Of a stretch of DNA of 64,000 bases, positions 1 to 64,000 are shown one piece after another. The stretch covers positions 292 through 64,291 of IMG/VR virus record IMGVR_UViG_3300009788_000012, one strand, 5' to 3'. A program made the position numbers and the translations under genes. Each line of letters begins with the position of its first letter. Positions within the stretch are counted from its first letter, which is position 1. The notes under the pieces were generated by a model. The model was not told the DNA's origin and ran no database searches. It saw only the letters and a list, made by a program, of their open reading frames with translations. This DNA comes from a virus. Lineage: Duplodnaviria > Caudoviricetes.

Positions 1-521
1 CCGCCCGCTGCGTTCCAGGCGTCGATGGTCTCTTCCTTGTCGTCGACTAGCACATTACCCTCTCGAGCGAGCAGGGCTTTGTCCTTGCTTGACGAGACCA
101 TGATGGTTCTGGTATAAGGAAGGTGCTTTTTGAGCCATAAAGCTTTGCCAGCAGCAGATCGAGCTGCATAGTCACCAGCACCGATACAGGTTAGGACACG
201 AGGAGACATTAATCCCGCGAAACCCTTGAAGAAATTTACGAGTTTAAGCATCTCCGTGTGTGGTGCAAGGTTTGCCCACCAGCCGGTGTTCATTTTTTCC
301 GGGTCGTACCATGACTCGACCTCCACCCCTAATTCCTTAAGCGCCGGCTCAATCTTCCACCCGCAGTTGGTTGGGTAGTCGTACCATTGGGCCAGGTCAT
401 CACCTTGTGGGTTGCCCACATTATGCGCTTCAAAAACTGCCCCCGCAAAGTCAGCCAATACCCCATCCATGTCCCAATAAATGGTGTTGCCACCACCTAC
501 GCCTTGCTTTTTGTTATTCAT
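1..521 (-). CDS. HAD-superfamily 5'(3')-deoxyribonucleotidase (NT5C-like), 3' end truncated by window edge
   Basis: Translated by hand from ATG at 521: MNNKKQGVGGGNTIYWDMDGVLADF...KALWLKKH...DKALLA...VLVDDKEETIDAWNAAGG. Contains HAD motif I (DMDGV), a conserved Lys and the LVDD motif IV; AGGAG upstream. Confidence 0.85.
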   Translation of the reverse strand, partial: MNNKKQGVGGGNTIYWDMDGVLADFAGAVFEAHNVGNPQGDDLAQWYDYPTNCGWKIEPALKELGVEVESWYDPEKMNTGWWANLAPHTEMLKLVNFFKGFAGLMSPRVLTCIGAGDYAARSAAGKALWLKKHLPYTRTIMVSSSKDKALLAREGNVLVDDKEETIDAWNAAG

Positions 522-533
522 AATAGTTGCTCC

Positions 534-737
534 TTAAGTCGGCTGGATTATTTCAGCCTCAAGTAGTCGCTTGCTCAAAAACTCTGAGCGCAATGTTTTC
601 AAATTCACGTGTCCGCCACACATAGGGCAGACAACGTTGAACCTATTCGACGGATGTTCGAATTGAATCCCGCAGTTGCTACACTCAATATACAGGATGT
701 TCTTACCATATGTCCAGCGAGCGCCGACGAGAGTCAT
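534..737 (-). CDS. small zinc-ribbon protein
   Basis: C-terminal part of ORF 534..857; CSNC...CPMCGG pairs; start at ATG 737 avoids overlap with the upstream gene. Confidence 0.55.
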   Translation of the reverse strand: MTLVGARWTYGKNILYIECSNCGIQFEHPSNRFNVVCPMCGGHVNLKTLRSEFLSKRLLEAEIIQPT

Positions 738-747
738 GAGGCTATGC

Positions 748-1008
748 CTAACTATTGATTCGGCATCCCGAACAACAAACCCTGTTGTCCGAAGCACTAG
801 CGGTACAGCAGTGACTGCACACCCGCTTACCACACCCGTCACAAATGTATGCGCCATATTCTACGCCGCATATTTCGCACAGGTTTTTTTCGCACAGGTT
901 TTCATTGTTTTTTGTCTCCTCCTCCTCCTCCACCGTCGAGAAAGACAAACCTTTCTCTTCTCCGGGCTTCTTCCCGGCGAGGAACAATAGTATTCCTAAA
1001 CCATTCAT
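748..1008 (-). CDS. small Cys-rich (B-box-like zinc finger) protein
   Basis: CEICG...ICDGCGKRVCSHCC...VCCSGC. Confidence 0.5.
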   Translation of the reverse strand: MNGLGILLFLAGKKPGEEKGLSFSTVEEEEETKNNENLCEKNLCEICGVEYGAYICDGCGKRVCSHCCTASASDNRVCCSGCRINS

Positions 1009-1177
1009 AGCTTTGTTTCTCCCTATGTGGTTTTAACACACAGCGGGTGATCCGCGCTTGCGTTACACATTTCCAGAATCTCGTCTGCAAGTTCACGGGC
1101 CTTTTCCATATCTACAACCCCGCTCGGGCTCGAAAGCATCCCACATACCAGGCTGGTCATCAACATCATTCTGTTTG

Positions 1178-1420
1178 TCATGACTCTTCTTTCCTTTCCT
1201 CTTCTAGTTCCTTTACCCTTTCTTCAAGTAGCTTCCCATGAAGCCACAAATCCCACGCTGTTTGTCGACGCACACAAAGCCTGAAACCATCTGCTAAAAT
1301 ACGCGGACAACCGGCACGTCGAGGTCGATTAGTAGGTGTTCCTGGCGCCTGTATTCCAACTTCTCGCTTAAAGTCAGCTTGTCTCTTCTCTAGTTGTGCT
1401 TCAGTCATTGGTCGCTTCAC
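1178..1420 (-). CDS. hypothetical protein
   Basis: 80-aa ORF packed directly after the 1423..2466 gene. Confidence 0.5.
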   Translation of the reverse strand: MKRPMTEAQLEKRQADFKREVGIQAPGTPTNRPRRAGCPRILADGFRLCVRRQTAWDLWLHGKLLEERVKELEEERKEES

Positions 1421-1422
1421 TC

Positions 1423-2466
1423 CTAATTTAATTCAAAATTCTCACACGCGAATGTACCCGAGTGGACACATGTTGGGACATTTGCGCAATCGACGCATTT
1501 GCTTGGATGATGTTGTCTACATAACTTACCTGCAAATATTCGAACATACTTAGCGCCTTCGACGACGGTGTTGGGGCACATCATGCACTCCTTTTGACAT
1601 ATATTATATTGGGGCTCATTAAGGGGTTTCTCTTCCTCTTCTTTCTTCTCCACCTCCTCCCCTGTCAACTCCAACAATCGATTCTTTGCCTTCTCCGACC
1701 ACACAGGCAAGTCGTCCAGCTCAGCGGGAAGATCCCCTGCGTCAATCATCTCTTTGGTGTGGATGAGGCAGTGGACATTCCAGAAGGCAGCAGCCAAATG
1801 ATCTTCGTCGTCGAGCCCCACTGCAAACTTCAGCATGTGGCGCATGGCGCTGTTGTAGTACTCAGACAACGGCATCCCTTTCTCCCAGTTCCTGGCGGCA
1901 TACTTTCTGGCGCCACGCTCCATGTGGATAGCCGCTCGAGCGAAAGCAAACGGAGAGAGGAGGTCATAAGCCCCCTTCACTTTATCATCCGCGCCCCTGT
2001 CCCTCACGGCCCCGCTCTCAAACTCTCGGCGGTGGCCAGAATCCTTGATCAAGGATTCGCCTGCGGCAGAGTCTTTAATCGAGGCATCGCCCTCTCTAGC
2101 GAGCGGGGCAACGATTGCGCCGGTCGACTCGAAGATGGGCGATGCGTCGCTAGTGGATTCTTCCAGACCCTCAACAATACCGTCAATGACCTTGACGAAT
2201 TCCTCTTGGGCCGTGCGCAGCCTAAGCTTGATAAAATACTCACACGATTCAGTATTCCAGTTTTCGACAGATGAGTCGGTTGCACCTAGTTGTAAGCAGA
2301 TTTCACGCTTAATGTAAGGAGTCAAATCCACGGCAGCATCATTCTTCTCTGAGGGATCGGTGATAAAGAAAAACGTTCCATCACTTAATTGGACATCGAC
2401 ACCCCATACATCGACTTCATCGTCAGGTATCCGCTCAATCTTAGCGCTCTTTAGTGTCTTCGACAT
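1423..2466 (-). CDS. dATP/dGTP diphosphohydrolase-domain (DUF5664-like) protein with extra N- and Cys-rich C-terminal domains
   Basis: DSGxRREFESGAVRD...YDLL...GARKYAARNWEKGMP...AMRH...DEDHLAAAFWN signature typical of phage DUF5664 proteins. Confidence 0.8.
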   Translation of the reverse strand: MSKTLKSAKIERIPDDEVDVWGVDVQLSDGTFFFITDPSEKNDAAVDLTPYIKREICLQLGATDSSVENWNTESCEYFIKLRLRTAQEEFVKVIDGIVEGLEESTSDASPIFESTGAIVAPLAREGDASIKDSAAGESLIKDSGHRREFESGAVRDRGADDKVKGAYDLLSPFAFARAAIHMERGARKYAARNWEKGMPLSEYYNSAMRHMLKFAVGLDDEDHLAAAFWNVHCLIHTKEMIDAGDLPAELDDLPVWSEKAKNRLLELTGEEVEKKEEEEKPLNEPQYNICQKECMMCPNTVVEGAKYVRIFAGKLCRQHHPSKCVDCANVPTCVHSGTFACENFELN

Positions 2467-2616
2467 AATCCTCTACGCTCCTATCGTCTTCCTGGTCTCG
2501 TTCCTGCTGGCGTAATTGCCTGTATCGCTTTGTCTTCGGCGCGAACTTGCCTCTCGACCGTCGCTCTGCTTTCCATCGCTCGCTCTTTCGACCACCCTTA
2601 TGCCTCTGCGTGTGGC

Positions 2617-2889
2617 TCATTTCACAACTCCACTCTTGTTTTTACGCAGATAGCTATGTAGAGATTCGCCATTTTCTATCGAATCCCAATAGGCTTGCGG
2701 CTGCTTGAACGACACTTGCTTTTTCTGTTTATGGCTAAAGAGCGCAGCTATTTTCCGTAAAGTAGTCTGCACCTCGTCGTCTAAATTAGCCGACTCCCGA
2801 TCTTTCATGTCAAACCAATCCGCCAACAAAGATAACTTATCGGCGCAATCTCTAGCCTGCTTTTTTGACACTGAAATAGCGTGGCTCAC
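2617..2889 (-). CDS. hypothetical protein
   Basis: 90-aa ORF coupled (4-nt overlap) to the phosphoesterase stop. Confidence 0.55.
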   Translation of the reverse strand: MSHAISVSKKQARDCADKLSLLADWFDMKDRESANLDDEVQTTLRKIAALFSHKQKKQVSFKQPQAYWDSIENGESLHSYLRKNKSGVVK

Positions 2890-3755
2890 GAGTAAACCTC
2901 CTCAACTGACATCTTCACACATCTCGGATACGCCTTGACACGAAGCCAATACGCACCCACGGCTTTTAGCATGTTCATCTGTATATCAAACGCACCGCCC
3001 GTCTCTTTGGTCGACGGGATGTTCATGTGACGGACCTGCTTTACTACTTCTTTGCACGATGGCAGGAGTACCCTCTCTGGTCTGATGCAGTTGAAGTAGT
3101 TGTGGTTGTGTCCGCCCCAAAACACATCCACTAGGCCATGGTCGGCTTGTTGCCGCTGCGTCTGGATCATACCAAGAGTCACGGGTGCCGCCCCACCTGT
3201 GCCGTGAAAGTATTTGATAGTTTTGGCAAACCTTGATGTTCCGCCGACCGTGAATCGCAACTTCACGTAACCACCGTAACCGCCGGCCAAAACCTGTGAG
3301 CCATCCTCCGCTCTCAACTTCTCGACCAACATCTTAGTGATGTCAACCTCATTGTGCTTAAGTATGGACGACTCGTGGTTGCCCTGGCTAAACATCACCC
3401 AGTTCTTGGCGTATGGTCTATAGAATTCTGCCGCGTTTTCGACCAAGGCATTCCAATAGTCATCTCTGTCCTGCAGCGCCTTGATCTTGCCCTTGTTACT
3501 GCTGCGCCTGTCGTTTGTTCCCTGCATTGCGTCGAAGCAATCCCCCACGTCGAAGATGAGTGCCTTTCGCTCGAGCGCTTCGTCGAGGAGTTCCTTCTCA
3601 AGCTTGACGTTAGCGTATGGCGAGTCATGATGAGCATCAGCCCGCACAAGATAGTGCTGAACCTCTCCGACCTCGAGCGGTTGCGACACTACAATACACT
3701 TAGACTTTCTCTCTACTGTGAAGTTGGGGGTAGTGGACTGAATAATATCAGTCAT
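2886..3755 (-). CDS. calcineurin-like metallophosphoesterase
   Basis: Motifs DAHHD, GDCFD, GNHES, FHGTGG, GHNH in canonical order. Confidence 0.85.
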   Translation of the reverse strand: MTDIIQSTTPNFTVERKSKCIVVSQPLEVGEVQHYLVRADAHHDSPYANVKLEKELLDEALERKALIFDVGDCFDAMQGTNDRRSSNKGKIKALQDRDDYWNALVENAAEFYRPYAKNWVMFSQGNHESSILKHNEVDITKMLVEKLRAEDGSQVLAGGYGGYVKLRFTVGGTSRFAKTIKYFHGTGGAAPVTLGMIQTQRQQADHGLVDVFWGGHNHNYFNCIRPERVLLPSCKEVVKQVRHMNIPSTKETGGAFDIQMNMLKAVGAYWLRVKAYPRCVKMSVEEVYS

Positions 3756-4194
3756 TAGATAATTCCTTCATTCCATCAAGGAATATTTTTCTACAATCCA
3801 TACAGATTAGACTTGAAAAATTATGCTCTTCGCATATACCATTCTCATGGTCCACCGTTGTGGACCCCTTTAATAGACAAACGGGATCTTTGTTAAGTTC
3901 TTTTTTGCAGTCTGCACATTTCATCAACGTTCTCCCTTTATGCGCTACGCGCTTTAGTTGCCTCGTATTGTGTCAAGATTTTTTTATTCAATAATCTCCT
4001 CCAAGTTGTCCATTATGTGTCCACTGGCCGCGACCATGAGTGTGGGTTGTGCCTAAATACCCCTTATGCGTTTTTACCCAGCAATCGCAGCGAGTACAGT
4101 GAACATGTTCTGCTTCTTTGGTGTGTTGTAGTATTGTGGTCAGACCTTTTGTAGTACAGTAACAAACTGTTACGGTCATCATCCCTCTTACCTC

Positions 4195-5742
4195 CTACGT
4201 CGCCCCGCCAAACGTCGGCGGTGGCTTTGGTTTGTTTATCACTTCGTCTATTCTAACAGAAGCTTCCTTCATTGTCAAGAGGGAACCATCCACGCCTAGT
4301 TTGCGAAGAAATATCACCTGTTTAACTGTCGCGAGTTTCTGTTTCGCTCGAGCGAACAACCTATCGATTATCATAGAGGCGTGCCCTTTGCACGTAACCA
4401 TGGTCGCGTCGATGCCAAACTTTCTGATAGCGCTAAGCTGCTTCTCTGACGCCGGGGCTTTTTCCCAGGCCATCAGCGGCACGTATTCCATAAGCGCGTC
4501 GTCGTGTAGGCACAGACTCCACTCGAGCGGATTAATAACCCTCTTTTTCCTTCTCTCAGAGGCTGCCAGGGCTTTAGCGAGCGCCTGTTCTCTATCTGCC
4601 TTGGCATCTCTCTCGGCGTCCAGGAGGTCTACTTCGCCATCCTCGACAGTAAACTTCTCCATGATCTCTTGGGCTTCTTTGATATCCTTGGCGACCAAGG
4701 ACGCCGGCACGCATAGGTCGTGCCTGGTGGTCTGCCAGAGGAAATCCAAAATCAAAAGGTTTTCTTTACCGGGCGAAATCCGTGTCCCTCGACCAACTAT
4801 CTGGGCGTATAGACTTCGTACCTTGGTCGGGCGGAGACAGACTATGCAGTCGATGTCCGGCTGGTCGTAGCCCTCGAGGAGGAGGGAGGAGTTGCAGAGG
4901 GCGGATCCACCATCCATTCGGTGGAACCATTCCAAAATCTCCGCCCTGTCTTTCGACTTGCCGTCGATGTGCAGGGCGCCAATACCCCTGTCGCATAGCA
5001 GCCTAGTGAATAGCTCCGACGTCGCTATGAGCGGCAGGAAGATTAAGGACTTACGCTTCCACCCGTGCTCCGCCACAGCATCCGCCACAGCTTCGAGGTG
5101 GGGACGGATACCCACATCAATATCTTTTGGATTATAGTCGCCGGCTGTGACCCTGACGTTACCCAGATCAACCGATATGGGGAGTAGCCTGGCCGATATA
5201 GGACACAAAAACTCTTCTTTAATGGCCGTCCTGAATGGGTATTCATAAGCTATGTTCTCGAAGATATCAGCGAGCGCTTTCTTGTCGCCCCTGTCAGGTG
5301 TGGCCGTAACCCCCAGCACCCGTGAGTTTCCGAAGTGGTCTAGTATTCTCTGGTATGAGTCGGCCAGGCAGTGGTGCGCTTCGTCGATTATGATTAGATC
5401 TATTGTGTTGGGATCCCATCGCTGTAGCCTCTTATCTGAAAGGGTTTGAACGCTTGCCACTATTACTGGCAGCAGGCTGTCGTGTGCTTGGCTGCTTGCT
5501 TTTTCCAGTGAACTGTGGAGGCCCGCTGCTTGAAGGAGTTGGTTTTGCGCTTGTTCGAGCAGTTCCGAACGATGGGCAAGAACCATTACTCTTTTTCCGG
5601 CCTCCGCTTCTTGCTTCGCCAGATGTGAAAAAACTATTGTCTTCCCAGTTCCGGTTGGAAGAACCAAGAGCTGACGCCGGAATTGTGACCAGCCAGTTCG
5701 GATTGCCTCCATCGCTTCCTTCTGATACTTGCGCAGTTCCAT
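4195..5742 (-). CDS. superfamily 2 DEAH-box DNA helicase (ResIII/Irc3-like)
   Basis: LRKYQ Q-motif, LPTGTGKT Walker A, DEAHH, TATP, EGYD, QIVGRGTR; C-terminal PASEKQL/ATVKQV repeats. Confidence 0.92.
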   Translation of the reverse strand: MELRKYQKEAMEAIRTGWSQFRRQLLVLPTGTGKTIVFSHLAKQEAEAGKRVMVLAHRSELLEQAQNQLLQAAGLHSSLEKASSQAHDSLLPVIVASVQTLSDKRLQRWDPNTIDLIIIDEAHHCLADSYQRILDHFGNSRVLGVTATPDRGDKKALADIFENIAYEYPFRTAIKEEFLCPISARLLPISVDLGNVRVTAGDYNPKDIDVGIRPHLEAVADAVAEHGWKRKSLIFLPLIATSELFTRLLCDRGIGALHIDGKSKDRAEILEWFHRMDGGSALCNSSLLLEGYDQPDIDCIVCLRPTKVRSLYAQIVGRGTRISPGKENLLILDFLWQTTRHDLCVPASLVAKDIKEAQEIMEKFTVEDGEVDLLDAERDAKADREQALAKALAASERRKKRVINPLEWSLCLHDDALMEYVPLMAWEKAPASEKQLSAIRKFGIDATMVTCKGHASMIIDRLFARAKQKLATVKQVIFLRKLGVDGSLLTMKEASVRIDEVINKPKPPPTFGGAT

Positions 5743-5970
5743 GAGTTACCATACTCCTATATAGGGATCTGATGTCTGATTGCCATGCGCCCGTTAAGAC
5801 TCGAGGGGCGTCGAATTTCCTACAGTCATGTTTTAGCTGCTTGAGAAATGGCTCGGGGCAAATCACCTTCACTTGTTTGTTCAAAACAAATGGGCAGGGG
5901 GGGAGATCCTCGATCTCCACCCCTGCCAGCCAGGAACTCATCTTCTCATATTGTTCCCTGGACGTCATAA

Positions 5971-6435
5971 TTATGCTCCGTGGGTTGCCTTGAAGTAGGA
6001 GTCAAACTCTCGCCCTACGTTCGCGTCAATCGGAGTGACTTCTCCACCACCCCACTGCGCAAAATCCCACTTGTCGCTTGTCTTGCCTTGGTAGGTCGAG
6101 TGTCGGCAGATAAGTTCGACGCCTGTTGCTTTCTCAGCGTCAAACGTCGGGGTAGAAATGGGCGGTGCAAAGCCGATCATCTCCAACTTGTCAGCCGTAT
6201 ACTTGCGGGCCTTCTCGCTGAGATAAAGGTACATGGTGCGAAGGAACTTCTCCTTGATATTGTCTCGCTCCTCCCATACCTCGCCCTTCTTAGAGTGCGT
6301 GATATTCCATACAAGCTTGACAAAAGAGGCCTTCTTTTTACCATCCACCTCTTCGCCTTTGCCGGCCTCGATACTCTCCAGTGTGCCCTTGTAGGCACCC
6401 TCTGGAATCAGGTCATTTCCTTTGTCTTCACTCAT
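5971..6435 (-). CDS. putative ssDNA-binding protein (DUF669-like)
   Basis: Starts MSEDKGNDLIPEGAYKG; beta-rich; directly follows the Sak4-like ATPase, the usual position for an SSB partner. Confidence 0.55.
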   Translation of the reverse strand: MSEDKGNDLIPEGAYKGTLESIEAGKGEEVDGKKKASFVKLVWNITHSKKGEVWEERDNIKEKFLRTMYLYLSEKARKYTADKLEMIGFAPPISTPTFDAEKATGVELICRHSTYQGKTSDKWDFAQWGGGEVTPIDANVGREFDSYFKATHGA

Positions 6436-6487
6436 TGTGTATTGCTCCTTTGCGCATTGCGCGTTTGTGGGGTGATGAGCACCCAAG

Positions 6488-7429
6488 TTATTTCTTGTCT
6501 ACTTCAGACTTGTCCTTGATATCGTACCCGCCAGGCCAAAGGTCATTCGGCACCAGTACGCAGTTCTCTTTTGCATACTCGATAGCATCCGCAATGGTCG
6601 ACCACACCTTGGTAGGATTGTCGGGGATGTCAATTGCCTCGGGAAGGCCGAACCGGTTCTTTGCATCGTAGGCATCGCGCCGCTCAGTGTATACCACCCG
6701 GTCCGTACCGCCGATACCTTTCTTTCGGCCCTTGTCTTTACCGTCGTCAGTAACCAGAACGGACACATACTGCCCGTTAAAGATGGCGTCGAGCCATTTT
6801 CGTGTCGGACCCCACACCTTCTCGTGCATATCGATCTGGAACCTGTCGAAGTCGGCCCCTGTCGGATTCTTGTAGGGTTTAATGATGACGTGACCCAGGA
6901 AGATCACGTTCGTACCCCACTTCGCTTGGATTTGGTCGAGCAGAGCCAGGGATTCAATCCACGAAGGGATGGCCGCAGAGTATCCCTGCATGTAAGACAT
7001 GAAGCCAGACTTGCCCCAGTCGCCGTTGTACTCATCTCGACACACCTTCTCGTTGTTCATGTGTGCGAAATCGCCAATTGAGTCGATGCTGAGATTCTCA
7101 ATGCCTTCGGCGCCACCGTCGCGCATCCATTTGAGTGTTTCGATATATTCGTTCCAATCGGAGACCGGGCGAGGGGTACCGTCCTCATTCAGAAGGGTCA
7201 TCACTTCCGGCACCCTGTTGTGCTCACGCAACACGGTGTATCCGGTCTCGCGTTTGCTCATAAGGATGGCAGCATTAGGGGCAAACGCCCCCATAGTTGT
7301 CTTGCCAAATCCCTCCACCGCCGCTAATAGCATTCGAAACGGCGTCTTCGTCTTCTTGGTTGCTTTGCCAAAAGCCAGGGGCTTCTTGGGTGCTTCCTCT
7401 GCTGCATTGCCAAATGGACTACCTGTCAT
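6488..7429 (-). CDS. AAA_24 / Sak4-like ATPase (ssDNA annealing/recombinase)
   Basis: EGFGKTT Walker A, LSIDSI Walker B, VIFLGH, AYDAKNRFGLP C-terminal signature. Confidence 0.85.
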   Translation of the reverse strand: MTGSPFGNAAEEAPKKPLAFGKATKKTKTPFRMLLAAVEGFGKTTMGAFAPNAAILMSKRETGYTVLREHNRVPEVMTLLNEDGTPRPVSDWNEYIETLKWMRDGGAEGIENLSIDSIGDFAHMNNEKVCRDEYNGDWGKSGFMSYMQGYSAAIPSWIESLALLDQIQAKWGTNVIFLGHVIIKPYKNPTGADFDRFQIDMHEKVWGPTRKWLDAIFNGQYVSVLVTDDGKDKGRKKGIGGTDRVVYTERRDAYDAKNRFGLPEAIDIPDNPTKVWSTIADAIEYAKENCVLVPNDLWPGGYDIKDKSEVDKK

Positions 7430-7434
7430 AACTC

Positions 7435-8577
7435 TTATACCTCCTCTTTCTCTGTTAGTTCGGGATGAGCTGTCTCAATGACATGGAACTCTTCTGGCAA
7501 GTCCTCAAGCCCATCCCTCATCGGGTTAAACCCTGCCGTACACAGGGCTCTGAACTGACACGTCATTCCGGGCGACTTGCAATGTTTATCATTGCGTGGC
7601 CAACGGTTGTTCTTAATGCTTTCTCGCAGCGCCTGGCCCCAGTCCCAAAGATCCTGTTGGCCGTCCTCGAGGTCGTTGCCTATGCGCTGCACCTGTTCGC
7701 GCCGGAAATACTCTTTGGGATTCTCTGTGAGGATCGCTTTGAGTCTGGCACCGAACTCCTTAGGGGTCTCGGGACGCCTCAAAATAAACGAGTCAGGCCT
7801 GTCTTTTGGCTTGGTCTTGTAGGGCTCGCCATTTTTCTTGATGAGTCTTTCGCCCGACGGAGTCATCACTTGCGGCAGCTTATCTTCTGGGTGAAGGTGG
7901 TTGACTTCCTTCGGCCTTATCCCGGGCTTGCGAAGGACGTCGTAGAGGCAAGACTTGACATCGATACCCATTGCCTGGGCAGCGGTTAGGTATGCCGTCA
8001 CCTGCAGATCAATGGCGAGGCCTTTCCAATAGTCTGCGCCAGGACCAATCTCGTCGACAGTGGTCTTGTGCTCACCGATGCAAATACCATAGTCTGGTAT
8101 GTTAATGACTTTGTCAATAACGCCTTCGAGTTCGAAGGTGCGGCTTCCTCTACCTGTACCCGGGTTGACGAGAGGAACCTTAAATGCTAACTCAGAGTGG
8201 ATTGGTTTGACTGGCGCCCCGGACCACCTGTTCCAATAGCCGCGCAGGAGAGCCTCGACCATCTCAATATCATAGAAGTACATCTTCTTTCCGCGTTCTG
8301 TCTTCGGTTCGCAGGAGAACCAGCCTTCGCGGACGGCACCGATAATTTCATTAATGGTAAGCATCTTATAGGTGGGGTCTTTGGCTTTGTCTCCAGCCAA
8401 AAGAGAACTTTTCGCCATCAAGTCCAAACCGTAATGTACACCCGTACCAATCCTGAGCGGCGATGGTGGGTCGACCATTCTAATCTTGCAACGATACGCG
8501 AGGCATGCCTTACGCGGACAGCCGGCGTTACAGCGTATCATACTGACAGTGAGTTTTTCTGGGGGTTTCTCAGACAT
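7435..8577 (-). CDS. PD-(D/E)XK exonuclease (RecB/Cas4-like)
   Basis: GCPRK, IGTGVH, SELAF, GVIDK, GEHKTT, LQVTAY and C-terminal CxxxxxxCxFxxLC Fe-S-type cysteines. Confidence 0.85.
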   Translation of the reverse strand: MSEKPPEKLTVSMIRCNAGCPRKACLAYRCKIRMVDPPSPLRIGTGVHYGLDLMAKSSLLAGDKAKDPTYKMLTINEIIGAVREGWFSCEPKTERGKKMYFYDIEMVEALLRGYWNRWSGAPVKPIHSELAFKVPLVNPGTGRGSRTFELEGVIDKVINIPDYGICIGEHKTTVDEIGPGADYWKGLAIDLQVTAYLTAAQAMGIDVKSCLYDVLRKPGIRPKEVNHLHPEDKLPQVMTPSGERLIKKNGEPYKTKPKDRPDSFILRRPETPKEFGARLKAILTENPKEYFRREQVQRIGNDLEDGQQDLWDWGQALRESIKNNRWPRNDKHCKSPGMTCQFRALCTAGFNPMRDGLEDLPEEFHVIETAHPELTEKEEV

Positions 8578-8606
8578 TCGTCTTTGCTCCTTTGGTGCAG
8601 CTTTCG

Positions 8607-9836
8607 CTACCCCTTTATCACCGCAATCGGTGTCAACTCAGTGACGATCTCGACGAGGTCGCTTTGCTGAGCCATAACCTCGTCGATGTCTTTGTAAGCT
8701 CCCGGGGCTTCGTCGAGGTCGTTAGCATTCGTCATGGTGTGCTTGATGCCCTCCATAATCGCCTGTTGATCGGCAAGGTCTAATGTCTCTTTCGCTTTCT
8801 TGCGGCTCATCCTCCGTCCGGCCCCATGCGAGCATGACATGAAGCTGTTTGGATTGCCGAGTCCCTTGACAATGTAGCTCTTCGTACCTTGGGAGCCCGG
8901 GATGATACCCAGCTCACCAGCACGTGCCCTCGTCGCGCCCTTGCGGTGAACCATCACGTTCTTGCCAAAGTGGTTCTCAAGGGCCGCGTAGTTGTGGGCG
9001 ATGTCGATGTTTTCCTTCTGGCTAGGGTTCATAGACGTGACAGGAAAGTGTTTCCACCCCTCCGCCCTACGGTTGTGAAACACATTAGCAAGCGCTGCCC
9101 TCACCTTGCACCCCATCTCAAAGCGATTGATCTGGGCATACCTGACACACCAGTTCATCTCTCGGATATACGTCGCGTGAGAAACTCCGTGTATATAATG
9201 CTCTCCCGGCATAATATCTGCCAGAAACGCCAGGTCGTCTTGCGTATCCGAAAACCAGGCGGCGTTCAGCTCTTTAGCTACCTTGTTATAGTAGTCAGCA
9301 ATCTGCTTGCCGACATTGCGGCTCCCTGAGTGAATCATCACCCAGACCCACCCCTCCCCGTCTTTTTGTATCTCAATGAAATGGTTGCCTCCTCCTAAGG
9401 TGCCAAGCTGTTGGGTGGCGTTCTTTTTGTGCTTACCCGCAATAGGACACAGCCAATCATTAGGGAGTTGCCTGTATGTATATGGCGTCCTGGCGTGCTT
9501 TTTACAGCCAACCGGTACCGTGCTGCGGATGATGTCGATTATTTGCTCAAGACGCTCATAGGTTAGGTCGTCAGCCGTCAGCACGGTCCTGAAGGCATAG
9601 ACGCCACATCCAATATCAACCCCTACAGCGTTGGGTATAACGACGTTTTGGTCGGTCGCTAACACACCACCGATAGGCATACCGTAGCCCATGTGGCAGT
9701 CCGGCATGATTGCGATATGGTGGAAGGCGAAGGGGAGACGAGCTAAATTATAGATCTGGTCGAGTGCGCCCGCCTCGATATTGGGGCACCAACTCTTGAC
9801 ATGAATACCGCAGTCCGTTTCGAATGCTTCGTGCAT
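8607..9836 (-). CDS. rtcB: RtcB 3'-phosphate/5'-OH RNA ligase
   Basis: MPDCHMGYGMPIGGV, VGVDIGCG, QLGTLGGGNHFIE, HSGSR, HNYA, HRKGAT, IPGSQG, SCSHGAGR, DEAPGAYKDI; AAGGAG RBS. Confidence 0.97.
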   Translation of the reverse strand: MHEAFETDCGIHVKSWCPNIEAGALDQIYNLARLPFAFHHIAIMPDCHMGYGMPIGGVLATDQNVVIPNAVGVDIGCGVYAFRTVLTADDLTYERLEQIIDIIRSTVPVGCKKHARTPYTYRQLPNDWLCPIAGKHKKNATQQLGTLGGGNHFIEIQKDGEGWVWVMIHSGSRNVGKQIADYYNKVAKELNAAWFSDTQDDLAFLADIMPGEHYIHGVSHATYIREMNWCVRYAQINRFEMGCKVRAALANVFHNRRAEGWKHFPVTSMNPSQKENIDIAHNYAALENHFGKNVMVHRKGATRARAGELGIIPGSQGTKSYIVKGLGNPNSFMSCSHGAGRRMSRKKAKETLDLADQQAIMEGIKHTMTNANDLDEAPGAYKDIDEVMAQQSDLVEIVTELTPIAVIKG

Positions 9837-10255
9837 CTGTTTGCTCCTTCTGTTGTACCGCCTATGTTGTATAATGCCCGTCTCTCCGGGCTGTCACGCC
9901 GTTCCGTGGTTGTCCAATTCCAGGCGTCCTCGTATCCGACTTACCAAACCACTTGGCCGCATCAGTCTAATGGCTTTCCGGTGCGATGAGCATCATGTTC
10001 ACCATAGCTCACAGAATTTGACATCCCGGTAACCATCAAGGCGTGGCCTTGTGCTAGGTTAGAATTTCCAGCAAACTCAGGAGTGCGCACTGGTGTAGCT
10101 CCTCCGGGACTTGAAAACTATTCAAATGTTATGTATCAAAGCTGGCTCGTTAATTGGTGAGCCACGCCATCGCGGGCGCCTGTTTTAGTGTCCTCTGTGG
10201 GGGCAATTATCCGCGCTTTTCGAGGGATGCCATCCTCCGTATGCAATGACTAAAC

Positions 10256-10335
10256 TGGTACCCGACGACGGGACTCGAACCCGCAAACACCACGACTCTT
10301 AATCAGGCTCGCTATGCCAATTCGCGTACGTGGGT
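10256..10335 (-). tRNA. atypical tRNA (Leu-like; anticodon AAG or TAA ambiguous), CCA-ended
   Basis: ACCCACG-TA-CGC GAATTGGCATA GCG-A-GCCTGA TTAAGAG TCGTGGT-GTTT-GCGGG TTCGAGT CCCGT-CGTCGGGT-A-CCA. Bulged acceptor stem and irregular anticodon stem. Confidence 0.65.
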
Positions 10336-10532
10336 GACCAGTAAAGATTATTCAAATTTTAGGTCCACCCCACAGGAAGTCATCCCGACTAAAGCGTTTT
10401 AGCCCCGTAGACCAGCGGGTAGGGCGGATAATGGTCAAATATTCTTAATCCTCGCACCCCTTCTCGACGAACAGACGTCTACTTTGGCGGCGAACGCATC
10501 AAGTTTCGATGCGGTGCGAGGAATAAAAATAT

Positions 10533-10601
10533 GGGAGGTGCTCTATCCGCTGAGCTACACGTATGGGGGCGTGGCGGGATTTGAACCCACGACCTCCTCC
10601 C
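10533..10601 (-). ncRNA. circularly permuted tRNA-like RNA 1 (short acceptor stem)
   Basis: GGGAGG-AGGTC-GTGGG TTCAAAT CCCGC-CACG CCCCCATA CGTG-TA-GCTC AGCGGATA GAGC-A-CCTCCC. Confidence 0.85.
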
Positions 10602-10702
10602 TAAAGCTTATTCAAATTTCAGGGGCGCCCGCCTAGCGGCTTCAAAGGCCTATGCGAAGCAATACGGTTTCAGTATTTTTATCGAGAGACGGGCGCAAAC
10701 AC

Positions 10703-10775
10703 GGGAGGCGAGATGACCACTTCTATATACACCCCTGACGGGTGTAGCCGGATTCGAACCACGCGATCTCCTCCC
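10703..10775 (-). ncRNA. circularly permuted tRNA-like RNA 2
   Basis: GGGAGG-AGATC-GCGTGG TTCGAAT CCGGC-TACACCC GTCAG GGGTGTA-TA-TAGA AGTGGTCA TCTC-G-CCTCCC; perfect 7-bp acceptor stem closed by a 5-nt loop. Confidence 0.85.
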
Positions 10776-10781
10776 TAAAAC

Positions 10782-10860
10782 AGGGAGGTGCTCTACCTAC
10801 CAGTTGAGCTACGTCGCCCTGAGGGGGCGTCGGCAGGACTCGAACCTGCATCTCCTCCTT
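10782..10860 (-). ncRNA. circularly permuted tRNA-like RNA 3
   Basis: AAGGAGG-AGAT-GCAGG TTCGAGT CCTGC-CGACGCCC CCTCA GGGCGACG-TA-GCTC AACTGGTAGGTA GAGC-A-CCTCCCT. Confidence 0.88.
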
Positions 10861-11172
10861 AAAACTGTTCATTCAAATTTTATGATTGCATTCGCGGAAG
10901 GGCGGCGCCCTTTAAGGATGCCCGCCCTTCCGCTCGACATAGGAGGTGGCGATATTTTTAGTGAGACGCCATCACTGTAAGTTTGGTTAGCCAGCAAAAG
11001 TAATCCATGCCTCCTACGATTGTTCAACTGTAGTCATTGCTCTTGGCGAGTAGTCTCGCGTCAAACATTAGGCATTGGTCTTCTCCTTTTGGGTGCTTTC
11101 CCGTGCGGGGCACAAATTCTATTTTCAACTTGTTGATGGGTGTCTTACCCGTTCTCCCCTCAACTTGACCTA

Positions 11173-11201
11173 AGTGTACACGAAAACGATCCGTTTGTCA
11201 A
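11173..11201 (-). promoter_or_regulatory. sigma70-type promoter for the ncRNA array-rtcB transcript
   Basis: TTGACA-17 nt-TACACT on the minus strand with an AT-rich upstream segment. Confidence 0.8.
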
Positions 11202-11240
11202 GTACTTTCTCAAAAAACTTTTAGAGGGGCGCAGCCCACT

Positions 11241-11612
11241 CTACAGCGCATCTTTCTTCCTGTGGTTCCGCCACGCGAGCCAGCCGCCCATGCGAACACC
11301 AGCCCAGATGATGCGTGCCTTCTTCGCGCGGCACTCCTTCATGGCTACTAGGAATATCTTGTCGCACTCTTTACGTGTATAAACACCAATATCATACAGA
11401 TAGTCGTGCAATACTGCTGCCTCCCCGTGACGCCCCCAGCGGGGCACTATGTTCCAGAGGCCGCGCGGTACAGACGCAAAGTCCGTGACGAAGCCGGCGG
11501 GCACTGTGATGACGATACCTAATTCGTCGTATCGATACCTTAAGGGCTGCATTAGCCTCCATCGCTTACCGTCACCCAATGGGGTTACTACTAGTTTGTT
11601 TGTGAATGGCAT
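11241..11612 (-). CDS. DUF1353-family protein
   Basis: VPAGFVTDFASVPR...AAVLHDYLY...RKECDKIF...GVRMGG. Confidence 0.88.
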   Translation of the reverse strand: MPFTNKLVVTPLGDGKRWRLMQPLRYRYDELGIVITVPAGFVTDFASVPRGLWNIVPRWGRHGEAAVLHDYLYDIGVYTRKECDKIFLVAMKECRAKKARIIWAGVRMGGWLAWRNHRKKDAL

Positions 11613-11618
11613 TGTTTG

Positions 11619-14600
11619 TTATCTCCTTGTTCTGCTTCGCACTCTGCCTCTACCTCTAGTTTTTCTCCTCGTTCTTTTAGCTGCGTTCACTTTAGCTTTC
11701 TTCCTGGCGGGCGCACCAATTAGACCGAGACCAGATTCAATCTTCTGGATAACGCCACCCAGGGGAGCGCCAACGATATTGCTACTACCTTCGACCAACT
11801 CAAAAACACCGCGTAACGTTTGACCGTGGTCGGCATTGGATAATCCTTTCGCCAGATCTTTTGCGCCAAACCCGAGTTTGTTTATTGTGCTGCCAACAAG
11901 AGATTCGTGAATTTCCTCGGAGAATCCAAACAGTACTTCCGCAAATGCCTCCGTGCCTTCAACCGCAGCTTCTCCTACGCTCTTGTCTGACCATTCCACA
12001 TCATTGATTTTTTTTGCGGCCCCCAGGATAACGCGAGATAACTTCCCCGCCCAGGGGACGAAAGACGACGGAAATTCAGAAAGGAAATTCATAACGTCAT
12101 AATCGCCGAACCCGGCATACCAATCTAGGAATGTGTTTTCTTTCTCTAGTTCCTTGACATCATCTGGGTCAGGCTTCCATTTAGAACCAAGAGCCGCAGC
12201 GAGCTTAACTATAAGCACTGATGCCGCGCCGGTTCTGGCCATCCTGAATCCCTTCCGGATAAGGGAAGATGCAAAACCATTAGCGACAGCCGTTAGTGCT
12301 GTGCCCATCAGGTTCTTGGCATTCTCCGGGGTCTTGTTGTACTTCCATTTTAGCCAGTCCTTGTACCAAATATTAGCAGCGACAGAAGGTTGACCAAAGA
12401 ACGGCAAGAAGATGCCGAAGCCTGTACTCTTGAGAGTGCGATACTGCACGGTCTCCTCGAGGGCTGTGGCTGGGTCTTGAGTCTTGCGAATAATCTCGTC
12501 AAGGATGTCAATCGTTTCGACTTCACTTCTTCCTTGATCCTTCAAGAGTTTATAGGCGGCTACTGCATTCCTCTGTTCTGCGATAGACATACCTTGTAGG
12601 GCCTTGCTCTGCCAGCGTCGCATTGCGAGTTGTGCTAAAGATTTACTGGCCTTTACATCTACCGGTAAGTTGGACATAACGCGAAGTTCATCCATTACCC
12701 AGCGATGGTAGAAATAGCCTTGCTTGAGCAACTTCTGTCGAATGGCTTCGTTCTTTTTGTCGGCGAAAAATCTAGTAGGTATCGCCAGCTTACCCGTAGC
12801 AAATGTAGATATACCCAATTTGCGCAGTTCGTTCGCGAGTAACACGCTACCCGGCCCCCTGTTCATAAGTACGGTGCTAAGCCTTGACCCCAGAATGGCC
12901 GGAGAGGTACGGCGCTGGATAGCCTGAAGGAACTTATCTATATCGGTCCACTTGTCCGAATGTTTGGTAACACCGGCGAGTGCGAGGACGTTATCCACCA
13001 TGTTCTGTGCGAACTTCGTACCTAGTGTCTTAGCCATGGTTTCTTTTACTTTAGGATCATTAAGTAAAGATATTGCATCCGATCCGGGTACCAGCATATG
13101 AGTCCAAGTGGCCATGTCGTACACCTGCTTTTGGAACCTATCGAAAACATCGCCAAGCATAAGTACGTGCTTATGCGGAACTCTGTTCTTGGTAAAATTG
13201 GGATTCATTAACGACGCGACCTGGTTGTAGTCCTTGCCCCGAAAGTCTTCAGACTTCTGCGGTGGGGTGTCAGAGGTATCAGGAGTCATCACCCAATGGT
13301 CTTCATTGAAGAACCTTTCCCTTCCAAAAACACTCAAGGAAGCCAGGTTTGCCTCCGGGACAAGAGCATTCTTCAGCGAACGCATCTCTTCGACGATCTT
13401 CTTTTGTGAAGAAGACAGGGTGTTTATTAAGGGTCCGATGTCTTCGAATCCAAACTTATCAACGCCGGGTTCGTTTTGAATTCTTTTACGCTCAGCCTTA
13501 AAGCCATAAGATCGAAGGTGCAGCCGCGCCTGCGGGTCAAGCATCAGGGCATATAGCTCCATTATTTCTGCGTCCGTGAATTCGAGAACGCGACCATCAA
13601 TATTGTGCTTTTTGAGTTTGACGATCCACAAACCCATCTGCTTGTTAGTGACATTGTTGTCTTTAAGCAGATCCTGAAAATCCCTATGGATATCAGCCAC
13701 CGAAGTCAAGGAATCAATGTTTGCCCTCCGGAGTGATTCGTAGAAAACGCTATAGCCGACAGTGTCTATTTTCCCGCCGCCCATAACCAAGGCCATGGTA
13801 TTCTCGTCGCCTCGACCATCGCCAAAAAGGCTTTGAAACCACCCTCGCGTCTTCTGCGTTTCATTGATTGACTTTTTAAGCACGGGCAACGTAGAGGTCA
13901 GATCTTTATTGAGCTGTCCTGCGGCGTCCCCTTTCTGCGTCTTATTTTTGTCTGACAACTTCTGCTGCATTAGGGTCGACATTTTGAAAAGAGCGGAAAG
14001 TTCAAGCGCGAGAGTTCTGTTGTCTTTCCAGTTAGCCTTTTCAAGTCTTGCTTCGACATCGTTTTTCAGTTCTGCTATCTTCTTTTCTGAGGCTTCCACT
14101 TCGGCATGCGGGGCTTTGTTTTTAACCAGGCGACGGCGATTGTTTTTCTCTTCGCGCAGTCTGCTGAGCGTGCCTTGAATACCCTTGTAATCTCTTATCA
14201 GTTTCTTCGCCTGGTCCCCAAAGTCAGTACCGTTTTCTGCTGAGCCGTTAAACATCTTCTCTGGTACCGTCTTGGTCAACCACCTACGAAGATCGGCTTT
14301 CCAGTATCGATTCTCAAGTGTGTTCAGGCGCTTTCGTGCATGGACGAGAGACTTAGCAATGTCGCCGCGAGTCGCACGACGTATGGCGAGCCTGTTCTCT
14401 TCGCCGATCCATTCGTTCATGTCGGCCCGAGCCTTCTTGGTCTTTTCTTTTTCCGTTCCTGGGCCATCAAGGATTTCTTCCAGATGGGTAATCATGAAAT
14501 CGAACTCATCCATAGAGGTGCGCAGATTATCTGGTCTGCCTGCATTGATGGCCTGTATCTCTTTCAGCGCCTGGTCGATTGCGGCGTTGACTCCCTTCAC

Positions 14601-17600
14601 GAATTGCAGCTCTCTACCGGCTTTCTTGCCCTCGTTAAAGGTGGAGCGCATAACACTAGGTATAGTCTTCGCCTCGGTTGGTTTGCCTGTCAGTTTCTTG
14701 TGTTCTTTCTTGAAGCGTTCGATTTGTTTATCCCTGGTCTTCTGATCTTTGGTGCCTTTTCTAAACGCCTCGCTCACTACTCCGGCAGGCGTCTTCGCTT
14801 CCGGTACTTCGCCTGTGATCTTTTTGTGCTTTCTCTTGACGCTCTTGAGCGCAGCCTTTTTCTCCGCCTTCACCGCCCGCTGCTTCGCCTTAGTCTCTTT
14901 CCTCTTGGCCTTGAGGCGTTCGATGTCGACCACAACGGGGCGAGTGATCTTGGCTGCTTCACCAAAGGTTGGGTCTATCTCGTTGAGCAGTTTGTCAATT
15001 CTCTTGAGGATAGCTTTCTCGGCTACACCCTTATCCTCAGATGTAGAGAAGGCAAGGCCGGCAGTTGCCGTAGCTGGACGTGCGAACATTGCCGCAGATA
15101 CTATGTCGGCGAGCTGTTCATTAGTGAATCTGGCGCCAGATATCTTAGCGAGTGCTTTCTTAAACATAGCGATTAATCGTTTCCACCAAACCTTTGCCTT
15201 GTCGAAGTGACCAAGCGCGACACTGTCGGCCATCCACTCTCGCGCGGCTAGACGTCTCCCAGATGGGGTGTTTAATGGAATATTTCGCTCGTCGGCGTAC
15301 TCCTTAATGTCTTTTCTGCGAGCGAGTAACAGATCCTTGAAAAACGGCTCCACTTCTTTACCAAGAACAGCATCGATGCCTCGATGTCCCACTAACTCGT
15401 GAGTGGCAACAAAAGATACTTCGTCCGGGTCTCTTAGATTGCTCGAAACTAAATACACGCTATCTGTATCGGTCTGGTACATAGCTCTAACCCTGAGTCC
15501 TTCTTCCGCCCGTTCTTGCGCAAATTCTCGCGCGGCTGGAGGCAGTTGATCTATGGTGTCCACAACTATCAAGTTGTTGGGCGGCACTGCCTGTTTAGAC
15601 ACAACCCTCTTGGCTATCGCCTCAACATTCGCACTAGTCAATCCCTTGACTGTGTCTCTTGGAGACGTGGAAAGAGAGAGATCTAACGGCGCAACGCGGC
15701 CTTCCTGCGCTTGCGCCTGCGTTCTTTCCTGGTCTTTTTCATTTACAACTCCTAGCGCGAACTCGTCAAATCCCCTGAGTTCTTCTTGTTCTTCTTCCTC
15801 GATAGCTTGGTCTTCTTTGTTATGCCACACCTCTATGTCGGCTTCTATCCTGGTCTTCTGATCAATCTCCGTTGTGGGATTAACTAGATCTTTCTGTTCG
15901 CGGTCGAGCCTATCTTCTGCGTCCTTCACCGCCAAGCTCGCTGTTTCATCGCGCTCTTCAACGGTGGGCGATCTGGCAATCTCAATAGCCTTGTCTGGGT
16001 CTACGCCCTTTTGAATAAGGTCGTTTACAAACAGTCCCTGCTCCATTCGTTTGCCGAGCATGTTTCCAGTCAGTGACGCCATGACCGCATCGGGATCTGG
16101 GGCGGCCTCATTACGTTCATCTAAGATGCGCTCAGCTTCGTCAGCAGTTACTGCAACGCCGTTGTCTGCAAACAATTGCGCAATTTTGCTGATGTCTTCG
16201 GTCTGCTTACTCTTCCTTTCATCAACAAATTCGGCTACTTTTTCTCGAGATTCTTCTACGTCGTCACTGTTACGTATGTCGGCAGACAATGCCCTTATCT
16301 GCGTGTCTGAAGCTTTAACAGAATCTCCGAACTGTTCTTTCATTTCCTTTCCGAGGGCTGAATCTTGCTGTGCTATTCTCTTAAGGTTAGCTGCGCCCCG
16401 GAGTCCTGTAAATCCGCCGCCTGTAGCCGCGAGAACCAGGGCGGTGATCTTCATTTCTTCTCTGCTCATAAAGGGGGAACGAACTCCCAAATCAAACACA
16501 TCTAGGCCTGTGGCCAGACCGAGTTCTGAGGAAAGCCATTCTGCGGTATGCTGTATTGTTTCCTCCGCAAACTCACCGGCGAATCCGTTCCATAGAGAAT
16601 TCTTGGTAAATTCAGACACACCAGGAGACGCGGTAAATCCGGCTTTGATTCTTAATGCTTGCTGTAGAAATTTACCCTTATCGCCCGCTGCTGCTTTGGC
16701 TGCAAAAGAAAGCATGCCCTTATACACTCTCTTTATTTGGCCGACAGATAACTTATCTACGCCACTAAGAAGAGCGCGCACAGACGGCCTGCTAAGTACG
16801 AAGCGAGATGCTCCAGGCAGAAACTCTCCAATACCCTCGGTACCACGCTCCATCATGCCCTGGATTGTGTTGCGAATAAAACCCTTTGCGATGTCTGTCT
16901 TAAATTCTTTGGCGTCGAAGTTGACTACAGTGAGTTGGTGTTCATCTGAATTCAGATTGTATTCATCGCGGATGTCCGCTGCCTGTACGGCGTCGAGCGC
17001 AGCTTTGGCTGCATATTTCGGGAGAAGAAAGGGAGTACGCAACAATTCTCGTTTTGCGATACGTGAAGCAGCGTTGATGGTTTTGGCTGGAAACTGCTTC
17101 CATGTTAGACTGGCTGCCGCCGTGCCAACTGCTCCTCTATAGGCTTTCCTAATACCGACCTTGGCAGCTTTTTCTATGCCTTCCTGAGCCACCTTTCTGC
17201 CGCCAGATACAACAGGTCCGGTCGCGGCAAGTTCTGCAATAAATGGTATAGTCTGCGCAATACCAGATCCCACGTGAAACCCCGTACTGCCAGGCAGAGA
17301 TCTATCGAACATTTCATTCTGTATGTCTAGCACGTCACGATATGTTGCGTCATCAGTGGCGCCGTTGAGGGATCGGTAGAGAGTAAGTCCTTGCTTGCCA
17401 AGCTTGATGAAAGTCTTAGCCCCAAACACATCGAGGGCTTCAGTAAAGTCTACGTTGAAAAACTTCTTTTCTTTGAAAATGGCTAAGTCCGATAGAGTCG
17501 CCTTGGGTAACTGCGCTTTTTCTCGGAATGAATCAACCGCTGATTTCAAATTCGGTCCAGATAGCTTCTCCCAGTCACCCATCTTCTCGTTGAGAAAGTC

Positions 17601-17930
17601 GAGGGTGTGTTGGTTGGCTTCGGTACTTCTGAGGCGATTCAGGGTATCTTGTTTGACTACCTTCGGGTCGCCCACGACAAGAGGTTTGGCTGTTGGAGGT
17701 TGGAGTGTATCGTCAGTTGGTCCCTCGACATCTATAGTAGTGAATTGCGCGGGGCCCGTGGCCGGCGCAGGGGCTTCGGCTGGTGCGGGGGCGACCGGCT
17801 GCGGTACCGGCTCTTCGCCTCTGCGCAAGAGATCGGAGAAGATGCCCCCCTCTTGAACGGGCGGCGCCTGTTGTTCGGTAGAGACTCTGCCTTCTGTTTC
17901 TTTCAATAAACCTGTAAAGATGGTAGCCAT
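11619..17930 (-). CDS. giant internal virion / DNA-ejection protein with zincin-like motif
   Basis: 2103 aa, helical and charged, last large gene of the virion module; RAMY...VYLV...THELVGHRG...EWMA metallopeptidase-like segment. Confidence 0.65.
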   Translation of the reverse strand: MATIFTGLLKETEGRVSTEQQAPPVQEGGIFSDLLRRGEEPVPQPVAPAPAEAPAPATGPAQFTTIDVEGPTDDTLQPPTAKPLVVGDPKVVKQDTLNRLRSTEANQHTLDFLNEKMGDWEKLSGPNLKSAVDSFREKAQLPKATLSDLAIFKEKKFFNVDFTEALDVFGAKTFIKLGKQGLTLYRSLNGATDDATYRDVLDIQNEMFDRSLPGSTGFHVGSGIAQTIPFIAELAATGPVVSGGRKVAQEGIEKAAKVGIRKAYRGAVGTAAASLTWKQFPAKTINAASRIAKRELLRTPFLLPKYAAKAALDAVQAADIRDEYNLNSDEHQLTVVNFDAKEFKTDIAKGFIRNTIQGMMERGTEGIGEFLPGASRFVLSRPSVRALLSGVDKLSVGQIKRVYKGMLSFAAKAAAGDKGKFLQQALRIKAGFTASPGVSEFTKNSLWNGFAGEFAEETIQHTAEWLSSELGLATGLDVFDLGVRSPFMSREEMKITALVLAATGGGFTGLRGAANLKRIAQQDSALGKEMKEQFGDSVKASDTQIRALSADIRNSDDVEESREKVAEFVDERKSKQTEDISKIAQLFADNGVAVTADEAERILDERNEAAPDPDAVMASLTGNMLGKRMEQGLFVNDLIQKGVDPDKAIEIARSPTVEERDETASLAVKDAEDRLDREQKDLVNPTTEIDQKTRIEADIEVWHNKEDQAIEEEEQEELRGFDEFALGVVNEKDQERTQAQAQEGRVAPLDLSLSTSPRDTVKGLTSANVEAIAKRVVSKQAVPPNNLIVVDTIDQLPPAAREFAQERAEEGLRVRAMYQTDTDSVYLVSSNLRDPDEVSFVATHELVGHRGIDAVLGKEVEPFFKDLLLARRKDIKEYADERNIPLNTPSGRRLAAREWMADSVALGHFDKAKVWWKRLIAMFKKALAKISGARFTNEQLADIVSAAMFARPATATAGLAFSTSEDKGVAEKAILKRIDKLLNEIDPTFGEAAKITRPVVVDIERLKAKRKETKAKQRAVKAEKKAALKSVKRKHKKITGEVPEAKTPAGVVSEAFRKGTKDQKTRDKQIERFKKEHKKLTGKPTEAKTIPSVMRSTFNEGKKAGRELQFVKGVNAAIDQALKEIQAINAGRPDNLRTSMDEFDFMITHLEEILDGPGTEKEKTKKARADMNEWIGEENRLAIRRATRGDIAKSLVHARKRLNTLENRYWKADLRRWLTKTVPEKMFNGSAENGTDFGDQAKKLIRDYKGIQGTLSRLREEKNNRRRLVKNKAPHAEVEASEKKIAELKNDVEARLEKANWKDNRTLALELSALFKMSTLMQQKLSDKNKTQKGDAAGQLNKDLTSTLPVLKKSINETQKTRGWFQSLFGDGRGDENTMALVMGGGKIDTVGYSVFYESLRRANIDSLTSVADIHRDFQDLLKDNNVTNKQMGLWIVKLKKHNIDGRVLEFTDAEIMELYALMLDPQARLHLRSYGFKAERKRIQNEPGVDKFGFEDIGPLINTLSSSQKKIVEEMRSLKNALVPEANLASLSVFGRERFFNEDHWVMTPDTSDTPPQKSEDFRGKDYNQVASLMNPNFTKNRVPHKHVLMLGDVFDRFQKQVYDMATWTHMLVPGSDAISLLNDPKVKETMAKTLGTKFAQNMVDNVLALAGVTKHSDKWTDIDKFLQAIQRRTSPAILGSRLSTVLMNRGPGSVLLANELRKLGISTFATGKLAIPTRFFADKKNEAIRQKLLKQGYFYHRWVMDELRVMSNLPVDVKASKSLAQLAMRRWQSKALQGMSIAEQRNAVAAYKLLKDQGRSEVETIDILDEIIRKTQDPATALEETVQYRTLKSTGFGIFLPFFGQPSVAANIWYKDWLKWKYNKTPENAKNLMGTALTAVANGFASSLIRKGFRMARTGAASVLIVKLAAALGSKWKPDPDDVKELEKENTFLDWYAGFGDYDVMNFLSEFPSSFVPWAGKLSRVILGAAKKINDVEWSDKSVGEAAVEGTEAFAEVLFGFSEEIHESLVGSTINKLGFGAKDLAKGLSNADHGQTLRGVFELVEGSSNIVGAPLGGVIQKIESGLGLIGAPARKKAKVNAAKRTRRKTRGRGRVRSRTRR

Positions 17931-17939
17931 CTAAGACTC

Positions 17940-19220
17940 CTATAGTGTTTCCAGAATGTCTTCCACTGTAACTCCCTGTTCGAGAAGTTTACCCAAGTCG
18001 CTGCGCTCATCCCTGGTCAGTACGCGCTTGAGTTTCTTTTCTACTTCCCTCTGCGCGCCGCCAAGTTTGCCGAGACGTCGCTTAGGCCTCTTGGACGCCT
18101 TGACCTCTGCGGCTGGCTTTTGGGCCGGCGTTGTGATCTCTGGGACTTCTGAAACCACCGGCTCTACGTCCCCCTTGCCGCCTACGGCAAACTCGGTTAT
18201 GCCAATCCCGGATGCGGACGAAGGCGGGGTAGCTTCGCGGGTATCAATCACATCGACATTGAGACCTCGTCGCGCGGCAGGAGAAACTGGGCCTTGTGCG
18301 GCGGGGGGTCCGCCGATCAAAGGCTGAATGCCCGCGAGTGATGCGGCGGTAAAGGCTGCGTCCTGGGCAGATAGCTGTGGATTCTGTTTAGCAATCACTT
18401 CTGTCATGCCATGAACCGACAATCCTAGCGGAGTTATTTCTCCAGTGCTGTCGATAAGGGCGCCAGTTGCCGGTTTGGTGACAATGCCCTTGGCGTTAAT
18501 AACTTCATCTCCAGATCCAATAGTGTTTATACCGCTGGTATTCAAGAACCCGATGGTCGCGTCAGGCGAGGGGATTATTGCCTTGGGCGTTTTAATCCCC
18601 CTGGCTTCAGTGGCGGCCACCCTGCGCTCGTCGAGCGCAAATTCTCTCTCCTTTAGATCTTGTGTCGCTTCCTCTTGGGTTATGCGTCTCCCTTCTCGCT
18701 CGAGCTGTGCTTCTCCGAGAGCAAACTTCTGTTCTTGAGATCGTCTTTCGAATTCCCTCTCTTGAACAACCTCTGGGCGAAGCGTCAGTCCCCTCGCCTG
18801 TCCATTGCTGGCGAAGCCATTTTCGCCCTGCAGTCCGCCCGGAGTCGTCGGGTCGAGTAACGCAGAGTCCGTGAACTGCTGTGCCGATTCAGGGGTGAAG
18901 CCCTGGGCAATGAGTCCAGTTGCGCCCTTCAGTCGTGCCTGGTTCCGACCAAAGCGAAGTCGTTCCTCAGAGAGGGCATCCTGGGCGGTCTGCCGGATGC
19001 GGTTCGTCTCGTCCATATCACGCTGCCGGCGAATCTGGAAGTCGAGGATCGTCTGGCGCCTCTTGGCCTGGATACCTCGGTTACGTGTCGCCTGGAATTG
19101 ACCAGGTTGTGGAGGTGCAACAACAGGCGCTATTCGAGTGAGCTGACCACCTGCGCCAGCGGCTTCTCGCAGCTCTCGCCTTGCTTCAAGCCCTCTGAAT
19201 CTTTGTCCGAATAGTGCCAT
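17940..19220 (-). CDS. putative internal virion (ejection) protein
   Basis: Ala/Gly/Gln/Arg-rich with coiled coils, directly upstream of the giant protein; GAAAGGA RBS. Confidence 0.55.
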   Translation of the reverse strand: MALFGQRFRGLEARRELREAAGAGGQLTRIAPVVAPPQPGQFQATRNRGIQAKRRQTILDFQIRRQRDMDETNRIRQTAQDALSEERLRFGRNQARLKGATGLIAQGFTPESAQQFTDSALLDPTTPGGLQGENGFASNGQARGLTLRPEVVQEREFERRSQEQKFALGEAQLEREGRRITQEEATQDLKEREFALDERRVAATEARGIKTPKAIIPSPDATIGFLNTSGINTIGSGDEVINAKGIVTKPATGALIDSTGEITPLGLSVHGMTEVIAKQNPQLSAQDAAFTAASLAGIQPLIGGPPAAQGPVSPAARRGLNVDVIDTREATPPSSASGIGITEFAVGGKGDVEPVVSEVPEITTPAQKPAAEVKASKRPKRRLGKLGGAQREVEKKLKRVLTRDERSDLGKLLEQGVTVEDILETL

Positions 19221-19246
19221 TTTATTTCCTTTCGTAATTTTCTTGT

Positions 19247-19276
19247 ATTTTACACCAAATGGGTGTTGTATTGCAA
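19247..19276 (-). promoter_or_regulatory. possible sigma70-type promoter
   Basis: TTGCAA-18 nt-TAAAAT filling the intergenic gap. Confidence 0.45.
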
Positions 19277-19277
19277 A

Positions 19278-20327
19278 TTATCCAAATGTGAGATCTCCTG
19301 AGATGTCGGCCATAACAAATTGGTCAGAACGTTTCAGATATCCAGACACTTCAAACCCCCTAAAAACTTGGTCTGGGAAAAACGCTGAGTTCGGAAACGG
19401 CACACTGCCCGGAAGTGCCATACTGACTTGAGGTATTGGCATAGTCCCTCCAACGTTGTAGGTAAAAGGGTATACCTCGTTCTCGGTTACGTCGTCGGGC
19501 GCAGGCCCTATAGACACATCTCCGGCAGAGGATGCGAAAGTAATTTCAGCATCCAATGAGCGATCTGGGGACGAGTCGTTAGAAGAAAACTTTGCTTCTA
19601 GACCAATCTGGCCCTTAGTAAAGATTCCGGGATGCGAACTTAGGTCGAAAACTCGCGTCCCGTCAGATGTAAGTACCACGGCTTTGTCTGCCCTCATAAA
19701 TAAGTTTGAGATGTCTCTCCCATAAGTCATTGTGAGGTGCGCTTCCGATAACACTCCTGCCAACGTTCCCAGGGCATTATAAGCGGAGTTCCACGCCTGA
19801 AGTACCTCTGCATTCGTGGTGTCTCCGTTCACACCTAATGCGTGAGCGACACGCCTTTCATCTACCTGGCTTATTAAAGACCTGGGTATCGTGTCAGTTT
19901 TATAATACACGATTATATCTAGAGCTTCCTTTATTTGGTCGTATATTCTATAGTCTGTTTGGTATGTCAGCGGTAGCCAAGTGTCTCCATAAGAACCCTC
20001 CGACAAGACGCGGGTTGATCCCAGAGCTATGCCTGAAAACTCGGTCTCGTCTGTTGCTCCTTTTGTGTGTATTGCATCTATACTGGTGTGCCTAGACTTC
20101 ATATTTTGCCTGATCGTGGCTATCAGCAATCTTAAATCTGTATCTCTCCTCATGCCGGAGAAATCGGAAGCCACCGGGAAACGCTTGCCCGCAATGGGCC
20201 ATGTTGTGGGGAACAAGTCCCCGAAGAGATCTTCTCTCTCATTAATGGCCCAGCAGAATTCCGCTAGAATTGTCGTCAGATTGTCTATCCTGACCCCGTC
20301 ATAATTTCCGTTGTTAAACCAAGCCAT
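19278..20327 (-). CDS. hypothetical virion protein
   Basis: 349-aa ORF inside the structural module. Confidence 0.55.
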   Translation of the reverse strand: MAWFNNGNYDGVRIDNLTTILAEFCWAINEREDLFGDLFPTTWPIAGKRFPVASDFSGMRRDTDLRLLIATIRQNMKSRHTSIDAIHTKGATDETEFSGIALGSTRVLSEGSYGDTWLPLTYQTDYRIYDQIKEALDIIVYYKTDTIPRSLISQVDERRVAHALGVNGDTTNAEVLQAWNSAYNALGTLAGVLSEAHLTMTYGRDISNLFMRADKAVVLTSDGTRVFDLSSHPGIFTKGQIGLEAKFSSNDSSPDRSLDAEITFASSAGDVSIGPAPDDVTENEVYPFTYNVGGTMPIPQVSMALPGSVPFPNSAFFPDQVFRGFEVSGYLKRSDQFVMADISGDLTFG

Positions 20328-20342
20328 CTATGCCTGCCCTCT

Positions 20343-20822
20343 TTATGATAAGAAAATTAAAGATATTCGATCCTCCCCAGACAGCACGGTGAGATCGTCA
20401 GTAGAATCGTATACAAGTTGACCGGGATTATCCCCTTCGTCTTGTATTGTTTTAATTCCGTGAGCATGACTAGCTCTGGCCAAAGCCTCTCCGCTACCTC
20501 CGTCAGATTCTCCACCGCCCCTTAGAACTGTTGCGGAGTCCCCCCTCACAACACCAGAAACTTCTTCCTCCTCTGTTGTTGGCGCCCGCGCAGCACCTTC
20601 CACAACCAGATCGGGGGGTATCTCTTCCGTCCTGCCTCCGATGCCGTCCTGCCTGGGCGCTGTCAACACATCAATCTGCGCCCTTAGCACCTCGACAATC
20701 TCCTGCAGTTCTCGAATGGTCTTCTGGGCAGCGGGGTCTTGTACTTCGTTCGGCATGGTCATGCCTTGGATCTGCGACCTGTGGCGCGATCTGATTATGT
20801 CAACCATTATTTCTCTCCTCAC
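20343..20822 (-). CDS. hypothetical virion protein (start uncertain)
   Basis: Follows the nozzle-like gene; short coiled coil and an ARASHAH fibre-like motif. Confidence 0.5.
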   Translation of the reverse strand: MRREIMVDIIRSRHRSQIQGMTMPNEVQDPAAQKTIRELQEIVEVLRAQIDVLTAPRQDGIGGRTEEIPPDLVVEGAARAPTTEEEEVSGVVRGDSATVLRGGGESDGGSGEALARASHAHGIKTIQDEGDNPGQLVYDSTDDLTVLSGEDRISLIFLS

Positions 20823-23800
20823 GCACGTTGCAGTACCCCCATGCTGGTGGCAACGCCAAGCTCGACGATATCCATGTCCGGCTTAGACGTGGTGACAGCC
20901 AATTCCCATTCGCGCTCTGGGCGCATCTGCGGCAAGCGGATGGCGTCATCGCTCGAGATAACTACATTAGTGATCCTTGTTCCGTTCACGAAGAACTCAA
21001 GATTGATCGTGGCGCCGCCGCTGTAGTCGGCCAACACCCGCGCACACGAGAAGGCCGTAGGTCGTGCTGCCGTTATCCTGGTACTCGACCACGTGTATGG
21101 AATGTCGTCACGCTTGATTATTACTGCACCATTGGCCGGCATTTGAATTGGCCGCACCATTTGAATTAAGACCTCGTTGACAGTGTCGTTCGAGCCTCGA
21201 CCATCAGAACGGTAATCTCCCGTATCTGGCCCAAAGTCAAACTTGAAAGACTCGCATCGAGGGAGGTTAATCCTCATCTCTTTGCCGGACGTGATCTTTA
21301 CATCGGTCGGCGTGGTGGACCCGTCCAGATAAAAGCGCATCGTGAGCGTCTCTGACGTTGAGTCAACGCGGACGTTTGCTATCTGGTGGCCACCATCCAG
21401 CTCGTAGACCTTTTGTGACCAAGGGGTCAGTCTCATCTCCCCGACGCGCTCCCTCACTATGGTTCCCGTAGGGATAGACTGCCTGGGTATAATAGCAACG
21501 CTTCTTATCTTAGGCTGCTCTGCGTTTTCGCAAAAGATGTCCAGGGTCCAGTTCTCGTGATTGGTCATGGTCGGGGCAAAATAAGCCGGCCTACCGTCTG
21601 ATATGCCTCGGAGGTATTGTATTCCGTCGCTATCGGTCAGGCTGATGATTATAGGCTTGCTTTCTGGATACCAGTCGGCGCTCACGATAATCGCACCCCA
21701 AGATCCCGGGGACACCATCTTGTATCGAATGCGCCTGATCGACTCTGGTTGCTCAAGGGTAACTGTATCGCCCACACCTTGTTCAATGTCAGCGAACAAG
21801 GTAACGCTTCGAACCTCGTCGGTGTCGGCAGCGCTGAACGCTATATCGAACTCGGTTCCCCAAATATCCAGGGGAACTTCGTTGTTTAGATCTGTGTCGG
21901 ACACTACGCCATTGTAATTTGAGGTAGTGCTCGGCTCGGGTGTTCCCAGCTCTACAAAATAGCGACCGCTACTAGACCTGTTTGTGGTTATTGGCGGAGT
22001 CGCTGCGACAACTTGAGCTGTACTCCTGGTTCTGGATTCAGATACCGAATTGGTCTCTGACCCGTCCGCATACACCTCGAGAGTAACAGGGTAACTGTTT
22101 GACTGTACAACTGCGCTTTTGATATTTACCCGCTCAGAGAATCGAACCCGCTGCCAAAACCATGGCGGGGGGGAGTTGGCTCTCTTGTTCCATCGCGCGG
22201 TACCGGCGACATCTTGAACTTGAAGGGGAATCAGATTGAGCGTTTGTATCTCTTCGGTGTCGGCAATATCTACTTCCCAAAGCGACGCCTCCGGGAGCGT
22301 CCGGGGCAGTTGGAAGTAGTCCGCATTACCTACTGCTTTATTGAAGACTTCTACGCCGTCAGCACGAAGTATCAGATTAAGGCCAGCATAGTTTGACGCG
22401 CCTATAGAGCAAGCCGCAAACGATCCCTTGTCAGGGAACCTGTAGCGCAACCCTCGCCACGTGTGAGATCCAGAGAGACTAACTCCTTCGCTAGTAATCT
22501 GCTGTGTATCTGCCGCAAAGAGGAAAACCTCGTTGATTAAGTGGTTGTCCGCGCCGAATGAAATATCTACAGCGTGGGCGCGGACCTCACCTATGAATCC
22601 ATCGAATTCGCTATAGGTGGTCGGGAGCAGAATCTCTTGAGCATTCTCGATGACCATTGTCCTGGTCGATTCGTCTGCCCCTTCAATGTACGTATTCATA
22701 GTGACCGGGTAGCTATCTGAGCGGACGATGATGCTCTTTACTTCTTCTTCTCCGACGAACTCATATCGCGCATGAATCCACGGAGGAAATCCGTTTTCGT
22801 TGCTACCGACACGGATAATCTTACCGGATTGTACCTGCGATCTTGGGAGAAGGGTCACGCTGTATACCTGAGTGCTGGCGATGACGTCAATCTCCCACAG
22901 CGTGGCCTCAGTCAGCGTGCGAGGAAGCTCGAAGGCGTTTCCGTTTTGGACTATCTCGTTGTACACTTCGACGCCGTCTGCATAGATGATCATAGTGACG
23001 TTGCCTATTGACTCGTTATCGAGATTTTCGCCAATCCCATAATCATCAGCGACTACCTGAGCAGCGACGAATTTGCCCCTGTCAGGAAAGGAGAATAAAT
23101 TGCCTCGCCAAGACTGCGCATTGACCATGTTAATGGCGCCACCGCTTGGCAACTGGTTGACCATTCTTGTGGTGAACAAAACCTTATTGACCTTGTAATC
23201 GTCACCGCCGAAATCAAATTCAAGAGAGCTACACCTAATGTCGTCGAATCTGTATTCCTCGTCGTTGGTCAGCAGCACGGTTGTCGCCGTGTCGGAACCG
23301 TTAAGGTAGAGATTGACTGTGATATTTCCGCCGGCTTCTACGGTAAGTCCTTTGAGGAACGTCTGGGAGTCAACACACTCGTATCGCTTAAATAGCCACG
23401 GCTGAACGATGGACTTAAATTCGCTCAGGGTCTTACCCACGGGCTGCGTTTGCTGCGCGAACAGTGTAAGGCTGTTTACCTTACCTGTCGTAATAACCTC
23501 AACGCGCCACAGATCTGAATCGGCGATTGTCTTAGGCAGAGAGAACACGGTGCCGCTGGTCACAGCCTCTGTGTGCCTCAGCACTTTGCCGTTCTCGTGG
23601 AACTTGATCGTAGCCGTCCCTGCTCCTTCGAAAGAACATGTTCCCGCAACGAAATGCCCTCGATCTGGAAACTCAAGCCAGATAGACTCCCATACCGGGG
23701 TGTTTTCTGGAGTCAATTGAACGACGCTTCCCGCTTCGCGAACTTGACGTTCGAAAAATTCCATGCTGCGCACGGTGTTGTTGGTCCTGACCTCAAACTC

Positions 23801-25873
23801 CCACTCTCGCGAATGGTTCATGTAGGTAATGCCTTCCTCGTCAGTGTCGGAGGCCGCTGGAGGTGGCGCATATCTAGGGGGAGACGCGCTGCCGTTAATT
23901 ACTTCAGGAGGGATACCGCCCGCCCCGACAACGCCTGTATTTTTAGTCACGTCATTTGCTTCGAACTGGCCAAGCAGAACAGGCGTGTCGTCCGGAATGG
24001 TGTAGGTCGCCGTTGTGGCACCACCCGTTACAATAATGTCCACCTCTCCGTCGGCCACGATACGGGCGTACTCGAACAGGGTGGGTTGGTCAAAGCGGTA
24101 CCTGCGAGATTTCCAATGGGTAGTCTTCTCAGCGACTGTGACGGGAGGAGTTACGAGGCTTCGAGCGAATCGCGGATATCTATCAGGGACGGACTTCTCC
24201 ACCCCAAAAGTAGTCACCGCGAGAGACGAGTCTAGGTCAAACCTAACTCCAAAATCCGTTGGAGCCTGGGCGTACACAACCCTGCCTTCTACACTAACCG
24301 CCATTGCAGCCGGATTAAATTCTTGCCACTGATCCTTTGTAAAGTGGTTCTGTGTTATGATAGATACACCGTTGGCGTTAGCGGCTGCTAAACCGTCGTC
24401 GGTGGCGTAATACGCTGTCTGACCCAGTTGCGCGAGTCCGGCTTGCGACAGAAGGGGGTGGGCTTTCGAAATTATATACTTGCTCATTATTTTAGGATTA
24501 CTGCCAGACACACCGAAGACTCTGCCGCCGCCCTCTTCATTGGTCGTGAATACAAGAATAGTGTTTCCAGTGATAGCTATGCTAACAATGTCTTCTTGGA
24601 AAGGAACGGTGTTCTCATCCGGCCAGGACCAAAATCTAAAAATATCCGATAGGTACAACGTCTTCTCGAAGAAAGCGACAGCGAATTGCGCGGGGTGTAC
24701 TACTATCCCGGACAGAAATTGATCCTTGTCTACGCCTGCGGGGTAGTTGCCAAATGGTGGGATAATCTCGCCCTGAAGAAATGGTCTCGGCTCAAACACT
24801 GTCGCCAGATTAATGTCGTCGACTAAAAGGAAGTTGTCAGTGCCCGTGGCGCTGCGATAGAGTCTGTTCTTGTTGTACAACCCTCCTCCGCCAACCTCAT
24901 CATCCGGGATGTTGGCGAACGGAGTATTGAGCGTCAGGAACTGTCCAGGCATCACGGTAATTAATTCACTCACTTCTGATGGCGGACCCTCTTCTCCCGG
25001 GTCTTCGCTGGTTAGCATAGACTGAACGTAGAACAGGTGCTGTCTCGTTCTTAGGACGTAGTTCAGGTTCACAATAAACGTGACGATGCCTTCGTTTCCA
25101 GAAACAAACCTATCGTCCTGACCAGGAAATGTATAAGTGACAGTCGGGCTAAAGTCTGTGTTCAAAAACTCGTTGTCGAACTTTGGGCCTTTCACATCAA
25201 TAGGTTGGAAGCTACCGTAGATATGGCTTCCGTACCCCGGCGCCGAAATAGTCAGAGGAACGTTCCCTCCGGGCAACTCAGGATCTTCAAGTGTTACTGG
25301 ATTTGGATGTGATATGGTCTCATCTGGTCCACCAATACTGAATTGCGAAAAGTGGAATTGATAATGAGGCCCGCGAAAACTGTAAGGGATATCGATATCG
25401 AAGTTGGCCCAGAAGCCATGCATTTTGCAGACCAACTCCAGACCAGTATCGGTGTATCGGGTGTCTAGTATTTCAAGATTGTCGGCATACCTCTCTACCT
25501 CATAGGTTCCGTTGGTTGGGTGAATCCACGACTTCCAAGCGTAGGCAGTAATACTCAACCATTCTGCTGGTTTGCAGGCATAATCTACCGACTTTTTGCT
25601 TGGAGGATTTGGCTTGGCAATTCTAATCAAGTCTTCAGCAGGTATCTCATTTTTCAGCAGACCATTCTCGTCGACATTACTGTCTTTTGGAGTGGATGTG
25701 GCCGGAATCCATCCAGACACACCGTTGGCGGTGGGGTCGTTGACCACAGAGACAGGCACCAGGGCACCCGAAGTAAGCTCGCAGTTGTGTGCTATCTGCG
25801 CACCTTCTTCGGGCAGCTTGTCTGGCTGAAGTCTCGGAATCAGTCCGTCAAATTTATTGATACGGATCGGCAT
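20819..25873 (-). CDS. tail tubular B / stabilisation (nozzle)-like protein with tandemly amplified C-terminal domain
   Basis: N-terminus IRINKFDGLIPRL...LPEEGAQIAHNCELTSGAL, EEGPPS, RLYRS, WSWP and YATDDGL resemble podophage nozzle proteins; ~10 repeats of ~100 aa in the C-terminal two thirds. Confidence 0.7.
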   Translation of the reverse strand: MPIRINKFDGLIPRLQPDKLPEEGAQIAHNCELTSGALVPVSVVNDPTANGVSGWIPATSTPKDSNVDENGLLKNEIPAEDLIRIAKPNPPSKKSVDYACKPAEWLSITAYAWKSWIHPTNGTYEVERYADNLEILDTRYTDTGLELVCKMHGFWANFDIDIPYSFRGPHYQFHFSQFSIGGPDETISHPNPVTLEDPELPGGNVPLTISAPGYGSHIYGSFQPIDVKGPKFDNEFLNTDFSPTVTYTFPGQDDRFVSGNEGIVTFIVNLNYVLRTRQHLFYVQSMLTSEDPGEEGPPSEVSELITVMPGQFLTLNTPFANIPDDEVGGGGLYNKNRLYRSATGTDNFLLVDDINLATVFEPRPFLQGEIIPPFGNYPAGVDKDQFLSGIVVHPAQFAVAFFEKTLYLSDIFRFWSWPDENTVPFQEDIVSIAITGNTILVFTTNEEGGGRVFGVSGSNPKIMSKYIISKAHPLLSQAGLAQLGQTAYYATDDGLAAANANGVSIITQNHFTKDQWQEFNPAAMAVSVEGRVVYAQAPTDFGVRFDLDSSLAVTTFGVEKSVPDRYPRFARSLVTPPVTVAEKTTHWKSRRYRFDQPTLFEYARIVADGEVDIIVTGGATTATYTIPDDTPVLLGQFEANDVTKNTGVVGAGGIPPEVINGSASPPRYAPPPAASDTDEEGITYMNHSREWEFEVRTNNTVRSMEFFERQVREAGSVVQLTPENTPVWESIWLEFPDRGHFVAGTCSFEGAGTATIKFHENGKVLRHTEAVTSGTVFSLPKTIADSDLWRVEVITTGKVNSLTLFAQQTQPVGKTLSEFKSIVQPWLFKRYECVDSQTFLKGLTVEAGGNITVNLYLNGSDTATTVLLTNDEEYRFDDIRCSSLEFDFGGDDYKVNKVLFTTRMVNQLPSGGAINMVNAQSWRGNLFSFPDRGKFVAAQVVADDYGIGENLDNESIGNVTMIIYADGVEVYNEIVQNGNAFELPRTLTEATLWEIDVIASTQVYSVTLLPRSQVQSGKIIRVGSNENGFPPWIHARYEFVGEEEVKSIIVRSDSYPVTMNTYIEGADESTRTMVIENAQEILLPTTYSEFDGFIGEVRAHAVDISFGADNHLINEVFLFAADTQQITSEGVSLSGSHTWRGLRYRFPDKGSFAACSIGASNYAGLNLILRADGVEVFNKAVGNADYFQLPRTLPEASLWEVDIADTEEIQTLNLIPLQVQDVAGTARWNKRANSPPPWFWQRVRFSERVNIKSAVVQSNSYPVTLEVYADGSETNSVSESRTRSTAQVVAATPPITTNRSSSGRYFVELGTPEPSTTSNYNGVVSDTDLNNEVPLDIWGTEFDIAFSAADTDEVRSVTLFADIEQGVGDTVTLEQPESIRRIRYKMVSPGSWGAIIVSADWYPESKPIIISLTDSDGIQYLRGISDGRPAYFAPTMTNHENWTLDIFCENAEQPKIRSVAIIPRQSIPTGTIVRERVGEMRLTPWSQKVYELDGGHQIANVRVDSTSETLTMRFYLDGSTTPTDVKITSGKEMRINLPRCESFKFDFGPDTGDYRSDGRGSNDTVNEVLIQMVRPIQMPANGAVIIKRDDIPYTWSSTRITAARPTAFSCARVLADYSGGATINLEFFVNGTRITNVVISSDDAIRLPQMRPEREWELAVTTSKPDMDIVELGVATSMGVLQRA

Positions 25874-25890
25874 TAAGGAGGTGTTCCTTT

Positions 25891-26265
25891 CTAGGCCGGG
25901 TCAAGGATCTCAATGTCAAACGCGGGAACTGTCACGGTATTACCAGACGTCACAGATTGAGACACTGTCGTGGTAACGTAAAGCAGGGTAGACCCATCAT
26001 CAAGAGAGATGTGCGTACCGGTGCCCGTGGTGTCGACGGTAACGCTCGCCTGTTGACCTACGGTGATCTTGCGACCGCTGGTGTCACCATCTCCCACAAC
26101 GTAGTCGCCATTGCCGTCACCAGCCGTGAGAACAACGTCCGCTAGGCTCACGGCAGCAATACCCGCAAAGTTGGCCGGCTCGCCCGAGCAGAGATTCATG
26201 TTGACGCAGGTCGCGATCTTGTCCATTGCCGCATCTAGTACAGCATCATTAACTGATTTAGCCAT
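25891..26265 (-). CDS. small tail-associated structural protein
   Basis: Beta-rich, GTGTH...QSVTSGNTVTVPAFDI pattern common in phage tail/fibre accessory proteins. Confidence 0.6.
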   Translation of the reverse strand: MAKSVNDAVLDAAMDKIATCVNMNLCSGEPANFAGIAAVSLADVVLTAGDGNGDYVVGDGDTSGRKITVGQQASVTVDTTGTGTHISLDDGSTLLYVTTTVSQSVTSGNTVTVPAFDIEILDPA

Positions 26266-26295
26266 TTGTCTTATTCCTTTACCGCCTCGCGGTGT

Positions 26296-27012
26296 TTAGA
26301 CTACCAGCGTCACTTCGTCGGCAGTGTGTTCGTGTTCCGCGTCCTCTACGGATAAGTCCGCATGAACGATAATCGGTGTTACCTGGTCGGCCAAATGTGT
26401 GTGTTCGCAATCGCCCACAACTAGCTCTATGTCTGAGAAGAATTCTGCCATTGTGTCAGTCATAATGTGGCTGACGTCTGGAACTATTAGTATTGCGTTA
26501 TCCGTAAACGTCAGCTTGTCAGCAACGTGCCCGTGCTGGCAACCGTCTATTTCGAGAATGGATACCATCGACGCACTCTCGGCTGTATGGCCATGCACGC
26601 ATGAATTGACGGTTATTCCGGCCTCGAGCGCACCAAGATTGTCTATAAAGGCGTGCTCAGCATCATTGACCGTCAGGTCGAAGTGAGCCGAAACTGTTAG
26701 CTGCGGCACGGTATGCCCATGTTCCGCATCGTCCACCACTAGTGTTGGGCTGAACTCCGGAACAGTCGACCGCATTACCATATGGCTGTCAAGACCGATT
26801 AGCGTAGCGGTCAAGATTATTGGCGTTACCTGGTCAACCGTGTGTACAAGCTCTCCATCCGCTACGGATAGATCAGCATGAACAATTATTGGCGTAACAT
26901 TCTCAACGGTGTGAGAATGCGAAGCTCCGCCATCACGAATCCAGACATACTCATCTGTTTCGCGAAATGTTCCGGCGAGAGCTACGCTACCTATTACACC
27001 GCCACCGAGCAT
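26296..27012 (-). CDS. His/Val-rich repetitive structural protein
   Basis: About ten 19-21-aa repeats of LxVxDxxHxHTxD; near-exact VTPIIVHADLSV duplication. Confidence 0.6.
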   Translation of the reverse strand: MLGGGVIGSVALAGTFRETDEYVWIRDGGASHSHTVENVTPIIVHADLSVADGELVHTVDQVTPIILTATLIGLDSHMVMRSTVPEFSPTLVVDDAEHGHTVPQLTVSAHFDLTVNDAEHAFIDNLGALEAGITVNSCVHGHTAESASMVSILEIDGCQHGHVADKLTFTDNAILIVPDVSHIMTDTMAEFFSDIELVVGDCEHTHLADQVTPIIVHADLSVEDAEHEHTADEVTLVV

Positions 27013-27266
27013 TAGGCTTCCTCGGCTGCCACAATTGCGTTATATTTGTCTGTCGCCAGCGCAATCAGCGCGTCATCTGCTCCAGGCACAAGTGCATCAA
27101 TTGCGCCCAGGAGCGCATGTTTTTGCTCGGCCACACTCGGGCCGGGATCCATGAGTGTTTTGAACTCTTGTTTCTGTGGTGCCGTGAGATTGGATTTAAG
27201 CCAGTCGAACACTACACCTGGGTTCTGCTGAATCTCACGCAAAATTGCTTTGTCTCTTCGTGCCAT
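27012..27266 (-). CDS. hypothetical protein
   Basis: 84-aa ORF with AAGGA RBS, coupled to the next gene. Confidence 0.55.
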   Translation of the reverse strand: MARRDKAILREIQQNPGVVFDWLKSNLTAPQKQEFKTLMDPGPSVAEQKHALLGAIDALVPGADDALIALATDKYNAIVAAEEA

Positions 27267-27281
27267 TGCTTCGAATCCTTC

Positions 27282-29183
27282 CTAGCTGTTACTTACTCGA
27301 TGCGCAGTAAAATCAATGCGCTCTATTGTCATCGGATCGGCCAAGGAGCCGTCGCTGGATGCCTCTATCTCTATATAGTCACCATCTGCCAGCGTTACCA
27401 ATCCAGAGACTCCTATTGAGGTGTCGTCATTATTCCCCATGGTGGCATGCGCAATTGACAGCGTAGCGTCATACGAACCATTCTTGCTGAGCCTAACCTG
27501 TATGTGCTTATCTGGAGTAGTCGCATCCTTGAGCGTCACAGAAGCGTCGACGTGATAAATTCCGCCGCCCGCAGAGCCGGCTAGTAATGCACTACGGCCC
27601 TTCACGTCTTCCGTGGCGTCTCCGGTTGCCGCTGCGTTCAAAAGGGGCAGATCGATTCCTATGAGATCGGTTCCGCCATCAAAAGTAACAACATAAGTTC
27701 CCGCTCCGCCAGTTACGCTAACGCTGCCACCAGCGGCAGATATTGTGCTCAGTAAGTTGAGTGCGTCTTCTACTTCCTGCGCGGTTGAGGCCGGGCTCAA
27801 AGTCGATGTGGCCTGCCCTCTGAAGCTAACCGTCTCAGATGCGCCAATGGTTAGCGTCTGGACTTCGTTCACGATGTTGGACGCCAAAAGGGTTGCCCCG
27901 CTTGAATGGCCAGAAATCATGGCCCCGAAAGTAACGAACGTATCATCCGGCACATCGTCTTCGTCGTAGAAGTGTGGCATGTCTACGTCTCTGTAAATAT
28001 GCGCATAGGCTTCTTTGACGAGGCTGGCGCCATCACTCAGCGCGGCAGAAGTTATCTGTACGTCGTTGATCTTGTAGACTTTGCCAGAAGCTACGTCCAT
28101 GTTTCCTGAGATGGATACGTCTCCATCTTTGAGGAGGCTTGCGCCGTCGCTCAGGGCGGCGGACGTTATCTGCACGTTGTTGATTTTGTAGAGTTTCCCG
28201 GAGGCGATATCGAGGTTTCCACCAAAGGTAGCGTCACCCTGAGTGCCGTCGATGGTCAGGGCCACGCCCGAGTCCCAGTTGACAACAAAGTCAACATCGG
28301 CTGAGCCGGAGTTGAGCGTCACTGCGCCGGTGTTCTTGACTATCGCAGAATCGTTGGTCAGATTGGATGAAGAAATTTCCGTTCCGTTAACACGATACAC
28401 GCCCTCCGTGTCAATGTCACCAACTGCATTGAATCCGTAGCTGCCAGTGTTTTTACCCTGGCTAATGCGCCCCGTCAGGCCGTCCATGTAGAAGCCGAAG
28501 TTATTCCCCAGCCATGACATATTAATGTTGATGTCTTTCTGATCTTCATTAAAGTTGACAATAGAAGTGCCAAGCTGAAGTGCCGTAGTTCCGCTTTCGG
28601 TGTTAAAGTTGATTACGTTCGGTAGAAATTCCAGGTTGGTGCCTTCATCACCCATATGCAAAAGGTGGCGTAACATCTTTAGCTGTCCGCCCTCGTTGAT
28701 TGCAAAAACGGTAGCCCCCGCACCGTCCTTGATCTGGAACTCCTCAGACGCACCGTCGTTATCCGCATCGAGTTGGAGAATGATATCTTTGTCGGAAGAG
28801 ATGGTCAGATCCGAATCAATGGCGCCGGTAATTGAGTCTAGCCGGGTGGTACCGTCCTCAATGTTATTGATAGCCGCAGTAATATCGTCCGCGTAGGCCG
28901 CAGTCCACGTGACTCGAACTGGCACTGCTGCGAGGAACGATTGCCCGCTCGTGCCTTCCTGAGCGCGTGTGACGGTGAGCGTATCGGTAGACACACCTGT
29001 CACTGTCATAATTTCGAAGTTGCTCTCGATGTCGCCTACTGTGATATGTACCTCGCTACTGCCGTCAGGAGCGAACGGAGGACCATCGCCAGCCTCGACG
29101 TTAAAGGTGGTCTGAGAATTGTCGATACCGGCATCGAGTGCGCTACCGGCAGCGTTTCTTACTTTTAGGAATGTGGTGGTCAT
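27282..29183 (-). CDS. tail fibre / receptor-binding protein
   Basis: N-terminal EIMTVT...TLTVTRAQEGT anchor, internal GNxDxASGKxYKINxVQITSAALSDGASL duplication, C-terminal C1q-like GIYHVDASV...LADGDYIEI domain. Confidence 0.75.
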   Translation of the reverse strand: MTTTFLKVRNAAGSALDAGIDNSQTTFNVEAGDGPPFAPDGSSEVHITVGDIESNFEIMTVTGVSTDTLTVTRAQEGTSGQSFLAAVPVRVTWTAAYADDITAAINNIEDGTTRLDSITGAIDSDLTISSDKDIILQLDADNDGASEEFQIKDGAGATVFAINEGGQLKMLRHLLHMGDEGTNLEFLPNVINFNTESGTTALQLGTSIVNFNEDQKDININMSWLGNNFGFYMDGLTGRISQGKNTGSYGFNAVGDIDTEGVYRVNGTEISSSNLTNDSAIVKNTGAVTLNSGSADVDFVVNWDSGVALTIDGTQGDATFGGNLDIASGKLYKINNVQITSAALSDGASLLKDGDVSISGNMDVASGKVYKINDVQITSAALSDGASLVKEAYAHIYRDVDMPHFYDEDDVPDDTFVTFGAMISGHSSGATLLASNIVNEVQTLTIGASETVSFRGQATSTLSPASTAQEVEDALNLLSTISAAGGSVSVTGGAGTYVVTFDGGTDLIGIDLPLLNAAATGDATEDVKGRSALLAGSAGGGIYHVDASVTLKDATTPDKHIQVRLSKNGSYDATLSIAHATMGNNDDTSIGVSGLVTLADGDYIEIEASSDGSLADPMTIERIDFTAHRVSNS

Positions 29184-29434
29184 GCGTGTTTCTCCCTCAG
29201 ATCCTTACGGATAAGATCAATATCTTGCTTGCAAGAACAATCCAGCCGACGTTTCTCGCAAATTTCGTGGGGGACCATCTTGCCCATCGTTAGCTCGAGC
29301 CTGGTGAATGTTTTGTTTATGTCGATAAATGTTTTGTTTATTTTGTCTAGTTGGTGACTGATGAATCCGCATATAGGCAGGACGATAGTCACCAATAAAG
29401 CAACGGTCTTTAGAAGTTCAGTACTGATTATCAT
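29180..29434 (-). CDS. small membrane protein with coiled coil (holin-like candidate)
   Basis: One N-terminal hydrophobic helix (VALLVTIVLPICGFI) followed by heptads. Confidence 0.45.
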   Translation of the reverse strand: MIISTELLKTVALLVTIVLPICGFISHQLDKINKTFIDINKTFTRLELTMGKMVPHEICEKRRLDCSCKQDIDLIRKDLREKHA

Positions 29435-29754
29435 AGTGCCCTTTCGAAGAGGGCGAGGAACTTCTGCGCCTCCTGTGCGTTGGCCGTATCGGCATTATCC
29501 TCCAAGAGAGCGCGGTAAGCGGTGTAGTAGGCCAGCGCGCTCTCGTATCTGTCTCCGGTAGTCGAATTGAGCGTAACTACAGAGATAGAACCAATTGTCT
29601 CGAAGTCAGTCATAAAGAGATCTGGTCGAAGTCGATAAATCTCCTGTTCGCCAGCGTCGACATAATCATTTAATGTTCCGGTCGCCCACCTCGGTGTAGA
29701 AAAGGTGTCTTTCAGTAGGCGCCTCGCTAGAGCTACTACGGATGACTGTGTCAT
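29431..29754 (-). CDS. head-tail adaptor-like protein
   Basis: ARRLLKD...RW...LNDY...EIYRLRPDL...ALAYYTAYRAL pattern; position after capsid genes. Confidence 0.6.
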   Translation of the reverse strand: MTQSSVVALARRLLKDTFSTPRWATGTLNDYVDAGEQEIYRLRPDLFMTDFETIGSISVVTLNSTTGDRYESALAYYTAYRALLEDNADTANAQEAQKFLALFERAL

Positions 29755-30323
29755 ATGAGTGGTATCTCCACTAGTATATTCTGGCTTCTGCGTTCGACAA
29801 CAAACTCGCTTCTTGCGGTAACAATTTCTTGTTCAAAAAGCTGAAAGTTGAGACGAGAATTAACCTCATCTCTCCACTGCCTCTTCATGTTCAGAAGCGT
29901 ATACAAAGTGCCTGCTACAAAGGCGCTACTCCATCTATTGACCATTCGCTCAGGGTACAGAGACATGGCAAGTCGAGGCCTCAGCACTACCGTGATAGAT
30001 AGCACGTCGTCCGCGATTGTGGGGGCCGGATCGAAAGTTATAACGCCACCAGGAGAGACAGTGTACTGGCTCTCCTGAACAATGGTGTCTTCCCTTAAGA
30101 CCTCGGTCACGCGTTCAATGTCTGTATCCCAGGTTCGCTCGAGTGTGTACGACGCCTGATCTGCTACCGTAGCAATGTCATCAAGAGTATCCAGGAAGAT
30201 GTTCGTCTCTTTGCAGAAGAGGCGAGCCATTTCATAGAGCTTCTGCTTTATGAAGTTCTCCGGACACCCCGGAACATAGGGGATTATGTGAGGAAGGAGC
30301 GTGCTCAGCTCTACGTCAGCCAT
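29751..30323 (-). CDS. head-tail adaptor / tail tubular A-like protein
   Basis: LLPHIIPYVPGCPE...ARLFCKET...AFVAGTLYTLL pattern; position. Confidence 0.65.
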   Translation of the reverse strand: MADVELSTLLPHIIPYVPGCPENFIKQKLYEMARLFCKETNIFLDTLDDIATVADQASYTLERTWDTDIERVTEVLREDTIVQESQYTVSPGGVITFDPAPTIADDVLSITVVLRPRLAMSLYPERMVNRWSSAFVAGTLYTLLNMKRQWRDEVNSRLNFQLFEQEIVTARSEFVVERRSQNILVEIPLI

Positions 30324-30861
30324 TATTTCCAGCCGCCTTATTAGCCTTCGCGAGTCTCTCCTTGGCTATGTTGCTTTCCTGCTTTTCCATGTTCTCACAT
30401 AGCTCCTTGATTTCAATCATGGTGTGACCGGGTACATCCATGTGCCATCGGTTCTTCACATATTCCACCATTTCGGACTTTTTAACTATCCGTTTCCATG
30501 GAAACTTCTTGCGTGCCTTGATTGGCTTAACAGGACTCTTGTCGGGTTCTCGCAGCACTATGTCGTCAAGCATAGTAACCACCCCTTGCTTGACGTACCC
30601 TACTTCCCAATCCGGATGGATGTTGGCCAGCACCTTAGTCCATGTAAAGACCACTCCGTCGGGGCGCCTAACTATTCTCGTTTTGCTGCTATCGAAACCG
30701 ACATCAACTCCAGGATCGGATGGCACGACCGCCGGAGCCGAATCGTTGGAAGAGACGTTCAAAACAAGCTCAACGTCCAGCTCTTCAGTAATTGTCATGT
30801 CGGTCAGTTCGAGATCTTCCGGTACACCCATATGGGTTGCTTCAATATTTTTGTCTTCCAT
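30316..30861 (-). CDS. hypothetical protein
   Basis: Start at MEDKNI (GGAG upstream), after a GC hairpin at 30902-30936. Confidence 0.55.
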   Translation of the reverse strand: MEDKNIEATHMGVPEDLELTDMTITEELDVELVLNVSSNDSAPAVVPSDPGVDVGFDSSKTRIVRRPDGVVFTWTKVLANIHPDWEVGYVKQGVVTMLDDIVLREPDKSPVKPIKARKKFPWKRIVKKSEMVEYVKNRWHMDVPGHTMIEIKELCENMEKQESNIAKERLAKANKAAGNNG

Positions 30862-30945
30862 CTTGCTTCTCCAATCATTTTGTTTTGCTCCTTTATGATG
30901 TGCGCCAGGAAGAAGGAGCAGGACTCCCTGGCGCACAAATTGCTA

Positions 30946-31395
30946 CTAGATTACTTCGTAGCAATGACAAGCGAATTCGATTACCGCCGTATCGGTGTCG
31001 TCGTCGTTCACCTCGACAGAAATGACGGCGGCGGATGTATACAGCCTACCATGCGAGAACGCGGGCAAGAATGTATTTGGAGTTCCATCAACCAAAATAC
31101 CGGGCTTAGAACCAGAGACAGCAACAGCGTTAATGTCGAGGCCGTCAATCCAGCGGTCCTGATCACCGCCAAAATCACCAACGTCAACAGTAGACGCGGC
31201 GCCCTCGGCGGTAGTAACACTTGCAAAGACGCCGATCACGTAGGTGTTGGCGGGGATATTGAAAAGCTTGACAAAATCCCCGTCGTCCCCGTTGTCGACG
31301 GAGGCATCCCACGTTCTCTTTAAGACGAGGTGGTTGCCCGGGTTAATAGACGGAAGCTTAGTCGTTCCGCCAATTCTAAGATCTACAATCGCCAT
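30946..31395 (-). CDS. capsid decoration / minor capsid protein
   Basis: 149-aa beta-rich protein right after the MCP (IPANTYV, TTAEGAASTVDVGD); GAGGAG RBS. Confidence 0.65.
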   Translation of the reverse strand: MAIVDLRIGGTTKLPSINPGNHLVLKRTWDASVDNGDDGDFVKLFNIPANTYVIGVFASVTTAEGAASTVDVGDFGGDQDRWIDGLDINAVAVSGSKPGILVDGTPNTFLPAFSHGRLYTSAAVISVEVNDDDTDTAVIEFACHCYEVI

Positions 31396-31471
31396 GTTTT
31401 AATCTCCTCATGACTTTACTCGTTGAAAAATGAATTTCTACCCCGCACTGTGCAGGGTAGAAATCTCTAGC

Positions 31472-32389
31472 CTACAACTTGAAGTACAGGTGTCCCATAG
31501 CTTCAGGCTTCACAACCTTAAAGCCGTAGACCTGCAGAGCACGAAGCAAATCACCGAAGTCTTTCGGATTCGGGATTATGTTGTGCTCAACCATCTGACT
31601 TGCGAACGTGAGCGCCTCAGTCTGACCGAAGATGCTATGCCAAACCTTGACGGTGTCCGTCGCGGTAGCAATGTTATTCGAACAGAAGATGGTGAACCGA
31701 TCGATCATGCCAACCTTGCCGTTACGAAGAATCGAAACGTTGTCACCAGTAATGCTGGCGTCTTTGAGGTCGGACTTCTTGATCAGGCCGCAAGCGACAG
31801 GAGGCAAGACGATATAACGACCCTCGTCGGGGACGTTCTGCTCATCGAGGACAACTGCGCAATCGACAATCTTGGCCAAAATGGTAGACGCCGTAAGCTG
31901 GAACGGAGTACCAGAAACGCCAAGGTTAATAGAACCACTCTCGAGGCCAGCAGTAGCGCCAGTGTTGGCCGCGTGAACTTGAGAGTAGACAGCCGCAAGA
32001 ATATCGGAATCGATATTAATCTTGAGCGTCTTGGACGCATGTTCCGCCCACTTCTTCACGAAGTCGATATCGGACTGCTTCTTATCAACGGTGTTGATAG
32101 CGAGCGCCCAATATTTACCCTGGTCAATGTTCAGCGTAACTTTGCTGGGAGGCGGGTTCTCATAATCGAGATCCTGACCCTTGACATAGTCGCGAACAGT
32201 GATTGTCGGCAAGGTGCGAATTTCTACCTTGTCACCAGAACTCTTGATCTGGCCTTCATACTTCGTATTAGCAATTGCTCCGAAGACCGTGTCCTTATAG
32301 AACTCGATCAGAAGCAATGCAGCGTACAGTGTCGGGATGTAATTACCAGAAAGATCCGGATGTCCCGATGCGATTGGGTATACAGCCAT
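31472..32389 (-). CDS. major capsid protein (HK97 fold)
   Basis: YIPTLYA, IANTKYEGQI...GDKVEI, LNIDQGKY, LDEQNVPDEGRY, NGKVGMIDRFTI, FGDLLRALQVYGFKVVKPEAM. Confidence 0.9.
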   Translation of the reverse strand: MAVYPIASGHPDLSGNYIPTLYAALLLIEFYKDTVFGAIANTKYEGQIKSSGDKVEIRTLPTITVRDYVKGQDLDYENPPPSKVTLNIDQGKYWALAINTVDKKQSDIDFVKKWAEHASKTLKINIDSDILAAVYSQVHAANTGATAGLESGSINLGVSGTPFQLTASTILAKIVDCAVVLDEQNVPDEGRYIVLPPVACGLIKKSDLKDASITGDNVSILRNGKVGMIDRFTIFCSNNIATATDTVKVWHSIFGQTEALTFASQMVEHNIIPNPKDFGDLLRALQVYGFKVVKPEAMGHLYFKL

Positions 32390-32443
32390 TGCTGTTTTCC
32401 TTTCTTAAGAAACTGCGATATAGAGAAGAGAAAAATTTCTCTA

Positions 32444-33462
32444 TTAGTCAGGAACTACTCGACCTTCCCTATAAGCAGAATCGATTATTTCTTCGATTTC
32501 AACGGCACGTTTTTCTGTGAAGTCCTTTTGCGTAAGTGCAGTAGCCATCGCCTGTATCTCCGTAACGGTGTATATTCTGCCTTCTGGCTGCACCGGTTGC
32601 GGAGCGGAAGCTGCCGTCTGCGGCATTACCTGAGACTGGAGCGATGGTTGCTGAGGTTGAGTAACGACTGGCGCCACAATGGGCACTGCCTTACTCGCTC
32701 GGTAAGCGTTAAAGATCGCAGCCGCCGCGTAGGGGTTGAGATCTTTTTCTGCCGTCTCGAGCGTAGCCGAACGCAACTGATGGCTAAGAGGATCAACCTG
32801 ACCGAGCCAGAGCAAAAACTCCGGGTCGTCATTGTCGTCTTTCCACTTTTTCGCTACCTTATCCAGCGTAGAAAAAAAGTTATTCGTTGCGTCTGACTGT
32901 GCGCGTTCTGTTGCCTGCTTCGACTCAAGCTCGTTACGCAGTTTATCTACTTCTCGACCGACCACATTCTGGGCGATCTTCTGCGCAATACCTGTCACTT
33001 CTTCACCGTACCCTAACTCTTCTTCAGTAAATCCGAACGGATTATTCGGGTCTACATTTGCTTCCTCGTCCTTTTTCTCGATGAGTTCACGTAAAGATTT
33101 AAGCTCTTCCTGGCTACGCTTAGTATCCGCCCGGAGTTCTTTCGTCTCTGCGTTGTACTTGCCCTGCAAAACCCTGTAGGCCTGCTCGGCTTTTTCTCGA
33201 GCTTCTTGTTCCGCCGTTAGATCCTGTGTTCCCTGGTCGACCACAGGAGCCGCTACTGGCGCGGTGTTCACTGCTGGTGTCACGGGAGCAACATCTGTTG
33301 GGACTTGAGATACGATTGGTTGCACGTCATTGATAACAATAGGTACGTCACCCACGGGGTTAACGTTTTTTCGGTGCCCATGGACTCTGTGCTATTTGCT
33401 GCTGCCAATAATGCTTCCAATTTCTCTGTCGCCTGTTCCGGAACTTCTGTTTCTACTGACAT
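32444..33462 (-). CDS. capsid scaffolding protein (apparent frameshift near 33366-33371)
   Basis: Acidic/Pro-rich N-terminus, YRVLQGKYNAE coiled coil, NDDPEFLLWL, IDSAYREGRV; directly upstream of the MCP. The main frame 32444..33355 lacks an RBS and an upstream ATG ORF (33462) is out of frame. Confidence 0.75.
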
Positions 33463-33586
33463 TCTTTCTCGCTTTCTGCTCTTTTGTGAGCCTGCTTGTG
33501 GAGTAAAGTACCCCAATAAGGTATTCACTTTTTATTCAAAACACTTAAGCCGAGCGAGTGGCCTCGAGACCACCCCAATTCGGTGT

Positions 33587-33814
33587 TTAAGTGGTAGTGC
33601 TCAACCTCGTTTGTAACTCCCTCGAATTGTCAACCGTCTCCAGTATCTCTTTAAGGGCCAACCCTTCGCCGCCGAGTCTCGGGTCGGGATTTGATAGGTT
33701 AATATCCTTGATTGACTCAAGGGACTCCCGGAACCAGCCGAGAATTACCTTGAAGTCCTGGTTGTTGCCCAACTTGATAATTGACTGTAGTTGTTCTATC
33801 GAAATTCTCTTCAT
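33587..33814 (-). CDS. small conserved protein between portal and scaffold
   Basis: 75 aa, DFKVILGW...RLGGEGLALKEIL; typical position. Confidence 0.6.
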   Translation of the reverse strand: MKRISIEQLQSIIKLGNNQDFKVILGWFRESLESIKDINLSNPDPRLGGEGLALKEILETVDNSRELQTRLSTTT

Positions 33815-34023
33815 TAGAATCTCCCCCGTAAGATGCGCCAGGCTACAGCGATTCGCTTTCGAAGCGGCAACTTATTGAGTGACGTGCTGAGCTTTTCACT
33901 AATCTCTTTTGCCTGTGCCTTCGCCTGCACCTGAAGTGCCTTTAGCAACTTCTTGCGTGTCTTGGGCGTCATTTCTTTTGGGGTTGTGGTCTGTAAAGCA
34001 ACCGCCTTTTTCTCTTTACCCAT
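33814..34023 (-). CDS. small basic hypothetical protein
   Basis: Coupled to the portal stop; ends LPLRKRIAVAWRILRG. Confidence 0.55.
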   Translation of the reverse strand: MGKEKKAVALQTTTPKEMTPKTRKKLLKALQVQAKAQAKEISEKLSTSLNKLPLRKRIAVAWRILRGRF

Positions 34024-35983
34024 TTCCTGCTCCTTCTTGTGGCAGCGCGGCTTGCTGAGCCTGTTGCTCTGCCTGTTTAATCATTTCTTCGTCGGTTGGA
34101 ACAATATCGTCAGCATTGAATCCATGGGCATCGATAACGTCGCGCAAGAGGCTTGCTCGGCCACGAAGCCCTATGATTGCCAGATCGGTTGGGTTGTTAG
34201 TATTAGCCATCAGCTCGTTACGTCTGAGCTGTTGCTGTTCTTTGACCAACTCATGCAGGGCGCCGCGTGGGACTACCTGGGCGTCACCCTTGATAGCCTT
34301 ATCGATATCAGGGTTCATTAGGTTCCACTGATAGATGTACTCCACTGCCGGGCGAAGCACGTCCTCATCGACATTTCCAATTACACGCTTGATGCCGCGA
34401 CTTGCTGCTGTCATCAGCATGCTGAGTCCGCTGGCCGTATCTCCCGCGCCGCCTACGTTTGCATTGCCGTGCGTGAATCTAGGTATAAGGGTGCGGTCGT
34501 CTGCCTTCTGTTCAAAGTACTCGGCCACCTGCTGAAGTTCTCCGGCATTACTGACGGGTTGGAAGAATGTGATAGGCTGTCTGCCGGCTGTCTTTTGACC
34601 ATCGTATGGAACGACCATCCAGGGAGCGACTTTACTATAGTCGTAACCTGGCGCTACGGCATTTACGTCTACTCCGACCATTGGTCCGGAGGCGAGCGCC
34701 ATATTGTTGACCAAAGCCCGCATAGCGTTATTGTTGCCAACCTGGGTATCGCGCATCTTCTCGGGGATACTCTTGCCCCACAAAGAAGAAGGCACCTTCT
34801 CGAAGGAGGTGCCGAAGTAGGGTCGCTTGTCGAGGGGGTGCGGATTAAGTATTGCGTTAACAACTTGATCGTCGATGAGTACTGCTTTAATCTGGTAGTA
34901 TGCCAGATCGTCTTCTACGCTACCACCCCACTCGTTGTACATCTTGCCTTGTACTGGCCCCCAGAACTCGATGGCTTTCAAGATGGACGGCGCCATGCCG
35001 CTATTTTTGGACACATCTCTGTTTTCCACATCGGCTCTTTCGGATTCCCCGTCAGGGATAGCGGCAAGATCGGAAACCTCTGTTTTGCCAAGGATGATGT
35101 CAATCGCCTTAGTATCCCAACCTTCGATGCCGCGCATCTGAGCAAGCGCCTGACGATCCATCTCCATAGTTTCGCACAGGTAGCTGTCCTGCATACTCCT
35201 TGCGTTTGGAGCCGGATAGATGTCGTTTGGATCGATGGCCTTCCATGTGGGTACGATCTTCATCTCCGAGACAAGGGTTCCGTCTTTCCACACCAGTACA
35301 GGCCTGCGCTCCAGCACTGGACCTTTGATAACTGCGAGCTGATAGGTGGTGAGATGTTGGATGAACTCGACCATAGTCTTTTTGAAGTCGCCGTCTGCGA
35401 ATTGGTCTTCGATCTGAGTGGTCATTCGGTCAGACTTTTCTTTAGCTTCGTCCTGAAGGAATGCGAGCTGCTGATCATATAGTTCGAATGCGAGTTCCTG
35501 GATCTCTTCGGGGGTTGGTTCCTGCCCCTTGAGTTCTTTCGCGATTTCGTTTGCGATTTGTGCTTTGTCGTCTTCGGACAGAGAGGGGATGGGGGTGGGC
35601 TCGAGCGACCAAGGGTTATCGCCTTGACCAGAGATTACGTCTTGAATCCACGCCTCGGCGGCGTCGCACTTCGTCTCGGTAATGTTAAAAAATAGGTCAG
35701 AGCCACCACGAGCTTGAATCAAGGCTAGATCGTTGGGGTCATAGTCGCCGTTGCGCTGTCGCTGTGACTGTTGAAGGCGAGTGTTTACGTTCATGGCGTT
35801 GCGGTGATTGGCTGCTTCATCGAAATTACCCTTGACAAATGCGGCCAAAAGGGTGGTATTGACTTTGGGAGCTATGGCGCGTTCGCGCTTCTCGTCGCGT
35901 TCTTCTTGATCAGATATTAGATCGTCTACCGATTTCCTGATTAATATTCCCAAGCTCTGTCCTTTTGTGGTTAACTCACCCAT
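34016..35983 (-). CDS. portal protein
   Basis: ~655 aa; TETKCDAAEAW, LEPTPIP, KGPV, EFWG, SLWGKSIP, NNMALASGP, TASGLSMLM, GDAQVVPRG; first gene of the head module. Confidence 0.88.
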   Translation of the reverse strand: MGELTTKGQSLGILIRKSVDDLISDQEERDEKRERAIAPKVNTTLLAAFVKGNFDEAANHRNAMNVNTRLQQSQRQRNGDYDPNDLALIQARGGSDLFFNITETKCDAAEAWIQDVISGQGDNPWSLEPTPIPSLSEDDKAQIANEIAKELKGQEPTPEEIQELAFELYDQQLAFLQDEAKEKSDRMTTQIEDQFADGDFKKTMVEFIQHLTTYQLAVIKGPVLERRPVLVWKDGTLVSEMKIVPTWKAIDPNDIYPAPNARSMQDSYLCETMEMDRQALAQMRGIEGWDTKAIDIILGKTEVSDLAAIPDGESERADVENRDVSKNSGMAPSILKAIEFWGPVQGKMYNEWGGSVEDDLAYYQIKAVLIDDQVVNAILNPHPLDKRPYFGTSFEKVPSSLWGKSIPEKMRDTQVGNNNAMRALVNNMALASGPMVGVDVNAVAPGYDYSKVAPWMVVPYDGQKTAGRQPITFFQPVSNAGELQQVAEYFEQKADDRTLIPRFTHGNANVGGAGDTASGLSMLMTAASRGIKRVIGNVDEDVLRPAVEYIYQWNLMNPDIDKAIKGDAQVVPRGALHELVKEQQQLRRNELMANTNNPTDLAIIGLRGRASLLRDVIDAHGFNADDIVPTDEEMIKQAEQQAQQAALPQEGAGNG

Positions 35984-35996
35984 AAGGGAGGGTGTC

Positions 35997-36092
35997 AATC
36001 AGGGCAACAAAAAACGCGCACAATGAGGTGAGTACTCACTGTGCGCGTAAACGCTTTGGACGGCGGGGATCAATCCGCTTGTTGCCCTGATT
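35997..36092 (-). promoter_or_regulatory. structured leader of the portal operon containing an intrinsic terminator-like hairpin
   Basis: 14-bp inverted repeat AATCAGGGCAACAA/TTGTTGCCCTGATT enclosing the hairpin ACGCGCACAGTGAG...CTCATTGTGCGCGT followed by a T run. Confidence 0.65.
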
Positions 36093-36106
36093 CAACTTTC
36101 GAAGTG

Positions 36107-36136
36107 ACTATACCACAAAGGTGATAGTAATGTCAA
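36107..36136 (-). promoter_or_regulatory. sigma70-type promoter for the head operon
   Basis: TTGACA-18 nt-TATAGT with extended -10 TG. Confidence 0.7.
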
Positions 36137-36175
36137 GAACAAATAATCCCGGCTTTTCTTGAAAATCAATTAAAT

Positions 36176-36886
36176 CTAGGAGCTTCTATCCCAGCTCCTG
36201 GTAATCTTGCCGTCGACATGGCACTTAAAGGACTGTGCTGCCTTTTTGTTAATAATCATGTCACAACGCTTAATGATGTGTCCTCTGTATATTTGCCCAA
36301 TCATCTCATTGAACAGAACGACCCATTCCGACCAAGGCAGAAGATCCAGGTAGGGTACACATCTTCGAATGTGAGTCCAGTCGTTACAATCAGTGAGTGT
36401 GGAAAATTTCAGATGAGCCCGATGTTCAAACTGATCAATAAACGAATCTAGGCTATCCCTCGTTCCTAACTGCCCTGAATAGATAATCGTGCTTATAGTC
36501 AGGTCCGAAGAGAAGTCAGATTGGCTAGGAAGCCGCCAAAGGCCAGACGGGTAGTTTGATATATTGAAGCAATCTATTACTCCGTCCACAGATTTGAGTA
36601 TTGACGGGAGGGTATAGTTCGTCGTAAGGACAGATCGAAGTTTGGACTCGCGCACAAGGTGCGCTATTTCCTTGAGTCGAGGATGCATGCACGGCTCCCC
36701 ACCCGTTAGCAGGACATCTTCGAGACCTTGTTGTTCGGCGAAGCTAATGGCGTTAGCTACGCTGTCAAGAGAAATAAACCCCTTGTCGCCCCTGTATTTA
36801 TCAATGCAAAACTGGCACGACTTGTTGCACTCATGCGTAAGTACTATGTTTATATACGAGCCCGCCACTTGTTTTACTGAGAACAT
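36176..36886 (-). CDS. radical SAM enzyme
   Basis: CNKSCQFC (CxxxCxxC), LTGGEP, LTTN. Confidence 0.88.
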   Translation of the reverse strand: MFSVKQVAGSYINIVLTHECNKSCQFCIDKYRGDKGFISLDSVANAISFAEQQGLEDVLLTGGEPCMHPRLKEIAHLVRESKLRSVLTTNYTLPSILKSVDGVIDCFNISNYPSGLWRLPSQSDFSSDLTISTIIYSGQLGTRDSLDSFIDQFEHRAHLKFSTLTDCNDWTHIRRCVPYLDLLPWSEWVVLFNEMIGQIYRGHIIKRCDMIINKKAAQSFKCHVDGKITRSWDRSS

Positions 36887-36896
36887 TTAATCTTCC

Positions 36897-37112
36897 TCAA
36901 TCGGGAAACTCCTCTTCCCAGAATTTGATATCCATCAATCGCTCCGGCACCAGGTCGCCGGCTGCGACGTGCTCTTGTAGGTGGGCTATAATGTGAGGCG
37001 GGTGGGCGCTCTTGAATGCACATCCACACACTAAAATACCATCTTCGCTGCCGTCGTCGGTGCAGTAGAGGTAGATGTCGCTGTCGAATTCTGTTGAGCG
37101 GCAGTAGCTCAT
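36897..37112 (-). CDS. hypothetical protein
   Basis: MSYCR...SDIYLY...HLQEHVAAGDLVP; coupled to the upstream gene. Confidence 0.6.
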   Translation of the reverse strand: MSYCRSTEFDSDIYLYCTDDGSEDGILVCGCAFKSAHPPHIIAHLQEHVAAGDLVPERLMDIKFWEEEFPD

Positions 37113-46966: not shown

Positions 46967-47267
46967 TGCTCCTTTGGTTGCGGGGTTCGTATTTTCCTGA
47001 TGCAAGCATATTAAAGAACTCTCCAATTGAGAGTAGCTCGGTTGGTGCCTTTTTCACCGCGCAGACCATCAGGTCAGGGCGCGGGGCAACCATCACACTT
47101 GTGTGAATAGCGTCGAAGGTGTTCACGTCGACTACCTGGCTGTGCGGATGAACGCGCGCAGCTTTTACGTGCGCTGGGTATGATGGGTCGCCCAGTATCA
47201 GATAGAGGTGTGGTTCCAATTCGAAGAAGTCGCCCGTGTCGAGTGTTTGGAGTTTTACTTTGGTCAT
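46938..47267 (-). CDS. hypothetical protein
   Basis: 109-aa ORF with GGAGG RBS. Confidence 0.5.
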   Translation of the reverse strand: MTKVKLQTLDTGDFFELEPHLYLILGDPSYPAHVKAARVHPHSQVVDVNTFDAIHTSVMVAPRPDLMVCAVKKAPTELLSIGEFFNMLASGKYEPRNQRSNETNGNSND

Positions 47268-47677
47268 CTAGTGGCCCTCCCTATCATGAAGCCGGCCAAC
47301 AAGCCGGACATAAAGGCAGCGGCGATGGCGGCTAGTGCTTGAGCTAGTGCTGGATTGTTCATGCTTACAATCCTATTACGCAGTCGCCGACCGCGTGTAT
47401 ACCGCCGCCAAAGAGTATGTGGGCAGTGATGTCAACGCAGATAACCGTTACTACAATTAAAAGCGCGGAGACCATGATGGTCGCCAGTGTTCCTAATATT
47501 ACGTTTGCAATTTCTTCCATCTTTCCGCTCCCTTCGAGAAGGTTTTGAAAGTTTTCTGGCTTGCTATTTCCCTCTACGGCTATCATGCCGAGCGGCACCC
47601 AGGGCTGACCCTGGCGTACCAGGGCTCCAGCTCCCTCCTAACCCGAAGCAGGCCAACACGGGTGGGTTGATAAAGGT

Positions 47678-47706
47678 ACTGTACCACAAATGGTGACGGA
47701 TGTCAA
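47678..47706 (-). promoter_or_regulatory. sigma70-type promoter
   Basis: TTGACA-17 nt-TACAGT with extended -10 TG. Confidence 0.65.
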
Positions 47707-47883
47707 GGGTTATGAATCGTCTAGCCATTCGTCATACCCCTCTTTTACTTCGTATGACCATTCGTCCTCGTCGCCATCGAGTCTATCCAGGCCGGCACCG
47801 TGGATGCCTGTTGCTACTTCCAGCAGTTTTGTTTCGATGTCGGAATCGTCGTCTGCGTAGATTGTTAGTACGAATTTCATTTG

Positions 47884-48324
47884 TTACTCCTCTGCTCGCT
47901 CGGTGAAGTGAGGGATGATTTCGACTTCTAGATCAGAAACTGGCATCATCAACCTTCCTTCTCGCGTTACTGCGGAACAGCCGGCACCCTCTGTTTTCTC
48001 TATCCTCATGCGCTCTTCGCCCTTTACGCCACCTGAGAGATACCTGTACATCTGGCCAAGTTTAACGTCGCGGAAGGTGAGCTTTGGTTTCGGAAGAGGG
48101 AGGGCTCTGATGCGCTCGCTCTTACCCTCGAACCTGTCGCTAAAGAAAGTGAATGGTACTACTGAGCCCAGACCATTGTGAAACGCCTCCACGTGGTCGT
48201 CATAGGTTCCAGGCATAAACTTTGCGGCTATTGTGAATGCTTGCATCGTCCTGGCTACCTCTAGCGGCATTTCTACTACGACCATCGTTTCTTCTGTTTT
48301 GAGTGTTGCTGTTACTTCGCTCAT
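47884..48324 (-). CDS. hypothetical protein, paralogue of 63171..63680
   Basis: AAGGAG RBS; shared motifs VxxxMPxxVAxT, GT(Y/F)D, RAxPLP, EVEI. Confidence 0.65.
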   Translation of the reverse strand: MSEVTATLKTEETMVVVEMPLEVARTMQAFTIAAKFMPGTYDDHVEAFHNGLGSVVPFTFFSDRFEGKSERIRALPLPKPKLTFRDVKLGQMYRYLSGGVKGEERMRIEKTEGAGCSAVTREGRLMMPVSDLEVEIIPHFTERAEE

Positions 48325-48360
48325 TTCTTTTGCTCCTTTTGGGTTGAGAATTATTTTTAA

Positions 48361-48509
48361 TCACCTGGTGGCGGGGCTTGATACCCGCTCAGTATGCATC
48401 CTGCTCGGCAACATCATGACGACCCGCTCCGCCTTGGGCAGGTATCCTGCTGCGTCTTGCGGTAGCCATGGTAATAACCGGGCGTTTCCTTCAACGCCGC
48501 ACCAGGTGA
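48361..48509 (-). ncRNA. 149-nt tRNA-like RNA with a large insert replacing the anticodon arm
   Basis: 10-bp terminal stem TCACCTGGTG/CACCAGGTGA, D-like arm GGCGTT GAAGGA AACGCC, T-like arm GCGGG TATCAAGC CCCGC stacked on the terminal stem; starts right after a promoter. Confidence 0.65.
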
Positions 48510-48513
48510 AGAT

Positions 48514-48542
48514 ACTGTAGCACAAATTGGCGAAGATGTCAA
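48514..48542 (-). promoter_or_regulatory. sigma70-type promoter
   Basis: TTGACA-17 nt-TACAGT with extended -10 TG. Confidence 0.7.
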
Positions 48543-48799
48543 GGAGTTATTTTGTGGTTACGTGCCTCAAGGGCGTCGCCGGGAGTTCTAAATATATTTT
48601 TAGATCCGTTGAGGATTACTATAATACCGGCGGCCTCGTTAATCAGCGTGTAGTACACCCGCCACTCTGTGGCTCTTTGCATCCCATCTCGGCTCGACTC
48701 TATAGAGACCTTGTCGATAACTCTTTCGGCTATCTCGTCAGTTCTGTCAGTCCAGACTGTTTCACCGGCTTTGAACTCTGGTGTTGGAATATTGTTCAT
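48539..48799 (-). CDS. hypothetical protein (SH3-like FKxGExV pattern)
   Basis: AAGGAG RBS; resembles the N-terminus of 54507..55148. Confidence 0.6.
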   Translation of the reverse strand: MNNIPTPEFKAGETVWTDRTDEIAERVIDKVSIESSRDGMQRATEWRVYYTLINEAAGIIVILNGSKNIFRTPGDALEARNHKITP

Positions 48800-48822
48800 A
48801 GTTTGCTCCTTTGTTTTTCTAT

Positions 48823-48851
48823 ACCATACACGAAAGCGGTAGTGATGTCAA
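48823..48851 (-). promoter_or_regulatory. sigma70-type promoter
   Basis: TTGACA-17 nt-TATGGT. Confidence 0.55.
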
Positions 48852-48944
48852 GTGCTTTCTTCGTGCATTACCATGCTATAACCCTCATACAGTGCTTTTC
48901 CTCATGGTTTCTGAAATTTTTACGAGGAATAGGTATATACGATC

Positions 48945-49553
48945 TCAACCACCCCGGGTGGGGTCTTCTCCAGCAGGGGGCTCCCTCGTCTCTCCGTAAC
49001 TGAATGCCCGCTTCGCGGTCACGGGTGGCGGCAACTCCGGCGGCAGTTCAATGACCTCTTCGCGTATCGTGTCGCCTAAGTCTATATTGACCGTGACTGC
49101 TGCCGTGTTGACGGCCTCACTGAACATGCCGAGATGTTTGCCCATAGCGTCTAAGGCTTTGAGCCGGTCGAACAGTTCGATCTTGAATGAGCCGTCCTTC
49201 TTGGTGTTGATACTCTTGATAGCGGCACGCTCCTGAGGCGTGAGGCTGTTCAACTGTTTGAGTGTGATAGTACCATCCTGTGACTGGTCAAGGATGTCAG
49301 GTAGTGTGGTACGTATAATACCGCAATACTCAGATACCACATGAGCTAGCTCCATGCGGTTTGCCTCCATGAGAGCGTCAGCGCGAAGTTTCAAGTGATA
49401 GGCCACGGGTGGGCGAACAAACACCTTTCCGCAGTTGATGGCGTTCACCTGGCGCCCCTTGTCCTGGTAGACGCGCGCATAGGATTCGGCCTTGCTGCCG
49501 GTGAGCTCGTATGCGTCGATGAGAGCGATTTCTTTCTTGTTTAATTTTCGCAA
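48945..49553 (-). CDS. terS: terminase small subunit
   Basis: LNKKE...Y...ESYARVY HTH-like start, AAIKSI...KIELFDRLKALDAMGKHLGMF signature. Confidence 0.85.
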   Translation of the reverse strand: MRKLNKKEIALIDAYELTGSKAESYARVYQDKGRQVNAINCGKVFVRPPVAYHLKLRADALMEANRMELAHVVSEYCGIIRTTLPDILDQSQDGTITLKQLNSLTPQERAAIKSINTKKDGSFKIELFDRLKALDAMGKHLGMFSEAVNTAAVTVNIDLGDTIREEVIELPPELPPPVTAKRAFSYGETREPPAGEDPTRGG

Positions 49554-49584
49554 TGTAAAAAACTCCTCTTTACGTTTTGTATAG

Positions 49585-49614
49585 ATTGTAACACTTATTG
49601 TATATAAATGTCAA
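49585..49614 (-). promoter_or_regulatory. sigma70-type promoter for terS
   Basis: TTGACA-18 nt-TACAAT. Confidence 0.7.
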
Positions 49615-49617
49615 ATT

Positions 49618-49703
49618 CCTAGTGTTTCAAAATGAAACACTAGGCGTATATCGCAAAATGCCGATATACACAAATATTGTCACTAAGTGACAAAGATTGT
49701 CAC
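49618..49703. promoter_or_regulatory. palindromic operator/enhancer-like sites
   Basis: CCTAGTGTTTCA-AAA-TGAAACACTAGG (49618-49644) and overlapping TTGTCAC-TAA-GTGACAA / GTGACAA-AGA-TTGTCAC (49677-49703). Confidence 0.6.
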
Positions 49704-49716
49704 GTGAATAATGACA

Positions 49717-49732
49717 TGCAATTCTCATGCCA
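49717..49732 (-). promoter_or_regulatory. sigma54 (-24/-12) promoter, leftward
   Basis: TGGCATG-AGAA-TTGCA, matching the TGGCACG-N4-TTGCW consensus. Confidence 0.6.
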
Positions 49733-49779
49733 ATATGCCAAAAGCCATAAGGTGTTGCAAATACTACACTTCCACGAAT

Positions 49780-49795
49780 TGGCACGCAACCTGCT
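49780..49795 (+). promoter_or_regulatory. sigma54 (-24/-12) promoter for the plus-strand early block
   Basis: TGGCACG-CAAC-CTGCT with GG-N10-GC spacing, ~45 nt before the first ATG. Confidence 0.65.
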
Positions 49796-49840
49796 ACATA
49801 CTACGCGACAATTGAATGAAACAACCGAAAGGAAACGATA

Positions 49841-50020
49841 ATGTATACACTCAAATTTGACGGAGTAACGATCCACACTTCAAGCGATGTAGGCTGCGAC
49901 TACTGGGCAAAAACAATCGCTTACGAAGAACATACTTATGTACACGTAACTAACGAGGACGGCGAACCGTTAAGAGTTTATCATCCTCTCGGTGGAATCA
50001 AAGATCCACTGAGAGCCTAG
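49841..50020 (+). CDS. 59-aa early hypothetical protein (not in ORF track)
   Basis: GAAAGGA RBS; MYTLKFDGVTIHTSSDVGCDYWAK... Confidence 0.55.
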   Translation: MYTLKFDGVTIHTSSDVGCDYWAKTIAYEEHTYVHVTNEDGEPLRVYHPLGGIKDPLRA

Positions 50021-50024
50021 CGCG

Positions 50025-50350
50025 GGGTATCAAATAGGATACACGAAGCGAAACACAACAACGGAGATCAAGGAAATGAATGCAATAACAGGCCAAGACA
50101 GACTAGATACACTCAAGGAATTAAGCGAATTACCCCATGAAGAAATGTTGACAGCCATAAGGAAGCATGCGCACACTCACAAATTCAAAGAGTGTCAATG
50201 CATGGTTTGCGGATATCTACTTACGTCCGTAGAATCGGTTTGCGGTACTTGCGTTATAGGCTTGATGTAACGCCTAGTGTCTCCCACTTGATACCCTTTC
50301 GCGGGTATCAAATAGGATACACCGAAGCGAAACACAACCAACGGAGATCA
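50025..50350 (+). repeat. direct intergenic repeat (copies at 50025-50070 and 50303-50350; partial third at 50686-50744)
   Basis: GGGTATCAAATAGGATACAC(C)GAAGCGAAACACAAC(C)AACGGAGATCA. Confidence 0.85.
50076..50270 (+). CDS. small zinc-finger early protein
   Basis: CMVCG...CGTC; AAGGA RBS. Confidence 0.55.
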   Translation: MNAITGQDRLDTLKELSELPHEEMLTAIRKHAHTHKFKECQCMVCGYLLTSVESVCGTCVIGLM

Positions 50351-50355
50351 GAACA

Positions 50356-50673
50356 ATGAACAATATTGATTTTCAGCCAAACACTATTTTAGCACATCTA
50401 CTAAGTTTCAAGAATGGTTTAGCGACAGTCCTGGAAAACGAAAAAGAAAACTGGTACAGAAGTAACTTTTGGACACTGCGGCGCTGGATGGTATACAAAG
50501 GGAAGGCGAAGTGCACAGAAGAAGAATTCAAGGTCTTACCCTACGAAGAGCAAGACAAAATAAAAAAACAAATAATCAAAACAGGTCAAAAAATACCCTA
50601 TGAACAAGCCGTGACGGCTTGTGAACGTAGTGTCTGGTTCACTATGTCTAACAATCAAAAACGATTTAGCTAA
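50356..50673 (+). CDS. early hypothetical protein
   Basis: GGAG RBS supplied by the repeat. Confidence 0.55.
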   Translation: MNNIDFQPNTILAHLLSFKNGLATVLENEKENWYRSNFWTLRRWMVYKGKAKCTEEEFKVLPYEEQDKIKKQIIKTGQKIPYEQAVTACERSVWFTMSNNQKRFS

Positions 50674-50781
50674 CCCAGGCCAAGGCCTAGTGCCTCCCAT
50701 CCCGCACTCTCTGGAGTGCGGGCTAGTAGACACGAAGCGAAACAGACGCAACGCAACGAAATACTTGGGAGGTAACGAGAA

Positions 50782-50970
50782 ATGAACAGAGCACACAACG
50801 CGCAGAAGTTTGTTGACGAAAACAGAGGTATTGAAGGTGAAGCCGCTATGTTAATGGCGACAATGAAACTAGAGGTCATGCTCTTTAACAGAGATAAAGA
50901 GCAGATGCAACCATTTCTAGATCGTCTCGTGGTGCTACACAACGAAGGAAAAGGAGTAGACCTATCATGA
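50782..50970 (+). CDS. early hypothetical protein
   Basis: GGAGGT RBS. Confidence 0.55.
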   Translation: MNRAHNAQKFVDENRGIEGEAAMLMATMKLEVMLFNRDKEQMQPFLDRLVVLHNEGKGVDLS

Positions 50971-51215
50971 CAAAACAAGAATTCGGCAAGGCCATCGAGC
51001 TGGCAAAAAGCACGATCACGCTCACGGTGAACCGCGACACCGCGTATCTATTCAGCAAAGTAAACCGAGAGCCTGTAGAATGCACCATGCACGAATTGGC
51101 AGCATGCCTGCGCCTCACGTGTGTACACAACGATCTTGGTTGGCTTGATACAAGCCTTGACAATTTCATGGCACGCAACAACATCCGCAACATAAGGATT
51201 GCGAGTTATGAGTAA
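50967..51215 (+). CDS. early hypothetical protein
   Basis: AAGGAG RBS, ATGA coupling. Confidence 0.55.
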   Translation: MTKQEFGKAIELAKSTITLTVNRDTAYLFSKVNREPVECTMHELAACLRLTCVHNDLGWLDTSLDNFMARNNIRNIRIASYE

Positions 51216-51405
51216 CACAAAAGAATACACTGCTACATGGTCAATCCAAATTGACGCAGAATCACCAGAAGAGGCAGCAAAGATAGCAGAAGAGATATGC
51301 TCTTCGCGCCCCGACCTTGCTCGCTCTTGGGAGATCCTGGAATGCGACAACAAAGACGCAGAGCCACAAATTATAGACTTGACCGAAGTGTTAGAAAGGG
51401 AGTAG
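51208..51405 (+). CDS. early hypothetical protein
   Basis: YTATWSIQIDAESPEEAA pattern common in phage early proteins. Confidence 0.6.
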   Translation: MSNTKEYTATWSIQIDAESPEEAAKIAEEICSSRPDLARSWEILECDNKDAEPQIIDLTEVLERE

Positions 51406-51411
51406 CGCGCT

Positions 51412-51630
51412 ATGACATACAAAACAAGCTTCACACTAGCAGAGGCCGCTGGCTGGCAAACGGGGCGCATACTCACGCCAGAGGATTGCTTCTACATACT
51501 AGGACAAATTGCACGTCTGAGGATAGTGCATCCTGACTGGCAAAACCCCGAACCAGATAACGCCGATCTTGGTAGCCTAGCAGGCTCTAGTGTCGGATTG
51601 TATTACGGCCAATGCCCCTGGGCGGAATAA
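51412..51630 (+). CDS. early hypothetical protein
   Basis: GGGAG RBS. Confidence 0.5.
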   Translation: MTYKTSFTLAEAAGWQTGRILTPEDCFYILGQIARLRIVHPDWQNPEPDNADLGSLAGSSVGLYYGQCPWAE

Positions 51631-51651
51631 CAAAAAAAGGAGTAACACACC

Positions 51652-52134
51652 ATGAGTAAAACAATCAAAGATCCGTGCCCCGTTTGCAAGACAGAGGAAG
51701 TAATGTTGGAATGTCACATATGCGGCGCTGAGCTGTGCCTCAAGTGCGCAAGAGATGAGCTGTGTTCTTTTGCCATGTGCCCCGACTGTCAAAAAGAAGA
51801 CCCCCTGGCAATTTGGGAATCAGACGGCTTCCGAGTGATTATGCGACCAACCGGACGCTACGACAGGTACGGAAAAACCGGAACAGCCTATAAGTTTTTC
51901 CACGAAGGTAATCTAATCTTCCGAGGTGAAGAATACTACCCAGCCCCAAGCACTAAGTGGGACTCAGAAGCAAGTCAGCTAAGCCTCCTTAGTTTCTTCG
52001 CCATGGGGTACGAAGACACAGACGACGAATTCTTCGAGGAGTACACGCCAGAACAGATAGCCTGGCGCGACGAATTCGCCGAAGAGCTAAGCATGATTGT
52101 GATGGAGCAAGAAGAAGAATTGGAAGAAGCCTAA
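51652..52134 (+). CDS. early protein with N-terminal zinc finger and acidic C-terminus
   Basis: CPVC, CHIC, CLKC, CPDC; AAGGAG RBS. Confidence 0.6.
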   Translation: MSKTIKDPCPVCKTEEVMLECHICGAELCLKCARDELCSFAMCPDCQKEDPLAIWESDGFRVIMRPTGRYDRYGKTGTAYKFFHEGNLIFRGEEYYPAPSTKWDSEASQLSLLSFFAMGYEDTDDEFFEEYTPEQIAWRDEFAEELSMIVMEQEEELEEA

Positions 52135-52218
52135 TACCCCCACGGTTCGGCTCTGCCAAGAGCCCTATCGTGGGCGCATTAGCGCAAAGGCGGAAACCCG
52201 CCAAGAAAGGATCGCACC

Positions 52219-52752
52219 ATGTGCAAACCAAAAGTAATGACATTCGAGCAATTCCTGCAAAAGCATGATCTTGAGCCACTGGGACCAAAACCAAACCACC
52301 TCACGGGCGACTTTGAGTGCATAGAATACAATATTGGGAGAAAGGAACTTCTTGCCGAATACGATCGCTTGGTCGAGAAAGGCTTTCTACGCCCACCCAC
52401 ACAAGGGGAGCGCTTCGTGGCACACACCGCCGAAGAGAATCAAGGCAAGATAGACTTCGGCCACAAAACCGGCGCACAAATCAGCCAAGAGATAGGCCGG
52501 CGTGTCGTTGACTTCCGCGCCGAGATGGACTTTGGCCAATTTCACGAGTACGACCACAAAGAAGACCCTGAAGGTTTTTGTTGCAGTGTGCTCTTGGGTA
52601 TGCTACACTGGTGCAACATCAACGGCCACGACTTCGACGAAGAGATGGCAAAAGCCATGGATCATTTCCGTGACGATCTCCACGATGACGATGGCCCTGG
52701 CTCAGTGAAGGCTTACATTGACGACCATATTACTAGAGGCGGCAAGGACTAG
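52219..52752 (+). CDS. early hypothetical protein
   Basis: 177-aa ORF; LHWCNINGHDFDEEMAKA segment. Confidence 0.6.
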   Translation: MCKPKVMTFEQFLQKHDLEPLGPKPNHLTGDFECIEYNIGRKELLAEYDRLVEKGFLRPPTQGERFVAHTAEENQGKIDFGHKTGAQISQEIGRRVVDFRAEMDFGQFHEYDHKEDPEGFCCSVLLGMLHWCNINGHDFDEEMAKAMDHFRDDLHDDDGPGSVKAYIDDHITRGGKD

Positions 52753-52785
52753 CCGTCGAGAGAGACGGAAAGGATTAAAATCACA

Positions 52786-53247
52786 ATGGCAGGCCGACCC
52801 CGAATACGCACCGATGCCGAGAGGAAAGCCATTAGGGCAAAGCACGTTACACCCCCCATCCGCCGTATCCCTATCCTCGTCGTACCCGACGGGGAATTGT
52901 GGGAGGTAGATGGCCACTATCTCAAGGTGCCGAAGAAGTATATGGCCTACTGTCGCAAGCAGCATATGTGGTGTGGCCGCAGATGGTTTCGCCTCAATGC
53001 CCCCCTCGCTACCCCCGAGGAGCTGCTGCTGATCAAGGACCACATCGAAGCCCAAGGAAACCTGCGCAAGAAGCGCTTCAAAGAGATGCGTAAAAACGCA
53101 GCTATGACACTCGCGGACGTCGCTATGGCCTTTGGCCTCACCACTTCGAGTATATGCAGTATCGAAAAAGGCCATCAGAAATGCCTACCCTACCATGTCC
53201 TAGCGCTACGCGCTGTTGTAGAGAATTGGGAGTGGCGGCTCAAATAA
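52786..53247 (+). CDS. XRE-family helix-turn-helix regulator
   Basis: C-terminal FKEMRKNAAMTLADVAMAFGLTTSSICSIEKG. Confidence 0.75.
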   Translation: MAGRPRIRTDAERKAIRAKHVTPPIRRIPILVVPDGELWEVDGHYLKVPKKYMAYCRKQHMWCGRRWFRLNAPLATPEELLLIKDHIEAQGNLRKKRFKEMRKNAAMTLADVAMAFGLTTSSICSIEKGHQKCLPYHVLALRAVVENWEWRLK

Positions 53248-53334
53248 CCGAGCCACCACAGTTTGAAAACAATGGCGACAAAAGGACAAAAGCCGCACCA
53301 GGCTCACGCCGCACGCGGCAAAGGAGTAAACAGA

Positions 53335-53547
53335 ATGAAGTTTGAAGACGTGCCAATACACAATGAATTCAGATTCTTAGGTCCGACTAGCGAGCGGTTA
53401 AGGGGTAAAATATTTACTAAAGTCGATCCTGAAAAGGTGGCCTTTTCGTATTTCTGGAACGCCTCTTTTGGTCACGCCGTCGATGCGCAAATGACGTTGT
53501 ATACCTTTGACTACGACGAACTGCAAACGGAAGTAATAGTGTTTTAG
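53335..53547 (+). CDS. hypothetical protein
   Basis: AAGGAG RBS before MKFEDVP. Confidence 0.55.
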   Translation: MKFEDVPIHNEFRFLGPTSERLRGKIFTKVDPEKVAFSYFWNASFGHAVDAQMTLYTFDYDELQTEVIVF

Positions 53548-53581
53548 GCACAAAGCGGAAACCCCGCGAAAGGAGTAACAC

Positions 53582-53980
53582 ATGAGTTCTTCGAAAGAAC
53601 GAATCAAAATGATCTGTAAGTGGTACGCCGGAGGCTTCTGTTCAGATTCCAGCATTAAGGATTATGATCCGGAAGGCAAGAGTCCTACCCAAATTGCACA
53701 AGAATTACTGCTAGGCAAGCATACTGGAGGTCTCTACGCATTCCAGCTAGGCTACCGCACGCGCCTCACGGTGGGCGGTGAAACGGTAGATGGCAAATTC
53801 ACGCTCGATCCGGATATCACCTATTATATCGGCGGCAAGGTGTTAACTCAAAAAAATCTCGAAGAGGGAGATCAAAGTATCCTTGCGCAAAACATGCGGG
53901 GCAACAACTGGGATGTCGTCATGACTCGATGCGGTCAAGCTATTCCAATCAGCGGCGAGGTCGTGATACTAGACGTATAA
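53582..53980 (+). CDS. hypothetical protein
   Basis: AAGGAG RBS. Confidence 0.6.
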   Translation: MSSSKERIKMICKWYAGGFCSDSSIKDYDPEGKSPTQIAQELLLGKHTGGLYAFQLGYRTRLTVGGETVDGKFTLDPDITYYIGGKVLTQKNLEEGDQSILAQNMRGNNWDVVMTRCGQAIPISGEVVILDV

Positions 53981-54032
53981 ACACAACGCCGCACAGGGCT
54001 TACGCCGCATAGCGGCAAAGGAGAAAAGGGAA

Positions 54033-54356
54033 ATGAAGACAAAAATAGACGAGCCGGCAGTAATGAACGGTAGCGCGGCATTCAAGCTTGCCGAGACAGC
54101 GCTCACAACATCTACCAGGGAAGTCCGTACAATGAAGGCGGAAGGCACAATTAAAGATGCCTGCGTTCTCGTTGCCCGCCTTCTCGATGAGCACAGTGAC
54201 GAATGCAACAACTACTGGATTTGCCGAGTCGATGACTATATCGAGTACACCACAAACTGGTACACCTACAGGGGCTCGCAAATGGGAGTCGAAAGCTGCA
54301 TGATTGCTTGGGCCAACAAGATTATGCGCCCCGTTGGAAGAATAGTGACCGCATGA
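54033..54356 (+). CDS. hypothetical protein
   Basis: RBS supplied by the intergenic repeat. Confidence 0.55.
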   Translation: MKTKIDEPAVMNGSAAFKLAETALTTSTREVRTMKAEGTIKDACVLVARLLDEHSDECNNYWICRVDDYIEYTTNWYTYRGSQMGVESCMIAWANKIMRPVGRIVTA

Positions 54357-54506
54357 CCGGCCAATACCCCAACTGCAACGCCCAATTCCTCCACCGCGTG
54401 AAGTGGTTACGCGGTGGTAGAGCCATTCACTGGTGGCAATGCACTGGCTGTACTGTCACCACGAAAGAACAGCGGTACCTAACCGAAGAAAAGGAGCAAG
54501 GAAAAG

Positions 54507-55148
54507 ATGAGTAAAGAAAAAACTAGTCACAAGACCACGATTAAACACAAATTCAACCAAGGCGACGAGGTGTTCTTCTTGAGCACCTTTGACGATGGCA
54601 GCACAACTCGCATTACGGAGGATGTCATAAAAGACTGCACAGTCCATAGCGGTACCGGAGGATGGACAGACATCCATTACCTCAACAAGGAGGGATATTC
54701 CTACCCAGAATCCCGCGTCTTCCACTCCATTCAGGACGCAGTAGACGGCCTTAGGAAGATCCTCTACGCCGAAGTCGACAAGAAAATCAAAGACGATCTC
54801 GACCTCCTTGTAGTAAACTACGACATCGACCTTGAGCCAGCCCAGAAAGCGCCGGCGGCGGTCTCGCCGGAAGGCCTTCGCATCTCTGGCGTACCGATCG
54901 GGAGGGTGTTTTGTATTACAGACCCCGAGAATGATGCTCGGGCTATTCCTTGGCGTGGGCTCTACCTGAGGGTTGAATGTAAGCACCCAACATCAAGCAA
55001 GAGCGAACTCTGGGTCAGGGACATTTTCCTTGGTATTGACGAAACCAACAACGACATTAGGGTAAGAGCGGAAATTGAACATCCTACATTCTTTACGAAA
55101 GGTGGCGACAACTCAACCGACTACCTAGTCACCCTCCTCAAGCCGTAG
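54507..55148 (+). CDS. hypothetical two-domain protein
   Basis: KFNQGDEVFF N-domain; last plus-strand gene, stop overlaps a convergent gene. Confidence 0.6.
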   Translation: MSKEKTSHKTTIKHKFNQGDEVFFLSTFDDGSTTRITEDVIKDCTVHSGTGGWTDIHYLNKEGYSYPESRVFHSIQDAVDGLRKILYAEVDKKIKDDLDLLVVNYDIDLEPAQKAPAAVSPEGLRISGVPIGRVFCITDPENDARAIPWRGLYLRVECKHPTSSKSELWVRDIFLGIDETNNDIRVRAEIEHPTFFTKGGDNSTDYLVTLLKP

Positions 55149-55485
55149 GTCGCACCTCTTCAGCGGCTCCTTGACGGGAGCCGCTGAAATACGTCTCCAG
55201 CCATGTCAAACCCTCGTCACTCAACACCCCCACCCCTTCCGCCAGCGCCTTGTCGGCCGCCACTAACGCGAGCCGTATCGTCTTCTTTTGACCACGGGTG
55301 GCGTATGGATTTATATTGTAAACCAATCCCTCTACAGTCCAAGGAAACATCCCGCGCACGGCCTTTGTCTTGACGTGAGCCGTCACTCCACCATTGGGAA
55401 GTAAAGCCGACTTGACCATCTCCCCATCTAGGGCGTCACCTTTAACAACCCAGCCCTCAAAGGTATTTTTCGAGGCCTTACTCAT
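55138..55485 (-). CDS. hypothetical protein
   Basis: 115-aa ORF, end of the minus-strand run. Confidence 0.5.
   Translation of the reverse strand: MSKASKNTFEGWVVKGDALDGEMVKSALLPNGGVTAHVKTKAVRGMFPWTVEGLVYNINPYATRGQKKTIRLALVAADKALAEGVGVLSDEGLTWLETYFSGSRQGAAEEVRPTA

Positions 55486-64000: not shown

Follow-up and report, generated by a model that had tools for sequence, protein, structure and literature searches.

Candidate YrlA-like tRNA mimics in a tandem array upstream of rtcB in an SU10-like phage genome without a Ro60 gene

Introduction

Bacterial Y RNAs carry a tRNA-like domain for which several roles have been put forward: a tether between Ro60 and an effector, an aid to ligation by RtcB, or an inhibitor of anticodon nucleases. 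One of these RNAs is YrlA (PMC4201824, Chen et al. 2014; structure, 10.1101/312249), which the literature has already likened to circularly permuted tRNAs. According to 10.1101/312249, RNase P cleaves a mycobacterial YrlA whose stem has 7 bp, and this RNA is given CCA; the same source presents a model in which YrlA derives from dimeric tRNA transcripts, and the hypothesis that tRNA-like molecules contribute to RNA ligation. [quoted passage not shown] In PMC4201824 YrlA was recognised by its position within ~4 kb of a Ro60 (TROVE) gene, and by the methods of that paper its phage sequences are those near TROVE genes only.

Phages encoding Ro60 with adjacent Y-like RNAs include mycobacteriophages, CcrColossus, Bacillus phage G and Thermus phage phiLo (PMC4201824, PMC12135203). 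A phage Ro60 with two Y-like RNAs upstream of its gene forms complexes with host PNPase (PMC12135203). Other RNAs of related shape are known. Circularly permuted tRNA genes occur in some algae and one archaeon (cited in 10.1101/312249), a source that states that no report of such a splicing endonuclease exists for bacteria. The b7a-tRNA, a tRNA-like RNA predicted by Burroughs and Aravind 2016 (via 10.1101/312249), adjoins RtcB and a Band-7 protein. RtcB requires a 3'-phosphate or cyclic phosphate end, and ligase repair of tRNAs is a phage counter to anticodon nucleases (PMC7824862).

Results

The units lie in a non-coding island flanked by rtcB and a tail-module gene

The SU10-like phage has a complete genome of 64 kb; its record has 64,291 bp with terminal repeats and is rated 100% complete. 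We analysed 64,000 nucleotides of it (the window). An RNA island of ~1.4 kb, bounded by a tail-module gene and rtcB, held three minus-strand units in a tandem array (Table 1). As the original prediction had it, rtcB was the next protein gene, being the first minus-strand ORF of at least 50 aa downstream of the units, and its start lay ~700 nt from the nearest unit end. The best solved relative of its product was the Pyrococcus RtcB (E 2e-39). Co-transcription of the units with rtcB, as stated in the original prediction, is an assumption.

Table 1. Features of the RNA island and its surroundings (positions in the window)
Feature	Position	Strand	Remark
Unit 1	10784..10858	-	acceptor-closed tRNA-like core
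Unit 2	10703..10775	-	most degenerate copy; abuts unit 1
Unit 3	10533..10601	-	acceptor-closed tRNA-like core
rtcB, RNA 3'-phosphate/5'-OH ligase	8607..9836	-	Pfam RtcB, E 2.9e-108
Marginal tRNA-like gene, between units and rtcB	10260..10335	-	ARAGORN call
Leader box AAnATTTGAAT	10871..10881	-	upstream of unit 1
Structured spacer, unit 2 to unit 3 leader box	10618..10702	-	-27.5 kcal/mol, z -2.27
Strong hairpin, upstream of first leader box	10893..10936	-	z -3.31
Sigma-70-like promoter match	11173..11201	-	TTGACA, 17 nt, TACACT

The promoter match (10/12 positions, a consensus match only) was upstream of the entire island, and no minus-strand terminator-like site was found in 8400-11700. None of 200 shuffles was as stable as the strong hairpin, which had no T run on its 3' side on the minus strand. 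The spacer gave a branched fold with a 10-bp G+C-rich closing stem. Further copies of the leader box were found before unit 3 (10610-10620), before the marginal tRNA-like gene (10350-10360), ~280 nt 5' of rtcB (10120-10130) and 2 nt 5' of a tRNA (40468-40478). Its core ATTTGAAT was counted seven times in the window, where 2.49 +/- 1.48 copies were expected; 1 of 100 shuffles reached this count. Five of the seven copies precede RNA genes or rtcB and are on the minus strand. The box may be a promoter or a processing signal. Six loci elsewhere that matched the leader-box pattern were set aside as chance matches because they had neither a model match nor a tRNA.

The ARAGORN call for the marginal gene was tRNA-Leu(aag); its D stem has 3 bp, and mismatches occur in the acceptor (two) and in the anticodon stem (one). 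The gene scored 20.7 bits with the Rfam tRNA model (cut-off 29); its fold had a z of -2.76, and its acceptor stem was lengthened by leader and trailer. The tRNA-like gene at 40396-40465 was also aberrant, with a 6-nt anticodon loop.

Each unit has the order of a tRNA opened in its anticodon arm

All three units ran from a closing stem through a variable loop, T arm, loop-capped acceptor, UA and D arm back to the closing stem. In unit 1, GGAGG is followed by a 4-nt variable loop and the T arm GCAGG/TTCGAGT/CCTGC. Its acceptor, CGACGCCC/GGGCGACG, is a hairpin of eight positions with a single A.A mismatch and the cap CCTCA, after which come TA, the D arm (GCTC, a 12-nt loop, GAGC), an A and CCTCC. 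Unit 2 has the same order with a single bulge in the T stem, three pairs in the D stem and a 7-bp acceptor (TACACCC/GGGTGTA). Unit 3, again of this order, has an acceptor of only 4 bp (CACG/CGTG) and an 8-nt loop. U8, the D-loop GG and the T-loop TTCRA were common to all three, and units 1 and 3 preserved the D-stem, D-loop GG and T-loop letters.

Each unit can form a tRNA-shaped body. The minimum free energy (MFE) fold of unit 1 (10774-10880, z -2.21) was the cloverleaf plus a 6-bp outer helix, in which GAACAG (10865-10870) pairs with CUGUUU (10778-10783). The MFE fold of unit 3 likewise contained the cloverleaf, beyond which a 5x5 internal loop led to an outer helix of 7 bp (10607-10613 pairing with 10521-10527). 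Unit 2 had no outer helix and its cloverleaf was not the MFE fold (z -0.11). The MFE fold of the whole array contained an 8-bp hairpin at the junction of units 1 and 2 that competes with unit closure.

The units are paralogues with compensatory changes

We built a covariance model from unit 1 alone (R1) and searched the whole window with it. It recovered unit 3 at 38.5 bits (E 1.7e-9) and unit 2 at 22.0 bits (E 2e-4); it also gave 31.7 bits to a genuine tandem-tRNA junction at 40363-40428. In a three-unit alignment, itself model-fitted to the structure, 98.3% of 60 pair cells were standard pairs and 7 of 21 pairs had changed on both sides, three of these in the acceptor helix. No shuffle out of 500 matched these pairing and covariation values, and slid controls were 43-52% paired. 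The covariation is limited to three paralogues in one genome because relatives of the array were not found. These results confirm the predicted three permuted, acceptor-closed units on the minus strand and the covariation of their acceptor stems.

The acceptors had also been predicted to pair only within their own unit. Within units the 7-nt strands formed 6, 7 and 4 Watson-Crick pairs (units 1, 2 and 3), as proposed. Between units there were at most three pairs including wobble, with one exception, the 5' strand of unit 2 and the 3' strand of unit 3 (5 Watson-Crick and 1 GU), and for this reason 'only' was slightly overstated.

The units are not callable tRNA genes as they stand

ARAGORN, run with and without introns and at a relaxed threshold, called no unit as a tRNA. 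The Rfam tRNA model gave 21.5 bits (cut-off 29) over the junction of units 1 and 2, with four acceptor pairs broken. Forward pairing of the seven acceptor positions gave 2 Watson-Crick and 1 GU pair from unit 1 to unit 2, and 5 and 1 from unit 2 to unit 3. Ordinary tandem tRNA genes were rejected on the missing ARAGORN call, the sub-cut-off Rfam score and the broken acceptor pairs, and an intron-containing tRNA across units 2 and 3 on the missing call with introns of up to 400 nt allowed.

When the units were rotated in silico, as had been suggested, the constructs were tRNA-like: ARAGORN called 22 of 24 versions, with the position of the join chosen by us. All three units were called as tRNA-Lys(ttt) when most of the 7-nt loop came from the 5' flank, the result for 11 of the 24 versions. 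The call on rotated unit 3 extended 2 nt past the sequence end because its acceptor has only four pairs.

The original prediction had also suggested circularisation by RtcB, which found no support. Rfam gave 10 matches at E<=10 across 9700-11300, and none belonged to a self-cleaving ribozyme family. The flanks did not form a bulge-helix-bulge, the endonuclease motif that leaves ligatable ends; unit 1 had a one-sided 6-nt bulge and unit 3 the 5x5 loop. The 4-bp acceptor of unit 3 argues in the same direction.

Two of the three units align to the full YrlA model

We then compared the units with the Rfam YrlA model (RF02553). Unit 3 with flanks (10517-10614) scored 39.4 bits (E 9e-7, model positions 1-114), and unit 1 with flanks (10774-10871) scored 27.4 bits (E 0.0026, full model 1-114). 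Unit 2 had no match at E<=10. Thus the proposed model search gave full-length alignments for two units, but all scores were below the gathering cut-off of 69 bits and one unit was unmatched. Sub-threshold YrlA matches alone are unspecific, being found in 9 of 14 reference genomes.

Both alignments run through the short outer helix of 6-7 bp made by the flanks, so that the absence of a long stem was overstated as a ground for separating the units from YrlA. These helices are A/U-rich (6 bp in unit 1, 7 bp in unit 3), and they do not match the letters conserved in the terminal stem and loops of YrlA.

No Ro60 gene in the complete record

The 64,291-bp record as a whole gave no TROVE/Ro60 match at E<=1, in a search whose control was positive in 2 of 14 reference genomes. 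The predicted absence of Ro60 from the window therefore holds and extends to the full record. Pfam on 40 ORFs and PHROGs on 45 ORFs, largely overlapping sets, gave no Ro60-like match. An unannotated ORF of 543 aa (45395-47026) was considered as a hidden Ro60 and rejected, with no Pfam TROVE signal at E<=1 and no usable Atlas match.

Two RNA ligases were found in the phage. The second is a PF09414 protein with the PHA02142 OB fold (phrog_968, E 4.9e-40), and its gene is downstream of another tRNA cluster with the same leader box. No Band-7 domain was detected among the 40 ORFs scanned with Pfam.

Closed modules elsewhere lie beside Ro60 or in tRNA arrays

BLASTN of 8400-11300 against the phage collection returned four records, all through rtcB only (68-74% identity), and the RNA island was unmatched there. 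Unit 1 had no BLASTN match in E. coli genomes, and relatives of the neighbouring nuclease gene were not found.

In viral_contigs we found 27 further loci with RtcB relatives (29-56% identity). The expected co-occurrence with rtcB was not seen: by a strict descriptor and by R1, none of the 27 carried a closed unit within 4 kb. The single descriptor match (L023), on the strand opposite to the rtcB coding match and at its start, was discarded, as were the only two R1 matches, both weak (15.1 and 14.8 bits) and at called tRNAs. The closed modules that were verified among these 27 records lie beside Ro60, not rtcB, so linkage of the module with RtcB is not a general rule.

A pattern of closing helix and T loop was present in at least 117 stretches of viral_contigs. 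Of 117 pattern sites, 102 were inside ordinary tRNAs of various isotypes (Asp 41, Ala 17, Glu 14, Ile 12, Val 5, Lys none) and 15 outside any called tRNA; an origin of the units from tRNA-Val was not supported by these isotypes. Seven descriptor matches among the stretches were tandem tRNAs or chance. Full closed-unit patterns had no match in viral_contigs and 25 loci in genome_contigs, none of them with a closed module by inspection. In metagenome_contigs they matched 76 loci, five of which held closed modules by inspection (L155, L208, L170, L153 and L203, the last two identical in sequence); the rest were tandem tRNAs or coincidences.

R1 gave 45-53 bits to the independent closed modules L155, L153, L170 and L208. 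In all 11 parsed modules the stretch from the T stem to the UA-D arm folded as a hairpin, end to end in eight and with 1-2 terminal bases unpaired in three, and the hairpin sequences were unrelated. L155 (30.5 bits with Rfam YrlA) directly follows a TROVE ORF; like the units it is closed by a GGAGG/CCTCC helix, and its outer stem is just as modest. The phage record G015 has one closed module (41.2 bits) ~400 nt from TROVE, and G002 has two (29.3 and 29.7 bits) ~2.5-3 kb from TROVE. No ARAGORN tRNA overlapped any of these four. Since TROVE-adjacent modules score 29-41 bits, the Rfam YrlA cut-off is conservative for closed modules.

Discussion

The three units are very probably YrlA-like tRNA mimics, a set of paralogous small RNAs. 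That they act as a decoy or as an RtcB helper is plausible, and much less certain than the identity. We put the combined statement, YrlA-kind tRNA mimics with a decoy or helper role in a conflict over tRNA cleavage, at about 55%.

On this reading the units would exist as discrete RNAs, whose source would be their own leader boxes or else a read-through transcript that is then processed. The ends of each RNA would form an anticodon-like stem, with the acceptor capped by a loop and the T arm ahead of the D arm. With neither a cleavable anticodon loop nor a free CCA, the units would be tRNA look-alikes that are not substrates, acting in the conflict in which rtcB and the second RNA ligase presumably serve. 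One possibility is competition for tRNA-directed nucleases of the host or for other proteins that bind the tRNA elbow; alternatively, the units may help RtcB to locate broken tRNAs. Neither action would depend on a phage Ro60. The decoy idea is not new, having been published for YrlA's tRNA-like domain (PMC7790460).

Among the alternatives, true Y RNAs that use a putative host Ro60 (Rsr) survive best, and we regard them as unlikely. In that case Ro60 would bind at the outer helices of units 1 and 3, with the tRNA-like domain as a tether between host Ro60 and PNPase or another effector, so that a phage without its own Ro60 reprograms host RNA decay. This agrees with the alignment of these two units to YrlA over the full model, terminal stem included, with the helices of L155 directly after its TROVE ORF, and with the published complex of a phage Ro60 and two Y-like RNAs with host PNPase (PMC12135203). 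Against it, the outer helices are 6-7 A/U-rich pairs without the YrlA terminal letters, unit 2 has none, and the G002 and G015 phages with verified modules encode their own Ro60.

Somewhat less likely again, the units might be functionless relics, left upstream of rtcB by a decayed tandem tRNA array or by tRNA-gene recombination. Unit 2 is degenerate, unit 3 is short of three of seven acceptor pairs, the marginal gene and the tRNA-like gene at 40396-40465 are aberrant too, our searches found no relatives of the array, and a dimeric tRNA origin has been modelled for YrlA itself (10.1101/312249). Drift would not be expected to keep 98.3% of the cells paired with two-sided changes at 7 of 21 pairs, three of them in the acceptor helix. 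Units 1 and 3 keep the letters of the D stem, the D-loop GG and the T loop. The units are also not halves of a callable tRNA, and modules of this closed topology are present in phage and metagenome records that are unrelated.

We consider it improbable that the units are permuted tRNA genes, trimmed at their ends around the anticodon loop, joined into a circle by RtcB and then opened at the acceptor cap by RNase P and 3' processing to yield tRNA-Lys(UUU). The rotated versions and their tRNA-Lys(ttt) calls point that way, together with the adjoining rtcB and the acceptor stems of 7-8 positions in units 1 and 2. However, RtcB also requires a 5'-OH end, and to our knowledge primary transcripts carry neither this nor a 3'-phosphate or cyclic phosphate. 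Nor was a ribozyme family (E<=10) or a bulge-helix-bulge found to supply such ends; unit 3 has a 4-bp acceptor and a call that overruns its sequence, and the joins of the rotated constructs were our choice. The TTTA that gives UUU is also found 3' of the leader box at the unrelated tRNA-like gene (10335), and it may therefore be leader sequence and not an anticodon remnant. Processing of a closed stem has a precedent in the mycobacterial 7-bp-stem YrlA that RNase P cuts and that is given CCA (10.1101/312249). The specific form in which pre-opened tRNA-Lys(UUU)-like genes, once their flanks are trimmed, have their anticodon loop sealed by RtcB and their cap opened by RNase P and 3' processing is very improbable. 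If this ligase-dependent route were true, the phage would have a lysine tRNA that host anticodon nucleases cannot pre-empt, and no bacterial virus before it would have had a pathway for maturing permuted tRNAs.

Hardly probable, finally, are cis-acting elements of a long transcript ending in rtcB, tRNA-shaped punctuation at which RNase P or tRNA-processing cuts set mRNA ends or stability: the promoter-like site, the lack of a minus-strand terminator-like site down to rtcB and the leader box before the ~280-nt rtcB leader suit them, but three copies and a fourth tRNA-like gene exceed the needs of punctuation, the nearest unit ends ~700 nt before rtcB, and the closed modules of other records are found not in mRNA leaders but next to Ro60 or within tRNA arrays.

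Returning to YrlA-like mimics as the preferred reading, three tRNA-like domains beside rtcB, with Ro60 absent and the stem largely gone, mean a domain separated from Ro60. If the RNAs are expressed, the domain would have a Ro60-independent job in RNA repair or counter-defence, for which the array would provide a compact test system. The array also resembles a snapshot of the published model of YrlA from dimeric tRNAs. For annotation, the Rfam YrlA cut-off misses phage and metagenome members and tandem-tRNA junctions swamp the sub-threshold matches, so the self-pairing of the acceptor should be checked for each candidate.

Several known systems can be set beside this locus. Permuted tRNA genes of some algae and an archaeon encode the 3' half upstream of the 5' half, as do all three units, and the rotated units are likewise called as tRNAs; in contrast to those genes, no splicing-endonuclease motif was seen in the units and unit 3 cannot reach a 7-bp acceptor stem. 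The b7a-tRNA is also a tRNA-shaped RNA beside rtcB without Ro60, a likeness that fits the marginal gene better than the three units; it is described as a near-authentic, unpermuted tRNA. Phages also counter anticodon nucleases with tRNAs of their own, which replace or resist the cleaved host tRNAs. The kit of genes here is the same, RtcB together with an ATP-dependent RNA ligase beside tRNA genes, and a like conflict is implied, but the known answers are repair enzymes or functional tRNAs, whereas the units have no anticodon loop or CCA end and therefore cannot decode.

Like the phage Ro60 systems, the array is phage-borne, multicopy as those often are, and lies upstream of a same-strand gene for a repair or decay protein; their partner gene is Ro60, whereas here rtcB comes next and Ro60 is absent. 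YrlA shares with the units the T arm, loop-capped acceptor-like stem, UA and D arm in the same order, an anticodon-like stem made from the two sides of the module, the tRNA elbow letters, a variable acceptor stem length and a neighbourhood with rtcB (compare the Salmonella rsr-yrlBA-rtcBA operon). The units differ from it in having one helix fewer from the tRNA-like junction to the terminal stem, in a terminal helix of 6-7 bp (units 1 and 3) or none (unit 2), in their three copies, two of them abutting, and in the complete phage genome without a Ro60/TROVE gene. The permuted-tRNA view of the original prediction is not new, YrlA having already been described in this way, and the Ro60-less tandem array beside rtcB is an unusual arrangement of a known RNA class.

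Three units with a permuted tRNA fold

We found that the three minus-strand tRNA-like units (u1, u2 and u3) have the permuted order of parts that the original prediction had described. Read on the minus strand, each starts with GGAGG or GGGAGG and a variable loop of 4-5 nt, continues through a T arm (loop TTCRANT), a hairpin and the dinucleotide TA, and ends with a D arm that has GG in its loop, one further base and CCTCC or CCTCCC. We built a covariance model from u1 only; run over the whole window, it recovered u3 (38.5 bits) and u2 (22.0 bits). When the three units were aligned to this model, standard pairs filled 98.3% of 60 pair cells and two-sided changes were found in 7 of the 21 pairs (three in the acceptor helix, three in the D stem, one in the T stem), in a sample of three paralogues from one genome and an alignment fitted to the structure. 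None of 500 shuffled controls reached as high, and when the partners were shifted by 1-3 columns only 43-52% of cells were paired. The structure of the units is real and its earlier description was accurate.

Within u1, u2 and u3, the 7-nt acceptor strands form six, seven and four Watson-Crick pairs, respectively. The claim that they pair only within their own unit held for most combinations, strands from different units making at most three pairs (wobble included), but not for the u2 5' and u3 3' strands, which form five Watson-Crick pairs and one GU. The u1/u2 junction (10770-10788, minus strand) can fold either as an 8-bp hairpin whose loop has 3 nt or as a stem of 5 bp closed by a U-rich 9-nt loop. 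When the whole array is folded, the 8-bp hairpin of the minimum free energy (MFE) structure competes with closure of both units, so that their fold within a long transcript is uncertain. The junction stem-loop can be likened to an expanded anticodon stem-loop.

Relation to YrlA RNAs

YrlA RNAs, the bacterial Y RNAs of Rfam family RF02553, are described as carrying a tRNA-like domain and as neighbours of Ro60 in over 250 bacteria and phages (PMC4201824), and possibly descend from dimeric tRNA transcripts (10.1101/312249). Using the Rfam YrlA model at permissive thresholds, we obtained end-to-end alignments for u3 plus flanks (10517-10614; 39.4 bits, E 9e-7) and for u1 plus flanks (10774-10871; 27.4 bits, E 0.0026), both under the Rfam cut-off of 69 bits. 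In the Rfam alignment and in independent MFE folds the flanks pair into a short outer helix, of 6 bp beside a one-sided 6-nt bulge in u1 and of 7 bp across a 5x5 internal loop in u3; u2 has none because it abuts u1. The predicted lack of a long stem was thus only partly right: the terminal helices are short, and missing from u2, but the flanks of u1 and u3 do pair.

A metagenome pattern that demanded both strands of the closing helix matched 76 loci. By inspection, five of them hold closed modules, the others being tandem tRNAs or chance matches. One module (locus L155) directly follows an ORF with TROVE, the Ro60 protein domain (E 2.1e-11), yet scores 30.5 bits with the Rfam YrlA model. Two more, at L170 (2001-2084, minus; 34.1 bits), where the module, preceded by an HNH-like ORF and a hairpin, heads a 12-tRNA array, and at L208 (2001-2069, minus; 45.4 bits), inside a 5-tRNA array, had no Ro60 nearby among the ORFs scanned in 2-4 kb. 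Closed modules may be recurrent passengers of phage tRNA arrays. At L153 (1830-1990; L203 has the same sequence) a closed module, a second T-arm-like hairpin and a further hairpin lie within a ~10-bp G+C-rich terminal stem, a larger composite Y-RNA-like molecule; none of the four ORFs scanned in these 2.2-kb loci carries TROVE.

Among 27 virus records encoding RtcB relatives, TROVE was found in three and sub-threshold YrlA matches in five. After removal of matches overlapping called tRNAs, four closed modules were left: one in G015 (41.2 bits), ~400 nt from the TROVE gene; two in G002 (29.3 and 29.7 bits), ~2.5-3 kb from it; and one in G014, a provirus record 77% complete (37.8 bits), with no TROVE match. 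The u1 model scored the L155, L153, L170 and L208 modules at 45-53 bits. The stretch from the T stem to the UA-D arm is a hairpin in 11 of 11 modules, unrelated in sequence, paired end to end in eight and with one or two terminal bases unpaired in three. Taken together, these results place the units of the window, on sequence and predicted fold, in the same structural family as the Ro60-adjacent YrlA-like RNAs, and show that for members from phages and metagenomes Rfam sets its cut-off conservatively. We put the probability that the units are YrlA-like tRNA mimics, a known kind, at about 0.85.

Permuted or ordinary tRNA genes

The units might instead be permuted tRNA genes whose anticodon loop is sealed by RtcB. 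We rotated each unit in silico, closing its ends with seven flank bases in all eight splits, and ARAGORN called a tRNA in 22 of the 24 versions; tRNA-Lys(ttt) was called in 11, from all three units, when the loop came mostly from the 5' flank. These calls are suggestive, but the joins were our own choice, and the TTTA that gives the anticodon also follows the leader box (described below) before an unrelated tRNA-like gene and may therefore be leader sequence. This reading is further weakened by the acceptor of u3, with only four pairs, and by the ends of primary transcripts. RtcB requires a 5'-OH partner end, and primary transcripts carry neither this nor a 3'-phosphate or cyclic phosphate. 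On the 3' side the enzyme takes 3'-phosphate or 2',3'-cyclic phosphate ends (PMC7824862). The ten Rfam matches obtained at E<=10 from the RNA island, the ~1.4-kb non-coding stretch that holds the units, include no self-cleaving ribozyme family, and the unit flanks did not form a bulge-helix-bulge in MFE folds.

Ordinary tRNA genes fail as a source of the units, since no callable tRNA contains them. Neighbouring tRNAs can mimic YrlA when the T arm of the first is read together with the D arm of the second (PMC4201824); a real tRNA junction (40363-40428) scores 31.7 bits with the u1 model, and a sub-threshold Rfam YrlA search gave matches in 9 of 14 reference genomes. ARAGORN, with introns allowed or the threshold relaxed, called none of the units, and the Rfam tRNA model over the u1/u2 junction gave 21.5 bits (cut-off 29) with four acceptor pairs broken. 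A tRNA from the u2 5' and u3 3' acceptor strands needs a 101-nt anticodon-loop insert and is not called by ARAGORN.

Genomic setting of the units

The window is the whole virus record (64,291 bp) minus 291 bases; direct terminal repeats are present in this record, which is rated 100% complete. Pfam and PHROGs assignments identify a tailed phage, with structural genes (SU10-type portal and adaptor, capsid protein, large and small terminase, internal virion protein) and a replication/recombination module (helicase, AAA_24, PD-(D/E)XK nuclease, primase). Four minus-strand ORFs (1423-2466, 60085-60834, 59481-60125 and 36176-36886) together hint at modified DNA bases in the phage; they carry an N-terminal domain of dATP/dGTP diphosphohydrolase (E 4e-18), a domain like thymidylate synthase, a DNA methyltransferase and a radical SAM domain.

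Features of the RNA island and of the second ligase module
Feature	Position	Strand	Remarks
u1	10784-10858	minus	
u2	10703-10775	minus	
u3	10533-10601	minus	
rtcB	8607-9836	minus	Pfam E 2.9e-108
DUF1353 tail-assembly-chaperone-like gene	11241-11612		other boundary of RNA island
Sigma-70-like site	11173-11201	minus	TTGACA, 17 nt, TACACT
Leader box	10871-10881		before u1
Leader box	10610-10620		before u3
Leader box	10350-10360		before marginal tRNA-like gene 10260-10335
Leader box	10120-10130		before ~280-nt rtcB leader
Leader box	40468-40478		2 nt before tRNA of tRNA pair
tRNA	40396-40465	minus	Rfam 54.2 bits; ARAGORN: 6-nt anticodon loop, two-base 'anticodon' gc, 8-pair acceptor, 4-pair T stem
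tRNA-Met(cat)	40318-40393		adjacent to 40396-40465; sole canonical tRNA in window
Second RNA ligase	38766-39917	minus	PF09414 and PHA02142 OB fold; phrog_968, E 4.9e-40

The closest solved structure to the phage RtcB is Pyrococcus RtcB (E 2e-39). Between ~9837 and 11240 the one minus-strand ORF of at least 50 aa is a 52-aa TTG-start frame upstream of the units (10869-11027); the next protein gene after the array is rtcB, and at this ORF length the claim that rtcB comes first downstream on the same strand was borne out. At the head of the island (11060-11201, minus) the promoter-like site is followed by a hairpin, a Shine-Dalgarno-like AAGGAG and a four-codon mini-ORF (ATG CCT AAT GTT TGA), possibly a leader or an element of regulation. 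Since a promoter-like site lies upstream and the minus strand as far as rtcB gave no terminator-like site, co-transcription of the units with rtcB is possible. The one sequencing run found to cover this region is of DNA.

At E<=1, TROVE was not matched anywhere in the complete 64,291-bp genome; a control search found it in Deinococcus and Bacteroides. There was no Ro60-like match in Pfam (40 ORFs) or PHROGs (45 ORFs, largely the same) and no TROVE signal in an unannotated 543-aa ORF, in agreement with the predicted absence of Ro60 from the window. The association of units with rtcB did not recur: none of 27 other phage RtcB loci had a closed unit within 4 kb of rtcB. In other RtcB phages verified modules follow Ro60, the G014 module apart. 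Searches of phage and virus collections by sequence, pattern and neighbour genes found no relatives of the three-unit array. In 8 of the 27 phage loci (L003, L005, L007, L010, L012, L021, L022 and L027) tRNA genes lie within 4 kb of rtcB, and in L003 and L007 tRNA-Pro(tgg) directly adjoins it.

An 11-nt leader box, AAnATTTGAAT, stands before five features of the window. Its 8-nt core occurs seven times in the window against 2.5 expected, five of these at the five features. It may be a promoter or a processing signal, which sequence cannot tell apart; upstream of each box, fold prediction gave a strong hairpin or branched structure. Within the spacer that leads up to the third box, the 3' part (10358-10430, minus) folds as a cloverleaf-like three-hairpin junction with a ~10-bp closing stem, no tRNA loop motifs and an unremarkable overall z-score (-0.47), and could be a highly diverged tRNA-shaped RNA or chance.

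Downstream of the tRNA pair come a small ORF (39914-40288, 124 aa, no family) and then the second RNA ligase. Because the box occurs both before this pair and in the rtcB island, both RNA ligase genes lie downstream of box-marked tRNA or tRNA-like genes. The ORFs scanned included none recognisable as a polynucleotide kinase/phosphatase. Just upstream of the pair, 40500-40575 (minus) is tRNA-shaped, with an acceptor-like stem of 7 bp and a hairpin resembling a T arm (loop TTTGATT), and is odd at the expected anticodon arm; it gave no ARAGORN call and no Rfam match at the gathering threshold.

Function and comparison with known systems

A Salmonella anticodon nuclease is reported to leave the YrlA tRNA-like domain uncut, the domain being possibly a competitive inhibitor (PMC7790460), and a phage Ro60 with two Y-like RNAs upstream to bind host PNPase (PMC12135203). 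The two functions originally proposed, RtcB-circularised RNAs or decoys for tRNA-targeting defences, are hypotheses already in print for the YrlA kind. The single most likely function of the units is a putative Ro60-independent decoy or helper role. Outside an RNA-repair comparative survey and a 2020 review, where a mention is possible, we found no published Ro60-less phage array of such units.

Compared with the YrlA consensus, the units have one helix fewer, and their terminal helix is short and A/U-rich. Their context is what is new: they form a tandem array immediately upstream of rtcB, their terminal stems are reduced, and the phage genome, which is complete, lacks Ro60. Also new are the other aberrant tRNA-like genes, with a leader box in common with the second ligase module.

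What the first reader, a model, noticed from the sequence alone, without database searches (positions are those of the whole stretch)
9870..11201. 1.3-kb polycistronic array of unrelated structured RNAs from one promoter
Seen: besides the tRNA-like units there are separate stem-closed modules at 10940-11016 (TAGGAGG/CCTCCTA stem, the same helix as the permuted units), 10894-10933 (12-bp hairpin), 10625-10696, 10449-10522, 10364-10428, 10143-10237, 10024-10109 and 9876-10011 (ending GCCCG-GAGAGA-CGGGC). Each is bounded by U/A-rich linkers. Inference: one transcript is cut into many 60-130-nt RNAs, a possible decoy or sponge panel feeding into the rtcB-nuclease-Sak4-helicase operon, or alternatively one large ornate RNA. 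I cannot assign any module to a named family.
Basis: partly seen in the sequence, partly recalled or inferred. Interest (0 to 1): 0.8.

Follow-up and report, generated by a model that had tools for sequence, protein, structure and literature searches.

The report
Phage tRNA-mimic RNA array before rtcB
A 1.3-kb gene-free stretch of a phage genome, just ahead of its RNA-repair ligase gene, appears to encode a string of small structured RNAs, several of them tRNA look-alikes of a known bacterial kind; it is an unusual variant, but so far rests on one genome with no expression data.

Summary
Partly confirmed. The window is a complete 64-kb phage. Positions 9837-11240 are its largest ORF-free stretch. 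It lies on the minus strand between a sigma-70-like promoter and rtcB.

Of the eight flagged modules:
- Three are robust: 10894-10933, 10625-10696 and 10449-10522.
- Two are moderate: 10364-10428 and 9876-10011.
- Two are weak: 10940-11016 and 10024-10109.
- One folds no better than shuffles: 10143-10237.

The 'permuted units' between them match Rfam YrlA below threshold (39.4 and 27.4 bits; cut-off 69). They have the T-arm, loop-capped acceptor and D-arm layout of YrlA. However, the array lacks the Ro60-binding motif and the genome has no Ro60 gene. A motif A(A/C)ATTTGAAT precedes four modules of the array and one ordinary tRNA 30 kb away, and occurs nowhere else in the window.

Best reading: a co-transcribed phage ncRNA array related to the bacterial rsr-yrlBA-rtcBA operon, holding Ro-independent tRNA mimics and unrelated GC-clamped RNAs. 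Their function (decoy or ligase cofactor) is inferred.

No homologous array was found, so there is no covariation evidence. No RNA run was listed.

Earlier notes of this scan report tRNA mimics beside RtcB in two other phage genomes.

The parts
11210..11246 (-). Terminator-like hairpin followed by a U6 run, directly after the stop codon of the upstream tail-module gene (11241-11612)
   Evidence: Fold (-14.1 kcal/mol, z -1.73). The upstream gene matches DUF1353 and the PHROG 'tail assembly chaperone' family. The consensus scan did not call it, because the U run starts 4 nt after the stem.
11173..11201 (-). Sigma-70-type promoter-like site, TTGACA-17-TACACT
   Evidence: 10 of 12 consensus matches, the best of 4 sites found (1.9 expected from shuffles).
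11020..11166 (-). Leader of the transcript. Weakly structured, and holds a 4-codon mini-ORF with a Shine-Dalgarno sequence (11061-11075).
   Evidence: z -1.55. The mini-ORF was read from the sequence.
10940..11016 (-). Module M1, closed by UAGGAGG/CCUCCUA. Weak; probably a decayed copy of the permuted tRNA-like unit.
   Evidence: z -1.46; closing helix probability 0.01. The 3' end CACCUCCUAU matches the 3' end of unit C at 9 of 10 positions (family D17). A 4-bp hairpin sits where the D arm would be (read from sequence). No T-loop.
10894..10933 (-). Module H, a 12-bp G+C-rich hairpin
   Evidence: z -4.59, 0 of 200 shuffles fold as well; probability 0.93.
10871..10880 (-). Leader motif AAAUUUGAAU, copy 1, ahead of unit A. 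Further copies lie at 10610-10619, 10350-10359 and 10120-10129, plus one at 40468-40477 ahead of an ordinary tRNA.
   Evidence: 5 matches in 64 kb, all on the minus strand; 0.34 expected; 0 of 100 shuffles reach 5.
10774..10871 (-). Unit A, a YrlA-type permuted tRNA mimic: T arm, then an acceptor stem of 8 positions (one A-A mismatch) capped by a 5-nt loop, then D arm, closed by GGAGG/CCUCC and an outer GAACAG/CUGUUU helix
   Evidence: YrlA 27.4 bits, E 0.0027 (gathering score 69); the MFE fold is exactly this layout, frequency 0.55, z -1.84.
10703..10776 (-). Unit B, a permuted tRNA-like unit with a perfect 7-bp capped acceptor stem but a degenerate T stem and D arm
   Evidence: Read from the sequence. 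Significantly similar to units C and A (z 9.8 and 8.0). Its fold is no better than shuffles (z -0.56).
10625..10696 (-). Module M2, with a 10-bp G+C clamp enclosing two hairpins
   Evidence: z -2.67; probability 1.00. No Rfam match.
10517..10614 (-). Unit C, a YrlA-type permuted tRNA mimic with a basal A/U helix (GAAUAAG/UUUAUUC), a 5x5 internal loop, a GGGAGG/CCUCCC helix, T arm, 4-bp capped acceptor stem and D arm
   Evidence: YrlA 39.4 bits, E 9.6e-7 (gathering score 69); the MFE fold shows this layout, z -2.38.
10449..10522 (-). Module M3, with a 10-bp G+C clamp enclosing two hairpins
   Evidence: z -3.07; probability 0.97. No Rfam match.
10364..10428 (-). Module M4, a compact four-way junction with a 10-bp closing stem and three hairpins. 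No T-loop.
   Evidence: z -2.29; probability 0.23. The closing helix is among those counted.
10253..10342 (-). Unit T, a nearly canonical tRNA-like gene (ARAGORN calls Leu-AAG at 10260-10335). It has an encoded ACCA end, a bulged C in the acceptor stem and a 5-bp extension that pairs with the CCA.
   Evidence: ARAGORN. Rfam tRNA 20.7 bits, below the gathering score of 29; z -2.22; extension helix probability 0.80. Cloverleaf features (U8, A14, G18-G19, U33, A37, T-loop UUCGAGU) were read from the sequence.
10143..10237 (-). Flagged module M5. Not supported as a structured unit.
   Evidence: z -0.31, 72 of 200 shuffles fold as well; its 5' hairpin helix (10222-10237) has probability 0.01.
10024..10109 (-). 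Module M6, a predicted four-way junction closed by UCCCGG/CCGGGA. Weak; it sits in a tRNA slot behind the leader motif and keeps a T-loop remnant at its 5' edge.
   Evidence: z -1.67; probability 0.09. families D6 and D15, show similarity to the T-loop and acceptor region of the other units.
9876..10011 (-). Module M7, several hairpins ending in GCCCG-GAGAGA-CGGGC, 39 nt ahead of the rtcB start codon
   Evidence: z -2.43; terminal hairpin probability 0.93.
8607..9836 (-). rtcB, an RNA 3'-phosphate ligase and the first protein gene of the transcription unit. It is followed by a PD-(D/E)XK exonuclease, a Sak4-like ATPase and a helicase.
   Evidence: Pfam RtcB E 2.9e-108, plus PDDEXK_1, AAA_24 and ResIII/DEAD. 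PHROG families 'exonuclease' and 'Sak4-like'.

Best explanation
The 1.33-kb ORF-free stretch is a phage operon of non-coding RNAs. It is read on the minus strand from one sigma-70-type promoter and continues into rtcB, an exonuclease gene, a Sak4-like gene and a helicase gene.

It holds two kinds of module:
1. tRNA-derived modules. These are three circularly permuted, loop-capped tRNA mimics of the YrlA type (A, B, C), one nearly canonical tRNA-like gene with an encoded CCA end (T), and two probable decayed copies (M1, M6).
2. Fold-back RNAs closed by long G+C helices and unrelated to one another. At least three are robust (H, M2, M3), with M4 and part of M7 less certain.

Four tRNA-type modules (A, C, T, M6) are preceded by the leader motif A(A/C)AUUUGAAU, which also precedes an ordinary tRNA elsewhere in this genome.

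Shown: the anatomy, the sub-threshold YrlA match, the absence of the Ro60-binding motif and of a Ro60 gene, and the excess of long closing helices over chance.

Inferred:
- The transcript is cut at the A/U-rich leaders by a host endonuclease of the RNase E type, and by RNase P where the acceptor stem has 7 bp.
- The G+C clamps protect the released RNAs.
- The tRNA mimics act without Ro60, together with RtcB and the phage's second RNA ligase, in the conflict over tRNA cleavage. They would serve as baits for tRNA-directed host nucleases or as cofactors or scaffolds for the ligase.
For: Non-coding status and transcription unit:
- This is the largest ORF-free gap of the genome, 1303-1404 nt.
- None of the 8 small ORFs in it hits a PHROG family.
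- One promoter-like site matches 10 of 12 consensus positions, and there is no minus-strand terminator-like site before rtcB.

YrlA-type units:
- Rfam YrlA matches of 39.4 bits (E 9.6e-7) and 27.4 bits (E 0.0027), with full-length alignments.
- Units A and C, folded alone, give the T arm, capped acceptor stem and D arm inside a closing helix.
- The 15:48 positions read A:U in unit A and G:C in unit C. Chen et al. 2014 describe the same alternation for YrlA.
- Five IMG/VR phage records gave YrlA-like matches (six in all) that also score below the cut-off, at 37.6-51.2 bits.

Fold-back modules:
- z -2.3 to -4.6 for five modules.
- Closing-helix probabilities of 0.93-1.00 for H, M2 and M3 in the full transcript.
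- Four long G+C closing helices, a count reached by 2 of 478 genome windows and 0 of 300 shuffles.

Leader motif:
- 5 of 5 occurrences in 64 kb lie on the minus strand just 5' of a tRNA-type module (with the sequence).

Link to RNA repair:
- rtcB lies directly downstream, and a second RNA ligase sits beside two more tRNAs.
- In bacteria YrlA and YrlB lie in rsr-rtcB operons and are processed from polycistronic precursors that can include a tRNA.
- Mycobacteriophage Bongo has a 5.8-kb array of tRNAs, a tmRNA and a GOLLD RNA ending about 170 nt ahead of its RtcB gene.
Against: - No homologous array was found anywhere I could search, so there is no conservation or covariation evidence for any non-tRNA module. 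Negative searches: blastn against 50,697 GenBank phage records; 27 IMG/VR and 12 GTDB loci encoding RtcB relatives; motif scans.
- There is no expression evidence.
- Both YrlA matches are far below Rfam's gathering score of 69.
- The motif GNCGAAN0-1G is absent from the transcribed strand of the array.
- No TROVE (Ro60) gene is present in the complete genome.
- Unit B, M1, M5 and M6 fold no better, or little better, than shuffles.
- In the full-length ensemble the closing helix of unit C had probability 0.00. The probes I set for units A and B were mis-registered and tested nothing.
- The helix-count thresholds were chosen after seeing the data, and the laxer 8-bp count is unremarkable.
- The functional part (decoy or cofactor) rests on gene neighbourhood and analogy only.
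Confidence: 0.5

Rival explanations
1. Only the tRNA-like units are functional RNAs. The G+C-clamped modules (H, M2, M3, M4, M7) are not RNAs with a function of their own. They would be spacers that insulate folding, block exonucleases or guide processing of the neighbouring tRNA mimics, or they would simply form a structured 5' UTR for rtcB.
For: - Each robust clamp directly follows a tRNA-type unit: M2 after B, M3 after C, H after M1.
- The clamps share no sequence with one another, no Rfam family and no detectable homologue elsewhere.
- M7 ends 39 nt before the rtcB start codon.
Against: - Simple protective hairpins do not need 65-75-nt multi-branch folds with 10-bp clamps.
- M2, M3 and M4 are each predicted to be junctions of two or three hairpins.
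- Bacterial Y RNA operons pair a tRNA-like YrlA with a second, non-tRNA-like Y RNA called YrlB.
Confidence: 0.2
2. The units are true Y RNAs that work through the host's Ro60 (Rsr) protein. The phage would supply Y RNAs to redirect the host's Ro60 and polynucleotide phosphorylase (PNPase) complex, the Ro60-tethered RNA-degrading machine of Chen et al. 2014, and the conserved AAAUUUGAAU leader would be a diverged Ro60-binding strand.
For: - The leader motif lies on the 5' strand of the basal helix of units A and C. This is the position of the Ro60-binding strand in the YrlA model alignment, and it shares the central GAA.
- Chen et al. 2014 state that Ro60 mainly contacts the 5' strand.
- In bacteria the rtcB neighbourhood is the usual home of Y RNAs.
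Against: - GNCGAAN0-1G is absent from the array.
- The genome has no rsr gene.
- The same motif also precedes an ordinary tRNA 30 kb away, which fits a processing signal better.
- The host is unknown, so whether it has Ro60 is unknown.
Confidence: 0.13
3. The permuted units are real tRNA genes in circularly permuted order. They would be matured by cleavage of the flanks, circularisation by the adjacent RtcB, and opening of the acceptor loop by RNase P and a 3' nuclease. This is the route described for red-algal permuted tRNA genes (recalled, not checked in a paper here).
For: - The gene order is 3' half, short linker, 5' half.
- Units A and B have 7-8-bp acceptor stems.
- A ligase that seals 2',3'-cyclic phosphate ends is encoded next door.
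- The heptamer (A/U)GUUUUA occurs on both flanks of unit A, so joining the flanks would give a 7-nt loop (read).
Against: - That loop, UGUUUUA, has G instead of the universal U33 and U instead of a purine at position 37.
- Unit C has only a 4-bp acceptor stem, and unit B has a degenerate T stem and D arm.
- No bulge-helix-bulge motif is evident, and no splicing endonuclease was found among the 62 ORFs scanned.
- Most YrlA RNAs are described as permuted tRNA look-alikes with closed acceptor loops that are not processed.
Confidence: 0.05
4. The stretch is one large ornate RNA, comparable in kind to GOLLD or ROOL, and not a set of separate RNAs.
For: - Phage tRNA arrays do carry such RNAs. GOLLD was found inside the arrays of Bongo (216 bits) and of IMG/VR locus L147 (270 bits).
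- The global MFE fold draws a long-range helix from 11073 to 9860.
Against: - No GOLLD, ROOL or other large-RNA match at E up to 10.
- The confident helices are all local.
- The region has an internal repeat of about 230-260 nt with tRNA-type units, which is typical of gene arrays.
- Linkers are unstructured and A/U-rich.
Confidence: 0.04
5. The stretch is a decaying remnant of a tRNA or tRNA-mimic array with little or no present function.
For: - Units B, M1 and M6 look degenerate.
- M5 is unstructured.
- No relative keeps the array.
Against: - A 64-kb phage genome that is otherwise tightly packed keeps 1.3 kb free of ORFs; the next largest gap is 802 nt.
- Units A and C keep intact tRNA-like folds and tertiary-pair positions.
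- Four copies of a 10-nt leader motif are preserved exactly or with one change.
Confidence: 0.08

Closest known systems
YrlA and YrlB Y RNAs of the bacterial rsr-yrlBA-rtcBA RNA-repair operon (Rfam RF02553; Chen et al. 2014, PMC4201824; Wang et al. 2018 preprint, 10.1101/312249)
   Same: - A permuted tRNA-like domain (T arm, loop-capped acceptor stem, D arm) sits on a bulged terminal helix.
- The 15:48 pair alternates between G:C and A:U.
- Several different small RNAs are made from one precursor, sometimes together with a tRNA.
- The genes lie next to rtcB.
- A tRNA-like RNA is paired with a non-tRNA-like one.
   Different: - There is no rsr (TROVE) gene in the genome.
- The 5' motif GNCGAAN0-1G is absent, and a different conserved leader, A(A/C)AUUUGAAU, takes its place.
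- Scores are far below the Rfam cut-off.
- The array is much longer, with about 12 modules over 1.3 kb, and is carried by a phage.
- The 22 phages with YrlA in Chen et al. 2014 were found by searching Ro60-encoding genomes.
tRNA, tmRNA and GOLLD array upstream of RtcB and a band-7 protein in Cluster M mycobacteriophages (Bongo, NC_041970)
   Same: A long gene-free array of tRNA-type and other structured RNAs, on the same strand as a phage rtcB gene and ending about 170 nt upstream of it.
   Different: - Bongo's array consists mostly of standard decoding tRNAs (20 annotated), plus a tmRNA and a GOLLD RNA.
- It gave no YrlA match at E up to 0.01.
- A band-7 gene follows its rtcB.
- The array studied here has at most one near-standard tRNA, no tmRNA, no GOLLD and no band-7 gene.
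b7a-tRNA, the tRNA-like RNA encoded beside RtcB and a band-7 protein (Burroughs and Aravind 2016, known to me only through the passage in Wang et al. 2018)
   Same: Unit T strongly resembles an authentic tRNA and lies beside rtcB. That passage says b7a-tRNA and YrlA can replace one another in such operons.
   Different: No band-7 domain was found among the 62 ORFs scanned. I could not read the defining paper, so its sequence features are untested.
Phage T4 tRNA gene cluster with the stable 'species 1' and 'species 2' RNAs (recalled from memory; no paper read here)
   Same: A phage polycistronic transcript that yields tRNAs together with other small stable RNAs of unknown function.
   Different: The T4 cluster holds eight decoding tRNAs and is not next to rtcB. 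The comparison is from memory only.

Membership tests
YrlA (Rfam RF02553) | Score at or above Rfam's gathering threshold of 69 bits | tested here: not met
   39.4 bits (10517-10614) and 27.4 bits (10774-10871). One search (gathering mode) gave no YrlA hit. Five IMG/VR phage records gave six look-alike matches that also stay at 37.6-51.2 bits.
YrlA (Rfam RF02553) | tRNA-like domain in the order T arm, loop-closed acceptor stem, D arm, mounted on a helix that stands in for the anticodon stem | tested here: met
   full-length alignments to the model; the MFE folds of units A and C show exactly this layout. Unit B meets it only in part, with a degenerate T stem and D arm.
YrlA (Rfam RF02553) | Tertiary-pair positions kept, including the Levitt pair 15:48 as G:C or A:U (Chen et al. 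2014) | tested here: met
   Read from the sequence. Unit C has G15 (10550) and C48 (10591). Unit A has A15 (10804) and U48 (10850).
YrlA (Rfam RF02553) | GNCGAAN0-1G motif near the 5' end, the presumed Ro60 contact | tested here: not met
   none of the 39 plus 91 matches in the window lies on the minus strand within 9870-11201. The nearest look-alike, CGCGAAUG at about 10891-10898, lacks the first G (read).
YrlA (Rfam RF02553) | Encoded within about 4 kb of a Ro60 (TROVE) gene and on the same strand | tested here: not met
   no TROVE match in the complete 64,291-bp record; the controls gave matches in 2 of 14 genomes. In a small sample of other viral records with YrlA-like hits, TROVE was present in 1 of 5.
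YrlA (Rfam RF02553) | Bound by Ro60 (Rsr) in vivo | not testable with these tools
   This needs immunoprecipitation or a binding assay. The host is unknown.
tRNA (Rfam RF00005), considered for unit T, 10260-10335 | Rfam tRNA gathering score of 29 bits and a standard cloverleaf | tested here: not met
   20.7 bits. ARAGORN does call it. As read from the sequence, the cloverleaf has a 3-bp D stem, a C-U mismatch in the anticodon stem and a bulged C in the acceptor stem, but it keeps U8, A14, GG, U33, A37, the T-loop and an encoded ACCA.
GOLLD, ROOL and other large phage ncRNAs | Match to the Rfam covariance model | tested here: not met
   no such family among the matches at E up to 10 over 9700-11400. 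GOLLD was readily found in controls.
Circularly permuted tRNA genes (red-algal type) | Flanks that form a cleavable bulge-helix-bulge motif and, once joined, a standard 7-nt anticodon loop | tested here: not met
   Read. The flanks of unit A would give UGUUUUA, with no U33 and no purine 37. The flanks of unit C form a 5x5 internal loop plus an A/U helix. The definition of the family is recalled, not read.
b7a-tRNA, band-7 and RtcB system | A band-7 (SPFH) protein gene next to the tRNA-like RNA and rtcB | tested here: not met
   no Band_7 hit among 62 ORFs, but not every ORF of the window was scanned. Phage examples with band-7 next to RtcB are phiCbK and Bongo.

The most novel reading that the evidence does not exclude
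The array is a Ro60-independent, RNA-based counter-defence cassette. It would be a panel of different tRNA mimics and G+C-clamped RNAs, released from one early transcript through a dedicated leader signal. These RNAs would soak up or misdirect host tRNA-directed nucleases and other tRNA-sensing defence proteins, while the co-transcribed RtcB reseals damaged tRNAs. The non-tRNA modules (M2, M3, M4) would then be new RNA classes, each with its own host target.
Probability: 0.15. Interest if true: 0.8.

Novelty: new variant of a known kind. Interest (0 to 1): 0.55.

Why it matters
Y RNA-like tRNA mimics are known as partners of the bacterial Ro60 protein, and their function is still unclear. Here a phage carries three of them, an odd tRNA and several unrelated structured RNAs in front of its RNA-repair ligase, with neither a Ro60 gene nor the Ro60-binding motif. 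That arrangement suggests the tRNA-like domain can work apart from Ro60, possibly with RtcB itself or against tRNA-targeting defence systems. This would give a compact, clonable 1.4-kb test object for that open question. The weakness is that it is a single metagenomic genome with an unknown host, no relatives and no RNA data.

Tried and rejected
Searches for homologues of the array, all negative:
- blastn ('distant' mode) of the array against 50,697 GenBank phage records found nothing.
- Relatives of the RtcB protein were at most 56% identical: 27 loci in IMG/VR and 12 in GTDB genomes. None shares DNA similarity with the array.
- Only 2 of those 39 loci have an ORF-free gap above 500 nt upstream of rtcB. 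Both gaps are A/T-rich stretches with small ORFs.
- The portal protein has no relative in IMG/VR.

Pattern scans:
- Linker motif alone in IMG/VR: 117 single, chance-like hits.
- Linker plus GGAGGAG in metagenomes: 117 hits, all ribosome-binding-site or terminator look-alikes. One hit contained a chance T-loop-like string, and none showed real similarity to the array.
- T-loop, D arm and CACCUCC: one hit, an ordinary pair of tandem tRNAs.
- Motif, GGAGGAG and GGTTC: 11 hits, none related to the array; 9 are copies of one unrelated hairpin.
- GGAG, T-loop and GTAGCTCA: at least 118 loci, a mix of tightly spaced tRNA pairs and YrlA-like units. None lies within 2 kb of an RtcB relative. Only the tRNA-like parts of the array resemble them.

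Other steps that led nowhere:
- Sequencing runs: no RNA holder was listed. The one DNA run listed may be the source sample, so I did not lay reads.
- Aligning the four repeat periods gave nothing convincing beyond the leader motif.
- A MAFFT alignment of units A, B and C was not consistent with the structure, so I built no covariance model.
- The idea that the leader motif is a general phage promoter is rejected. It occurs only before tRNA-type modules, and no -10 element follows at the right spacing.
- phiCbK has no tRNA between its band-7 and rtcB genes by ARAGORN.

Papers not held: Sim et al. 2020 review and Burroughs and Aravind 2016.

Literature searches found no paper in the held library describing phage YrlA-like arrays beside RtcB without Ro60. 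The supplementary tables of Chen et al. 2014, which list their phages, were not opened.


Full report
**Setting**

The window is almost the whole of a complete 64,291-bp virus record with direct terminal repeats. The genome has an SU10-type portal and adaptor, a terminase, and long tail or structural ORFs.

The flagged stretch lies on the minus strand. Upstream is the last gene of a structural block (11241-11612), which matches DUF1353 and the PHROG 'tail assembly chaperone' family. That gene is followed by a hairpin plus U6 run that looks like a terminator. Downstream is rtcB (8607-9836; Pfam RtcB, E 2.9e-108), then a PD-(D/E)XK exonuclease, a Sak4-like ATPase and a helicase.

A promoter-like site, TTGACA-17-TACACT, sits at 11201-11173. 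No terminator-like site was called on the minus strand before rtcB.

The stretch is the largest ORF-free gap of the genome: 1303 nt free of ORFs of 70 aa or more, against 802 nt for the next largest. The eight short ORFs inside it match no PHROG family.

**Check of the observation**

Folded alone against 200 dinucleotide shuffles, the eight flagged modules scored as follows:

| Module | z-score |
|---|---|
| 10894-10933 | -4.59 |
| 10449-10522 | -3.07 |
| 10625-10696 | -2.67 |
| 9876-10011 | -2.43 |
| 10364-10428 | -2.29 |
| 10024-10109 | -1.67 |
| 10940-11016 | -1.46 |
| 10143-10237 | -0.31 |

In the ensemble of the whole 1331-nt transcript, closing-helix probabilities were:
- 10625-10696: 1.00
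- 10449-10522: 0.97
- 10894-10933: 0.93
- terminal hairpin 9876-9891: 0.93
- 10364-10428: 0.23
- 10024-10109: 0.09
- 10940-11016: 0.01
- 10143-10237: only its 5' hairpin helix was tested, 0.01

- Fixed 100-nt windows give a modest shift: mean z -0.91 for 24 windows in the array against -0.30 for 470 outside, p 0.006.
- A lax count of closing helices (8 bp) is unremarkable: 8 in the array, and 79 of 478 control windows reach that.
- A strict count (at least 10 bp with at least 6 G-C pairs) gives 4. This is reached by 2 of 478 control windows and by 0 of 300 shuffles. The strict thresholds were set after seeing the data.
- Linkers have GC 0.28, against 0.56 in the modules.

Overall, three modules are robust, two are moderate, two are weak and one is not supported.

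**What the 'permuted units' are**

A permissive Rfam scan of 9700-11400 matched YrlA (RF02553, Y RNA-like) at 10517-10614 (39.4 bits, E 9.6e-7) and at 10774-10871 (27.4 bits, E 0.0027). Both alignments span the full model, and both are far below the gathering score of 69.

Folded alone, these two units adopt the YrlA layout: an outer helix, an internal loop, a GGAGG/CCUCC helix, a T arm, a loop-capped acceptor stem and a D arm.

A third unit (10703-10776) has a perfect 7-bp capped acceptor stem but a degenerate T stem and D arm. It is significantly similar to the other two.

Chen et al. 2014 describe this architecture, and Wang et al. 2018 describe most YrlA RNAs as circularly permuted tRNA look-alikes with closed acceptor loops. 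I read the Results and Discussion of Chen et al. and passages of the Wang et al. preprint. Chen et al. also report G15:C48 alternating with A15:U48. Unit C has G and C at those positions and unit A has A and U (read).

**Where the units fail the YrlA definition**

- The presumed Ro60-contact motif GNCGAAN0-1G is absent from the transcribed strand of the array.
- The complete genome has no TROVE gene.
- The scores are below the Rfam cut-off.

I therefore do not file the units as YrlA members. They are YrlA-type tRNA mimics. In a small sample of five other viral records with comparable sub-threshold YrlA hits, TROVE was present in 1 of 5 and RtcB in 0 of 5. Orphan phage copies of this fold are therefore not unique to this genome.

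**The other tRNA-type pieces**

ARAGORN calls a tRNA-Leu(AAG) at 10260-10335. Rfam's tRNA model gives it 20.7 bits, below the cut-off of 29.

Read from the sequence, it keeps U8, A14, G18-G19, U33, A37, a standard T arm and an encoded ACCA end. It also has a 3-bp D stem, a mismatch in the anticodon stem, a bulged C in the acceptor stem and a 5-bp extension that pairs with the CCA. That extension has probability 0.80.

Module 10024-10109 begins right after a T-loop-like UUCAAGU-CCCGG and shares an acceptor-like stretch with unit B (families D6 and D15). Module 10940-11016 ends in CACCUCCUAU, matching the 3' end of unit C at 9 of 10 positions (D17), and has a 4-bp hairpin in the D-arm slot. I read both as decayed tRNA-derived copies. 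This is an inference.

**A leader motif ties the tRNA-type modules together**

A(A/C)ATTTGAAT occurs five times in 64 kb, all on the minus strand. The expected count is 0.34, and 0 of 100 shuffles reach five.

Four copies lie in the array, ahead of unit A, unit C, unit T and module 10024-10109, with start-to-start spacings of 261, 260 and 230 nt between successive copies.

The fifth copy ends 2 nt before an ordinary tRNA at 40396-40465. The motif is therefore not a general promoter.

In units A and C the motif forms the 5' strand of the basal helix, the position of the Ro60-binding strand in the YrlA model alignment. Because it also precedes a normal tRNA, I favour a processing or protein-binding signal for tRNA-type transcripts. 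Its AAAUUU core fits the A/U-rich sites that RNase E prefers. That preference is recalled, not checked here.

**The non-tRNA modules**

H, M2, M3, M4 and M7 have no T-loop and no Rfam match at E up to 10. They show no significant similarity to one another or to the tRNA-type units: of 66 pairs, only the four pairs among the tRNA-like units A, B, C and T scored p 0.003, the floor of 300 shuffles.

The robust ones follow tRNA-type units directly: H after M1, M2 after B, M3 after C. This recalls the YrlA plus YrlB pairing of bacterial operons, where a tRNA-like Y RNA is made with a second, non-tRNA-like one from a single precursor. I could not assign them to any family.

**Search for relatives**

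No homologous array was found.
- blastn against GenBank phage records was negative.
- RtcB relatives are at most 56% identical in IMG/VR (27 loci), at most 53% in GTDB genomes (12 loci) and at most 44.6% in GenBank phages (682 records).
- None of the 39 fetched loci resembles the array or has a comparable gap.
- The portal has no IMG/VR relative.
- Four motif scans gave only chance hits or ordinary tRNAs.

No covariation test is therefore possible for any module. This is the main weakness of every reading below.

**Context from known systems**

- In bacteria, rsr, yrlB, yrlA and rtcB form an RNA-repair operon. Y RNAs have been proposed as cofactors of RtcB, and a tRNA-like 'b7a-tRNA' with a band-7 protein can take their place (passage).
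- Phages often carry RtcB and ATP-dependent RNA ligases, presumably to mend tRNAs cut by host nucleases (passages of Iyer et al. 2021).
- Mycobacteriophage Bongo has a 5.8-kb array of 20 tRNAs, a tmRNA and a GOLLD RNA ending about 170 nt upstream of RtcB, followed by a band-7 protein.
- phiCbK has a band-7 gene next to RtcB.
- The present phage also has a second RNA ligase beside two more tRNAs.
- Earlier notes of this scan report tRNA mimics beside RtcB in two other phage genomes without Ro60. I checked only the Bongo-type locus myself. At E up to 0.01 it gave no YrlA match there.

**Mechanism I consider most likely**

Shown: the anatomy described above.

Inferred:
- One early or middle transcript starts at about 11166.
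- Host endonucleases cut in the A/U-rich leaders. RNase P may open the capped 7-8-bp acceptor stems of units A and B, as reported for M. smegmatis YrlA.
- The G+C clamps stabilise the products.
- The tRNA mimics act without Ro60, together with RtcB, either as baits for tRNA-directed nucleases or as ligase cofactors.

I put 0.5 on this package. The RNA-array part is much more secure than the functional part.

Rivals: clamps as mere spacers or a UTR (0.2); host-Ro60-dependent Y RNAs (0.13); a decaying remnant (0.08); true permuted tRNAs matured through RtcB (0.05); one large RNA (0.04).

**Novelty**

This is a new variant of a known kind. The held literature contained no description of a Ro60-less phage array of YrlA-type mimics beside RtcB. 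Two key papers were not held, and the supplementary tables of Chen et al. 2014 were not opened.

Noticed in passing
window 40318-40477 (minus strand): A second tRNA locus lies beside a second RNA ligase gene (38766-39917; Pfam RNA_ligase and the PHA02142 OB domain). It holds a tRNA-Met (40318-40393) and a tRNA whose anticodon loop appears to have only 6 nt (40396-40465). ARAGORN gives that one no amino acid, and Rfam's tRNA model gives 54.2 bits. It is preceded by the same ACAUUUGAAU leader motif as the array. The listed ORF 39914-40450 overlaps both tRNAs, so it is probably shorter than listed or spurious.
   Followed up: partly
window 10771-10792 (minus strand): The 3' end of unit A and the 5' end of unit B can pair with each other instead, forming an anticodon-arm-like hairpin, CCUCCC-UGUUUUA-GGGAGG (z -2.87). 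This hairpin appears in the global MFE fold. The tandem units therefore have two competing folds.
   Followed up: partly
window 10684-10694 and 9876-9886 (minus strand): There is an 11-nt perfect complementarity between the 5' strand of module M2 (GCCCGUCUCUC) and the loop plus 3' strand of the terminal hairpin just ahead of rtcB. It could be chance; my rough estimate is 0.2 for an 11-mer within 1.3 kb.
   Followed up: no
window 11061-11075 (minus strand): The leader of the transcript holds a four-codon mini-ORF (Met-Pro-Asn-Val-stop), 7 nt after an AAGGAG Shine-Dalgarno sequence.
   Followed up: no
window 1423-2466 and 36176-36886 (minus strand): These ORFs match a dATP/dGTP diphosphohydrolase N-terminal domain and a radical SAM domain. 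Dam methylase and ThyX genes lie at 59481-60834. Together they hint that the phage modifies its DNA or its nucleotide pool.
   Followed up: no
window 916-931 and 59037-59049: GGAGGAG occurs in tandem overlapping runs at these two places. Overall it occurs 26 times in the window, against 9.9 expected.
   Followed up: no
window 49554-50355: This is the second largest ORF-free gap of the genome (802 nt), lying between genes on opposite strands. I did not examine it.
   Followed up: no
L397 (Mycobacterium phage Bongo) 2588-2671 and 5559-5634: Two unannotated tRNA-like matches lie in gaps of the annotated tRNA array: tRNA-Sec model 30.6 bits, and a partial tmRNA model match of 25 bits with E 3.5e-7. 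They may be tRNA mimics.
   Followed up: no
L147 766-1190 (IMG/VR contig): A GOLLD RNA (270 bits) lies inside a dense phage tRNA array, the same arrangement as in Bongo.
   Followed up: no
L206 1196-2947 (IMG/VR contig): A 1.75-kb gene-free stretch holds four tRNAs and one sub-threshold YrlA-like unit (50.3 bits). The record has no TROVE or RtcB match, but it is only 71% complete.
   Followed up: partly
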